Assembly (NCBI RefSeq): GCF_048403405.1
Contig: NZ_CP183134.1
DNA length: 8,150 nucleotides
Direction: 5' to 3' (one strand)
Source: Escherichia coli
Lineage (GTDB): Bacteria > Pseudomonadota > Gammaproteobacteria > Enterobacterales > Enterobacteriaceae
In this document: one piece after another, positions 1-8,150 of the stretch
Numbering within the stretch: the stretch's first letter is position 1
How the letters are laid out: the number at the start of each line of letters is the position of its first letter
The notes under the pieces: model-generated
Seen by the model: the letters and a program-made list of their open reading frames with translations, nothing else
The model's database searches: none
Told to the model about the DNA's origin: nothing
Program-made: the position numbers and the translations under genes

Positions 1-653
1 TCTGTTTCGATACCGCGTGTTTCCATCGCACAGGCAGACTTTCCGAGGTGAATACCCGGCGTTTTCTCAAGCCCCTGTCGCTCGTATGAACGATGGTCTA
101 TCTCTTTCTGATAACCGGCGTTCGCCAGTGCCCTGTTTGCATGGTCAGCCCATGATGCACGCCACGTCTCGGCATGTGTCCGGTCGTTCCAGTCCCTGAC
201 CTTTCCGCCGAACCCCGCAGGTCCGACAGCCCTCGTGGTCAGCATAATGTGCGCATGGGGATTTGTTTTATCCATGTGATGGAACGCCACATCAGCAATC
301 ATGCCCTGACTGACAAAGTTTTCTCTGACAAAGGCGAGAACGGTTTCCCGTGCGGCATCCTGCGGCAGTTCGTGGGGGATGGCGAGTTCAATTTCCCGCG
401 CAAGTTGTGAGTTCTTCCGGCGTTCGGCCTTCTCAACGGCATTCCAGAGTTCGGCACGGTTCGTACACCAGGCAGGGGCTGTCGCGGGGGTCAGAATCAC
501 AGCCTCAGCCACACCGCTTTTGCGGGTGTAGTCGTGAGTCAGTCCGGTACGCTCATCAAGCATTAGTGAACCAGAACGATAGGCAGCAGAAGCAACGGCG
601 CTGTAGCCGTTGCTTCTGGAGATGATTTTCATACTGAGATGATAAATCGCCAT
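1..653 (-). CDS. mobA: MobA/MobL-family relaxase (MOBQ-like), 5' portion only (N-terminal ~217 codons); remainder lies before the window start
   Basis: Identical to 4075-4727, which is the 5' end of the full mobA at 2562-4727. ATG on minus strand at 651-653. Not in the ORF track because it runs off the window edge. Confidence 0.8.
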   Translation of the reverse strand, partial: MAIYHLSMKIISRSNGYSAVASAAYRSGSLMLDERTGLTHDYTRKSGVAEAVILTPATAPAWCTNRAELWNAVEKAERRKNSQLAREIELAIPHELPQDAARETVLAFVRENFVSQGMIADVAFHHMDKTNPHAHIMLTTRAVGPAGFGGKVRDWNDRTHAETWRASWADHANRALANAGYQKEIDHRSYERQGLEKTPGIHLGKSACAMETRGIET

Positions 654-831
654 TTCTGCCGTAATGCCTTTTTGCAGTTTTCTTTCAGCCCCGCAGGGCG
701 CACACAATCGAAACGGAGTGGAGATTGTATAAGTGCGCATTTCGTGATTTGCCGTGCATTATGCCAGCTCAGTTTTTAAACTACCAGTGACGCGCTAAAA
801 TGCGATTTTTCATCGCGCATGGAGTTACATC
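654..831. other. Putative oriT in the mobA-mobC divergent intergenic region (nic-like motif TAAGTGCGC at 730-738, inverted repeat ACAATC 704-709 / GATTGT 723-728)
   Basis: The motif gtATAAGTGCGCat resembles the MOBQ/RSF1010-type nic core (GTAAGTGCGCCCT as I recall it) and is immediately preceded by an inverted repeat. Position between divergent relaxase and accessory genes matches RSF1010-type organisation. Confidence 0.5.
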
Positions 832-1086
832 ATGAGCAGAACGCTCGAACAGAAGATTGCTGATGCTGAGGCGAGATTACAGCGCCTGAAGGCGAAGAGC
901 CGGAGCCTGGACACAGCGCAGAAGGTCATTGTGGGTGCAGCATTGCTGGCAAAGGTCAGAAAGCCGGAGGAAGTGCAGTTGCGAGCCTGGTTACTCCAGT
1001 TCCTGAAGGCAGAGGTGACACGGCAGGCTGATGTGACGCGAATACTGCCGCTGATTAACGAGCTGGAGGCGCTGCCAGAGCAGTGA
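832..1086 (+). CDS. mobC: MobC-like relaxosome accessory protein (84 aa)
   Basis: Complete ORF with ATG at 832 and GGAG Shine-Dalgarno at 821-824. Divergent from mobA across the putative oriT. The segment QKVIVGAALLAKVRKPEEVQLRAWLLQFL resembles RSF1010 MobC (RKVLVGAMILAKV...) from memory. Confidence 0.65.
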   Translation: MSRTLEQKIADAEARLQRLKAKSRSLDTAQKVIVGAALLAKVRKPEEVQLRAWLLQFLKAEVTRQADVTRILPLINELEALPEQ

Positions 1087-1095
1087 TTGTATCGT

Positions 1096-1155
1096 CCGCT
1101 CGCCGCAGCCCAGCGACCGAGCGTTAGCGAGCGAGTGGGCGAGGAAGCGGAAGTG
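1096..1155. other. ColE1/pMB1-like conserved segment, possible single-strand initiation / primosome assembly site
   Basis: ccgctcgccgcagcccagcgaccgagcgttagcgagcgagtgggcgaggaagcggaagtg is about 85% identical, by eye, to the pBR322/pUC segment ccgctcgccgcagccgaacgaccgagcgcagcgagtcagtgagcgaggaagcggaagag that lies next to the pMB1 DnaA box. Function is inferred, not shown. Confidence 0.35.
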
Positions 1156-1236
1156 AATCAGTCGCCATGTTGAGCACATACGCACGGTTTTTCGACAGGT
1201 GATATGCGCTGAACCCGCATGAATACTGGATTTCCA

Positions 1237-1281
1237 CAGGATTGGAGGGGGTGTATTCGGAATCTTCAATCCTGGTTTTTT
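1237..1281 (+). terminator. Hairpin followed by T6; candidate intrinsic terminator downstream of mobC, or a structured ori element
   Basis: 8-bp stem CAGGATTG (1237-1244) / CAATCCTG (1267-1274), 22-nt loop, then tttttt at 1276-1281. The loop is unusually long for a canonical terminator. Confidence 0.3.
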
Positions 1282-1325
1282 GCAAAACATTGTTTTTATT
1301 GGATTTTTATTTTCAGCACCCCAAG

Positions 1326-1334
1326 TTATCCACA
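1326..1334 (+). promoter_or_regulatory. DnaA box (TTATCCACA, perfect consensus)
   Basis: Exact 9-mer TTATCCACA, directly upstream of the AT-rich region and iterons. Confidence 0.6.
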
Positions 1335-1431
1335 GGCTCGCCGTTAAGTTTTTAAGATCTTATTTTTAGATCTTTTTTTTTAAAACCTTTTTAGGTCTTG
1401 TAACCACATGATTTTAAAGGTGTTCTGGCGA
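1335..1431. other. AT-rich region of the vegetative origin, with two GATC sites (1356-1359, 1369-1372)
   Basis: Long A/T runs (gttaagtttttaagatcttatttttagatctttttttttaaaacctttttagg) between the DnaA box and the iterons. Layout resembles pSC101-type origins. Confidence 0.5.
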
Positions 1432-1519
1432 GATAGGTGGAGCTTTTGGGGGTGATAGGTGGAGCTTTTGGGGGTGATAGGTGGAGCTTTTGGGGGTGAT
1501 AAGTGGAGCTTTTGGGGGT
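1432..1519 (+). repeat. Iterons: 4 tandem 22-bp direct repeats GATAGGTGGAGCTTTTGGGGGT (the fourth has one mismatch, GATAAGTGG)
   Basis: Perfect head-to-tail repeats at 1432-1453, 1454-1475, 1476-1497 and 1498-1519, immediately upstream of a Rep_3 initiator gene. Confidence 0.85.
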
Positions 1520-1540
1520 GTAATCCACAGAAAAAAGGGG

Positions 1541-1570
1541 TTGCAAAAAAAAAACTTCCACCAATATGAT
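1541..1570 (+). promoter_or_regulatory. Putative repA promoter (-35 TTGCAA 1541-1546, 18-bp spacer, -10 TATGAT 1565-1570)
   Basis: Sigma70-like hexamers about 49 nt upstream of the repA ATG. The -10 overlaps an iteron-like half-site GATAGGTGG at 1568-1576. Confidence 0.4.
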
Positions 1571-1598
1571 AGGTGGCGTACAGTAAAAAAACGCCACC
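1558..1598. promoter_or_regulatory. Inverted repeats carrying iteron half-sites; putative RepA autoregulatory operator
   Basis: CCACC (1558-1562) pairs with GGTGG (1572-1576), and GGTGGCG (1572-1578) pairs with CGCCACC (1592-1598). Both overlap or flank the putative -10. Iteron-family plasmids typically have such operators. Confidence 0.45.
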
Positions 1599-1618
1599 AA
1601 TAGCAACGAGCAAGCGAA

Positions 1619-2320
1619 ATGTCAGATCTGATAGCTTACAAATCAAACGCCCTTATCGAGGCAAGCTACAAGCTCACTTTGCAGGAACAGCGCTTCCTGC
1701 TGGTCTGTATCAGCCGCCTGAAATCCGGAGAAGATTCCCCTTCGCCGGATGAACAAAAAACCATGACCATCACGGCTGCAGAGTTTCATGATGCCTTTCC
1801 TGACATGGGACGGCAGCACGCTGAAGCTAGGCTCAAGGAAGCGATAGATCGCCTCTGGGACAGGTCAGTAATCATCAAGAACGAGGAAAAACGAGAAGAG
1901 TTCCGCTGGGTGCAGTACCGGGCGCAGTATTTCAAAGGTGAGGCGAAAGTAGAGATCACCTTCTCCGATGCCATCATGCCGTATCTGACACAGCTCAAGG
2001 GGCAGTTTACGCGGGTAGTCGTGAAGAACGTCTCCAGCCTCTCCAGCACCTACAGCATCCGCATTTACGAGCTGCTCCAGCAGTTCCGCAGCACCGGTGA
2101 CAGAACGATAGCTATCGATGATTTCCGAACCATGCTTGCCGTTGAAGATAAATATCAACAATTCAAAGACTTGAATAAGATGATAATCAAGCCAGCCATC
2201 GCCGAACTGAACGAAAAAAGCGATCTGGTTGTAACGGTTGAGACGATCAAAAAGGGGCGCACGGTTGTAGCCCTGCACTTTCGCTTCAAGGAAGACAAAC
2301 AGATCAAGATGACGATCTAG
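1619..2320 (+). CDS. repA: Rep_3-family iteron-binding replication initiator (233 aa)
   Basis: Complete ORF directly downstream of the iterons. N-terminus MSDLIAYKSNALIEASYKLTLQEQRFLLVCISRL and later segments (ITFSDAIMPYLTQLK, YSIRIYELLQQF) resemble pSC101/pPS10-type RepA as I recall them. Weak Shine-Dalgarno. Confidence 0.88.
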   Translation: MSDLIAYKSNALIEASYKLTLQEQRFLLVCISRLKSGEDSPSPDEQKTMTITAAEFHDAFPDMGRQHAEARLKEAIDRLWDRSVIIKNEEKREEFRWVQYRAQYFKGEAKVEITFSDAIMPYLTQLKGQFTRVVVKNVSSLSSTYSIRIYELLQQFRSTGDRTIAIDDFRTMLAVEDKYQQFKDLNKMIIKPAIAELNEKSDLVVTVETIKKGRTVVALHFRFKEDKQIKMTI

Positions 2321-2339
2321 AATCGATTTTAAGGCACCT

Positions 2340-2366
2340 AAAACGCTCACTGTCGCGTTTTTCTTG
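2340..2366 (+). terminator. Weak hairpin plus T-run downstream of repA
   Basis: AAAACGC (2340-2346) / GCGTTTT (2355-2361) with an 8-nt loop, followed by ttcttg. The stem is AT-rich, so this would be weak at best. Confidence 0.25.
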
Positions 2367-2427
2367 TGTCAGGAATGCGAAGGTACTATTGAAGTGAAAA
2401 GTTGCGTCAAAAACGCTCTGATGCAGC

Positions 2428-2454
2428 AAAAAAAGAACCCCCAATTTTTGGGGG
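2428..2454 (-). terminator. Rho-independent terminator for minus-strand (mobA) transcription
   Basis: GC-rich hairpin CCCCCAA-ttt-TTGGGGG (2438-2454). On the minus strand it is followed by a U-run (the A7 at 2428-2434 on plus). About 108 nt downstream of the mobA stop. Confidence 0.5.
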
Positions 2455-2561
2455 CGGAAAAACAAAACTATGTTTGCGCTATGTGAGTGTGCTTCTTGCA
2501 TTCATCCCTGTCGATGAACATCGACGAACATAACACGATGTTAAACAAAACAAAATATTGT

Positions 2562-4727
2562 TCACATTCCCTGTGACCAACCGCGATCAGGTCTCCTCTC
2601 GGTGGCGTGTGTTCGTGCATCTTCCTCGCGCCGCCATTCGTCCCAGGTACGATTGAAACCCAGCGAGCGGAACAGATGATCCGGCTGTTTTTCTGGTGTG
2701 TTGACGACAGCAAAAAGCGGTGCCTCACGGGTTTTCAGATGAAACTCCATAAGTTCCGGTGCAGGTGATATGTGGCTGTCTGCATCATGATTTACGGCAA
2801 CACCATACCCTGCATACCGTAACCCCTTATCGGTCAGTGCACTGATAACCAGCTGGCTGTTATCGGCTGAGGGAACGGCAAACGCGGGATACAGCGTACC
2901 ATTAAGCCGGACAACACCGCCCAGAGAGTCATCCACGCCCATGACCAGCAAAAGCTGAAGCTGGCGGGTTTCCCGGTCGACAGAACTCATGACCGGCATC
3001 AGCGTCGGTGGCAGACGTCCCTGCGTAAAATCCACCTTCCTTGCTGCCAGTGATGGCATGGCTGGCTGGCGGTCTTCTCCAAGACAGAAAGACTCCGGCC
3101 ATGTCTTCGGCTGGCGGAGATTGCGGGTATGTTGCGGCCATGTCTGGCAAACCTGCGTCAGAAGTTGCTCAAAGGTCGCAGAGGAATAAATACGTTGCAG
3201 TGGTGGATGTTGGCCGATTTCGCTTCGGTCACAGATATAACCACTCCTGTCACGTATTAAATCAACACTCTCAAAGATCCTGGTGCGGTATTTCTCCAGC
3301 TCGTTCCCCCAGAGCGTGTATTCTCCGTTCCGGTTGTGAAGCAGAAGGTAACAAGTCATTTCCCCGTTACCAGGCATGGGAGCCTCGCCATACCCCGTAA
3401 CGACTGCTCTCAGCACCCCTGAATCCATAACGGCATTGTCATTTTTCCTGAGCTGTTCCGCTCGTCGCTCCGCGCGACTACGTTCTGTATCCTCCAGCTC
3501 CTTCCGGCGTAATTCATCTTCACGTTTAAGCAACTGGGCTCTGAGAGCTGCAAGGCCGGATTCCCCCCACTGCTGCCACTGTTTTTCAAATGCCGTCTGA
3601 CTCGCGGGAATGTCCTGTTTCTCCACCTTCCGGTAATGCTGTCGCAATTTTTCCATTTGCTGGCTCAGAGACTGGATTTTTCCCTGCTCACTACGGTATT
3701 CCGGTGCAGCCCATTGCATCAGGGGAATACGGGAAAAACCGGACGAAAACGGCGATGATTTTTTCAGGCTGGCAGCATGGCTCATCGCTTCCTTTCGTTC
3801 GGTGTTCAGCTCTTCCCAGCGTCTGCGCGTCGCCTGCATATCTGCCATCATCGACATGGCGTTACTGGTGAGTTTCCATGCCGCGTTACTGTCCTTCGGC
3901 AACGCTTCGATGATGTCACGTAGTGTGTACGAAGTTGCGTTGTCAGGAAGCCCGATATTCAGAAGGTCAGCCACACGGCGGGCAGGCTCTGTCAGCCCGC
4001 TGTTCCTGAGTTCGGTGCGGGAAATCTGTATTTCCAGGTTAAGCCTGTTAATCAGACGATTCTGTTCGCCGCGTTCTGTTTCGATACCGCGTGTTTCCAT
4101 CGCACAGGCAGACTTTCCGAGGTGAATACCCGGCGTTTTCTCAAGCCCCTGTCGCTCGTATGAACGATGGTCTATCTCTTTCTGATAACCGGCGTTCGCC
4201 AGTGCCCTGTTTGCATGGTCAGCCCATGATGCACGCCACGTCTCGGCATGTGTCCGGTCGTTCCAGTCCCTGACCTTTCCGCCGAACCCCGCAGGTCCGA
4301 CAGCCCTCGTGGTCAGCATAATGTGCGCATGGGGATTTGTTTTATCCATGTGATGGAACGCCACATCAGCAATCATGCCCTGACTGACAAAGTTTTCTCT
4401 GACAAAGGCGAGAACGGTTTCCCGTGCGGCATCCTGCGGCAGTTCGTGGGGGATGGCGAGTTCAATTTCCCGCGCAAGTTGTGAGTTCTTCCGGCGTTCG
4501 GCCTTCTCAACGGCATTCCAGAGTTCGGCACGGTTCGTACACCAGGCAGGGGCTGTCGCGGGGGTCAGAATCACAGCCTCAGCCACACCGCTTTTGCGGG
4601 TGTAGTCGTGAGTCAGTCCGGTACGCTCATCAAGCATTAGTGAACCAGAACGATAGGCAGCAGAAGCAACGGCGCTGTAGCCGTTGCTTCTGGAGATGAT
4701 TTTCATACTGAGATGATAAATCGCCAT
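2562..4727 (-). CDS. mobA: MobA/MobL-family relaxase, MOBQ-like (721 aa from the MAIYHL start; the ORF track extends to an upstream ATG at 4814)
   Basis: N-terminal MAIYHLSMKIISRSNGYSAVASAAYRSG (Tyr at residue 25, as in RSF1010 MobA), histidine motif NPHAHIML, and WADHANRAL, IDHRSYERQG, GIHLGKS, METRGI all parallel RSF1010 MobA motifs. The upstream ATG at 4812-4814 overlaps the nic-like motif and has no Shine-Dalgarno. Confidence 0.85.
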   Translation of the reverse strand: MAIYHLSMKIISRSNGYSAVASAAYRSGSLMLDERTGLTHDYTRKSGVAEAVILTPATAPAWCTNRAELWNAVEKAERRKNSQLAREIELAIPHELPQDAARETVLAFVRENFVSQGMIADVAFHHMDKTNPHAHIMLTTRAVGPAGFGGKVRDWNDRTHAETWRASWADHANRALANAGYQKEIDHRSYERQGLEKTPGIHLGKSACAMETRGIETERGEQNRLINRLNLEIQISRTELRNSGLTEPARRVADLLNIGLPDNATSYTLRDIIEALPKDSNAAWKLTSNAMSMMADMQATRRRWEELNTERKEAMSHAASLKKSSPFSSGFSRIPLMQWAAPEYRSEQGKIQSLSQQMEKLRQHYRKVEKQDIPASQTAFEKQWQQWGESGLAALRAQLLKREDELRRKELEDTERSRAERRAEQLRKNDNAVMDSGVLRAVVTGYGEAPMPGNGEMTCYLLLHNRNGEYTLWGNELEKYRTRIFESVDLIRDRSGYICDRSEIGQHPPLQRIYSSATFEQLLTQVCQTWPQHTRNLRQPKTWPESFCLGEDRQPAMPSLAARKVDFTQGRLPPTLMPVMSSVDRETRQLQLLLVMGVDDSLGGVVRLNGTLYPAFAVPSADNSQLVISALTDKGLRYAGYGVAVNHDADSHISPAPELMEFHLKTREAPLFAVVNTPEKQPDHLFRSLGFNRTWDEWRREEDARTHATERRPDRGWSQGM

Positions 4728-4905
4728 TTCTGCCGTAATGCCTTTTTGCAGTTTTCTTTCAGCCCCGCAGGGCGCACACAATCGAAACGGAGTGGAGATT
4801 GTATAAGTGCGCATTTCGTGATTTGCCGTGCATTATGCCAGCTCAGTTTTTAAACTACCAGTGACGCGCTAAAATGCGATTTTTCATCGCGCATGGAGTT
4901 ACATC
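4728..4905. other. Putative oriT, copy 2 (nic-like motif at 4804-4812)
   Basis: Identical to 654-831. Confidence 0.5.
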
Positions 4906-5160
4906 ATGAGCAGAACGCTCGAACAGAAGATTGCTGATGCTGAGGCGAGATTACAGCGCCTGAAGGCGAAGAGCCGGAGCCTGGACACAGCGCAGAAGGT
5001 CATTGTGGGTGCAGCATTGCTGGCAAAGGTCAGAAAGCCGGAGGAAGTGCAGTTGCGAGCCTGGTTACTCCAGTTCCTGAAGGCAGAGGTGACACGGCAG
5101 GCTGATGTGACGCGAATACTGCCGCTGATTAACGAGCTGGAGGCGCTGCCAGAGCAGTGA
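4906..5160 (+). CDS. mobC: MobC-like relaxosome accessory protein, copy 2
   Basis: Identical to 832-1086. Confidence 0.65.
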   Translation: MSRTLEQKIADAEARLQRLKAKSRSLDTAQKVIVGAALLAKVRKPEEVQLRAWLLQFLKAEVTRQADVTRILPLINELEALPEQ

Positions 5161-5169
5161 TTGTATCGT

Positions 5170-5229
5170 CCGCTCGCCGCAGCCCAGCGACCGAGCGTTA
5201 GCGAGCGAGTGGGCGAGGAAGCGGAAGTG
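5170..5229. other. ColE1/pMB1-like conserved segment (possible primosome assembly site), copy 2
   Basis: Identical to 1096-1155. Confidence 0.35.
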
Positions 5230-5310
5230 AATCAGTCGCCATGTTGAGCACATACGCACGGTTTTTCGACAGGTGATATGCGCTGAACCCGCATGAATAC
5301 TGGATTTCCA

Positions 5311-5355
5311 CAGGATTGGAGGGGGTGTATTCGGAATCTTCAATCCTGGTTTTTT
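5311..5355 (+). terminator. Hairpin plus T6, copy 2
   Basis: Identical to 1237-1281. Confidence 0.3.
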
Positions 5356-5399
5356 GCAAAACATTGTTTTTATTGGATTTTTATTTTCAGCACCCCAAG

Positions 5400-5408
5400 T
5401 TATCCACA
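5400..5408 (+). promoter_or_regulatory. DnaA box TTATCCACA, copy 2
   Basis: Identical to 1326-1334. Confidence 0.6.
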
Positions 5409-5505
5409 GGCTCGCCGTTAAGTTTTTAAGATCTTATTTTTAGATCTTTTTTTTTAAAACCTTTTTAGGTCTTGTAACCACATGATTTTAAAGGTGTTCT
5501 GGCGA
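5409..5505. other. AT-rich origin region with two GATC sites, copy 2
   Basis: Identical to 1335-1431. Confidence 0.5.
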
Positions 5506-5593
5506 GATAGGTGGAGCTTTTGGGGGTGATAGGTGGAGCTTTTGGGGGTGATAGGTGGAGCTTTTGGGGGTGATAAGTGGAGCTTTTGGGGGT
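5506..5593 (+). repeat. Iterons, 4 x 22 bp, copy 2
   Basis: Identical to 1432-1519. Confidence 0.85.
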
Positions 5594-5614
5594 GTAATCC
5601 ACAGAAAAAAGGGG

Positions 5615-5644
5615 TTGCAAAAAAAAAACTTCCACCAATATGAT
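5615..5644 (+). promoter_or_regulatory. Putative repA promoter, copy 2
   Basis: Identical to 1541-1570. Confidence 0.4.
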
Positions 5645-5672
5645 AGGTGGCGTACAGTAAAAAAACGCCACC
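5632..5672. promoter_or_regulatory. Inverted-repeat operator, copy 2
   Basis: Identical to 1558-1598. Confidence 0.45.
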
Positions 5673-5692
5673 AATAGCAACGAGCAAGCGAA

Positions 5693-6394
5693 ATGTCAGA
5701 TCTGATAGCTTACAAATCAAACGCCCTTATCGAGGCAAGCTACAAGCTCACTTTGCAGGAACAGCGCTTCCTGCTGGTCTGTATCAGCCGCCTGAAATCC
5801 GGAGAAGATTCCCCTTCGCCGGATGAACAAAAAACCATGACCATCACGGCTGCAGAGTTTCATGATGCCTTTCCTGACATGGGACGGCAGCACGCTGAAG
5901 CTAGGCTCAAGGAAGCGATAGATCGCCTCTGGGACAGGTCAGTAATCATCAAGAACGAGGAAAAACGAGAAGAGTTCCGCTGGGTGCAGTACCGGGCGCA
6001 GTATTTCAAAGGTGAGGCGAAAGTAGAGATCACCTTCTCCGATGCCATCATGCCGTATCTGACACAGCTCAAGGGGCAGTTTACGCGGGTAGTCGTGAAG
6101 AACGTCTCCAGCCTCTCCAGCACCTACAGCATCCGCATTTACGAGCTGCTCCAGCAGTTCCGCAGCACCGGTGACAGAACGATAGCTATCGATGATTTCC
6201 GAACCATGCTTGCCGTTGAAGATAAATATCAACAATTCAAAGACTTGAATAAGATGATAATCAAGCCAGCCATCGCCGAACTGAACGAAAAAAGCGATCT
6301 GGTTGTAACGGTTGAGACGATCAAAAAGGGGCGCACGGTTGTAGCCCTGCACTTTCGCTTCAAGGAAGACAAACAGATCAAGATGACGATCTAG
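5693..6394 (+). CDS. repA: Rep_3-family replication initiator, copy 2
   Basis: Protein identical to 1619-2320. Confidence 0.88.
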   Translation: MSDLIAYKSNALIEASYKLTLQEQRFLLVCISRLKSGEDSPSPDEQKTMTITAAEFHDAFPDMGRQHAEARLKEAIDRLWDRSVIIKNEEKREEFRWVQYRAQYFKGEAKVEITFSDAIMPYLTQLKGQFTRVVVKNVSSLSSTYSIRIYELLQQFRSTGDRTIAIDDFRTMLAVEDKYQQFKDLNKMIIKPAIAELNEKSDLVVTVETIKKGRTVVALHFRFKEDKQIKMTI

Positions 6395-6413
6395 AATCGA
6401 TTTTAAGGCACCT

Positions 6414-6440
6414 AAAACGCTCACTGTCGCGTTTTTCTTG
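6414..6440 (+). terminator. Weak hairpin plus T-run downstream of repA, copy 2
   Basis: Identical to 2340-2366. Confidence 0.25.
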
Positions 6441-6501
6441 TGTCAGGAATGCGAAGGTACTATTGAAGTGAAAAGTTGCGTCAAAAACGCTCTGATGCAG
6501 C

Positions 6502-6528
6502 AAAAAAAGAACCCCCAATTTTTGGGGG
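6502..6528 (-). terminator. Rho-independent terminator for mobA, copy 2
   Basis: Identical to 2428-2454. Confidence 0.5.
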
Positions 6529-6635
6529 CGGAAAAACAAAACTATGTTTGCGCTATGTGAGTGTGCTTCTTGCATTCATCCCTGTCGATGAACATCGACG
6601 AACATAACACGATGTTAAACAAAACAAAATATTGT

Positions 6636-8150
6636 TCACATTCCCTGTGACCAACCGCGATCAGGTCTCCTCTCGGTGGCGTGTGTTCGTGCATCTTCCT
6701 CGCGCCGCCATTCGTCCCAGGTACGATTGAAACCCAGCGAGCGGAACAGATGATCCGGCTGTTTTTCTGGTGTGTTGACGACAGCAAAAAGCGGTGCCTC
6801 ACGGGTTTTCAGATGAAACTCCATAAGTTCCGGTGCAGGTGATATGTGGCTGTCTGCATCATGATTTACGGCAACACCATACCCTGCATACCGTAACCCC
6901 TTATCGGTCAGTGCACTGATAACCAGCTGGCTGTTATCGGCTGAGGGAACGGCAAACGCGGGATACAGCGTACCATTAAGCCGGACAACACCGCCCAGAG
7001 AGTCATCCACGCCCATGACCAGCAAAAGCTGAAGCTGGCGGGTTTCCCGGTCGACAGAACTCATGACCGGCATCAGCGTCGGTGGCAGACGTCCCTGCGT
7101 AAAATCCACCTTCCTTGCTGCCAGTGATGGCATGGCTGGCTGGCGGTCTTCTCCAAGACAGAAAGACTCCGGCCATGTCTTCGGCTGGCGGAGATTGCGG
7201 GTATGTTGCGGCCATGTCTGGCAAACCTGCGTCAGAAGTTGCTCAAAGGTCGCAGAGGAATAAATACGTTGCAGTGGTGGATGTTGGCCGATTTCGCTTC
7301 GGTCACAGATATAACCACTCCTGTCACGTATTAAATCAACACTCTCAAAGATCCTGGTGCGGTATTTCTCCAGCTCGTTCCCCCAGAGCGTGTATTCTCC
7401 GTTCCGGTTGTGAAGCAGAAGGTAACAAGTCATTTCCCCGTTACCAGGCATGGGAGCCTCGCCATACCCCGTAACGACTGCTCTCAGCACCCCTGAATCC
7501 ATAACGGCATTGTCATTTTTCCTGAGCTGTTCCGCTCGTCGCTCCGCGCGACTACGTTCTGTATCCTCCAGCTCCTTCCGGCGTAATTCATCTTCACGTT
7601 TAAGCAACTGGGCTCTGAGAGCTGCAAGGCCGGATTCCCCCCACTGCTGCCACTGTTTTTCAAATGCCGTCTGACTCGCGGGAATGTCCTGTTTCTCCAC
7701 CTTCCGGTAATGCTGTCGCAATTTTTCCATTTGCTGGCTCAGAGACTGGATTTTTCCCTGCTCACTACGGTATTCCGGTGCAGCCCATTGCATCAGGGGA
7801 ATACGGGAAAAACCGGACGAAAACGGCGATGATTTTTTCAGGCTGGCAGCATGGCTCATCGCTTCCTTTCGTTCGGTGTTCAGCTCTTCCCAGCGTCTGC
7901 GCGTCGCCTGCATATCTGCCATCATCGACATGGCGTTACTGGTGAGTTTCCATGCCGCGTTACTGTCCTTCGGCAACGCTTCGATGATGTCGCGTAGTGT
8001 GTACGAAGTTGCGTTGTCAGGAAGCCCGATATTCAGAAGGTCGAGCCACACGGCGGGCAGGCTCTGTCGGCCCCGCTGTTCCTGAGTTCGGTGCGGGAAA
8101 TCTGTATTTCCAGGTTAGGCCTGTTAATCAGACGATTCTGTTCGCCGCGT
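6636..8150 (-). CDS. mobA: MobA relaxase, copy 2; 5' end runs off the window and carries apparent frameshifts near 8043 and 8071 relative to copy 1
   Basis: Identical to copy 1 up to about 7991. The ORF track ends at a GTG at 8051 because two 1-bp insertions shift the frame. I suspect these are consensus errors at a contig end rather than a true pseudogene. Confidence 0.6.

Follow-up and report, generated by a model that had tools for sequence, protein, structure and literature searches.

The window, by which we mean the whole stretch of 8150 nt that was analysed, consists of two head-to-tail copies of a small plasmid unit carrying a relaxase gene (mobA), an oriT region, mobC, an iteron-type replication origin (oriV), and a replication initiator gene (repA). 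This order had been proposed in an earlier note on the same DNA, and it is correct, with the three genes and both origins lying where that note had placed them. The features are listed below.

1..4074, plus strand: copy 1, the 4074-bp unit; unique period, 99.9% identity to at least 10 circular 4073-4074-bp records
4075..8150, plus strand: copy 2, 4076 nt; matches copy 1 except for five edits close to the end
654..831 (second copy 4728-4905), no strand: oriT region, the 178-bp mobA-mobC intergenic region, set by gene-end coordinates
832..1086 (second copy 4906-5160), plus strand: mobC, putative relaxase accessory protein, 84 aa, after the RefSeq annotation
1276..1618 (second copy 5350-5692), plus strand: iteron-type oriV with iterons, A+T tract, and DnaA boxes
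1276-1426: 71% A+T tract, with GATC at 1356 and 1369
1326-1334: perfect DnaA box, TTATCCACA
1427-1514: four 22-bp iterons, GGGGTGATAGGTGGAGCTTTTG
1521-1529: second, DnaA-like box, TAATCCACA
1567-1601: inverted half-iteron pair just upstream of repA
1619..2320 (second copy 5693-6394), plus strand: repA, Rep_3-family replication initiator, 233 aa (PF01051, PF21205)
2304-2501: small fourth ORF, 65 aa
2562..4727, minus strand: mobA (mobQ), MOBQ-class relaxase, 721 aa, the sole intact copy, across the junction of copies 1 and 2 (PF03389, NF041496)
6636..8150, minus strand: 3' part of the second mobA, disrupted by two inserted bases; continues into 1-653 if the record is circular
7992..8118, plus strand: cluster of copy-2-specific edits, from gapped alignment; reversion restores copy 1

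Tandem structure and the underlying unit

A self-comparison of the window, which had been put forward earlier as a check, returned a single period: over the scanned offsets of 3900-4299, the window matched itself only at offset 4074, with 97.96% identity across 4076 positions when no gaps were allowed, and all other offsets remained at ~28%. In a gapped comparison the two copies are the same except for five edits, and undoing these edits in copy 2 yields a sequence identical to copy 1. The earlier description of the window as an exact head-to-tail dimer of a 4074-bp replicon thus holds for the arrangement and the period, but not for the word exact, given the five edits and a second copy of 4076 nt. 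The tandem copy number is 2.000 (8150 = 2 x 4074 + 2), and gapped alignment of the end bears out the claim that the last base of the window corresponds to base 4074 of the unit, with start and end sharing phase to the base. Every base of the window is accounted for by the unit sequence plus two inserted bases; there are no foreign flanks, and non-plasmid sequence was found nowhere within the 8150 nt. The plasmid circle has been opened at an arbitrary point within mobA, and a start in the middle of this gene indicates an unrotated, uncurated linearisation.

A true unit of about 4.07 kb, as previously suggested, is confirmed by the 99.9% identity of the unit to at least 10 independently deposited circular plasmids of 4073-4074 bp from E. 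coli and Salmonella, examples being NZ_CP145702.1, CP082422.2, NZ_CP135717.1 (pMTY1586_untypable2), and NZ_CP033765.1. The records with at least 99% identity are 4073-4074-bp monomers both in PLSDB (10 of 10) and among RefSeq complete E. coli genomes (11 of 11). When NZ_CP135717.1 is rotated to the same start, copy 1 differs from it by five substitutions; the sole amino-acid difference concerns residue 493 of MobA (D in the window, G in NZ_CP135717.1), and the Rep and MobC products are identical. The deposited 4074-bp plasmids have the same three annotated genes over the full unit, although they are monomers, unlike the window. Among complete E. coli genomes, 566 of 5426 contained relatives.

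Replication and mobilization functions

RepA is identical to the RefSeq replication initiation protein WP_001281396.1 and matches both PF01051 (Rep3_N, E 2.9e-39) and PF21205 (Rep3_C, E 6.3e-22), and MOB-suite assigns a 99.9% identical deposited record to replicon type rep_cluster_1778. The Rep_3 initiator would bind the four 22-bp iterons and, together with host DnaA at the flanking DnaA boxes, may open the adjacent A+T-rich tract. By analogy with other Rep_3 replicons, the inverted half-iterons are probably the operator for Rep autoregulation, where Rep would repress its own promoter. Both strands of the circularised unit were searched for a cer/dif-like Xer site (an 11-bp XerC arm, a 6-8-bp spacer, and an 11-bp XerD arm) and none was detected; the best candidate has 6/22 mismatches to the consensus, no better than chance, since the best hit in each of 200 shuffles had 4-7 (median 6). 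Therefore, the unit contains nothing detectable that would resolve real dimers.

A 178-bp spacer separates the two divergent genes, between the mobA start codon, which ends at 653 (minus strand), and the first base of mobC at 832. This oriT region contains TAAGTGCGC at 730-738, which we take to resemble the nick region of RSF1010, and an imperfect inverted repeat formed by GCGCACACAATC (698-709) and GATTGTATAAGTGCGC (723-738). A local imperfect hairpin adjoining TAAGTGCGC is visible in DNA folds, and the stability of the oriT folds is no better than that of shuffled sequences on either strand (z 0.18 and -0.81). The spacer has the same length as the published MOBQ4 oriT fragment, and in MOBQ4 plasmids a 178-bp oriT fragment has been found mobilizable by experiment (PMC6856555). 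MobC is identical to the product annotated in RefSeq as relaxase accessory protein MobC (WP_000091744.1) and gave no Pfam or NCBIfam match in a profile search; the name is putative and rests on the RefSeq annotation together with published genetics, in which deletion of mobC cuts the mobilization of MOBQ4 plasmids by 0.6-1.5 log (PMC6856555).

MobA carries a MobA_MobL domain at its N terminus (PF03389, residues 18-213, E 3.2e-70) and scores 264 bits with the NCBIfam model NF041496 (MobQ), whose cutoff is 200. RefSeq names the equivalent gene mobQ, and a 99.9% identical record is typed MOBQ by MOB-suite. With the help of MobC, this relaxase is predicted to nick the 178-bp oriT between the two divergent genes, after which a co-resident conjugative helper could transfer the plasmid, the relaxase presumably preferring to act in cis. 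MOBQ4 relaxases are known to act preferentially in cis, and their plasmids are mobilized by helper conjugative plasmids (PMC6856555).

Differences between the two copies

Copy 2 departs from copy 1 at the following positions.

7992 (copy-1 3918): A>G
8043: +G
8069 (copy-1 3994): A>G
8071: +C in a C-run
8118 (copy-1 4042): A>G

The differences thus comprise three A>G substitutions and the insertions +G and +C, and they span 127 bp that end 32 bases before the window end, the remaining 3,900+ bp being free of changes. In agreement with the earlier note, which had expected no substantial divergence outside the terminal 160 bp, all five lie inside the last 159 bases; for five independent changes placed at random on 4074 bp, the probability of finding every one in the terminal 160 bp is ~9e-8. 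The 83 mismatches seen between the copies without gaps reflect the register shift after the first insertion. At all five sites copy 1 has the state of the reference NZ_CP135717.1, and the copy-2 variants occur in none of 398 related PLSDB records, among which the best identity is 97.4% (5 differences in 191). A 43-mer bearing the errors was searched against IMG/VR and the GTDB representative genomes, the whole window against PLSDB, RefSeq complete E. coli, and the INPHARED phages, and the truncated 471-aa ORF by exact sequence; the window itself came back from none of these. One of the inserted bases sits in a homopolymer run, and three of the edits share a GTC context, which looks like systematic error.

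Because of the two inserted bases, the second mobA leaves its reading frame after residue 228 and terminates at codon 257. When this gene is translated across the window ends, 228 residues match the intact MobA before the frameshift; the ORF at 6636-8051 has only 471 aa, whereas the intact copy has an open frame of 750 aa. The relaxase domain (residues 1-228; Pfam 18-213) is spared and the C-terminal part alone is truncated. Since the differences cluster at the 3' end, are absent from relatives, and disrupt a reading frame, we read them as consensus errors at the end of a linear contig, and probably not as biology. Such end-clustered errors mark the differences between the copies as technical, without marking the doubling itself as such.

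Origin of the doubled structure

In our judgement, there is a good probability that the window is the known 4074-bp plasmid doubled during long-read assembly, with the edits at its end being uncorrected consensus errors. In this case the assembler would have circularised a small replicon along a path covering it twice, and reads exceeding one unit in length may have seeded that path. Long-read assemblers have been found to give ~200% contiguity for small plasmids (Wick & Holt benchmarking, PMC6966772), and "doubled plasmids" as well as duplicated or missing bases at contig starts and ends are known pitfalls (PMC9980784). Run-on contigs of the same plasmid also occur in other assemblies, at 2.28 units (L003) and 1.985 units (L005), with copies that are 100% identical. 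It had been left open previously whether the dimer was an assembly artefact or a genuine multimer. The evidence leans toward an artefact of assembly or representation because the differences are end-located, unique, and frameshifting and because over-length contigs of this plasmid recur. Doubling by the assembler is accordingly likelier than a genuine dimer, although we infer both the sequencing technology and the assembler's part as cause, and a copy number of exactly 2.000 is also expected from a genuinely dimeric circle.

The principal alternative, which we regard as unlikely but deserving of consideration, is that the source strain contains, largely or in part, a genuine head-to-tail circular dimer formed by RecA-dependent recombination, the end differences still being sequencing errors. 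The exact copy number fits such a dimer, as do the otherwise identical copies that a recent homologous-recombination event would be expected to leave, and the unit has no detectable Xer/cer-type resolution site, a cer-like site having been reported only for the MOBQ42 subgroup (PMC6856555). Wild-type E. coli commonly contains RecA-dependent multimers of its multicopy plasmids, which nanopore reads show directly, and in recA+ E. coli multimers rise with copy number (PMC12012879); pIGWZ12-type plasmids are put at ~15 copies per chromosome in the account given in PMC6856555. That account also describes these plasmids as stable, however, which speaks against heavy multimerisation. Furthermore, all of the closest deposited records are monomers, and the exact MobA of the window is indexed in 810 assembly-collection blocks, in 801 of which the longest carrying contig is of monomer size (2-5 kb). 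The doubling of small plasmids by assemblers is itself a documented artefact (PMC6966772, PMC9980784), and a genuine dimer would normally coexist with monomers, leaving the genetic unit at 4074 bp. It is very unlikely that the source strain keeps the plasmid mainly as a head-to-tail dimer, which would make it a natural iteron plasmid in which dimerisation is tolerated or exploited. If this were true, the two oriT copies per dimer and a cis-acting relaxase mean that relaxase-mediated oriT-oriT recombination might resolve dimers and act as a resolution system.

Readings in which the sequence as deposited is biologically real throughout fare worse. A stable dimer whose halves are diverging, with five real mutations inactivating one mobA, we find hardly credible: the changes do lie in a coding region where they leave the relaxase domain intact and truncate the C-terminal part alone, and the record NZ_CP100746.1 is a heterodimer of two different MOBQ41 units, but five changes within 127 bp near the window end have a probability of ~1e-7 under random placement, two of them are frameshifting insertions (one in a homopolymer), three share the GTC context, and the variants are found in 0 of 398 relatives. 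In the true heterodimer NZ_CP100746.1, moreover, the 384 differences are scattered over the unit, a pattern quite unlike that of the window. A heterodimer of two plasmid variants of that kind was ruled out here, as the copies are identical outside the end cluster. Equally improbable to the point of neglect is a tandem duplication integrated in the chromosome or in a larger plasmid, of which the window would be an excerpt. Relatives or fragments of the unit do occur inside larger replicons, as indicated by four chromosomal sites among the 728 matches in complete E. coli genomes and by 14 matching PLSDB records of conjugative type; however, an arbitrary excerpt would start and end in the same phase only ~1 time in 4074, and the window holds no non-plasmid sequence.

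Implications for the record

These findings matter mainly for quality control. Only 1-4074 should be retained in the record, which should then be circularised and, ideally, made to begin at repA. Left untrimmed, it inflates the plasmid size, duplicates the replicon and relaxase typing, falsely shows mobA as truncated or as a pseudogene where the contig ends, and is open to misreading as a new 8-kb plasmid or a cointegrate. The unit is a common, already described plasmid, a cryptic passenger found very commonly in clinical E. coli and Salmonella, whose replication and mobilization have been studied experimentally, and the window contains nothing novel.

Comparison with known systems

The window resembles doubled plasmids from long-read assemblies in that a small circular replicon appears twice per contig and base-level damage is confined to the end, a likeness of pattern only.

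As judged from its sequence, the unit is a MOBQ41 (pIGWZ12 / pE2022_4-type) plasmid, that is, a cryptic, mobilizable, iteron-controlled theta replicon of Enterobacteriaceae. This assignment is based on the MOBQ relaxase, the Rep_3 initiator, the 178-bp oriT, the origin layout, and near-identity to RefSeq plasmids of the same architecture; likeness to pIGWZ12 and pE2022_4 (KT693143) was judged by published features. MOBQ41 has pIGWZ12 as its prototype and pE2022_4 as its experimental model (Garcillan-Barcia et al. 2019, PMC6856555), and pIGWZ12-type plasmids have also been described by Zaleski et al. 2006/2012/2015, as cited in PMC6856555. A Rep_3 initiator (PF01051) marks MOBQ41 and a ColE2-type Rep marks MOBQ42 (PMC6856555). 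In size (~4.07 kb) and in hosts (Enterobacteriaceae) the window unit agrees with MOBQ41 plasmids; in both, the backbone is limited to a Rep_3 initiator, a relaxase of the MOBQ class, mobC, and one short hypothetical ORF, and the mobC-mobA oriT spacer is 178 bp long. According to the summary of pIGWZ12 in PMC6856555, the region upstream of rep likewise holds iterons, an A+T-rich stretch, and DnaA boxes in both, with four DnaA-type boxes reported there and two in the window unit at no more than 1 mismatch. The window shows two copies of the unit where MOBQ41 plasmids have one; otherwise nothing of substance differs.

The mobilization module is also similar to that of RSF1010/R1162 (MOBQ1), in which mobA and mobC are likewise divergent with oriT between them and the relaxase belongs to the same MobA_MobL fold family as the window MobA (structural comparison in PMC6856555). 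Unlike RSF1010/R1162, however, the window unit is without a primase fusion or mobB, and it is a Rep_3 iteron replicon rather than one based on RepA/B/C. Finally, MobA of R1162 works in trans, whereas MOBQ4 relaxases prefer cis (PMC6856555).

Results

When the window was compared with itself without gaps at all offsets from 3900 to 4299, identity reached 97.96% across 4076 positions at offset 4074 and stayed at about 28% at the remaining offsets. The 83 ungapped mismatches were confined to copy-1 positions 3918-4076, and aligning the unit ends with gaps reduced them to five edits:

7992, copy 2, A to G
8043, copy 2, inserted G
8069, copy 2, A to G
8071, copy 2, inserted C in a C-run
8118, copy 2, A to G

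Once these edits are undone, copy 2 equals copy 1 base for base; as two of the five are inserted bases and the rest is identical, 8150 = 2 x 4074 + 2. The earlier note had described an exact head-to-tail dimer of a 4074-bp replicon and proposed a self-alignment as the check. That check returned 4074 as the single period, with differences only at copy-1 positions 3918-4076, so the repeat holds and the word "exact" does not. Both ends of the window fall at one unit phase, and all of it is plasmid unit, with foreign sequence absent.

The circular 4074-bp RefSeq plasmid NZ_CP135717.1, rotated to the window start and compared with copy 1, showed five substitutions (740, 1241, 1286, 3213, and 3250) that are common to both copies, and in the terminal 160 bp it agreed with copy 1 throughout. 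A PLSDB search for the copy-2 states, made with the 191 bases at the 3' end of the window, matched 398 records, none above 97.4% identity, a ceiling that corresponds precisely to the five edits. Because NZ_CP135717.1 carries the copy-1 state and no PLSDB match exceeds this ceiling, the copy-2 states are derived and unique to the window. The doubled record itself was absent from PLSDB, the RefSeq complete E. coli genomes, and the INPHARED phages; the 43-mer carrying the edits did not locate it in IMG/VR or among GTDB representative genomes, nor did the truncated ORF in the gene-position index. The edits sit in the second mobA copy, which, read circularly, matches intact MobA for 228 residues before a frameshift leads to a stop at codon 257. 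The probability that five independent changes all fall within the terminal 160 of 4074 positions is about 9e-8. One of the two insertions lengthens a homopolymer.

We also observed a GTC context common to three of the five edits: GTCA>GTCG at two of the positions 7992, 8043, and 8069, and GTC+G at the other. None of these three edits involves a Dam or Dcm motif. Judged from the sequence, this common context suggests a signature of systematic basecalling or consensus error rather than random noise, and the pattern of edits fits a consensus left unpolished where the linear contig ends, rather than mutation.

The unit monomer matches 619 PLSDB records, 586 of which are typed as mobilizable. The best ten of these matches are circular, 4073-4074 bp in length, from E. 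coli and Salmonella, and 99.8-99.9% identical. Among the 5426 RefSeq complete E. coli genomes, 566 carry relatives, and the eleven records there with at least 99% identity are every one 4073-4074 bp long. NZ_CP135717.1 is typed as MOBQ and rep_cluster_1778 and carries three annotated genes, the counterparts of which lie in the window as follows:

832-1086, + strand, mobC; product identical to that of RefSeq in NZ_CP135717.1
1619-2320, + strand, repA; Pfam Rep3_N and Rep3_C; product identical to that of RefSeq in NZ_CP135717.1
2562-4727, - strand, mobA/mobQ; PF03389 at residues 18-213 (E 3e-70), NCBIfam NF041496 at 264 bits (cutoff 200)

The mobA/mobQ gene crosses the junction between copies 1 and 2, and its product differs from that of NZ_CP135717.1 by one amino acid. 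Pfam recognised only the N-terminal MobA_MobL domain (18-213) in the 721-aa MobA, with no significant domain in the C-terminal two thirds (about 240-721), and MobC had no match in profile searches of Pfam and NCBIfam. A 65-aa ORF was also seen in the gap where mobA and repA converge (2304-2501, - strand; second copy at 6378-6575). At the equivalent place in L003, a related metagenome contig, gene callers predict a 72-aa product.

The divergent starts of mobA and mobC are exactly 178 bp apart (654-831). The mobC-repA spacer contains the following elements:

1326-1334, perfect DnaA box, TTATCCACA
71% A+T tract with two GATC sites
1427-1514, four tandem 22-bp iterons
1521-1529, second DnaA-like box
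1567-1601, inverted half-iteron pair, directly ahead of repA

Going by these motifs, the spacer has the layout of a putative iteron origin. With this layout, the genes, and the near-identical circular records of 4073-4074 bp, the earlier reading of a 4.07-kb plasmid (mobA, oriT, mobC, oriV, and repA) shown doubled is supported.

Discussion

The window is probably the product of an assembler doubling the plasmid, with errors at the contig end. Several observations favour such an artefact of representation. The closest public records are monomeric, and the window begins in the middle of mobA, as expected of raw, unrotated output. Over-length contigs of the same plasmid with arbitrary copy numbers exist elsewhere: L003 (ENA ERZ28521472 NODE_1559) spans 9294 bp, or 2.28 tandem units, and the GenBank draft contig L005 (GCA_028632915.1 JAPUPI010000041.1) spans 8087 bp, or 1.985 tandem units, with 100% identical copies in both. 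Benchmarking has documented that contiguity of about 200% is possible for small plasmids in long-read assemblers (PMC6966772), and the SPAdes-style name of L003 implies that over-length representation may extend beyond long-read assemblies.

A real dimer, faithfully reported apart from end errors, is unlikely, yet it has points in its favour. The copy number is exactly an integer, the unit lacks a detectable cer/dif-like Xer core, and multicopy plasmids in wild-type E. coli commonly form genuine multimers through RecA, which nanopore reads reveal (PMC12012879). Against it, the nearest public records are all monomers, and among the 810 blocks of the public assembly collection in which the exact MobA of the window is indexed, the longest carrying contig measures 2-5 kb in 801. 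Assembler doubling and a real dimer are compatible, because reads derived from dimers can be the reason why an assembler closes the circle at twice its length. We consider it very improbable that the two copies of a dimer are diverging, as the tight terminal clustering of the five changes, the homopolymer insertion, and the GTC context fit consensus error. Equally improbable is a tandem array in the chromosome, given that about one arbitrary excerpt in 4074 would have both its ends in register and that no flanking foreign sequence is present. Under either assembler doubling or a real dimer, the heritable unit is 4074 bp, and the doubled record is a useful curation flag.

The search of the whole unit for a cer/dif/psi-like XerCD core gave a best candidate with 6 mismatches of 22, which equals the shuffle median. 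A cer-like site has been noted only for the MOBQ42 subgroup (PMC6856555). MOBQ41 plasmids are multicopy, and nothing seen in the unit explains their escape from the dimer catastrophe.

NZ_CP100746.1 (pR18.0234_8.1k, Salmonella Newport, PLSDB) serves as a contrast, having the form of a dimer made from two distinct molecules. This 8138-bp "complete" plasmid contains two different MOBQ41 units of 4073 and 4065 bp. They differ at 384 of 4078 aligned columns, mostly in the region of rep and the iterons, and each has its own version of Rep, MobQ, and MobC. The record is either a true cointegrate, formed by two variants that shared a host and were perhaps compatible, or a chimeric assembly. The pattern of the window is wholly unlike this, and a heterodimer of distinct units is ruled out by copies that are identical except for the five end edits.

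The MOBQ4 plasmids of enterobacteria were defined by Garcillan-Barcia et al. 2019 (PMC6856555), who describe the MOBQ41 members (prototype pIGWZ12, model pE2022_4) as small and cryptic. Their backbone comprises four genes, encoding a Rep_3-family Rep, MobA, a putative MobC, and a hypothetical protein that is left unannotated; the 65-aa ORF may be this fourth gene. They are theta replicons, present at about 15 copies for each chromosome. Their origin, upstream of rep, combines DnaA boxes and an A+T-rich region with iterons, and the iterons set incompatibility. The oriT is the 178-bp mobC-mobA spacer, deleting mobC reduces transfer by 0.6-1.5 log, the relaxase is at least 500-fold more effective in cis, and the transfer apparatus is supplied by helper plasmids such as R64drd11 (PMC6856555). 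The unit agrees with MOBQ41 in every sequence-level feature tested, its likeness to pIGWZ12 and pE2022_4 being drawn from their published description. The window is a known plasmid of this type, redundantly represented and with no novelty.

Follow-up and report, generated by a model that had tools for sequence, protein, structure and literature searches.

The closest described relatives of the DNA analysed here are the small cryptic enterobacterial plasmids of group MOBQ41 ('MOBrepB1'), including pIGWZ12 (NC_010885, 4072 bp), pE2022_4, pSE11-6, pEC958B and others, which replicate by a Rep_3 initiator with iterons, a DnaA box and an AT-rich region. The members pRC1/pE2022_4 and pIGWZ12 are mobilizable by MPF_I helpers, IncI1/MPF_I plasmids being the best mobilizers of the family, and are stably maintained at approximately 15 copies per chromosome; retention was 100% over 80 generations in both recA+ and recA− hosts, and no benefit to the host is known (PMC6856555). 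The 178-bp oriT of MOBQ4 plasmids has been mapped experimentally, deletion of mobC reduces mobilization by approximately 1.5 log, and a fourth gene for a 'hypothetical protein' is listed in the description of the family (PMC6856555). The sister group MOBQ42 comprises ColE9-J and ColE2-like colicin plasmids with a homologous mobA-oriT-mobC region, but with a ColE2-type replicon, a colicin operon and a cer-like site, the latter reported solely for this group (PMC6856555). RSF1010/R1162 (IncQ1, MOBQ1) also carries mobA and mobC divergently around oriT; the C-terminus of its MobA, however, is a primase acting at the plasmid's own ssi sites.

Plasmid Family

The window, which is the whole stretch of 8,150 nucleotides analysed, consists of two head-to-tail copies of a unit with a period of 4074 bp. 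This unit is 99.9% identical over its full length to many 4074-bp plasmids of E. coli and Salmonella, and identical records are typed MOBQ/rep_cluster_1778 by MOB-suite. The plasmid type is already known, and the family was found in 566 of 5426 complete E. coli genomes (~10%). A relaxase with the MOBQ4 residues, a Rep_3 initiator, an iteron/AT-rich/DnaA origin upstream of rep, a 178-bp oriT and a cryptic unit of ~4 kb were all present, and the unit is very probably a member of the MOBQ41 (pIGWZ12-like) plasmids, without cargo or dedicated stability gene, its duplication most likely representing a doubled contig.

Size, gene order and the 178-bp oriT are as in pIGWZ12, with 90.5% nucleotide identity and 97.5% and 97.6% identity of MobA and MobC, respectively. 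RepA, by contrast, reaches just 80% identity and the iterons are of another sequence (ATAGGTGGAGCTTTTGGGGGTG in the unit, GGTGGAGGAATTTAAGGTAAAG in pIGWZ12), so that the same mob backbone carries an allele of different replicon specificity. Compared to MOBQ42, the relaxase domain is 80% and nucleotides 1-1068 approximately 84% identical, whereas the C-terminal domain of MobA shows only 40% identity.

Two Copies in the Window

Global alignment of both halves (copy 1, 1-4074, 4074 bp; copy 2, 4075-8150, 4076 bp) demonstrated that copy 2 differs only by A>G exchanges at 7992, 8069 and 8118 and by 1-base insertions at 8043 and 8071, all five located no more than 160 bases from the contig end. The insertions, one of them extending a homopolymer, shift the reading frame of the copy-2 mobA and leave a truncated ORF of 471 aa. 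These differences look like sequencing errors. Among the matches that PLSDB and RefSeq E. coli listed, all near-identical and related plasmids are monomers of 4060-4091 bp, another record of the same family is an untrimmed 1.39-mer, and contigs of ~200% length are a documented artefact of long-read assemblers, which duplicate small plasmids (PMC6966772). Based on these findings and on the complete retention reported for the family, the two-copy window is probably a doubled long-read contig with unpolished end errors rather than a biological dimer.

The initial annotation had instead suggested a true head-to-tail dimer that accumulates for want of a multimer-resolution site. An array of exactly two units is also expected from such a dimer, neither an Xer core site nor a recombinase gene was found in the unit, and the cer-like site belongs to the sister group. 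An Xer core comprises 28-30 bp, with a XerC arm, a 6-8-bp spacer and a XerD arm. In a scan scored with what we take to be the dif, cer and psi sequences, on which these sites reach 22, 19 and 19 (known sites, 18-22), no such core (cer/dif/psi) was detected in the unit; the best candidate matched 14 of 22 arm positions, which equals the median best of 100 random sequences. The absence of a resolution site is thus upheld, but as an explanation of a dimeric form it conflicts with the error-like differences at the contig end, the frameshifted mobA, the monomeric length of the listed relatives, the 1.39-mer, the known assembler artefact and the full retention in recA+ and recA− hosts, and we regard a true dimer as unlikely. 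For the preferred reading, a doubled contig, the practical value is mainly cautionary, in that a doubled small-plasmid contig should not be taken for biology.

Maintenance would depend on copy number and not on partition, toxin-antitoxin or Xer resolution. Reliance on copy number and a helper had been proposed before, in agreement with the ~15 copies per chromosome and the preference for IncI1/MPF_I mobilizers in this same family (PMC6856555).

Origin and Replication

The oriV core (1326-1529, + strand) starts with a perfect DnaA box, TTATCCACA (1326-1334), followed by two oriC-type 13-mers, GATCTTATTTTTA and GATCTTTTTTTTT (1356-1381), four 22-bp iterons (1433-1520) and a second DnaA-like box with one mismatch (1521-1529). 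The 13-mer pattern had 14 matches compared to 2.8 expected. The origin of pIGWZ12 shows the same architecture with four DnaA boxes (PMC6856555), whereas the origin of the unit contains two at up to one mismatch. Downstream, repA (1619-2320, + strand) encodes a Rep_3 initiator (PF01051) of 233 aa, which is not of the ColE2 type (Pfam Rep3_N, E = 3e-41; Rep3_C, E = 3e-22) and evolves with a pN/pS of 0.18. Theta replication would be initiated by binding of this protein to the four iterons beside the DnaA box and the AT-rich 13-mers.

A promoter scan identified a promoter-like site for repA (TTGCAA-18-TATGAT, 1541-1570, + strand) that overlaps inverted half-iterons (CCACC...ATAGGTGG, 1558-1576, + strand), and a hairpin GGTGGCG...CGCCACC follows at 1572-1598 (+ strand). 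Since this is the usual design of iteron plasmids, 1541-1598 is a probable operator for autorepression, at which RepA would repress its own promoter via the inverted half-iterons. The intergenic region between the convergent repA and mobA genes (2321-2561) contains two terminator-like hairpins, one on the + strand (2340-2361) and one that is bidirectional, with A and T runs on its flanks (2437-2455).

Relaxase, oriT and Transfer

The mobA (mobQ) gene encodes 721 aa on the − strand and crosses the junction of the two copies (2562-4727; 2562-4074 plus 1-653 in the monomer). Its product matched Pfam MobA_MobL (E = 3.4e-70, aa 18-213 of 721) and the NCBIfam MobQ equivalog with 264 bits (cut-off, 200 bits), and the gene is annotated likewise in RefSeq records of identical plasmids. 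A longer ORF of 750 aa starting at 4814 was rejected, as its start is not conserved. All six catalytic residues, Y25 (motif I), E87/E89 (motif II) and H125/H133/H135 (motif III), are located at the exact MOBQ4 positions (PMC6856555), and pN/pS of mobA is 0.15-0.24. The relaxase domain (aa 1-240; 4008-4727, − strand) matched PDB 4HT4 (NES, E = 6e-28) and 2NS6 (R1162 MobA, E = 4e-10), the latter reflecting the relaxase fold and catalytic motifs common with RSF1010/R1162. Searches of Pfam and NCBIfam detected no Toprim/primase domain in MobA. As judged from its sequence, MobA is a relaxase without a primase domain, unlike the relaxase-primase fusions of the RSF1010 MobA/RepB' type.

The divergent mobA and mobC genes are separated by 178 bp (654-831, + strand; second copy, 4728-4905), which correspond in length and position to the mapped MOBQ4 oriT. 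The nick was assigned on the model of RSF1010/R1162, whose nick sequence we take to be TAAGTGCG/CCCT and presumably similar to that of the unit. By this likeness it is predicted on the + strand after base 737 (TAAGTGCG/CA), 3' of the inverted repeat ACAATC...GATTGT (704-728), and the transferred strand is predicted accordingly. The accessory gene mobC (832-1086, + strand, 84 aa) is annotated in RefSeq records of identical plasmids; its product had no match among Pfam and NCBIfam profiles, and its pN/pS is 0.09. MobA would nick oriT with the help of MobC, and the + strand would be transferred 5' to 3' with the mobC end leading through the secretion system of a helper, best of the IncI1/MPF_I type.

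C-Terminal Domain of MobA

Whereas the initial annotation took mobA as a single block, its C-terminal third is a module common to the Sog protein of helper plasmids. BLASTP aligned aa 439-698 (2634-3413, − strand) with residues 947-1231 of a 1255-aa IncI-type Sog at 46% identity (E = 1e-68), the final 110 aa being much better conserved with roughly three quarters of the residues identical. The last ~285 residues of SogL/SogS of IncI1 plasmids (R64, ColIb-P9) are thus represented in MobA, but Sog carries an N-terminal Toprim primase (265-365) and LPD7 (775-862) where MobA has its relaxase domain. As the homologous stretch lies outside both, and in particular does not cover the Toprim, the Sog-like domain of MobA is not a primase. 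By tblastn, the domain was found in 1845 conjugative plasmids. Its AF2 model is a beta-barrel, for which no significant PDB match was obtained.

The similarity to SogL has been published as 'low homology to SogL primases', without a link to the choice of helper (PMC6856555). Several identities speak for an exchange of the domain: the Sog-like domain of the unit is 46% identical to IncI Sog compared to 40% for the C-terminus of the sister MOBQ42 relaxase, and the C-terminus of another MOBQ4-like relaxase (P0105) shows 77% identity to a Sog variant (P0098) but only 25% to the domain of the unit, whereas identities among the relaxase domains of the compared MOBQ4-type proteins amount to 71-80%. 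We tentatively propose that the beta-barrel domain may represent a helper-matching 'passport' module, exchanged by mobilizable relaxases with Sog, the transported primase of I-complex conjugative plasmids. Such a module might bring the complex of relaxase and DNA to the I-type (Dot/Icm-like) secretion system. If true, this would account for the superior performance of MPF_I plasmids as helpers. The apparent exchange of a common domain by relaxases of mobilizable plasmids and the primase that the helper transports offers a testable basis of helper specificity.

Gene Content

The unit codes for mobA, mobC and the Rep_3 initiator alone, in addition to oriT and the iteron origin. None of the 41 further ORFs (at least 30 aa) on the circular monomer had an above-threshold match in Pfam, NCBIfam, PADLOC or PHROGs, and an Rfam search of the unit at E ≤ 1 yielded 0 matches. 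The sole match below E = 0.01 among the extra ORFs, MtN3_slv in a frame antisense to repA, was rejected as a gene as it scored 21.1 bits against a cut-off of 23.7 bits and 8 of 10 relatives carry a truncated form of this frame. Frames overlapping mobA showed pN/pS values of 1.2-8 compared to 0.11-0.32 in the mobA frame, a substitution pattern that fits coding by mobA alone, and the longest overlapping ORF (119 aa) is shorter than the mean of 144 aa in synonymous-codon shuffles. Profile searches, ORF integrity and pN/pS consequently bear out the claim that cargo, toxin-antitoxin, partition, restriction-modification and defence genes are missing; the reading of the unit as a minimal cryptic mobilizable replicon without cargo is correct but ordinary.

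A hidden function, located in the Sog-like part of MobA (e.g., ssDNA coating, or an establishment/anti-defence factor delivered to the recipient) or in a small ORF or RNA that escaped annotation, appears very unlikely: the C-terminal two thirds of MobA (~480 aa, one third of the plasmid) do lack a family assignment, Sog proteins with the same domain enter recipients, and coating of the transferred strand has been suggested for them (PMC6112013), no counterpart of the published fourth gene was identified in the unit, and all 10 relatives retain an intact 37-aa ORF (1242-1355), but the extra ORFs are without profile matches, the overlapping ones show neither purifying selection of their own nor lengths beyond chance, and no benefit from such plasmids is reported (PMC6856555). 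The 37-aa ORF has a TTG start without usable ribosome-binding spacing, and since the surrounding non-coding origin region is itself 95-97% conserved, conservation does not serve to exclude it.

Predicted Primosome Assembly Site

The initial annotation considered the unit fully accounted for by mobA, oriT, mobC, the origin, repA and terminators. These features stand, but a site at 1096-1153 is absent from that list, and no role is assigned to ~170 bp (1154-1325) or to parts of 2321-2561. By sequence homology, 1096-1153 is a predicted ColE1-type primosome assembly site (n'-pas/ssiA-like) with AAGCGG on the + strand, which is the predicted transferred strand. It represents the best-conserved intergenic block (99.6%), and a related core is present in at least 5000 enterobacterial plasmids. 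Alignment with pPCP1 and pEcoUTI1c revealed near-invariant columns across the core; in these plasmids, the site lies ~550-650 nt from the RNAI gene, corresponding to ~100-160 bp past the ColE1 origin as positioned by Rfam RNAI. The fold of the single-stranded site is statistically ordinary (z = −0.65).

The site of ColE1-type plasmids serves to recruit PriA (PMC3167613). The core of ~58 nt is near-identical to the n'-pas (ssiA) of ColE1/pMB1 and is oriented like the RNAII-sense (displaced) strand, but it adjoins an iteron origin ~360 nt 3' of the predicted nick instead of being located downstream of an RNAII primer origin. On the transferred strand, it might allow host PriA to prime complementary- or lagging-strand synthesis, and would thereby replace the relaxase-linked primase of IncQ plasmids that is missing from the MobA of the unit. 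Compared to RSF1010, a Sog-C-terminal-like domain and a predicted host PriA-type assembly site are thus found instead of a primase/Toprim. Of interest to plasmid biologists may be the location of such a site on the strand predicted for transfer; the relaxase family concerned either lost its linked primase or never possessed one.

Gene Content and Plasmid Family

Many plasmids of E. coli and Salmonella, likewise 4074 bp in size, share 99.9% identity with the 4074-bp unit from end to end, and among complete E. coli genomes the unit was matched in 566 of 5426. The unit is a member of the MOBQ41 group with the prototype pIGWZ12 (Garcillan-Barcia et al. 2019, PMC6856555), a group for which Branger et al. 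2019 (PMC6807383) use the name MOBrepB1. All features defining the group were found in the unit, which carries a Rep_3 initiator, an iteron origin and a 178-bp oriT at a size of ~4 kb, and the six catalytic residues of MobA were located at the published positions. MobA and MobC are 97.5% and 97.6% identical to their counterparts in pIGWZ12, whereas RepA reaches only 80% identity and the iterons are of a different sequence. MOBQ41 plasmids have been described to be present in ~15 copies, to show 100% retention through 80 generations irrespective of whether the host is recA+ or recA-, and to be mobilized best by IncI1/MPF_I helpers (PMC6856555).

Three genes are supported in the unit. The mobA gene (2562-4727, minus strand) encodes a protein of 721 aa matching Pfam MobA_MobL (E 3e-70), NCBIfam MobQ (264 bits) and the PDB relaxases 4HT4 and 2NS6; mobC (832-1086, plus strand) encodes 84 aa, and repA (1619-2320, plus strand) contains the Pfam domains Rep3_N and Rep3_C. 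A gap of 178 bp (654-831) separates mobA from mobC. Further non-coding elements mapped are a perfect DnaA box (1326-1334), two oriC-type 13-mers (1356-1381), four iterons of 22 bp each (1433-1520) and a promoter-like site of repA that overlaps inverted half-iterons (1541-1576); terminator-like hairpins are located between repA and mobA, which converge. Alignment with ten related plasmids (81-99.9% identity, rotated and then aligned) yielded pN/pS values of 0.09 for mobC and 0.18 for repA, as is the behaviour of real genes.

The initial annotation had described a minimal cryptic mobilizable replicon with neither cargo or stability genes nor a convincing resolution site. For the genes and for resolution sites of the Xer type, this was confirmed by ORF and Rfam scans, pN/pS analysis, codon shuffles and a search for Xer sites. 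Scanning the 41 further ORFs of at least 30 aa on the circular monomer against Pfam, NCBIfam, PADLOC and PHROGs resulted in a single match below E 0.01. This match to MtN3_slv (E 3e-4), in an 87-aa ORF antisense in repA (1786-2049, minus strand), was rejected since its 21.1 bits stay below the gathering threshold of 23.7 bits and the ORF is truncated in eight out of ten relatives. The Rfam scan at E ≤ 1 returned no matches. For all overlapping frames tested except one, pN/pS ranged from 1.2 to 8, compared to 0.11-0.32 for the mobA frame over the same spans. Two antisense ORFs in mobA, of 119 aa and 107 aa (the latter at 3802-4125), are open in all ten relatives; both were nevertheless rejected as genes, based on pN/pS and on the finding that chance ORFs are longer, the longest overlapping ORF in synonymous-codon shuffles of mobA averaging 144 aa compared to the observed maximum of 119 aa. 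The 119-aa ORF showed a pN/pS of 3.1, and the value of 0.25 for the 107-aa ORF, the sole exceptional frame, is due to nothing but third codon positions shared with those of mobA. The top score of the Xer core-site scan was 14/22, which equals random expectation, whereas known sites score 18-22. This negative result is correct yet ordinary, the plasmid family being already described.

A 37-aa ORF with a TTG start (1242-1355, plus strand), which extends across the DnaA box, is kept whole in all ten relatives. Lacking usable ribosome-binding spacing and located in a strongly conserved non-coding origin region, this ORF is probably not a gene.

A Putative Primosome Assembly Site and the Predicted Nick

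The unit had also been considered fully accounted for, which holds true in that no further gene is supported but overlooked a predicted ColE1-type primosome assembly site (n'-pas/ssiA-like) at 1096-1153 on the plus strand, with its second copy at 5170-5227, assigned by conservation and sequence match. With 99.6%, this element is the top intergenic block by conservation, and a related core was found in at least 5000 enterobacterial plasmids with many different backbones. In pPCP1 and pEcoUTI1c, for which the position of the ColE1-type origin was fixed by an Rfam RNAI match, the element sits ~100-160 bp past this origin, the place at which n'-pas/ssiA recruits PriA in ColE1 (PMC3167613). Its orientation is that of the displaced, active ColE1 strand, corresponding to the plus strand of the unit. 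In contrast to ColE1-type plasmids, however, the putative assembly site adjoins the iteron origin.

The nick region of RSF1010 reads TAAGTGCG/CCCT. In the oriT of the unit, TAAGTGCG/CA is found at 730-739, located 3' of an inverted repeat, and by analogy the nick is predicted at this sequence on the plus strand. Consequently, the plus strand would be the one transferred, led by mobC, with the assembly site following on this strand ~360 nt behind (3' of) the predicted nick. The putative site might prime complementary-strand synthesis in the recipient, or else lagging-strand synthesis at the iteron origin, and could stand in for the primase that is linked to the relaxase in IncQ plasmids. When folded as single-stranded DNA, neither the assembly site nor oriT was more stable than shuffled sequences.

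The C-Terminal Domain of MobA

A Sog-like C-terminal domain of MobA had escaped notice in the initial annotation. The relaxase part comprises residues 1-240 only, and residues 439-698 (2634-3413, minus strand) align with residues 947-1231 of Sog, a 1255-aa protein of an I-complex plasmid, with 46% identity (E 1e-68); roughly three quarters of the last 110 residues of the alignment are identical, far above the remainder. A published "SogL primase" note had raised the idea of a primase in this C-terminus, which we rejected: the homology lies outside the Toprim (265-365) and LPD7 (775-862) domains of Sog, so the matching segment is, judged by alignment, its non-primase end and MobA is not a relaxase-primase.

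The domain was searched for exhaustively with HMMER among 1.84 billion representatives, which yielded only 82 matches. The full-length matches examined were Sog-like primases or MOBQ4-like relaxases, except for three repetitive proteins judged to be spurious. The C-terminus of MobA is 46% identical to IncI Sog and 40% to MobA of the sister group MOBQ42, whereas that of another MOBQ4-like relaxase (P0105) is 77% identical to a Sog variant (P0098) but only 25% to MobA of the window; the N-terminal relaxase domains of the same proteins share 71-80% identity. Kinship of the domain hence cuts across both architectures, relaxase C-termini grouping with different Sog variants and not with one another, which suggests module exchange between relaxases and the Sog proteins of helper plasmids. 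The AF2 model of the domain is a beta-barrel with a pLDDT of about 85-94 across residues 82-285, for which no significant solved homologue was found. Given that the I1 system carries Sog proteins into recipient cells (PMC6112013) and that MPF_I plasmids perform best as helpers, we tentatively consider it possible that the domain acts as a helper-matching recruitment module.

An internal start at M434, just ahead of the Sog-like domain, has no convincing ribosome-binding site. At M315 (3785, minus strand), an SD-like AAGGA lies upstream of an internal ATG, and it is conceivable that a separate C-terminal protein starts here, comparable to SogS or RepB' of RSF1010.

The Two-Copy Contig

The window is a head-to-tail repeat of the single unit (copy 1, 1-4074; copy 2, 4075-8150). 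The copies are identical except for A>G exchanges at 7992, 8069 and 8118 and single-base insertions at 8043 and 8071, one of which falls in a C run. All five differences are located within the last 160 bases (7992-8118), and jointly they cause a frameshift of the second mobA. Unpolished contig ends typically show such a pattern, and the differences look like residual long-read errors. A real plasmid dimer, which the missing resolution site had been taken to fit, is unlikely. Related records listed in the database searches are all monomers, and CP088758.1 (L020), deposited as a complete 5671-bp plasmid, proved to be a 1.39-mer of a 4082-bp relative, its 1589-bp overlap (1-1589 and 4083-5671) being 100% identical, which demonstrates that untrimmed circular assemblies do occur within this plasmid family. 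Moreover, long-read assemblers sometimes yield contigs of ~200% for small plasmids (Wick and Holt, PMC6966772). The inference of a dimer should therefore be dropped.

Diversity of the Replicon

The side observations on the plasmid, including the putative primosome assembly site and the Sog-like domain, represent modest leads. Compared with the related plasmid loci L003, L006-L013 and L022, divergence within 1350-2200 is focused on repA and the iterons, with column identities of 57-85%, whereas the mob backbone is 95-99% conserved. At least four iteron/RepA alleles were distinguished, and the sequence divergence fits a diversification of incompatibility specificity.

The origin and repA module alone (1326-2311) was also detected with 84-91% identity in two 6.9-kb plasmids of Klebsiella and E. 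coli (H78, NZ_CP125148.1; H81, NZ_LR890717.1), the rest of which showed no match to the window, suggesting that the replicon is modular. Furthermore, a 217-bp stretch (1178-1393) is 93% identical to a segment of a 144-kb IncF/IncR Shigella plasmid (L016, NZ_CP055071.1), where it is flanked by IS26 and ISKpn26. The match spans the DnaA box and the AT-rich region, not the iterons, and the segment may be what is left of a small replicon.

Follow-up and report, generated by a model that had tools for sequence, protein, structure and literature searches.

The mobA-mobC intergenic region as the probable transfer origin of a 4074-bp MOBQ41 plasmid of Escherichia coli, and the translation start of its relaxase gene

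The plasmid and its mobilization locus

The window, which is the whole stretch of DNA that was analyzed (positions 1-8150), consists of two tandem, head-to-tail copies of a circular plasmid of 4074 bp, the best period detected being 4074. As the unit is repeated, every feature occurs twice. The two copies differ by a single substitution near the end (3918/7992) and by small indels in copy 2. These indels are confined to the last ~110 bases of that copy (about 8041-8150) and resemble read or assembly errors. Along its entire length, the plasmid unit shares 99.9% identity with numerous complete plasmids of 4074 bp from E. coli and Salmonella, and 619 PLSDB records match it, most of which are typed as mobilizable, MOBQ and rep_cluster_1778. 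The latter cluster was assigned by MOB-suite to the window plasmid, and likewise to pMG828-2 and pEC958B. The following genes and sites frame the region of interest.

2562-4727, minus strand: mobA (mobQ) relaxase gene, 721 amino acids when read from MAIYHL; 2166 nt, as in the PGAP annotation
1-653, minus strand: second copy of mobA, N-terminal part
From 6636: further copy of mobA, which extends into the terminal part of the window where the errors are found
654-831 (copy 2: 4728-4905), plus strand: mobA-mobC intergenic region of 178 bp, the probable oriT
832-1086 (copy 2: 4906-5160), plus strand: mobC, relaxase accessory gene, 84 amino acids
1432-1519 (copy 2: 5506-5593): array of four 22-bp iterons in tandem, GATAGGTGGAGCTTTTGGGGGT, preceding the Rep_3-type rep gene
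1619-2320: Rep_3-type initiator gene, matching the RepM and RepE models

The fourth iteron of the GATAGGTGGAGCTTTTGGGGGT array has one change, and the array, which is the oriV described for pIGWZ12, adjoins an A/T-rich stretch. PLSDB also includes records of 8166 bp and 12124 bp that possess two to three copies of the oriT core that is described below. The pattern suggests that concatemer assemblies are common for the 4074-bp plasmid, and such head-to-tail assemblies duplicate the oriT feature.

The MOBQ4 relaxase family was defined by Garcillán-Barcia et al. (2019; PMC6856555). Within the family, MOBQ41 comprises cryptic Rep_3 plasmids of ~4 kb that are exemplified by pIGWZ12, pE2022_4, pSMS35_4 and pEC958B (PMC6856555). 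The window plasmid, among whose named relatives are pIGWZ12, pEC958B and pSMS35_4, displays the backbone of this group: a Rep_3-type initiator, iterons, a small divergent mobC gene and a unit length of ~4 kb. The relaxase is 97% identical to MobQ of pEC958B, which is listed as a MOBQ41 plasmid in Table S2 of the defining study (PMC6856555). The 178-bp region is bounded by the ATG of the MAIYHL reading of mobA (651-653, minus strand) and by the mobC ATG (832), and shows five differences from pEC958B when counted from the alignment. The oriT of the MOBQ4 plasmids pE2022_4, pIGWZ12 and pEC958B is the same element in each respect compared, with a length of 178 bp, a 97%-identical relaxase, and a Rep_3/iteron replicon of ~4.07 kb (PMC6856555).

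The sequence-only reading of this DNA had placed an oriT between the divergent mobA and mobC genes, and had proposed a mobilization assay with the cloned fragment as a check. The location is borne out in that the same region has been mobilized experimentally in the family with which the window shares 97% relaxase identity. The assay itself has been published on essentially identical sequence: the 178-bp mobA-mobC intergenic region of family members was cloned and proved to be a functional oriT, being mobilized with MobA and MobC and the R64 helper in trans in constructs derived from pE2022_4 and ColE9-J (PMC6856555). MOBQ4 mobilization is most effective with MPFI helpers, R64 among them, and transfer in trans is 500-1000-fold below that in cis, which indicates that the relaxases prefer an oriT in cis (PMC6856555). 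Deletion of mobC lowers mobilization by 0.6-1.5 log, which marks MobC as stimulatory but not essential (PMC6856555).

The 84-amino-acid product of the window gene is named relaxase accessory protein MobC by PGAP. No significant match to the protein was found in Pfam or NCBIfam, and PSI-BLAST searches in the 2019 study detected no homologue of MobC among other relaxase accessory proteins (PMC6856555). Pairwise comparison of the window protein with MobC of IncQ1/RSF1010 showed 36% identity over 66 amino acids (E = 7e-7). As it is a homologue of IncQ MobC, the window protein likely has an RSF1010-like role in assisting nicking.

Overall, a probability of roughly 0.87 is placed on the reading in which a mobilizable MOBQ41 plasmid has its origin of conjugative transfer at 654-831 and mobA is translated from the MAIYHL ATG. 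The location of oriT, the relaxase family and the mobA start already are published and present in the RefSeq annotation, and are not new. The additions made here are a predicted nick position, covariation in the oriT hairpin, a closer kinship with the pSK41/NES system than with RSF1010, and orphan oriT cores on Rep_1 mini-plasmids.

Hairpin, nick core and predicted nick

Within the 178-bp region, a shorter block holds the elements that are discussed in this section.

692-747 (copy 2: 4766-4821), plus strand: conserved oriT core of ~56 bp, comprising hairpin and nick core
698-703, plus strand: outer left arm GCGCAC, pairing with GTGCGC (733-738) across an ATAA bulge (729-732)
704-728, plus strand: inner hairpin, with ACAATC (704-709), a 13-nt loop and GATTGT (723-728)
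730-738 (copy 2: 4804-4812), plus strand: MOBQ nick core TAAGTGCGC, exact match

The core is conserved in 36 unique variants collected from PLSDB loci and 120 metagenome contigs. When folded as single-stranded DNA it adopts a bulged double stem with a predicted energy of −10.1 kcal/mol (z = −2.4). The inverted repeat ACAATC/GATTGT that had been noted 5′ of the nick motif is present at 704-709 and 723-728. A 6-bp inverted repeat alone is not above chance, as nine inverted repeats occur within 206 bp; the hairpin instead is taken as real because of covariation in relatives. Twenty of the 36 variants carry ACAATC/GATTGT, 14 carry ACAAAC/GTTTGT, and one carries ACAATT/GATTGT with a G·T wobble, whereas the remaining variant, whose right arm has a deletion, was not parsable. 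Mixed stems that would be unpaired were not observed in any variant. The inner helix was assessed on 19 distinct variants whose loop is 13 nt long. It is fully paired (100%) in this set and includes one compensatory pair, T-A to A-T, in six variants along with one G·T wobble. The 13-nt loop contains an AC/GT mini-stem, and this 2-bp element also has undergone one double change, A-T to C-G. Loop lengths of 13, 4 and 3 nt (GAA) are found among the variants with preservation of the stem. In the outer helix, pairing reaches 86% and covariation is absent, in part because the search pattern held the 3′ side (733-738) constant. The outer GCGCAC/GTGCGC stem was dropped as a defining feature for these reasons.

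Published dissection of the MOBQ4 oriT can be laid over this structure. Cutting the 178-bp element between positions 70 and 71, which yields fragments 1-70 and 71-178, abolished transfer (PMC6856555). If the numbering in that study runs from the mobA side, the cut corresponds to the junction between 723 and 724 inside the right arm of the hairpin, which would explain the loss of function. If the numbering instead runs from the mobC side, the hairpin and nick core are intact on the 108-bp fragment which nevertheless failed to transfer, and 762-831 also would be required.

The MOBQ consensus has been published as NWACCNNTAAGTGCGCCCTYNN, which contains the core TAAGTGCGC (PMC3832669), and the RSF1010 substrate as CAGTTTCTCGAAGAGAAACCGGTAAGTGCG/CCCTCCC with the core TAAGTGCG/CCCTCCC (PMC4814116, Table 1). 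The plus strand of the window matches the core in nine of nine bases at 730-738 and again at 4804-4812, where the sequence-only reading had located the motif. Over both strands of the window, 0.08 exact matches to the 9-mer TAAGTGCGC would be expected, and none of 200 shuffles produced two matches. The two matches nevertheless count as a single independent occurrence, as the window repeats a 4074-bp unit. A search for TAAGTGCGC with one mismatch was not above chance and weight accordingly is placed only on the exact match. Alignment with characterized MOBQ oriT sequences, which had been suggested as a further check, was performed three ways with the window, pSK41 and IncQ1 sites: TAAGTGCGC is invariant among them. 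The pSK41 and RSF1010 oriT sequences that served as queries both matched real plasmid records at 100%.

Homology with these systems points to a predicted nick between G737 and C738 on the plus strand (copy 2: between 4811 and 4812), within the stretch GCGCACACAATCGAAACGGAGTGGAGATTGTATAAGTGCGCATTTCGTGA of which CATTTCGTGA is the portion 3′ of the putative cleavage site. The predicted nick precedes the mobA ATG by 84 nt. The stem of the inner hairpin ends at 728, 9 nt before this position, in agreement with the 8-9 nt that separate inverted repeat and nick in MOBQ-type sites. No nick position is given for the MOBQ4 oriT in the study that defined the family (PMC6856555), and no published nick mapping for MOBQ4 was found in a literature search that left out the work of Zaleski (2015) on the pIGWZ12 oriT.

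A nick elsewhere within the 178 bp than at the TAAGTGCGC match is unlikely, but is the alternative that survives best. Downstream of the predicted nick the sequence does not follow the MOBQ consensus, in which CCCT is found: the window reads C-ATT and its relatives C-ACT, with agreement only at the first C and the T. Moreover, a 9-mer match together with a 6-bp inverted repeat would be modest evidence if considered alone. Against displacement of the nick to another site, the exact 9-mer is expected only about 0.08 times per window, is on the correct strand, and is situated 9 nt from a covarying hairpin, as in pSK41, compared with 8 nt in RSF1010. It also lies inside the sole block that is conserved in the orphan plasmids described below. 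Thus, the position between G737 and C738 is retained as the predicted nick.

A 9-bp tandem duplication, in which GCACTTCGT is present twice, occurs directly 3′ of the predicted nick in p4-S1-KEN-07-A (L016), aligned to 738-746. The same duplication is found in a 2744-bp mini-plasmid (L009) and in several metagenome variants that end in …TTCGTGCA, and thereby recurs in mini-plasmids that lack a relaxase as well as in a MOBQ41 plasmid. In addition, hairpins with short loops (ACAAAC-TTTA/CTTA/GAA-GTTTGT) are attached to an identical 22-bp sequence on the nick side at loci L030, L070, L072, L079, L098 and L100. In L030, a 2678-bp metagenome contig, the 22-bp sequence adjoins a relaxase that is 46% identical to that of the window, and in L098 it is at the 3′ end of a short open reading frame for a relaxase domain that is 36% identical. 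The sequence is present also on contigs without a relaxase. By these comparisons, the putative nick core is shared beyond the MOBQ4 family as currently defined.

Start codon of mobA

The longest open reading frame for the relaxase spans 2562-4814 on the minus strand, specifies 750 amino acids and begins with MRTYTIST. Its ATG corresponds to the reverse complement of CAT at 738-740 (copy 2: 4812-4814) and includes the last base of the nick motif, which agrees with the earlier description of a start inside this motif. The MAIYHL ATG (651-653; copy 2: 4725-4727) is 29 codons downstream. The interval between the two candidates is as follows.

4728-4814 (copy 1: 654-740), minus strand: 29 codons that spuriously extend the N-terminus of the longest open reading frame, consisting of oriT DNA

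The sequence-only reading had preferred the MAIYHL ATG as the start of mobA, with the catalytic Tyr at residue 25 as in MobA of RSF1010. Several independent lines of evidence support this preference. First, the RefSeq/PGAP mobQ gene is 2166 nt in length, which corresponds to the MAIYHL start. Second, the NCBIfam MobQ profile NF041496 matches residues 30-222 of the long frame with profile positions 1-197 (263.9 bits, above the cut-off of 200), and position 1 of this profile and of three TraA-type NCBIfam profiles aligns to residue 30. Third, the PDB chains of NES (4HT4) and MobA (2NS6), each of which starts at Ala2, align from residue 31. Fourth, the catalytic residues numbered for the family as Y25, E87, E89, H125, H133 and H135 (PMC6856555) all fall on Tyr, Glu and His only if counted from MAIYHL, which confirms the placement of the catalytic Tyr.

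The upstream ATG itself exists because of a difference between the window lineage and the MOBQ4 family at position 740 (copy 2: 4814), three bases 3′ of the predicted nick, where the window has T and almost all relatives have C; the latter read GTG in place of ATG. Only five of 653 PLSDB records are at least 99% identical in the 60-bp core, and the upstream ATG is a rare allele. In pMG828-2, an 8-nt deletion between the two starts shifts the upstream frame, and in the 46%-identical metagenomic relaxase of L030 a stop codon is located at −30 and Tyr25 is reached from a GTG start. The DNA of the extension furthermore is conserved in plasmids that entirely lack mobA.

The absence of a Shine-Dalgarno sequence at the upstream ATG also had been cited against it. 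None is present, the best anti-Shine-Dalgarno duplex being −1.7 kcal/mol, but the argument is weak in either direction. The MAIYHL ATG has only a weak and distant candidate, AAGG located 13 nt upstream (−3.2 kcal/mol), compared with −5.9 kcal/mol for mobC. As both candidate starts of mobA score poorly, the Shine-Dalgarno argument is not decisive.

Genuine or alternative initiation at the upstream ATG (740 to 738; copy 2: 4814 to 4812), which would produce a 750-amino-acid MobA with a 29-residue leader, is most unlikely when these data are weighed. The frame is open and ATG-initiated in the window plasmid and remains open in most close relatives with GTG at the same place, the MAIYHL ATG has the weak ribosome-binding signal noted above, and PGAP chose a longer start in one relative, pWP4-S18-ESBL-07_6. 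However, residues 1-29 have no homology in any profile or structure, the rare upstream ATG is without a Shine-Dalgarno sequence, the frame is broken in pMG828-2 and by the stop codon in the 46%-identical relaxase, and the same DNA is conserved where there is no mobA. A leader also would displace the conserved Met-Ala-Ile N-terminus that is close to the active-site Tyr25. Thus, the suggestion that the 29 N-terminal residues are probably untranslated oriT DNA is supported: the extra codons are very probably an artefact of open reading frame calling through oriT, with translation starting at 653 to 651. On plasmids such as these, which are small and very common, gene calling by longest frame appends 29 residues that do not belong to the protein and derive from oriT DNA. 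In the pWP4-S18-ESBL-07_6 locus (L014), RefSeq mobQ extends to locus position 458, which is 105 nt upstream of the MAIYHL ATG and inside oriT. The start-codon error of which the sequence-only reading had warned therefore is present in at least one public record.

The location of the hairpin block between divergent genes raises the further issue of whether it acts mainly in regulation of mobA and mobC, as an operator or a 5′ untranslated structure, rather than as a relaxase substrate. The oriT of RSF1010 overlaps the mob promoters. An invariant block at 756-767 includes TGGCATAAT on the minus strand (766 to 758), which is invariant in eight relatives. Read from the sequence only, TGGCATAAT is a candidate extended −10 element directed toward mobA which would place the oriT hairpin in the mobA 5′ untranslated region. 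A promoter and terminator scan of 560-920 found neither, and the block has been kept in mini-plasmids that have no mobA or mobC to regulate. As a regulatory role also would be additional to the oriT role and not exclusive of it, a mainly regulatory function is judged highly improbable, and the block is interpreted as the relaxase substrate within oriT.

Related transfer systems and orphan cores on mini-plasmids

The sequence-only reading had described the site as RSF1010-like. The description holds for the shared core, the inverted repeat and the layout, but the relaxase is closer to NES of pSK41 (E = 1.5e-28) than to MobA of RSF1010 (E = 3e-11). The NES relaxase of pSK41/pGO1/pLW1043 (PDB 4HT4) is the best PDB match to the relaxase domain of the window. 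The pSK41 site is organized similarly, with the relaxase gene at the left on the opposite strand, followed by the inverted repeat and then the nick core. An identical ATAAGTGCG spacer of 9 nt separates hairpin and nick. The fold also is the same as that of the window core, as both have an ATAA bulge between the inner stem and an outer stem of GTGC/GCAC. The pSK41 nick is 107 nt upstream of nes, compared with 84 nt between the predicted nick and the mobA ATG in the window. In contrast, the hairpin arms and loop of pSK41 are different, with a 7-bp stem and a GGAA loop, and CCCTTA rather than CATTTC follows the nick. In addition, pSK41 is a conjugative plasmid of Gram-positive bacteria, unlike the window plasmid. 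The small open reading frame downstream of the pSK41 oriT has no significant similarity to MobC of the window.

RSF1010/R1162 (IncQ1, MOBQ1; PDB 2NS6) shares with the window the TAAGTGCG/C core with an inverted repeat 5′ of the nick, the divergent mobA-oriT-mobC layout, a MobA protein that starts with MAIYHL and has Tyr25, and a homologous MobC (36%). The arrangement on the relaxase side therefore is common to the window, pSK41 and IncQ1, whereas the divergent mobC is as in IncQ1 only. RSF1010 differs in its 10-bp inverted repeat with a GAA loop, located 8 nt from the nick and followed by CCCTCCC, in the possession of mobB and a primase domain, and in a relaxase domain that is only distantly similar to that of the window. 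The IncQ1 oriT folds as a simple hairpin and not as a bulged double stem. Furthermore, MobA of RSF1010 is efficient in trans, whereas MOBQ4 relaxases prefer an oriT in cis by 500-1000-fold (PMC6856555). Overall, the sequence comparisons indicate that the probable oriT of the window and its relaxase resemble the pSK41/NES system more closely than RSF1010.

By homology with these systems, MobA would recognize the base of the ACAATC…GATTGT hairpin and the single-stranded core ATAAGTGCG on the plus strand, which is antisense to mobA. Residue Tyr25 would attack the G737-C738 phosphodiester bond and become joined covalently to the 5′ phosphate of C738, with MobC, the homologue of RSF1010 MobC, assisting the nicking. 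The coupling protein and type IV secretion system of a helper plasmid would export the plus strand in the 5′ to 3′ direction such that mobC would enter the recipient first and mobA last. Termination would occur when the relaxase meets the reconstituted hairpin and core, and rejoins the ends.

A search with positions 600-900 revealed plasmids of 2.0-2.9 kb that matched only ~692-747. This ~56-bp core, in the absence of mobA or mobC, is present on many mini-plasmids of 1.5-2.9 kb in E. coli, E. fergusonii, Salmonella and Shigella, pRHB10-C23_3 and p2016AM-0673_2 being examples (loci L004-L010, including L006 at 787-855 and L010 at 1501-1556), and on metagenome contigs (L027-L029, L035, L040, L045 and others). 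Among the 653 PLSDB records, 134 have 80-90% identity in the core, and those in a spread sample were mostly relaxase-less mini-plasmids. The Rep protein of one mini-plasmid is a Rep_1 (PF01446) rolling-circle initiator by Pfam with no match in NCBIfam, and the others that were fetched are annotated as 'protein rep'. Carriers of the core that lack a relaxase are scored as mobilizable by MOB-suite. Relaxase-less 'oriT mimic' plasmids are known for the pSK41 system (PMC4993578), and relaxase-less oriT carriers hence exist in both the pSK41 and window systems.

The possibility that the ~56-bp block is a rolling-circle replication element, either a single-strand or a double-strand origin, that is carried by chance draws on its occurrence in many Rep_1 (PF01446) mini-plasmids, but is close to negligible as the window plasmid is an iteron/Rep_3-type replicon (PMC6856555), the block, which about 500 records show beside a MOBQ relaxase, fits the MOBQ nick consensus, and its relaxase-less carriers already are scored as mobilizable by MOB-suite. 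Instead, the mini-plasmids look like oriT hitch-hikers on MOBQ4 relaxases. The orphan cores sit oddly with the published 500-1000-fold preference of these relaxases for an oriT in cis (PMC6856555).

The odds are about even that core 692-747 is a portable module that has spread among Escherichia, Salmonella and Shigella to well over 100 Rep_1 rolling-circle mini-plasmids without a relaxase. In that case, the core alone would constitute a minimal oriT with its nick between G737 and C738, and the mini-plasmids would hitch-hike in nature on MOBQ4 relaxases that act in trans.

Follow-up and report, generated by a model that had tools for sequence, protein, structure and literature searches.

A 60-nt block resembling part of a ColE1-type origin lies beside mobC in a plasmid of the iteron type, at positions 1096-1155 of the window (the whole stretch of 8,150 nt analysed here). 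The question it raises is whether the block is a remnant of recombination with a ColE1-type backbone or a signal that works in its present replicon, and in the latter case which process it serves. Coordinates are those of the window, + denotes the strand shown, and features of the monomer repeat at +4074.

The plasmid and the surroundings of the block

The window proved to be a tandem dimer, two copies of a 4074-bp circle joined head to tail (the direct repeat has a period of 4074), with no difference between the copies over the first 3917 nt. Many 4074-bp plasmids of E. coli and Salmonella in PLSDB share 99.9% identity with the monomer, which matched 619 records there, 410 of them covering at least 80% of its length. 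Three proteins are encoded: a MobQ-family relaxase on the - strand, a divergently oriented MobC of 84 aa and a Rep_3 initiator of 233 aa. All parts of a Rep_3-type origin are present (initiator, upstream iterons, A+T-rich region and DnaA boxes), together with those of a MOBQ41-type mob region, namely the MobQ relaxase identified by profile match, the divergent mobC and an oriT candidate between them. The first-pass annotation had described an iteron (Rep_3) replicon with mobC, and the Rep3 domains, iterons, mobC and MobQ relaxase bear this out. As judged by sequence, the plasmid matches the published MOBQ41 / pIGWZ12 family of mobilisable Rep_3 plasmids; pIGWZ12 is the prototype of the MOBQ41 group, and in the sister group MOBQ42 a ColE2-type replicon is combined with the same mob module (PMC6856555). 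The features are as follows.

704-738, + strand: predicted oriT core, from its RSF1010-like nic core and inverted-repeat layout
704-709 and 723-728, + strand: oriT inverted repeat, ACAATC and GATTGT
730-737, + strand: nic core TAAGTGCG, with the predicted nick between G737 and C738
832-1086, + strand: mobC, relaxase accessory protein (ORF list; annotation in near-identical plasmids; MOBQ4 family description)
1096-1155, + strand: putative core of a primosome-assembly-site (pas; ssiA / n'-pas) homologue (similarity, covariation, RNAII-sense polarity)
1156-1242, + strand: 3' extension of the conserved non-coding element (alignments; 92-95% identity in relatives with diverged flanks)
1172-1185, + strand: motif GAGCACATACGCAC inside the 3' extension (alignments with other copies)
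1204-1208 and 1216-1220: small hairpin in the 3' extension, ATGCG and CGCAT, also found in the centroid fold
1230-1238: weak DnaA-box-like sequence ATTTCCACA in the 3' extension
1326-1334, + strand: perfect DnaA box TTATCCACA (sequence scan)
1335-1431: A+T-rich region with GATC sites between DnaA box and iterons, the presumed unwinding region (sequence)
1432-1519, + strand: four tandem 22-bp iterons GATAGGTGGAGCTTTTGGGGGT at regular 22-nt spacing, the fourth reading GATAAGTGG...
1521-1529: DnaA box TAATCCACA with one mismatch (sequence scan)
1619-2320, + strand: rep, Rep_3 initiator (Pfam Rep3_N, E 2.9e-39; Rep3_C, E 6.3e-22; NCBIfam RepM/RepE-like)
2562-4814, - strand: relaxase of the MobQ family (NCBIfam MobQ, 263.9 bits against a cutoff of 200)
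5170-5229, + strand: second, identical copy of the putative pas core in the dimer (period 4074)

The mobC stop codon lies 10 nt ahead of the pas core, and the relaxase start in NCBI annotations of near-identical plasmids lies 29 codons later than that of the open reading frame at 2562-4814. The family alignment and a break in BLAST coverage indicated that the plasmid family is modular, iteron and rep modules being exchanged at about position 1395 and the segment 742-1395 being kept while iterons and rep are swapped. The mob module is about 84% identical to that of ColE2-type plasmids.

Identity, extent and structure of the conserved element

Alignment of positions 1096-1152/1153 with ColE1 (NC_001371.1, 1309-1364) revealed 50 identical nucleotides of 57 (88%, E 1e-14), and the corresponding values were 55/64 (86%) for Yersinia pPCP1, 53/58 (91%) for an IncI2 plasmid and 51/58 (87.9%, E 1e-13) for pMB1/pUC-type origins, the last represented by the vector-like contigs L045, L100 and L020. 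E-values across the ColE1, pPCP1, pMB1-type and IncI2 matches ranged from 1e-13 to 1e-17. The identity of about 85% to pBR322/pUC that had been estimated by eye was thereby confirmed, and the search against ColE1-family plasmids proposed with that estimate returned a significant match. The block region matched at least 5000 PLSDB records at roughly 80-93% identity, a similarity that goes far beyond chance; among the matches listed, none carried an annotation under the block.

In all ColE1-type sequences examined (ColE1, pPCP1 and the pMB1-type) the block is preceded by a DnaA box, TGTGGATAA, whose start is 38 nt away, in agreement with the earlier placement of the similarity next to the pMB1 DnaA box. 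RNAI was located by Rfam at ColE1 645-749 on the minus strand, so RNAII runs on the plus strand, and relative to the predicted RNA/DNA switch the block starts at +116 nt in ColE1 and at +102 nt in pPCP1, or about 100-125 nt overall. In ColE1-type origins ssiA/n'-pas sits downstream of the RNA/DNA switch, where it is exposed by Pol I extension, and a DnaA box lies near the primosome assembly signal (PMC3167613; PMC3640518); another ColE1-like plasmid has an 82-nt ssi within about 60 nt of oriV (PMC5935869). The strand exposed in a ColE1-type origin is the displaced strand, of RNAII sense, and the + strand of the window has the same sense.

The survey of homologues, which was restricted to one genome per species and specified only the two invariant anchors CGCTCGCCGCAG ... 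CGAGGAAGCG, yielded 120 loci, of which 13 were dropped as chance matches in G+C-rich genomes and about 100 are true homologues. Several of the survey loci are pUC- or pBR322-like contaminant contigs and the remainder are enterobacterial plasmid sequences. The block was found in RNAII sense and just downstream of RNAII in 62 of the 62 loci with a ColE1-like RNAII, at offsets of +35 to +127 nt in most of them and of about +300 nt in four, negative offsets in this survey arising from wrap-around of circular contigs.

The conserved element exceeds the 60 nt first noticed and extends over about 90 nt, to approximately 1185-1190. A second motif, GCAC-N-TACGCAC at 1175-1185 (TACGC at 1179-1183), is common to the ColE1-type and other copies, in which it lies about 30-38 nt 3' of AAGCGG. 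The latter sequence occupies 1145-1150 and is near-invariant across the homologues, the invariance of AAGCG being fixed by the search pattern and the final G being the covarying base of the outer pair. We take AAGCGG to be the hexamer common to n' sites in the literature of the 1980s, and the block presumably coincides with the biochemically mapped factor Y / n' site of pBR322, at about nt 2350-2420.

On the basis of sequence homology and of its position past the RNA/DNA switch in ColE1-type replicons the block is read as a homologue of ssiA/n'-pas, and it is probably the core of a primosome assembly site of the phiX174/ColE1 type, acting on the + strand. The first-pass annotation had connected the region with primosome signals; the block is indeed homologous to the ColE1/pMB1 stretch at the position given for ssiA/n'-pas in the literature, and covariation and polarity agree. 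The kind of element is classical, and the copy in the pIGWZ12 family is a further member with a predicted function. Homology, conservation, covariation, polarity and architecture are read from the sequences themselves, and dependence on PriA in this plasmid is what we infer.

When the block and 1093-1242 were folded by minimum free energy, each as either strand, the result was no better than for shuffled sequences (z -0.8 to +0.25), and the proposed structure consequently rests on comparative evidence. Its elements, all on the + strand, are the following.

1096-1100 and 1146-1150: closing stem, CCGCT pairing with AGCGG (the outermost pair covaries)
1101-1108 and 1140-1145: invariant internal-loop stretches, unpaired, CGCCGCAG and CGAGGA (homologue alignment)
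1109-1139: variable inner hairpin, in which CCCA (1109-1112) pairs with TGGG (1136-1139) (covariation)

An alignment of 30 sequences revealed that all five of the five inner-stem pairs have changed on both sides, and across the homologues the outermost closing pair (the bases that precede CGCT and follow AGCG) alternates between CG, GC and AU. The covariation score, counted on the same sequences from which the structure was derived, was 0.223 against 0.110 in shuffles (0 of 500 reached the score) and at most 0.046 with slid partners. Complementary interior ends in the homologues include CTCAT/ATGAG, GTCAT/ATGAC, CCTGT/ACAGG, CTCAC/GTGAG, CTTTGAC/GTCAAAG and ACTGAC/GTCAGT. Counts of G-T versus A-C wobbles, which bear on the strand that folds, were 5 versus 1 in the inner stem and 16 versus 17 overall, and are suggestive of folding in the + sense, which they favour only weakly. 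Covariation of the hairpin and strict polarity would fit a single-strand initiation signal.

A hairpin that starts 10 nt past the mobC stop codon, abuts the 3' end of mobC in pColE8 too and is G+C-rich could also terminate or stabilise the mobC transcript, or be bound by a plasmid or host protein, with no relation to priming. We regard this as the least probable of the explanations considered, and as a most improbable one. A scan of 640-1640 detected neither a promoter nor a terminator at the block, and it gave no support for a mobC terminator or an Frpo-like single-strand promoter there. No T-run follows the stem, the pColE8 block is inverted relative to mobC, and no particular gene precedes the block in ColE1-type, IncI2, Col(MG828) and iteron replicons. 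The invariant unpaired loops and the strict RNAII polarity fit a single-strand signal better.

Alignment with L106, a relative with different iterons and a Rep 76% identical to that of the window, gave identities of 98% for the block (1096-1155) and 95-97% for 1093-1242, compared with 74% for mobC, 64% for 1243-1325 and 43% for the iterons. The constrained non-coding segment in the plasmid family is therefore 1093-1242, the best-conserved non-coding stretch of the plasmid, with flanks that fall to 43-74%. Since constraint on the block lies far above that on its flanks, it appears to be functional and not a scar.

The same contrast weighs on the proposal, made in the first-pass annotation, that ColE1/pMB1-family and iteron-family backbones had recombined here. 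A recombination scar would explain why about 58 nt are 86-88% identical to ColE1 and pMB1-type origins, and it would suit a family whose mob module is common with ColE2-type plasmids and whose iterons and rep are swapped at about 1395; a neutral scar, however, would not be expected to be so much more constrained than its surroundings. Comparison of the whole monomer with ColE1, pPCP1 and pMB1-type DNA revealed no similarity beyond the 58-nt block, and the Rfam scan, which found RNAI in ColE1 and pPCP1, detected neither RNAI nor any other RNA family in the window. By both approaches the ColE1-type RNAI/RNAII antisense control region, and with it an RNase H/Pol I origin, is absent from the plasmid. 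The 20 closest interior variants of the block are all in loci without a ColE1-type RNAII, their hosts being the MOBQ41 family, Col(MG828) plasmids of 1.5 kb, a RepL-type plasmid and other small plasmids, and the interior sub-variant of the window (CCCAGCGACCGAGCGTTAGCGAGCGAGTGGG) occurs in 0 of 64 RNAII-linked copies. Because the nearest variants belong only to non-ColE1 replicons, recombination between ColE1 and iteron backbones is unsupported, and we consider a scar very unlikely. The sequences indicate instead that the pas is a portable and strongly selected module common to many replicon types, and not a relic of ColE1 ancestry.

Candidate roles in replication and in transfer

Priming of the lagging strand and priming of the complementary strand in conjugation, the uses suggested in the first-pass annotation, are both possible from the sequence. 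The main role that we favour, at about an even chance, is that of an accessory of the Rep_3 iteron origin. PAS recognition involves a single-stranded DNA hairpin that mimics a fork and is recognised by PriA (PMC5778457). In the proposed sequence of events Rep and DnaA would open the A+T-rich region at 1335-1431, and unwinding, assumed to spread away from the Rep-bound iterons, would expose the + strand about 150-250 nt leftward. Once single-stranded, the + strand could fold at 1096-1150 into the closing stem CCGCT/AGCGG, the conserved internal loop and the variable inner stem, and host PriA would read this imperfect hairpin as a fork-like structure. PriA would be joined by PriB and DnaT, DnaB would be loaded from DnaB-DnaC onto the + strand, and DnaG would prime; the primer supplied at the pas would be extended leftwards while DnaB travels 5'->3' rightwards on the + strand.

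Examination of other loci revealed that the order of the block on the + strand, the DnaA box TTATCCACA, an A+T- and GATC-rich region, iterons and rep on the + strand recurs in L078 (Intestinirhabdus) and L113 (Escherichia). In L027 the block and the DnaA box precede the end of the contig, and the order in L053 (Erwinia) differs in that the DnaA box follows the iterons. The initiators of these loci share only 22-28% identity with the Rep of the window or show no detectable similarity to it; each is a member of the Rep_3 superfamily or resembles one. No mob gene was seen among the flanking open reading frames of L078 (a 97-kb contig) and L053 (a 110-kb contig). An F-type RepE replicon also carries the block beside its iterons (L126, L080). 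In the ColE2-type plasmid pColE8 the rep stop codon is followed after 123 nt by the block, which has rep sense and occupies the strand opposite that of the nic core; the mob modules of pColE8 and the window are homologous, but relative to this module the pColE8 block is inverted. The 32-bp ColE2 origin is located just downstream of rep (PMC6856555), and from its sense, its distance to the rep stop and its strand the pColE8 block appears to follow oriV and not oriT.

Two points stand against the origin-accessory role. The site is outside the origin and points toward it, unlike the arrangement in ColE1, and the model needs the leftward unwinding that we assume. In pHW126-like plasmids, moreover, a similar ssi is dispensable for replication, its loss leading to raised copy number and multimers, so a modest phenotype would be expected here.

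The alternative that the site is mainly conjugative starts from the predicted oriT. The 8-nt nic core and its layout with an upstream inverted repeat are identical to those of RSF1010 (CAGTTTCTCGAAGAGAAACCGGTAAGTGCG/CCCTCCC; RSF1010 sequence from PMC4814116), in which the strand is cut behind the final G and the relaxase remains attached to the 3' part (PMC4814116). From the orientation of the nic core and the cleavage polarity of RSF1010 the + strand is the predicted transferred strand. In this plasmid family oriT has been mapped experimentally to the mobA-mobC intergenic region (PMC6856555). The pas core starts 358 nt 3' of the predicted nic, and in five of five MOBQ41-type copies the nic core and upstream inverted repeat are on the pas-sense strand, 367-403 nt upstream of the pas. 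MobQ would nick at 737/738, the + strand would enter the recipient with its 5' end leading, and discontinuous synthesis of the complementary strand would be primed at the pas by the PriA primosome of that cell. Besides the strand agreement and the RSF1010-like nic core with its relaxase-attached 3' fragment, such a use would be in keeping with a block that directly follows mobC inside the conserved segment 742-1395, that does not hold the canonical ColE1 position relative to the iteron origin, and that has a parallel in IncQ plasmids, whose transferred strand bears ssi sites. Nevertheless, the block is opposite the nic-core strand in the MOBQ42 plasmid pColE8 and in a 3137-bp plasmid (L008), and MOBQ42 plasmids mobilise well nonetheless (PMC6856555). 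In ColE1-type plasmids polarity follows RNAII in 62/62 loci, and the pas-DnaA box-iteron layout is also found on large contigs without an adjacent relaxase. The IncI2 block lies 2.4 kb from the relaxase operon; on the usual assumption that the relaxase gene is the last to enter, the transferred strand would carry this block in antisense. A mainly conjugative site thus seems rather unlikely to us.

Conjugative use need not compete with the favoured origin role. The same pas could start complementary-strand synthesis in a conjugative recipient, and such a non-exclusive second role beside the origin role is a tentative suggestion. With similar reserve we propose that the pas is a module recruited repeatedly, in fixed polarity, to the DnaA-box side of unrelated Rep_3-superfamily iteron origins in Enterobacterales, that PriA-dependent helicase loading or first-primer synthesis may be general there, and that the MOBQ41 site may also prime the transferred strand. 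The fixed-polarity coupling to unrelated iteron origins is drawn from a handful of loci and might interest the specialist.

Comparison with known systems and significance

The closest known counterpart is ssiA of ColE1/pBR322 (n'-pas; the 'H-strand' factor Y site, rriA), to which the window copy is 86-88% identical over about 58 nt, including CCGCTCGCCGCAG, CGACCGAGCG and CGAGGAAGCGGAA, and with which it has in common the downstream TACGC motif, the predicted closing stem and inner hairpin, and a nearby DnaA box. The two differ in their setting. In ColE1 the displaced strand carries the site about 100-125 nt past the RNAII/Pol I origin, and the DnaA box TGTGGATAA precedes the site by 38 nt; the window pas has no RNAII, lies about 175 nt on the 5' side of TTATCCACA and points toward the iteron origin, and it is a distinct sub-variant that was not found with RNAII. 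The phiX174 pas has the same proposed route from PriA to PriB, DnaT, DnaB-DnaC and DnaG (PMC5778457), a likeness which is functional only and runs via ColE1.

In the non-ColE1 plasmids pHW126, pIGRK and pIGMS31 a ColE1-like ssi likewise serves as a non-essential accessory of the origin, and pColE8, a ColE2-type relative with the mob module of this plasmid, carries the same block. ColE1-like ssi signals were reportedly described in further non-ColE1 plasmids (ColE2, F, R6K and R100) by Nomura et al. in 1991. The G-site of R1/R100, a G4-type ssiA, is said by Masai and Arai to lie a few hundred bp outside the origin opened by the initiator, to be exposed by helicase unwinding and to give the first primer. 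This geometry is similar to that proposed for the window pas; the G-site itself is a primase-only signal, unrelated in sequence, which loads no DnaB. In RSF1010/R1162, a MOBQ plasmid with the same nic core, ssiA and ssiB are likewise located past mobC on the transferred strand, and the order oriT, mobC, origin in RSF1010 is that of the window. These two sites differ in being unrelated in sequence and in using the plasmid's own RepB' primase, not host PriA. The accessible literature on pIGWZ12 and MOBQ4 plasmids makes no mention of a pas or ssi.

The present analysis proposes a function for the 150 nt of non-coding sequence that are best conserved in a family of small mobilisable plasmids very common in E. 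coli and Salmonella. The family has more than 400 near-full-length relatives in PLSDB, and the stretch is unannotated among the matches listed. Here the similarity to pBR322 signifies neither ColE1 ancestry nor contamination by a vector. Should the recurrent pas-DnaA box-iteron layout prove functional, these plasmids would depend on the host restart proteins PriA, PriB and DnaT, with consequences for host range, copy-number control and multimer formation. The site would then be a simple handle for studying the source of the first primer and the second helicase at iteron origins, and a PriA-dependent step would be general, and largely unrecognised, in theta replicons regarded as 'DnaA/Rep-only'.

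Copies of the plasmid and contaminated matches

Comparison of the two copies of the 4074-bp plasmid revealed that the first 3917 nt of copy 2 were identical to those of copy 1, while the last ~160 nt (window 7992-8150 compared with 3918-4076) carried three substitutions, all A>G, and two insertions of a single base each. Because of these changes the relaxase ORF is truncated to 471 aa in copy 2 versus 750 aa in copy 1. The differences at the end of copy 2 look like an error at read ends or in the assembly, in which the 4074-bp circle was put together as a concatemer, rather than biology.

Many of the matches on genome contigs belonged to small E. coli plasmids or pUC/pBR322-type vectors, present as short contigs that were often of low coverage (for example L009, L012, L039, L052, L100, L123 and L125). 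The assemblies holding them were labelled Streptomyces, Cutibacterium, Flagellimonas, Micromonospora, Mycobacterium, Halobacillus and others, and these plasmid and vector contigs are evidently contamination of public assemblies.

The putative primosome assembly site in other replicons

Among the matches listed, the nearest relatives of the putative primosome assembly site (pas) of the window were found in tiny plasmids, where the similarity extended through window position 1185 at 87%. The sole annotated gene of this group codes for an HTH-domain protein or RepL.

L005, NZ_CP081198.1, 1552 bp: pas at 1382-1472, likewise present in similar 1.5-kb Col(MG828) plasmids
L007, RepL plasmid of 2182 bp: close relative of the window pas variant
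L008, plasmid of 3137 bp: close relative of the window pas variant

In IncI2 mcr-type conjugative plasmids the block lies directly after hicAB and is 91% identical to that of the window (L003, pSC2014107-mcr-62k, 4001-4056). It is located ~2.5 kb from the mobC-relaxase operon, and a replication gene was not found within the 8 kb examined. Both invariant anchors of the pas were also identified at 835-901 of locus L101, around a perfect 10-bp inner hairpin, CAAAAACGAA...TTCGTTTTTG. This locus derives from a 568-kb contig, of chromosomal size, of the non-enterobacterial gammaproteobacterium Pseudidiomarina atlantica, and may represent either a true pas-like element of the chromosome or a plasmid that has integrated.

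Elements adjoining the ColE1-like part

The conserved non-coding segment 1093-1242 harbors two further elements outside its ColE1-like part, both nearly invariant in the plasmid family.

1204-1220: small hairpin, ATGCG-N7-CGCAT
1230-1238: DnaA-box-like sequence ATTTCCACA, 7/9

A 54-kb Shigella plasmid (PLSDB match H31) also contains window 1178-1330, with 96% identity. Four DnaA boxes have been reported in pIGWZ12 (PMC6856555), and the hairpin and ATTTCCACA may correspond to some of them.

Module boundaries and pas orientation

More than 100 relatives of ~4.06-4.09 kb have the oriT, mobC, pas and DnaA box, together with half of the A+T-rich region, in common with the window at ~94% identity. 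Beyond ~1395 the same plasmids (e.g. L106 and L112) carry other iterons, and their Rep shares 76-80% identity with that of the window. The module boundary is sharp and falls within the A+T-rich region (window 742-1395 versus 1396 onward); the switch looks like an exchange of incompatibility determinants.

The oriT arms also varied. The inverted repeat of L106 (oriented, around 1087) is CACAAACTC...GAGTTTGT, unlike the ACAATC...GATTGT of the window (701-737), although the nic core TAAGTGCG is the same in both, and the arm sequence of the 3137-bp plasmid L008 differs from those of the window and L106.

In pColE8 (L006), of the ColE2-type sister family, the pas (5363-5417) likewise adjoins the 3' end of mobC (5466-5732), and, with respect to the mob module that the two families share, it runs opposite to the pas of the window. 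Therefore, the junction of the mob and replication modules bears a pas in both families, and the replicon sets its polarity.

Follow-up and report, generated by a model that had tools for sequence, protein, structure and literature searches.

Positions 1326-1618 of the stretch of Escherichia coli DNA analysed here (8,150 nt in all, hereafter the window) lie directly upstream of a gene for a replication initiator, and an earlier note, made from the letters alone, had described them as a complete pSC101-like origin module. This raises the question of what kind of origin the locus is, which plasmid it drives, how it would work, and whether anything about it goes beyond what is already known. We conclude that 1326-2320 very probably comprises oriV and repA, the basic replicon of a cryptic, mobilizable plasmid (4,074 bp) of the pIGWZ12/MOBQ41 type, and that it would act as a Rep_3 iteron-type theta replicon built like that of pSC101. 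The origin module of the earlier note stands, although the note did not recognise that the DNA is a catalogued, very common plasmid present twice in the window.

The plasmid and its initiator gene

The window covers a circular plasmid of 4,074 bp about two times over, as its list of open reading frames recurs with an offset of 4,074 bases and positions 1-3968 are the same as 4075-8042 save for one A/G SNP (3918 vs 7992). The tail of about 108 bases (8043-8150) carries two 1-nt insertions and a few SNPs, and the last 200 nt are 97.5% identical to the other copy. Foreign DNA or a junction was considered for this tail and ruled out, because it is the same plasmid sequence; we read it as end-of-contig noise, and the layout as a whole resembles that of a small plasmid assembled in duplicate. 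Because the window holds the plasmid twice, the origin module is found again at 5400-5692, shifted by 4,074, and the second copy of the module from DnaA box to repA stop spans 5400-6394 on the plus strand.

Three genes were found on the plasmid, namely repA, a MobA/MobL relaxase gene and an 84-aa ORF. The relaxase gene, mobA, occupies 2562-4814 on the minus strand (NCBIfam MobQ, 8.5e-79), and its longest ORF has 750 aa. In identical records the MobQ relaxase is given as 721 aa, and family-profile matches to the ORF begin at residue 30; translation of mobA probably starts 29 codons past the first ATG. The 84-aa ORF (832-1086, plus strand) takes the name mobC from the annotation in identical records. 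The literature puts oriT between the divergent mobA and mobC, which here is 4815-4905 (equal to 741-831), and MOBQ41 backbones have been described with a fourth, usually unannotated 'hypothetical protein' gene (PMC6856555). The spacer between mobC and the DnaA box (1087-1325) contains an 11-nt inverted repeat at 1237-1247/1264-1274, which is 91% complementary.

Many 4,074-bp plasmids from E. coli and Salmonella, pEC648_4 among them, match the plasmid at 99.9% identity, and at least 80% of its length is covered in each of 410 PLSDB records. Records at this 99.9% identity have been assigned to rep_cluster_1778/MOBQ, and their annotation tables hold only coding sequences. With a backbone of about 4.07 kb carrying repA, the MOBQ4 relaxase gene mobA and a divergent mobC, the window plasmid is a member of the pIGWZ12/MOBQ41 family (rep_cluster_1778), and it shares with other plasmids of this family, including pEC648_4 and pSMS35_4, both the 4.07-kb backbone and the order repA, mobA, oriT, mobC. 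The published MOBQ41 list likewise includes pEC648_4, pIGWZ12 and pSMS35_4 (Supplementary Table S2, PMC6856555), and PlasmidFinder assigns the plasmids of this family no group (PMC6856555). The family, with some 480 records in PLSDB, was found in 450 of 5,426 complete E. coli genomes (about 8%), with 485 RefSeq records in total; therefore, some genomes carry more than one member, and the surplus over one per genome is about 35 records.

The module is closed by repA, as had been proposed. The gene (1619-2320, plus strand) encodes a 233-aa Rep_3 initiator with WH1 and WH2 domains, and its Pfam matches to Rep3_N (PF01051, 3.1e-41) and Rep3_C (PF21205, 2.7e-22) are both far beyond the curated cut-offs. 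RepA is 80% identical to pIGWZ12 RepA (E 2e-147), and a sequence search of solved structures in the PDB returned the WH1 domain of pPS10 RepA (1hkq, 9e-14), RepE (8e-12) and pi (4e-5). A consensus scan placed a terminator-like hairpin after repA at 2340-2361 on the plus strand, and no Rfam RNA family matched the replicon at E values up to 1.

Elements of the origin

The first element of the module is a consensus DnaA box, TTATCCACA, at 1326-1334 on the plus strand. It is the sole exact copy in the 4,074-bp unit, where dinucleotide shuffles lead one to expect 0.01 per plasmid, and it is present in 11 of the 12 family origins compared, the exception being L009 with TTTTCCACA, as well as in both co-resident plasmids of isolate 2021QW-00057. 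Weaker copies surround it, namely ATTTCCACA at 1230-1238 (two mismatches to TTATCCACA, kept in pIGWZ12), GTAACCACA at 1400 (two mismatches) and TAATCCACA at 1521-1529 (one mismatch), which lies directly 3' of the last iteron and whose equivalent in pIGWZ12, TTATTCACA, fits TTATNCACA exactly. All four copies are on the plus strand. Because the whole plasmid has 15 DnaA-box matches at up to two mismatches vs 9 expected, the weak boxes are individually non-significant. The earlier note had the consensus box at the start of the module right, and it also listed TCCACAG at 1233-1240 and 1523-1530; both copies of this motif exist, but they end at 1239 and 1529.

Between the DnaA box and the repeats lies an AT-rich tract (1335-1431), presumed to be the DNA-unwinding element, which is 68% A+T overall and 77% over 1340-1399. 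The GC minimum of the plasmid falls at 1321-1440 (0.31 vs a mean of 0.515), and the tract is nearly identical across the other replicon subtypes described below. It contains two adjacent 13-mers that begin with GATC (1356-1381, plus strand; Tandem Repeats Finder period 13), GATCTTATTTTTA with two mismatches and GATCTTTTTTTTT without any. The latter (1369-1381) is an exact match to the oriC 13-mer consensus GATCTNTTNTTTT, for which 0.01 is expected from shuffles. The two GATC sites 13 bp apart that had been pointed out in this tract are at 1356 and 1369, within the plasmid GC minimum. At the far end of the tract, AATCATGTGGTTA (1401-1413, minus strand) resembles the IHF consensus WATCAANNNNTTR with one mismatch, and since the plasmid has 7 such sites vs 3.2 expected, it is weak alone and non-significant. 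The equivalent site of pIGWZ12, AATCAATATGTTA, is read as an exact IHF consensus match, and pSC101 has TAACCACTTGAAT at the equivalent position. A further motif, TAACCAC(A/T)TGA, stands between the AT tract and the iterons in both the window and pSC101, and its position in pSC101 is what we take to be the IHF site of that plasmid.

The iterons follow at 1432-1519 on the plus strand as four tandem 22-bp copies of GATAGGTGGAGCTTTTGGGGGT, with starts at 1432, 1454, 1476 and 1498. Three copies are identical and the fourth (GATAAGTGG...) has one mismatch; Tandem Repeats Finder gives a period of 22, 4.0 copies and 98% matches over 1432-1520. The four phased 22-bp iterons of the earlier note are thus present, with regular 22/22/22 spacing. 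The array ends 99 nt upstream of the repA ATG, four iterons occupy equivalent positions in all subtypes, and no further copy occurs elsewhere in the plasmid (0 expected in shuffles). Two candidates for additional sites were rejected. A possible fifth, degenerate copy upstream (1405-1431) reaches a similarity of only 61% and is not conserved in other subtypes. The palindrome CCCCCAATTTTTGGGGG (2437-2455) resembles the iteron 3' half, and it is not regarded as an extra RepA site because pIGWZ12 has the identical palindrome although its iterons are without that motif. As a feature in its own right, this GC-rich palindrome (ACCCCCAATTTTTGGGGGC) is flanked by repA and mobA, which converge on it, is slightly altered in pSMS35_4, shows no co-variation with the iterons, and looks like a terminator between the two genes (called on the minus strand).

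Downstream of the array, a putative repA promoter was located at 1541-1570 on the plus strand (-35 TTGCAA, 18-nt spacer, -10 TATGAT), as a consensus match only. The match alone is at chance level (1 sigma-70-like match found in the 1.4-kb region vs 1.0 expected), and the assignment is supported because the site is upstream of repA and overlaps an operator. The inverted repeats sharing the iteron core that had been reported over the putative -10 are present, and they are better described as three half-sites. Half-site 1, TTCCACCAA (1556-1564, minus strand), has the reverse complement TTGGTGGAA, which resembles the iteron core TAGGTGGAG; half-site 2, TAGGTGGCG (1570-1578, plus strand), is in direct orientation; and half-site 3, CGCCACCAA, is at 1592-1600 on the minus strand. 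The putative -10 sits exactly between half-sites 1 and 2, and half-sites 2 and 3 form an 11-nt inverted repeat (1569-1579/1591-1601, 91% complementary). Three iteron-core half-sites compare with 0.26 in shuffled leaders (P ~0.001). Counted from the end of the last iteron, half-sites 1 and 3 stand at +36 and +72 in all subtypes; half-site 2, at +50, was detected at up to two mismatches in subtypes A, B and C, and subtype D has no +50 half-site at this threshold.

Mode of replication and relation to known replicons

Three features by which a Rep_3 iteron replicon is recognised, namely a WH1/WH2 initiator, tandem repeats of about 17-22 bp beside rep, and an AT-rich region with a DnaA box, were all found at this locus. 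The Rep3 domains, the iterons, the origin elements and the family membership agree with the iteron-replicon architecture that had been read from the DNA. In the mechanism we propose, drawn by analogy from pSC101, pPS10 and F, RepA monomers would occupy the four 22-bp iterons, which are in phase, and WH2 may read the iteron 5' core ATAGGTGGAG while WH1 reads the 3' half CTTTTGGGGGT, by analogy with RepE and pPS10. Host DnaA is predicted to bind the consensus box at 1326 and probably also the weaker boxes, and IHF would probably bend the DNA near 1401-1413. With RepA, DnaA and IHF acting together, the AT-rich 13-mers that separate the DnaA box from the iterons would then be opened, leading to DnaB loading and theta replication. 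RepA dimers, using WH2 only, are predicted to bind the half-sites at 1556-1600 and occlude the -10, thereby repressing repA, and the iterons may also set copy number and incompatibility. In the RepE and pPS10 model, the monomer uses both WH domains on an iteron and the dimer uses WH2 alone on the operator. The predicted binding of RepA to both iterons and operator is indirectly supported because the half-sites, the iteron core and the RepA helix-turn-helix segments change together among the subtypes. DnaA dependence and repA autorepression in the window plasmid are predictions from this arrangement.

The nearest experimental reference is the prototype pIGWZ12 (NC_010885). Its DnaA box and AT-rich 13-mer tract are almost those of the window, its iterons also number four and are followed by a second DnaA-like box, and its three half-sites are offset from the array just as in the window. 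The difference lies in the repeats, as the window has GATAGGTGGAGCTTTTGGGGGT spaced 22/22/22 and pIGWZ12 has TAAAGGTGGAGGAATTTAAGGT spaced 21/23/21, and the operator half-sites of pIGWZ12 differ from those of the window in line with the iterons. Compared with the pIGWZ12 iteron, that of the window differs in its 3' half and in parts of its core. According to the passages of PMC6856555 that summarise Zaleski (2006, 2012, 2015), pIGWZ12 replicates in theta mode, is stable at about 15 copies, and has an origin upstream of rep and iterons that are incompatibility determinants. Autonomous theta replication from ori and rep is reported for this prototype there and in PMC10378824.

This last role leaves room for another reading, in which the role of the 22-bp repeats and the inverted repeats is limited to regulating repA and, through titration or handcuffing, to setting copy number and incompatibility, and replication starts elsewhere on the plasmid. 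The incompatibility function of the pIGWZ12 iterons is in keeping with this, as is the fact that no sequence feature maps a start site. However, the sole consensus DnaA box, the sole exact oriC-type 13-mer and the GC minimum all adjoin the iterons, the remaining plasmid is filled by repA, mobA, mobC and the oriT interval, and the prototype's origin position, as summarised, is on the side of an origin upstream of repA. We regard a start elsewhere as very improbable, because the hallmarks of an origin adjoin the repeats and the rest is coding or oriT.

A rolling-circle or other mode with single-stranded intermediates has been reported for a few small Rep_3 (PF01051) plasmids, namely pNAL8L, pKJ50 and pMG1 (PMC10378824), and would be another reading of the window replicon. 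We give this the lowest probability of the alternatives, hardly worth entertaining, because theta replication is reported for pIGWZ12 and pSC101, both of which are cited as theta replicons in PMC10378824 and PMC6856555. Moreover, the Pfam scan showed no rolling-circle Rep domain in RepA, and the DnaA box/13-mer/iteron layout is that of a theta origin.

The iteron-type theta origin that we prefer was termed 'pSC101-like' in the earlier note, and this label is borne out by RepA homology, element order, the DnaA-box flank and the motif at the IHF position. pSC101 (NC_002056) is a low-copy plasmid, and its RepA is homologous to window RepA (33% identity over 238 aa, E 7e-37) without being a close relative. 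Both origins have a DnaA box, AT-rich 13-mers, the motif at the IHF position, iterons, inverted repeats over the repA promoter, and repA; the pSC101 box TTATACACA and its flank AGTTAT(C/A)CACAGG (AGTTATNCACAGG) align with those of the window, and there is a visible likeness between the pIGWZ12-type iteron TAAAGGTGGAGGAATTTAAGGT and that of pSC101, AAAGGTCTAGCGGAATTTACAGA (AAAGGT...GGAATTTA). In contrast, pSC101 has three iterons spaced 21 and 32 bp, whereas the window has four in phase and of other sequence, and the 316-aa pSC101 RepA has an 85-aa C-terminal extension that the 233-aa window RepA lacks. Neither three pSC101-type iterons AAAGGTCTAGCRGAATTTACAGA nor a 316-aa RepA was found in the window. 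Thus, the window origin is not a pSC101-group replicon, since iteron number, spacing and sequence all differ.

The comparison also bears on whether the host factors are needed, that is, whether this could be an iteron origin that replicates without DnaA or IHF and in which the DnaA box and IHF-like site are dispensable or modulatory. The non-significance of the weak boxes and the IHF-like site and the variant main box TTTTCCACA of L009 point in this direction, and the DnaA contribution differs among iteron plasmids (review PMC4980987). Against it, the exact consensus box is unique in the plasmid at an expectation of 0.01, it is kept across subtypes whose iterons have diverged, and it is placed as in the DnaA- and IHF-dependent pSC101. 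We consider independence from these factors unlikely, although with more to be said for it than for the other two alternatives.

Among plasmids with solved initiator structures, the best sequence match to window RepA is the RepA of pPS10 from Pseudomonas savastanoi. The pPS10 initiator has about 230 aa and its iterons 22 bp, and part of the iteron recurs in an operator inverted repeat; the iteron sequence of pPS10 is unrelated to that of the window and its host is different. F RepE/oriS and R6K pi belong, by sequence, to the same WH1-WH2 Rep_3 fold family as window RepA and are distant, and these plasmids differ from the window in iteron length (19 bp in F) and origin layout. The review PMC4980987 gives four iterons for pPS10 and, for F and R6K, the logic of monomers on iterons and dimers on the operator.

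The origin is therefore of an already characterised kind, that of the pIGWZ12 family with its pSC101-like Rep_3 replicon, on a very common plasmid. This kind of element is known from the prototype pIGWZ12, in which, according to the summary in PMC6856555, it was discovered and put to the test, and the origin itself adds little, given the experimental dissection of the prototype and a textbook architecture. Its practical value lies in the fact that these common plasmids have no PlasmidFinder group and that their public records hold coding sequences only. The sole mildly new angle is the co-varying structure of the replicon subtypes.

Replicon subtypes and compatibility

A PLSDB search with the replicon only returned about 132 records at 95% identity or more and about 330 at 60-80%, with few between. 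Four subtypes were distinguished, namely A (the window type), B (the pIGWZ12 type), C (L008, L010 and L011) and D (pSMS35_4, L009, L012 and L013). All four have in common the DnaA box, the two GATC 13-mers, the four iterons and the second DnaA-like box after the last iteron. They differ in the iteron 5' core, which is GGTGGAG, GTGGAGG, GGTGAGG or GG(C/T)AATATG depending on the subtype, and the operator half-sites of each subtype carry its own 5' core. Subtypes B, C and D all have the same iteron 3' half, ATTTAAGGT, which is missing from the operators; only in the window subtype is it changed, to CTTTTGGGGGT. The window subtype is also the most divergent of the four, with a RepA 75-80% identical to those of the other subtypes, which are 86-90% identical among themselves.

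The variable RepA positions are not spread evenly. Among the positions that vary within B, C and D, 17 of 39 fall within residues 170-194, and 8 of the 30 window-specific positions fall within residues 56-73, where B, C and D show no variation. In an AlphaFold2 model of RepA (6-sequence alignment, pLDDT 60), used solely to place helices, the helix pairs 166-173/182-200 and 53-59/65-79 cover these two segments; the assignments are approximate because the model confidence is low. The placement is consistent with segments 170-194 and 56-73 being the helix-turn-helix units of WH2 and WH1, respectively.

On this basis, we lean, by a modest margin of belief, towards the view that rep_cluster_1778 is not one incompatibility group and comprises at least four discrete specificity types, which would combine a near-constant DnaA-box/unwinding module and a constant mobilization backbone with an iteron 5' core, half-sites and RepA WH2 helix-turn-helix (about 170-194) that have changed together, and in the window type also with a changed iteron 3' half and WH1 helix-turn-helix (about 56-73). 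Because its iterons, half-sites and RepA differ from those of the other subtypes, the window type likely has an incompatibility specificity separate from that of pIGWZ12, as far as this can be judged from sequence comparison. A single example of co-residence fits this picture. The E. coli blood isolate 2021QW-00057 carries a 4,063-bp subtype A plasmid (L015, CP117207.1) whose RepA is identical to that of the window, together with a 4,084-bp subtype D plasmid (L016, CP117208.1), which is consistent with A and D being compatible and of distinct specificity. In the literature on rep_cluster_1778 and MOBQ4, no description of replicon subtypes was found, and a 2015 paper on pIGWZ12 might have one.

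If the subtypes are indeed mutually compatible, this would explain their co-occurrence in single strains, and if they are real specificity classes, one lumped rep cluster would mislead plasmid epidemiology. The family would also be a natural series for mapping Rep_3 residues to the iteron bases they read, and the subtypes a ready panel for studying Rep_3 iteron recognition and the diversification of incompatibility groups.

Some members of the family depart from these patterns. Two subtype D plasmids, L012 (CP093092.1) and L013 (NZ_CP033161.1), have a hybrid iteron array about 100-190 nt upstream of repA, in which the third iteron is of the pIGWZ12 type (TTTAGGTGGAGGAATTTAAGGT in L012, GGTGGGGG in L013) and the rest of the array has GG(T/C)AATATG. 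These hybrid arrays suggest recombination between co-resident subtypes. The first iteron varies in L010 and L011. Finally, the 25 positions directly 3' of the repA stop (2321-2345) read AATCGATTTTAAGGCA in all subtypes, and within it ATTTTAAGG is one T longer than ATTTAAGG, the conserved iteron 3' half of subtypes B, C and D.

Follow-up and report, generated by a model that had tools for sequence, protein, structure and literature searches.

The repeats downstream of the relaxase gene mobA belonged to a non-coding element of about 65 nt (2499-2563), which was part of the mobA module of pIGWZ12-type / MOBQ41 plasmids. It was a real, selected and undescribed cis element in a known plasmid family, and nothing about it was categorically new. 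The analysis established its position, its linkage to mobA, the purifying selection acting on it and the absence of a Xer site. The reading that we preferred, tentatively, was that the block acted at the RNA level within the 3' untranslated region of mobA and might be a small RNA that stops at the terminator. It was by inference that we took RNA as the active form and proposed how it would act.

Plasmids of this type have been called cryptic, yet they are common. The parts described in the MOBQ41 literature were oriV, oriT, rep, mobA and mobC (PMC6856555), and this constrained stretch was not among them. The literature on the family that we covered, which included this paper, did not mention the stretch between the mobA stop codon and its terminator. 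If the block controlled relaxase expression or gave rise to a small RNA, it would be relevant to the way in which these plasmids adjust their transfer. As a DNA site, it would represent a missing maintenance or transfer element.

The plasmid and the position of the block

The window (the whole analysed stretch of 8150 bases) contained a 4074-bp circular plasmid in about two head-to-tail copies, the second of which started at 4075. At a period of 4074 the two copies were identical save for one substitution, at 3918 (which corresponds to 7992 in copy 2), and changes after 8043. These later changes in copy 2 comprised a few substitutions of A to G and two single-base insertions, and mobA was disrupted there. 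The head-to-tail arrangement could be a true dimer or a concatemer from long-read assembly. Further dimer-length records of the family were NZ_CP134665.1 (8146 bp) and the metagenome contigs L027, L030, L032 and L043.

The plasmid was 99.9% identical to many 4074-bp plasmids of E. coli and Salmonella, and the RefSeq annotation of an identical record listed three genes (initiator, MobQ-family relaxase and MobC). It belongs to the pIGWZ12-type / MOBQ41 family described by Garcillan-Barcia et al. 2019 (PMC6856555). Its main features were as follows.

832-1086, plus strand: MobC gene (RefSeq annotation)
1326-1334: perfect DnaA box in the origin upstream of rep, with an A+T-rich stretch
1432-1519: four 22-bp iterons GATAGGTGGAGCTTTTGGGGGT in the origin upstream of rep
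1619-2320, plus strand: rep, Rep_3-family initiator gene, convergent with mobA (Pfam Rep3_N 3.1e-41, Rep3_C 2.7e-22)
2427-2455, minus strand: intrinsic terminator of mobA, with the GCCCCCAAAAATTGGGGGT stem at 2455-2437 followed by TCTTTTTTTG
2562-4814, minus strand: mobA / mobQ relaxase gene, longest ORF of 750 aa, RefSeq start at 4727 (MobA_MobL 3.4e-70; NCBIfam MobQ 8.5e-79)

An RSF1010-like nick region was present on the plus strand, where the inverted repeat ACAATC (704-709) / GATTGT (723-728) was followed by TAAGTGCGCA (730-739). From this likeness, the nick was probably near 737/738 (TAAGTGCG/CA within 730-739) and the plus strand was probably the transferred one. After mobC there was a non-coding element of about 58 bp (1096-1153; 5170-5227 in copy 2) that contained GAGCGTTAGCGAGCGAGTGGGCGAGGAAGCGGAAG and was 97-100% conserved in the family. 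The same element was common to more than 5000 plasmid records, mostly ColE1-like, at 88-93% identity, and we presume that it resembles the ColE1/pBR322 primosome assembly (n') site.

Two observations concerned the 3' part of mobA itself. Among its C-terminal codons, a piece of 82 nt (2679-2760) matched, at 85% identity, the sogL primase / LPD7-domain gene that more than 1300 IncI1-type conjugative plasmids carry, and this piece could be a recognition signal for the transfer machinery of a helper. The protein similarity to SogL was reported to be low, and the IncI1 plasmid R64drd11 was the best helper (PMC6856555). In addition, position 2570 was C in the window and in two other sequences and A in 53 of the 56 family sequences. 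The C placed GGA in the loop of a small hairpin that ended mobA (minus strand UCACA-GGGAA-UGUGA).

The stop codon of mobA (TGA) was located at 2564-2562 on the minus strand, and the repeats marked by the initial annotation were 17-51 nt downstream of it. The hairpin at 2455-2437 was the only good minus-strand terminator; its stem was retained in every lineage and its loop differed. Since the block was located between the mobA stop codon and this terminator, it should be transcribed together with mobA and stay untranslated. The initial annotation had held that the block was no canonical terminator, and we agreed, as no terminator was called inside 2490-2565 and that of mobA was at 2455-2437.

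The repeats and the A-rich tract of the initial annotation, four features altogether, were all found exactly where it had placed them, and a palindrome and an extra repeat could be added to them. The parts of the block were as follows.

2499-2507: left arm CATTCATCC
2499-2506 and 2513-2518: extra repeat CATTCATC / GATGAA, not in the initial annotation
2510-2525: 16-bp palindrome GTCGATGaaCATCGAC, that is GTCGATG-aa-CATCGAC, made by the repeat unit and not in the initial annotation
2511-2530: tandem 10-bp direct repeat, TCGATGAACA (2511-2520) / TCGACGAACA (2521-2530), 9 of 10 bases identical
2517-2542: perfect inverted repeat AACATCG (2517-2523) / CGATGTT (2536-2542) with a 12-nt spacer, followed by the A-rich tract AAACAAAACAAAATA
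2526-2557: near-invariant 32-nt core GAACATAACACGATGTTAAACAAAACAAAATA, 4 of 32 sites variable
6585-6619: second copy of the block, identical over the region because the plasmid was written twice

Within the single sequence these features were not all exceptional. A tandem 10-mer with at most one mismatch occurred in 9.7% of dinucleotide shuffles of the plasmid and was thus mildly unusual. A lone 7-bp inverted repeat was within chance (5.6 per shuffled plasmid). Inverted repeats of at least 6 bp in 2495-2575 numbered 5, against 0.9 +/- 1.2 expected, a count that about 1% of shuffles reached.

Small ORFs on both strands were rejected as coding genes, since indels or stop codons in relatives interrupted them. 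A 10-bp indel shifted the 20-codon plus-strand ORF that started with the ATG at 2514, and the inner ATG at 2538 became ATG-TAA in L015, L045 and L092. Since these variants broke the small plus-strand ORFs, the block was not coding. A 65-aa ORF (2304-2501) ran through the terminator.

Conservation, repeat copy number and linkage to mobA

Relatives of the plasmid comprised 15 complete plasmids from PLSDB and 75 loci from one unbiased metagenome scan, the pattern for which was a stretch of the mobA coding region about 100 nt off the block with all third codon positions free. The initial annotation had proposed a comparison of the block among related plasmids and had named a lack of conservation among homologous plasmids as counting against it; conservation was found. 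Diversity in 56 distinct family sequences was distributed as follows.

2526-2557, core: 4 of 32 positions variable, pi 0.010
mobA third-codon positions just beyond: 18 of 33 variable, pi 0.080
2321-2498, other non-coding positions: 93 of 159 variable, pi about 0.10

The core was thus about eight times less diverse than the neighbouring synonymous sites of mobA (Fisher p = 5e-4), and it also differed from the other non-coding positions (Fisher p = 1e-6). Within the surrounding 500 bases it was the most strongly constrained non-coding sequence. Even in L015, the most divergent lineage, 31 of 32 core positions matched the window, as compared with 73 of 97 in the adjacent part of mobA and 135 of 186 in the rest of the intergenic region. 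The left arm was invariant. The most variable part of the block was 2519-2526, inside the direct repeat, and the most variable part of the whole region was the untranslated stretch 2456-2498, which also had indels. Since the core varied far less than synonymous mobA sites, these alignments indicated that the block was under purifying selection.

The 10-bp unit was a copy-number polymorphism. Relatives had two or three copies, in most cases three, and the three-copy form read TCGATGAACA-TCGAAGAACA-TCGACGAACA; approximately 294 of the 438 PLSDB records matched in this form. The window retained units 1 and 3 and L004 retained units 1 and 2. As the two lacked different units, the losses were independent. 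The presence of two or three units in relatives, with different losses by lineage, therefore indicated that the direct repeat was real. The palindrome at 2510-2525 was kept in L014 with different bases, TCATGTGA-acg-TCACATGA, and was lost in L015 and L092.

In PLSDB the block occurred only in the pIGWZ12-type family, save for a small number of large plasmids in which IS26 bounded a mosaic of small-plasmid pieces. It was present in 411 of 5426 complete E. coli genomes (approximately 1 in 13), almost always on the 4-kb plasmid. Across the set of relatives, column conservation was 95-99% in the block, 90-100% in the mob module and 50-80% in rep and the iterons. In L016 and L044 the rep module was kept to about 2415, and beyond it there was other DNA without the block, with mobA missing or cargo in its place; thus, the block was not needed for replication. 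It also stayed constant while rep and the iterons diverged, which argued against co-evolution with Rep or with initiator specificity. On the evidence of these alignments, the block travels with the mobA module and not with rep or the iterons. The sister MOBQ42 (ColE2-like) plasmids shared the relaxase, lacked the block and had the terminator directly after mobA.

The family was also a mosaic in other respects. Subgroups were some 25-27% different in the iterons and most of rep (approximately 1395-2200 of the window). They were near-identical in roughly the last 110 nt of rep (2206-2320), in the next 25 nt and in the whole mob module. This pattern suggests that replication-specificity cassettes were exchanged by recombination within a constant frame. 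A small-plasmid mosaic adjoined an IS26 end in L019 (4974-5710 of the IncF/IncR plasmid NZ_CP116982.1), where two inverted copies of the block region (window 2484-2562 and 2558-2413) enclosed a ColE1-type oriT fragment and a piece of a 1.5-kb plasmid. Its junctions at about 2413-2415 and 2556-2562 were the same places where L016 and L044 lost homology.

It was very unlikely, in our judgement, that the block had no function of its own and was a slippage-prone repeat with leftover palindromes carried along with a conserved mob module. The whole module was indeed 90-100% conserved in the family, the copy number of the repeat varied freely, the single-sequence statistics were weak, and metagenome contig L077 had everything left of 2541 replaced. 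However, the eightfold lower diversity of the core was measured against synonymous sites only a few bases off, and 30-32 of its 32 positions were identical where the adjacent mobA was 75-85% identical.

On the left side, L077 had a DNA methyltransferase-like ORF of low G+C (136-1488 of the contig; 450 aa, DPPF motif), joined to the plasmid exactly at window position 2541 (junction 1453). This ORF terminated in the A-rich tract of the block. This metagenome contig was short and of low coverage, and it may represent a genuine variant with cargo or an assembly chimera. Another contig, L054, with an apparent join between the mob module and a different replicon, was uninformative.

Candidate recombination and protein-binding sites

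The initial annotation had noticed that CGATGTTAAAC loosely resembled a XerD arm and had added that the spacing and the partner arm did not fit a dif or cer site. Our scores supported this view. We used a weight matrix built from ten known sites (plus the L018 site) on both strands with spacers of 6-8 bp. As a XerD arm, CGATGTTAAAC scored 7.5 bits; real arms reached 16-19, and in an average shuffle the best arm scored 9.9. The weight-matrix scan found no XerC arm at 6-8 bp from it. The best two-arm score in the whole plasmid was 11.7, against at least 27 for real sites and 12.8 for the 95th percentile of shuffles. Twelve 10-mers per plasmid copy matched the XerD consensus TTATGTTAAAT as well as CGATGTTAAAC did, that is 24 in the window against 16.4 +/- 4.2 expected. 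Moreover, positions 2536, 2542 and 2544, three of the four variable sites of the core, were all inside the supposed arm.

Thus, by sequence the block does not qualify as a Xer recombination site, and the scan recognised none of the cer/psi type anywhere in the plasmid. A non-canonical dimer-resolution site with CGATGTTAAAC as its XerD arm was the least probable of the readings that we considered, and we hardly expect it to be correct. In its favour, 9 of the 11 bases of CGATGTTAAAC matched the XerD arm of psi (pSC101), dimeric records of the family existed (the window included), and the plasmid had no other candidate resolution site, unlike the sister MOBQ42 plasmids. Conservation alone is no argument in favour of Xer. 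The MOBQ42 relative L018 had a canonical cer-like site, GGTACGCACAA-CAGGAG-TTATGGTAAAT, at approximately 621-648, and such a site has been described for MOBQ42 plasmids (PMC6856555). This lack of a recognisable Xer site set the family of multicopy plasmids apart from its ColE2-type sisters and bears on how such plasmids avoid multimers.

The main rival of our preferred reading, although a somewhat unlikely one, was a double-stranded DNA site for a host architectural protein or a plasmid protein (the C-terminal part of MobA, or MobC). The half-sites GATGAACA, GACGAACA, CATTCATC and TGTTCACA would then be set in 10-bp steps (one helical turn) and in inverted orientation, together with the palindrome TAACA-cga-TGTTA at 2531-2543. 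Several observations were in line with such a site. It was the primary sequence that was conserved, not pairing alone, and this included the would-be loops. The motif GAYGAAYR recurred in both orientations, the density of inverted repeats was above chance, and the copy number shifted by exactly 10 bp. There was also a match to the IHF consensus WATCAANNNNTTR with one mismatch, AAACAAAATATTG (2548-2560), with the A-rich tract beside it.

However, slippage of a 10-bp unit forces a 10-bp step, and the step was therefore no evidence of phasing. The repeat units (2519-2526) were the most variable part of the block, and no candidate protein co-varied with it. IHF-like and DnaA-like matches were not clearly commoner than in shuffles; for IHF, sites with at most two mismatches came to 82 over the window, where 62 +/- 8 were expected. 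The TTG of the IHF-like match was lost in L015, where the DnaA-like box varied as well, as it did in L011.

The following candidate sites were rejected. TTGTTCACA (2558-2566) matched the DnaA box TTATNCACA with one mismatch, and the 6 such matches did not exceed chance (4.6 expected). Within the family, seven of the nine positions of TTGTTCACA varied (2558, 2560-2564, and 2566 by a single gap). None of the consensuses of Tus/Ter, the ArgR box, LexA, CRP, TyrR, ArcA or OmpR, which were compared by eye, fitted the block. Rep_3 iterons or inc repeats were also rejected because the 10-bp unit was unrelated to GATAGGTGGAGCTTTTGGGGGT, did not co-vary with the initiator, and was absent from L016 and L044, which had rep.

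The mobA transcript and known systems

On the minus strand, RNAalifold predicted three hairpins, namely two stem-loops of the block and the terminator. The two stem-loops were as follows.

2526-2563, minus strand: putative stem-loop I, GAACA...TGTTC with inner pairs, including two bases of the mobA stop codon (RNAalifold; 97% of cells paired)
2497-2520, minus strand: putative stem-loop II, UGUUCAUC-GACAGG-GAUGAAUG (RNAalifold; pi 0.016)

In our preferred reading, the mobA 3' untranslated region, as minus-strand RNA, would carry stem-loops I (2563-2526) and II (2520-2497) and, with them, a U-rich sequence that was strictly conserved. This element would act on the relaxase transcript through its stability, its processing or the formation of its 3' end, and the 10-bp direct repeat would be a slippage-prone spacer between two constrained halves. 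The location and the substitution pattern fitted a function in the mobA transcript at least as well as the binding site for a host or plasmid factor that the initial annotation had suggested.

The substitution pattern pointed to the minus strand. All four wobble pairs of the window paired on the minus strand only, and most one-sided substitutions changed A-U to G-U, or G-U to G-C or A-U. In stem-loop I the one-sided changes were mostly from A-U to G-U, and in the window this stem-loop was not more stable than shuffles. Stem II had 8 bp in the window (two of them G-U), 8 bp in L014 and 13 bp in L015. In both of these other lineages it was reached through changed bases, and the extra pairs of L015 came from changes on both arms. 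The perfecting of stem II at several bases in L015 could result from a single template-switch mutation in a quasi-palindrome and not from selection. The whole 3' untranslated region, including the terminator, folded better than shuffles (z = -3.0), whereas the block alone in the window did not (z = -0.9 for the minus-strand RNA and -1.9 for the plus-strand RNA).

In the alignment, 88% of cells were paired, as compared with about 40% when the partners were slid, in sequences that were very similar to each other. Covariation was not significant in this very uniform set of sequences: four pairs changed on both sides, and 68 of the 500 shuffles gave at least as many. The stems formed by the repeats of the initial annotation and those of RNAalifold overlapped and cannot all form together. 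Loop positions were as invariant as stem positions, suggesting recognition of the sequence itself, for which a protein-binding DNA site would be an equally good explanation. It also counted against the RNA reading that sister MOBQ42 plasmids managed without such an element.

Searches for known families and for pairing partners were negative. Rfam 15 gave no match at E <= 1 over the plasmid, and the best score within 2400-2650 was 18.9 bits, against a gathering score of 50. By local scoring, the 3' untranslated region paired with the rep, mobC and mobA start regions no better than shuffled sequences did. Two candidate pairings were rejected: that of 2512-2530 with 2610-2628 was not kept in the divergent L014, and the whole-length duplex signal with the mobC start vanished under local search and matched controls.

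We considered it highly improbable that the block was a single-strand initiation signal, whose hairpins in single-stranded DNA would recruit primase or a primosome for lagging- or complementary-strand synthesis. The region was rich in inverted repeats, and mobilisable plasmids need priming on the transferred strand. However, when 2480-2640 was folded as single-stranded DNA, neither strand exceeded the stability of shuffles (plus strand z = -1.0, minus strand z = -1.3), and the wobble pattern favoured the minus strand, while the transferred strand was probably the plus strand. Furthermore, the separate element at 1096-1153, which presumably resembles the ColE1/pBR322 primosome assembly site, was already present, and the rep module replicated without the block.

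A separate small RNA gene was an unlikely alternative in which a minus-strand promoter in the core, or just upstream of it, would produce an RNA of approximately 95-120 nt ending at the mobA terminator. One candidate promoter was TTGGTC-17-TATTTT (-10 at 2557-2552), and the other had an extended -10 (2535-2527, TGtTATGTT). In this reading the invariant sequence would serve as promoter, as 5' seed of the RNA, or as both. By a simple sigma-70 score, TTGGTC-17-TATTTT and TTTTGT-17-TGtTATGTT ranked 8th and 13th among the promoter-like positions of the plasmid, and the invariant blocks coincided with the candidate -10 and -35 elements. The would-be spacer contained three of the four variable core sites and a single-base deletion, 2519-2526 just downstream was variable too, and a U-rich stretch preceded a terminator with a long U tail. 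On the other hand, a stricter promoter scan called nothing here, and the -35 matches were poor. The putative body of the RNA (2456-2498) was the most variable stretch and had indels, and neither an Rfam family nor pairing with the rep, mobC and mobA starts above the shuffled level spoke for it.

We were equally doubtful that the block and the terminator together formed a small regulatory RNA, whether processed out of the 3' untranslated region of mobA or transcribed from a promoter of its own, with the invariant seed UUUAACAUCGUGUUAUGUUC that would act on host or helper-plasmid transcripts. If this was true, about 1 in 13 complete E. coli genomes would have such an RNA on a cryptic mobilisable plasmid.

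Among known systems, the block shared with Xer sites (dif, cer, psi, and the cer-like sites of ColE2-like / MOBQ42 plasmids) one XerD-like 11-mer and its location on a small multicopy plasmid that would benefit from dimer resolution. It differed from them since it had no XerC arm, its score was within chance, and its variation was concentrated in the supposed arm. The inc repeats of F and P1 (incC, incA) are likewise short direct repeats downstream of a Rep_3-type initiator gene. Unlike them, the unit of the block did not resemble the 22-bp iterons, stayed constant as Rep diverged, and was lost with mobA and not with rep.

Structured 3' untranslated regions and the small RNAs derived from them are a general class in enterobacteria. 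In comparison to this class, the covariation of the block was not significant, and it had no Rfam match. On the other hand, it had the corresponding position between the stop codon and an intrinsic terminator, was conserved next to the stop codon, and had putative stem-loops and a U-rich stretch before a terminator with a long U tail. The plasmid as a whole was of the same kind as pIGWZ12, reportedly described by Zaleski et al. in 2006 and 2015, and the other MOBQ41 plasmids. Namely, it had the Rep_3 initiator, the MOBQ4 relaxase and MobC in the same order, as well as iterons upstream of rep, a DnaA box and a 178-bp oriT.

Follow-up and report, generated by a model that had tools for sequence, protein, structure and literature searches.

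The C-terminal part of MobA, the relaxase of a small mobilizable plasmid of Escherichia coli and Salmonella, is by sequence homology not a primase but a copy of the non-catalytic module that Sog has at its C-terminus, and this module most likely, on comparative evidence, lets the relaxase use the secretion machine of an IncI-type helper. The window, i.e. the whole stretch of DNA analysed (8,150 nucleotides of the E. coli contig NZ_CP183134.1), is a head-to-tail dimer of a cryptic plasmid of these two hosts with a unit period of 4074 bp, and its two unit copies are identical except for a single mismatch at 3918 and an error-ridden window end. Database plasmids of 4074 bp in which rep, mobC, a 178-bp oriT and mobA are arranged alike match the plasmid at 99.9% identity, its mobA coding sequence is identical to that of CP082422.2 (annotated 'MobQ family relaxase'), and judged by its sequence the plasmid belongs to MOBQ4, a published family (rep, mobC, oriT, mobA). 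With 619 matching records in PLSDB, 4-kb plasmids of this type are among the commonest small plasmids in E. coli and Salmonella. The features on which the argument draws are the following, with residue numbers referring to MobA:

654-831 and again 4728-4905: mobC-mobA intergenic region, 178 bp, predicted oriT and site of MobA action (length and position match)
832-1086, plus strand: mobC, relaxase accessory protein of 84 aa (open reading frame list; annotated mobC in identical plasmids)
4906-5160: second copy of mobC
2562-4727, minus strand: mobA, MOBQ4-family relaxase, 721 aa plus stop (open reading frame list, translation)
4089-4676, minus strand: relaxase catalytic domain, residues 18-213 (Pfam MobA_MobL, E 3e-70)
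3423-4007, minus strand: charged, probably helical middle region, residues 241-435, outside the Sog-like module (no profile match)
2565-3410, minus strand: Sog-like C-terminal module, residues 440-721 (homolog search, tblastn, pairwise alignments, profile search, Foldseek)
3219-3410, minus strand: subdomain 1, truncated OB-like unit, residues 440-503
3024-3200, minus strand: subdomain 2, small alpha/beta unit, residues 510-568 (AlphaFold2 pLDDT 79-96 over most of it)
2694-3002, minus strand: subdomain 3, predicted eight-stranded up-and-down beta-barrel, residues 576-678 (confident prediction; best conserved part)
2595-2693, minus strand: two predicted C-terminal helices, residues 679-711 (AlphaFold2, model residues 255-260 and 267-282)
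2565-2594, minus strand: short disordered tail, RPDRGWSQGM (low pLDDT)
6639-7484, minus strand: second, identical copy of the Sog-like module (dimer, period 4074)

The minus-strand open reading frame spans 2562-4814, and database annotation places the start of MobA at 4727 (MAIYHL...), which corresponds to 653 in the first copy. From there mobC diverges across the 178-bp gap at 654-831, and the oriT of MOBQ4 plasmids that has been tested experimentally is of the same length and in the same position (PMC6856555). The relaxase itself is readily recognised: the NCBIfam MobQ equivalog matches residues 1-193 with 264 bits against a cut-off of 200, Pfam finds MobA_MobL alone and leaves the module uncovered, and the protein is a member of the MOBQ4 relaxases (MOBQ41, MOBQ42), for which Y25 and the E and H motifs have been named as catalytic (PMC6856555). 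The middle region is 39-51% identical to its counterparts in other MOBQ4 MobAs and is essentially missing in one short MobA, P0086. As the preliminary description had it, 2562-3377 on the minus strand codes for the C-terminal part of MobA (residues 451-721 and the stop codon), and the peptides quoted there are all present in the translation, TCYLLLHNRNGEYTLWGNE at residue 458, LVMGVDDSLGGVVRLNGTLYPAFAVP and the charged middle. The boundary that it drew near residue 450 needs a small correction, the conserved module beginning about 10 residues earlier, near residue 440 (window 3410).

Residues 441-702 of MobA pair with residues 949-1235 of SogL, a protein of 1255 aa in IncI plasmids, at 51% identity over 258 aligned residues. 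[quoted passage not shown] With tblastn it was found in about 2000 conjugative plasmids, mostly MPF_I, where it occurs as sogL, 'DNA primase' or LPD7 (E ~1e-66), and a profile search of 1.84 billion representative proteins gave matches down to 1e-151. The primase part of SogL is contained in residues 1-411 (DUF5710 match at 8-59, Toprim match at 265-365, EGYATA at 268) and SogS starts at residue 412, which puts the module inside SogS and outside the primase domain; MobA has its relaxase where SogL has the primase, an acidic disordered region and LPD7. Despite this varied N-terminal architecture, the module match ends 0-33 residues before the C-terminus in all 45 long homologs, 43 of which close on the motif [RQSNA]-P-[GAVSQ] followed by 0-2 residues. 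The window's MobA, in which the module reaches the stop codon, departs from the usual ending (...SPGR or ...RPG), with R-P found 8 residues before its end. The region had been described as having no recognisable function, which still holds in so far as no profile or structure gives it an identity, but it has a clear relative in the extreme C-terminus of SogL and SogS (46-51% identity, about 260 aa). The similarity of MOBQ4 MobA to SogL was already stated in one sentence in 2019 (Garcillan-Barcia et al., PMC6856555); the matching part of SogL, the fold and the link by homology to R64 as the best helper are absent there and added here, and neither the domain mapping and fold nor the cassette pattern set out below was found in the literature.

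Among four MobAs compared, relaxase domains are 71-85% identical whereas the modules are merely 28-42% identical. The module of MobA P0086 (from an E. coli contig of 4971 bp, according to cluster lookup) matches the Sog protein from an IncK2/Z plasmid at 78% identity and the module of the window at only 28-30%, and by these sequence comparisons a second MobA lineage carries, independently, the module of a second Sog lineage. The primase domains of the two Sog proteins, of IncK2/Z and IncI plasmids, share 93% identity and their modules 31%; for TraJ, L, M, N, O, P and Q, transfer proteins of the two Sog lineages, the identity is 34-57%. Across three plasmid lineages, therefore, the module as judged from sequence identity has diverged to roughly the same extent as the type IVB transfer genes, although such parallel divergence would equally be expected if the module had some other partner specific to the lineage.

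To the reading that the module is a helper-matched recruitment or translocation module we give an even chance on this comparative evidence, which also favours the 'coupling' domain, one of the two roles put forward in the preliminary description. The N-terminal relaxase would nick oriT and remain covalently bound to the transferred strand, the substrate-recruitment machinery of the helper would recognise the MobA module as it does Sog, chiefly through the eight-stranded beta-barrel and the helices and tail that follow it, and the relaxase-DNA complex would then be accepted and exported by a Sog-carrying helper. The module would thereby act as a helper-matched address tag, with MobA lineages bearing the modules of different Sog lineages. 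We infer that the secretion system recognises the module, and likewise which helper protein would bind it. A bolder form of this reading, which we hold rather more tentatively, is that the beta-barrel and tail may serve type IVB (MPF_I) conjugation systems as a portable address tag specific to the lineage, repeatedly exchanged as a cassette between the exported Sog of the helper and the relaxases of parasitic small plasmids, and that small plasmids may gain access by mimicking Sog and not the helper's relaxase. The cognate IncI relaxase, NikB, was tried as a relative of the module and rejected (hhalign probability 0.1%, no similarity); MobA therefore resembles Sog and not the relaxase of the helper.

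Published mobilisation data can be set beside this reading. The most efficient helper of MOBQ4 plasmids is R64drd11 (MPF_I), pCTX-M3 (MPF_I) is also efficient, and MOBQ4 plasmids are found co-resident with MPF_I plasmids (PMC6856555). If the module links the relaxase to the helper machine, this would explain why IncI plasmids are the best helpers. MPF_T plasmids without Sog (RP4, R751, R6K) mobilise MOBQ4 plasmids too, R6Kdrd1 being called inefficient (PMC6856555), and the module therefore cannot be the sole route to the secretion system. Cis-acting relaxase behaviour has been reported for members of the family (PMC6856555). As to Sog, an abundant protein of IncI-type (MPF_I, type IVB) conjugative plasmids, SogL is moved to the recipient in hundreds of copies without a need for plasmid DNA (PMC8406263) and both Sog proteins enter the recipient (PMC6112013), in each case as whole proteins and not as the isolated module. 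IncI1 transfer is lost when transposons insert into the SogS-coding part (score 1.00), and 26% of SogL was scored as non-essential, these being whole-gene fractions that leave the part of SogL unspecified (PMC4288162). The same transposon data could contain polar effects on downstream tra genes. A mapping of the Sog export signal was not found in the accessible literature, which did not cover Narahara et al. 1997, reportedly a Sog deletion study.

The AlphaFold2 model of the module, a structure prediction of the kind that the preliminary description had called for, has a four-part architecture with a confident beta-barrel; in AFDB50 the best 50 Foldseek matches are solely MobQ and Sog/'TraC' primase C-termini, and structural relatives of the barrel with a known secretion-related function were not found in the fold search. 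The first unit is a five-stranded OB barrel in the SogL copy; in MobA it is truncated and poorly modelled, lacking about 28 residues (strand beta4 and the next loop) that are present in Sog homologs, with a net charge of -2 and 34% identity to SogL. From the model it is probably the decayed remnant of an ssDNA-binding domain, OB-fold ssDNA-binding proteins (SSB, PriB, RPA, baculovirus LEF-3) being among the systems closest to it. Subdomain 2 has a long helix at model residues 88-101 with short strands and is 30% identical to SogL. The beta-barrel, at 76% amino acid identity to SogL as against 30-34% in the other subdomains, is on sequence the shared core of the MobA and Sog modules, and the LGF..W..W residues of the helical segment are kept across homologs. 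Handling of ssDNA, in which the module would bind, protect or help to thread the transferred strand in a DNA-chaperone role as has been speculated for Sog, is unlikely in view of this architecture: the OB unit of MobA is both short and modelled with low confidence, the conserved core is a beta-barrel unlike any nucleic-acid-binding fold, and the net charges of the subdomains in the window's MobA are near zero or negative (-2 to +2). A generic binder, moreover, should not differ by about 70% between plasmid lineages that share a host.

The other role that had been suggested for the region, priming, fares worse. The module would be a cryptic primase, or would recruit co-transferred SogL or host DnaG for complementary-strand synthesis in the recipient, and it is true that the module is homologous only to the C-terminal ends of proteins that carry a DNA primase annotation and that the MobA and Sog modules may bind each other homotypically. 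A precedent is provided by the MobA of RSF1010/R1162, in which a relaxase and the RepB' primase are fused and which resembles the present protein in having a MOBQ relaxase, a large extension at the C-terminus and MobC as accessory protein. The C-terminal domains of the two are nevertheless without likeness in sequence, profile or fold (no PDB chain of any kind at E<=10, hence none of RepB' if the searched copy contains such chains), and no sequence or fold similarity of the module to the RepB' catalytic domain or to any solved primase was found. Neither Toprim (by Pfam), EGYATA or an EGYATA-like motif, nor a RepB'-like signature is present in MobA, no primase was found with the module in PDB sequence, profile or fold searches, and the homology, at SogL 949-1235, is far from DUF5710 and Toprim and entirely outside the primase domain. 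The IncK2/Z plasmid, one case, further argues for separate histories of primase domain and module. We consider a priming role improbable, and the original remark that the region does not look like RepB' stands, no curated profile or solved structure identifying it. That description was to be overturned if a known primase, or another domain already characterised, were matched with confidence; such a match was obtained in name only, the matched part of SogL lying outside its primase.

Equally well borne out is the earlier statement that no motif could be placed. Pfam gave no family on the C-terminal 293 aa, nor on the module in 27 of 27 alignment members, and also left the module uncovered in full MobA, SogS and the SogL N-terminus; NCBIfam and PHROGs gave no family on the C-terminal 293 aa; and searches of PDB sequences, run both from the one sequence and from a profile of 27 sequences (E<=10), returned chance matches or none. 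The module thus has no Pfam or NCBIfam family of its own. A chromodomain and Kelch-like repeats, seen among the PDB matches, were rejected as being at chance level (E>0.06). Thousands of database entries name the module 'DNA primase', 'conjugal transfer protein' or 'LPD7 domain-containing protein', and these labels do not fit it.

An action after transfer, in anti-defence, in establishment or in relation to exclusion, as has been proposed for polyvalent-protein domains, we regard as having about the same slim chance as priming. It would agree with the joining of the module to varied N-terminal domains and with the place of SogL in the polyvalent-protein literature, since SogL carries LPD7, a 'large polyvalent protein-associated' domain (Pfam), and the survey of polyvalent proteins mentions SogL in its introduction as a primase that passes to the recipient in conjugation (PMC5512222). 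Such an effector, however, would predict neither the constant terminal position nor a divergence that tracks the transfer apparatus, it gains nothing from Pfam, NCBIfam and PHROGs, and a divergence that follows plasmid lineage inside a single host species points to a partner encoded on the plasmid. That the module is a dispensable, now functionless relic of an old recombination with IncI is very improbable: the OB unit is visibly decayed, but module dN/dS is 0.22-0.25 against two relatives 95-97% identical (few substitutions, hence noisy), which points to a functional domain under purifying selection, and as low as 0.06 for the barrel and helices (residues 575-712), barrel identity to SogL at third codon positions is 48%, far below that of the amino acids, the module is retained intact in more than 400 small mobilizable plasmids, and the second MobA lineage has, independently, a Sog module of a different kind.

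The role favoured here, helper-matched recruitment, has parallels in the translocation signals of F/R1 TraI (TSA/TSB) and R388 TrwC, in the two signals of R1162 MobA and in type IVB effector signals, where a non-catalytic part is recognised by a secretion system, and the position at the C-terminus agrees with what generally holds for type IV signals, but the likeness is one of analogy only, and the candidate described here differs in being a folded barrel common to the helper's exported Sog and not to NikB. If the address-tag reading is true, the module would be the first substrate-recognition domain, and a folded one, to be defined in a conjugative type IVB system, a compact and well-folded handle of about 140 residues for studies of substrate choice, and the helper range of a mobilizable plasmid could be predicted from sequence. 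For their movement the 4-kb MOBQ4 plasmids rely on IncI-type resistance plasmids. Within the window, the stretch equivalent to 2562-3377 is repeated identically at 6636-7451, and an in-frame ATG upstream of the annotated mobA start, at 4814, would give a MobA of 750 aa.

The mobA open reading frame occupies 2562-4814 on the minus strand, and translation from the annotated start, 4727, yields a MobA of 721 aa in which 2562-3377 corresponds to residues 451-721 plus the stop codon, as the preliminary description had placed it, with all of its quoted peptides found there. An in-frame ATG at 4814 would add 29 residues, encoded at 4728-4814 (750 aa in all), and the longer gene would run into the oriT region; databases use the ATG at 4727. 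Pfam recognised MobA_MobL alone (residues 18-213) and NCBIfam the MobQ model alone (residues 1-193). The C-terminal 293 residues matched no family in Pfam, NCBIfam or PHROG, and searching PDB sequences with the single sequence and with a 27-sequence profile (E<=10) gave no match, which bears out the statement that no motif could be placed there; the accompanying view that the region is not a RepB'-like primase also held, no such primase appearing in the searches of these four databases.

At 8150 bases, the window comprises two head-to-tail copies of a 4074-bp circular plasmid and 2 further bases. On self-comparison at a shift of 4074 bases, 3993 of 4076 positions match, and all but one of the mismatches lie in the last ~110 bases (about 8040-8150) as small insertions or deletions of the kind expected where a read or an assembly stops; the dimer form seems to be an artefact of long-read sequencing or of assembling a circular molecule, not a biological state. 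Many 4074-bp E. coli and Salmonella plasmids in PLSDB, where 619 records match, share 99.9% identity with the unit along its whole length, and CP082422.2 labels the three genes replication initiation protein, mobQ and mobC. The features of the unit are as follows.

654-831: 178-bp gap between mobC and mobA
832-1086: mobC
1427-1514 and 5501-5588: iterons, four tandem 22-bp repeats (GGGGTGATAGGTGGAGCTTTTG), ~100 bp upstream of rep and followed by an A-rich stretch
1619-2320: rep, Rep3-type
2562-4727, minus strand: mobA

Four such repeats upstream of rep are typical of an iteron origin, and this layout, together with the 178-bp gap, assigns the plasmid to the MOBQ4 family of Garcillan-Barcia et al. 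2019 (PMC6856555). Near-identical MobA fragments also appear in database entries for Gardnerella vaginalis, Bacteroides ovatus, Lactobacillus crispatus, Bifidobacterium longum and a Myxococcus species, for which contamination or mis-binning of a very common enterobacterial plasmid is the likeliest cause.

Homologs of the C-terminal 293 residues fell into two groups, the first being near-identical MobA fragments and the second proteins labelled 'DNA primase' or 'LPD7 domain-containing protein' (42-46% identity over ~90% of the query), one of which is encoded directly downstream of genes for DotD, T4SS_TraI, T2SSE and IcmT domains. By tblastn against PLSDB, this module was found in about 2000 conjugative plasmids, with feature labels including 'sogL: SogL DNA primase'; in pS292 the gene order is traJ, nuc, sogL, traL, and the sogL product has 1255 aa. 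MobA 441-702 aligns locally with SogL 949-1235 at 51% identity. The primase parts of SogL, all inside its first 411 residues, are the following.

SogL 8-59: DUF5710
SogL 265-365: Toprim
SogL 268: EGYATA motif

SogS, an 844-aa internal translation product, begins at SogL 412, and its only Pfam domain is LPD7 (SogL about 775-862). Judged by this alignment, the MobA tail has its homolog in the non-catalytic far C-terminal end that SogL and SogS have in common, not in the primase. Between the module and NikB, the helper's own relaxase, no similarity was seen. A weak match (E 3e-4, well short of the cut-off) links the LPD7 region of SogL (756-820; L003, LC567097.1, 3163-6930) with the final 64 positions of the TraI/MobA(P) relaxase model in NCBIfam; Sog may share a second module with relaxases.

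An AlphaFold2 model from the 27-sequence alignment (subtract 428 from MobA numbers to obtain model numbers) had a mean pLDDT of 80.7; between model residues 84 and 282 most positions exceed 90, with a dip to 58 at 131-140. It divides the module into five parts.

MobA 440-503: OB-like unit, poorly modelled, without about 28 residues found in every Sog homolog; 34% identity to SogL
MobA 510-568: small alpha/beta unit, predicted as one long helix and short strands; 30% identity to SogL
MobA 576-678: beta-barrel, predicted as eight-stranded and up-and-down, pLDDT mostly 92-97; 76% amino acid and 72% nucleotide identity to SogL
MobA 679-711: two helices, confidently predicted; 50% identity to SogL
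MobA 712-721: tail of ten residues, predicted disordered; outside the SogL alignment

Pfam and structure prediction had been proposed as checks of this region; the former yielded no family and the latter a fold whose neighbours, among the top 50 in Foldseek against AFDB50, were exclusively MobQ C-termini and Sog/'TraC' primases, matching at the Sog C-termini. MobA and SogL agree at 48% of third codon positions within the barrel and at about 30% outside it; the barrel is the core common to both proteins. The OB-like unit has no Pfam family; P0152, a 756-aa protein with a MobA/VirD2-like nuclease domain (Pfam Relaxase PF03432), carries five tandem copies of it, showing that the unit also serves as a repeatable module in other relaxases.

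Searching 1.84 billion representative proteins with a profile gave 133 matches. The 45 long ones (349-1649 aa) include three MobA relaxases and have varied N-termini, most beginning with DUF5710-like sequence as in Sog; in all 45 the module match ends 0-33 residues from the C-terminus, and 43 finish with [RQSNA]-P-[GAVSQ] and 0-2 further residues. Four MobAs are 71-85% identical in their relaxase domains and just 28-42% in their modules. In the short MobA P0086 (E. coli contig, 4971 bp) the module is 78% identical to that of the IncK2/Z plasmid Sog (CP055049) and only about 30% to that of the window, and the IncK2/Z and IncI Sog proteins are themselves 93% identical in the primase domain and 31% in the module. 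Since TraJ, L, M, N, O, P and Q of these plasmids are 34-57% identical, a divergence about equal to that of the module, the module appears to follow the transfer-apparatus lineage while the primase domain moves independently. From these comparisons, the module behaves as a cassette, with at least two MobA lineages carrying modules of two different Sog lineages. IncK2/Z Sog (L006, NZ_CP055049.1, 2280-5939) is a mosaic relative to LC567097.1, 88-98% identical over residues 1-400 and then falling abruptly to 20-50%, and its primase domain seems to have been recently swapped in. The MobA of CP101803.1 (L004, p802A1-7K), a 7.1-kb colicin plasmid with bacteriocin immunity and lysis genes, is 85% identical to the window MobA in the relaxase domain and only 42% in the module, a third module variant among MOBQ4 relaxases. 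P0078 (L007, 838-3312; Logan SRR23994534), an 824-aa MOBQ4-like MobA, has an extra window-type OB-like unit before a complete second-type (IncK2/Z-like) module; its carrier is a 7.4-kb Rep3 plasmid also encoding a glycoside hydrolase family 28 protein and an MFS transporter.

The MOBQ4 plasmid, its MobA and the similarity of the module to SogL are already in the literature, and no further treatment of that similarity was found in MOBQ4 publications, represented largely by titles and abstracts. In the papers located we likewise found no account of the homology lying at the non-primase end of Sog, of the OB, alpha/beta and barrel architecture, of the absence of the module from database families or of the parallel cassette pattern of helper Sog and MobA relaxases; together these provide a specific hypothesis that is cheap to test.

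We give roughly even odds to the module being the part of Sog recognised by the I-type secretion system, chiefly through barrel, helices and tail, the copy in MobA allowing the relaxase-DNA complex to be accepted by the same helper; we infer every step from homology to recognition by the secretion system. TrbC and TrbA are presumably candidate binding partners, judging from their Dot/Icm counterparts. This reading best fits the invariably terminal position, the parallel divergence of module and transfer genes, the cassette pattern and the following published facts. The most efficient MOBQ4 helper is R64drd11 (MPF_I), pCTX-M3, likewise MPF_I, is also efficient, and MOBQ4 plasmids are repeatedly found alongside MPF_I plasmids (PMC6856555). 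Hundreds of SogL molecules pass into recipients, and their export does not depend on plasmid DNA (PMC8406263); both Sog proteins reach the recipient (PMC6112013). When an IncI1 plasmid was screened with transposons, the part coding for SogS received a score of 1.00 'required for transfer' and 26% of SogL was scored non-essential, as whole-gene fractions to which polar effects may contribute (PMC4288162). RP4, R751 and R6K, which have no Sog, also move MOBQ4 plasmids (R6Kdrd1 being called inefficient; PMC6856555), so entry cannot depend on the module alone.

Binding or coating of single-stranded DNA, in line with the OB fold and with old speculation on Sog, is an unlikely alternative, given that the OB unit of the window MobA is shortened and the least conserved part, that subdomain charges are near neutral and that lineage-specific divergence is unexpected for a generic DNA binder. 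The preliminary description had suggested a priming or coupling domain; coupling is plausible, and a priming role, whether catalytic or by recruiting SogL through homotypic contacts, is improbable, its catalytic form being contradicted by homology outside the SogL primase domain and by a module that shows no primase signature. We think equally little of a recipient-side effector, which none of the results directly oppose but which does not predict an invariably terminal position. That the module is a dead relic is scarcely credible in view of purifying selection and independent retention in two MobA lineages. Against two relatives 95-97% identical here, dN/dS was 0.22-0.25 for MobA 436-721 and 0.06-0.24 for residues 575-712 (barrel and C-terminal helices), noisy values from few substitutions; the MobA C-terminal region is real, functional coding sequence.

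Follow-up and report, generated by a model that had tools for sequence, protein, structure and literature searches.

The closest described counterparts of the sequence analysed here are small plasmids that leave an assembler as contigs of about twice their true length. In the benchmark of Wick and Holt, small plasmids reached a contiguity of ~200%, most often with Canu and NextDenovo and also with other assemblers (PMC6966772), and an E. coli plasmid of ~4 kb came out of Canu at twice its size in the MicroPIPE study (PMC8235852). Such 'doubled plasmids' are among the known ways in which assembly fails, and circular contigs need to be rotated for polishers to repair their start and end (Wick et al. 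2023, PMC9980784). Consensus errors in ONT assemblies of E. coli have been described as transitions in 97% of cases, mainly A>G and T>C, located in CC(A/T)GG (PMC8235852).

Two deposited records are particularly close, as both hold two tandem units of the plasmid family to which our sequence belongs. One, plasmid pU13A_D of E. coli U13A (NZ_CP035481.1), was deposited at a length of 8166 bp as a homodimer whose MobQ/MobC/Rep unit measures ~4.08 kb. When compared with the 4082-bp monomeric relative NZ_CP030114.1, all of its 1-bp indel discrepancies (8/8) fall in 179-762 and 8001-8155, close to the ends of the record, and two SNPs, common to both copies, are all that differs in the central ~7.2 kb. 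The record has a 6-bp overlap between start and end (AGTGAA), and in PLSDB, where the gene table leaves out pseudogenes, it is listed with one mobQ and one rep only. The other record, NZ_CP100746.1 from Salmonella Newport (8138 bp), joins two clearly different members of the family as a heterodimer, with 381 differences spread over the whole unit and intact proteins encoded by both. Its Rep, MobQ and MobC proteins form two different sets, and the record may be a true cointegrate or the product of chimeric assembly.

The window, by which we mean the whole stretch of 8,150 nucleotides under study, shares with the doubled contigs of small plasmids (PMC6966772, PMC8235852, PMC9980784) the exact two units of a ~4-kb plasmid, the discrepancies at the linearisation point and the combination of transitions with 1-bp indels, but differs from them in being affected at one end only. 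Like NZ_CP035481.1 it is a homodimer of the same family with discrepancies near the record ends; that record, however, has 1-bp indels only, at both ends, together with the overlap of 6 bp, whereas the window has a clean junction, is affected at its 3' end only and includes three substitutions. With NZ_CP100746.1 it has in common that two tandem units of the family stand in one circular record, yet its five private differences form one terminal patch, and we rejected the analogy with this heterodimer because the differences there are dispersed (381) and the genes intact. The window resembles records of the NZ_CP035481.1 kind and not those of the NZ_CP100746.1 kind. It also shares A>G substitutions in an enterobacterial plasmid with the ONT consensus errors reported at Dcm motifs of Enterobacteriaceae (PMC6591954, PMC8235852), but those errors sit in CCWGG and the differences in the window do not, the nearest being 4 nt outside.

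The window is a head-to-tail dimer of a common 4,074-bp plasmid

In an end-to-end global alignment, the window resolves into two head-to-tail units of a MobQ/MobC/Rep plasmid of 4,074 bp, an exact dimer. Copy 1 (1-4074; 4074 bp) is reference-like, and copy 2 (4075-8150; 4076 bp) is the same as copy 1 through 7991. Since the length equals 2 x 4074 + 2 bp, we infer that the window is the whole record. About ten monomers of 4074 bp are 99.9% identical to the unit in DNA, and the natural length of the unit is thus that of copy 1. By sequence alone, the doubled record at 1-8150 fits both dimers present in the cell and pure doubling by the assembler.

The unit is a member of a very common family of mobilisable plasmids of ~4.06-4.08 kb in E. 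coli and Salmonella. BLAST searches matched it to 619 records in PLSDB, and 567 of the 5426 complete E. coli genomes have a plasmid that matches it. The assignment to this family rests on a MobQ domain above its cut-off, the presence of MobC and of a Rep initiator, and a sequence nearly identical to that of typed plasmids, relatives such as CP082422.2 being typed rep_cluster_1778/MOBQ in PLSDB. All three proteins of the window, MobQ, MobC and Rep, are identical to the annotated proteins of NZ_CP145702.1, an E. coli plasmid of 4074 bp.

The gene mobC, encoding the relaxase accessory protein (WP_000091744.1), lies on the plus strand at 832-1086 and again at 4906-5160. On the same strand, the replication initiation protein gene is found at 1619-2320 and 5693-6394; its product (WP_001281396.1) resembles RepM/RepE. 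Four iteron-like direct repeats of 22 bp precede rep (1427-1520; second set 5501-5594), and their location beside this gene suggests that they are iterons. The relaxase gene mobQ lies on the minus strand and crosses the junction between the copies. At 2562-4727 it is the sole intact and complete relaxase gene of the linear record, encoding a protein of 721 aa (identical to WP_001029349.1) that matches the NCBIfam model MobQ NF041496 at 264 bits (cut-off 200) over residues 1-193, and the second copy (6636-8150, minus strand) runs off the end of the record. The longest open reading frame over mobQ, 2562-4814 on the minus strand (750 aa), begins 29 codons before the annotated start of relatives; it is the annotated start at 4727 that yields the protein identical to WP_001029349.1.

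Five differences between the copies lie within the last 159 bp

A global alignment of 1-4074 with 4075-8150 revealed exactly five differences, all within the last 159 bp, while 1-3917 is the same as 4075-7991. A preliminary description of this DNA had placed the divergence in the last ~160 bp, following ~3900 bp of identity, and the alignment bears this out. The positions it itemised and the two 1-bp insertions it counted are likewise correct, but of the four A->G changes it announced there are only three (7992, 8069 and 8118).

On the plus strand, the first difference is an A at copy-1 position 3918 that is replaced by G at 7992 (GTCA>GTCG); it is synonymous in the relaxase gene, as had been described, and changes mobQ codon 270 from CGT to CGC. 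At 8043, a single G is inserted (GGTC^AGCC > GGTCGAGCC), resulting in a frameshift near mobQ codon 254. A second A>G change at 8069 (copy-1 3994; GTCAGCC>GTCGGCC) would give L245P in MobQ and is followed at 8071-8074 by a run of CCCC in place of the CCC at 3996-3998, a homopolymer gain of one base with a frameshift near codon 244-245. The last difference, A>G at 8118 (copy-1 4042), would give L229P and lies 4 nt 3' of a CCAGG at 8110-8114. Both insertions do shift the frame of the copy-2 relaxase, near codons 245 and 254, in line with the preliminary description; the CCAGG that it placed beside 8118 is present, yet the change lies beyond this site and not inside it.

Altogether, L229P, L245P, a synonymous change and both frameshifts fall within 42 codons of MobQ in copy 2, and on a circular reading of the record the copy-2 protein is frameshifted and meets a stop at ~residue 257. 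Two frameshifts and two Leu>Pro exchanges in a conserved relaxase gene are a pattern that selection would not allow. The probability that all five differences land by chance in the last 157 of the 4074 positions is ~8.5e-8, and for five random sites to span no more than 124 bp it is ~4e-6. Expressed as rates between the copies, there are 0 differences in the 3917 bp outside the terminal stretch versus 5 in the 159 bp inside it (~3%). Since the rest of the record is clean (0/3917 bp, and no indels versus the nearest relative), the local rate of ~3% is an end effect.

Copy 2 is the divergent copy

Over its terminal 225 bp, copy 1 has 100% identity with four independent plasmids of E. coli and Salmonella; aligned with each of these, copy 2 has 3 mismatches and 2 gaps in the same stretch. 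Searches for the individual alleles in PLSDB gave the same picture. None of the 396 records matching a 61-mer around 7992 has G7992 (best 60/61), G8118 is absent from all 381 records matching a 61-mer around that position (best 60/61), and the copy-2 alleles at 8043, 8069 and 8071-74 occur in 0/174 records matching an 89-mer (best 86/89). The 201-bp end of copy 2 matched 398 records in PLSDB and 432 in E. coli RefSeq, none with the copy-2 alleles; the best identity was 97.5% in both collections, which over a query of 201 bp corresponds to precisely the five differences.

Beyond plasmid collections, a 40-mer of the copy-2 haplotype had no exact match among viral, GTDB-genome or JGI-metagenome contigs, and a pattern neutral at the five variable sites retrieved two metagenome contigs, both with the copy-1 haplotype. 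No exact protein match was found for the truncated copy-2 open reading frame of 471 aa. Judged by these searches, the copy-2 alleles are private to the last 159 bp of one record. A donor that could have supplied the copy-2 patch by recombination or gene conversion was considered and rejected, since no family member has any copy-2 allele.

A contig terminus that probably escaped correction

We consider the five copy-2 differences to be, with a probability of about 0.88, uncorrected consensus or polishing errors at a contig terminus and not biology. The preliminary description had favoured this reading, which is strengthened by the finding that the copy-2 alleles are private, disrupt an open reading frame and lie at the linearisation point of an otherwise clean record, with a parallel in NZ_CP035481.1. 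Discrepancies occur only by the linear end of the record, the remainder being clean; the variant alleles are found in no other record, while the other copy matches independent sequences; and the spectrum is of the type that reads produce (1-bp indels, a homopolymer, transitions) and breaks a conserved reading frame. The terminal difference rate of ~3% with two 1-bp indels also matches an uncorrected draft long-read consensus. The record is most likely a small plasmid assembled from long reads as a doubled contig (~200% of the unit), a scenario in which the platform used and the step of assembly or polishing responsible are inferred.

Such an outcome could arise as follows. Once a circular contig has been linearised, no read can be aligned past its ends, and in a doubled contig the reads of the last ~150 bases would align better, and at full length, over the internal junction (3918-4074 into 4075 onwards). 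As the internal junction would take these reads, the terminus would be left with little or no polishing evidence; the last ~160 bp would have received little or no effective coverage in consensus and polishing and may have kept errors at draft level, that is three A>G changes, one inserted G and one homopolymer gain. If the contig was initially longer than two units, trimming of the overlap would leave the exact two-unit length and the clean junction, and trimming from the start would retain the low-quality 3' end, so that only one end would carry errors. Two features count against an artefact, namely that errors are seen at the 3' end only, with the first 160 bp clean, and that the last 32 bp are clean, the error rate showing no steady rise toward the end.

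With the five differences read as uncorrected errors, copy 1 gives the sequence of the true plasmid, a MobQ/MobC/Rep replicon of 4074 bp whose relaxase gene is intact, and the copy-2 mobQ pseudogene is absent from the cell. The record should be collapsed to the 4074-bp monomer with the copy-1 sequence, and a 'mobQ pseudogene', a 'heterogeneous dimer' or a plasmid size of 8.15 kb taken from it would be spurious. We take the observation to be an artefact of assembly, ordinary and well understood, that affects a very common plasmid and holds no new biology. Its importance is mainly one of data hygiene: together with NZ_CP035481.1, the window indicates that public collections still contain doubled-plasmid records whose ends were left unpolished, and such records can raise the numbers of pseudogenes, SNPs and plasmid sizes above their true values.

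Alternative explanations

Small plasmids do form dimers in vivo. The window could be a real dimer from the cell in which one unit gained a patch of five mutations that inactivates mobQ, the loss of this copy being tolerable as the other mobQ is intact and supplies the relaxase; databases indeed hold dimer-length records of this plasmid family. We regard this as improbable, although it fares best among the alternatives. The five changes would have arisen within 127 bp with none in the other 3917 bp, and the cluster would have to fall exactly at an arbitrary record end, a coincidence of ~4% even if a cluster is granted. In addition, the alleles are found nowhere else in PLSDB or E. coli RefSeq, transitions and 1-bp indels, one of them in a homopolymer, are the signature of read errors, and the comparator dimer NZ_CP035481.1 has the same errors at its ends. 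Slightly less probable still is a variant of this idea in which one unit of a real dimer underwent strand-asymmetric local hypermutation (A>G and small insertions, mostly at GTCA/AGCC), disabling the C-terminal two-thirds of one MobQ. If true, it would be a sign of a mutational process that acts on a plasmid multimer locally and in specific sequence contexts.

A further alternative is base modification. According to this explanation, which the preliminary description had raised in the form of modification-related miscalls, Dcm, Dam or other methylation disturbed the basecalls at particular motifs. Published ONT consensus errors in E. coli are mostly A>G and T>C changes that fall on CC(A/T)GG (PMC8235852, PMC6591954), and position 8118 is 4 nt from such a site. 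Moreover, 3/4 GTCA sites and 3/4 AGCC sites in the terminal stretch are changed (P ~0.007 in each case, for motifs picked after seeing the data), an enrichment that, together with the single substitution type, A>G on one strand in all three cases, gives a hint of systematic miscalling. No difference, however, lies inside CCWGG or GATC. The sole CCAGG of the terminal stretch is the one at 8110-8114 (4034-4038 in copy 1), and four of the five differences are at least 40 nt away from it; GATC is absent from the unit after 3276 and from the last 170 bp. Likewise, the eight CCWGG sites of the unit are free of discrepancies between the copies, and its 21 GTCA and 24 AGCC sites show none outside the terminal stretch. 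Dcm and Dam were therefore rejected as the cause of the clustering, the changes being outside the motifs and the other motif sites clean. A shared methylation-like motif GTCA/AGCC (or TMAGCC) was discarded as well, as it is a post hoc choice and remains unaffected at least 20 times elsewhere in the unit. As an explanation of the cluster, modification is thus very improbable; at most, it is a bias that contributes on top of the end effect.

Equally remote is the idea that two co-resident variants, the wild type and a mobQ mutant or related plasmid, were threaded into one contig by the assembler or by recombination, for which the joining of two different units in NZ_CP100746.1 (381 differences) offers a precedent, since the differences there are unit-wide and the proteins intact, whereas the window has five private alleles in 127 bp that include frameshifts in copy-2 mobQ, and no known family member carries a copy-2 allele and could serve as donor.

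Further features of the unit

BLAST searches with the whole window and with the unit gave no 100% or 8150-bp match in PLSDB or among the E. coli RefSeq complete genomes. Versus the 4074-bp monomer NZ_CP145702.1, copy 1 shows three SNPs (740, 1241 and 1286) and zero indels. These SNPs are present in both copies (4814, 5315 and 5360 in copy 2), with T, A and A versus C, G and C in relatives, and all three sites fall outside the three annotated genes. The T/A/A alleles were found in no PLSDB relative, the top match being 99.5% over 631 bp, and they may be true lineage SNPs or consistent consensus errors.

A perfect palindrome with a 13-bp stem and a 6-nt loop (CAGAAGCAACGGC GCTGTA GCCGTTGCTTCTG) is present at 587-618 and at 4661-4692; it sits in the 5' end of mobQ, at approximately codons 12-23.
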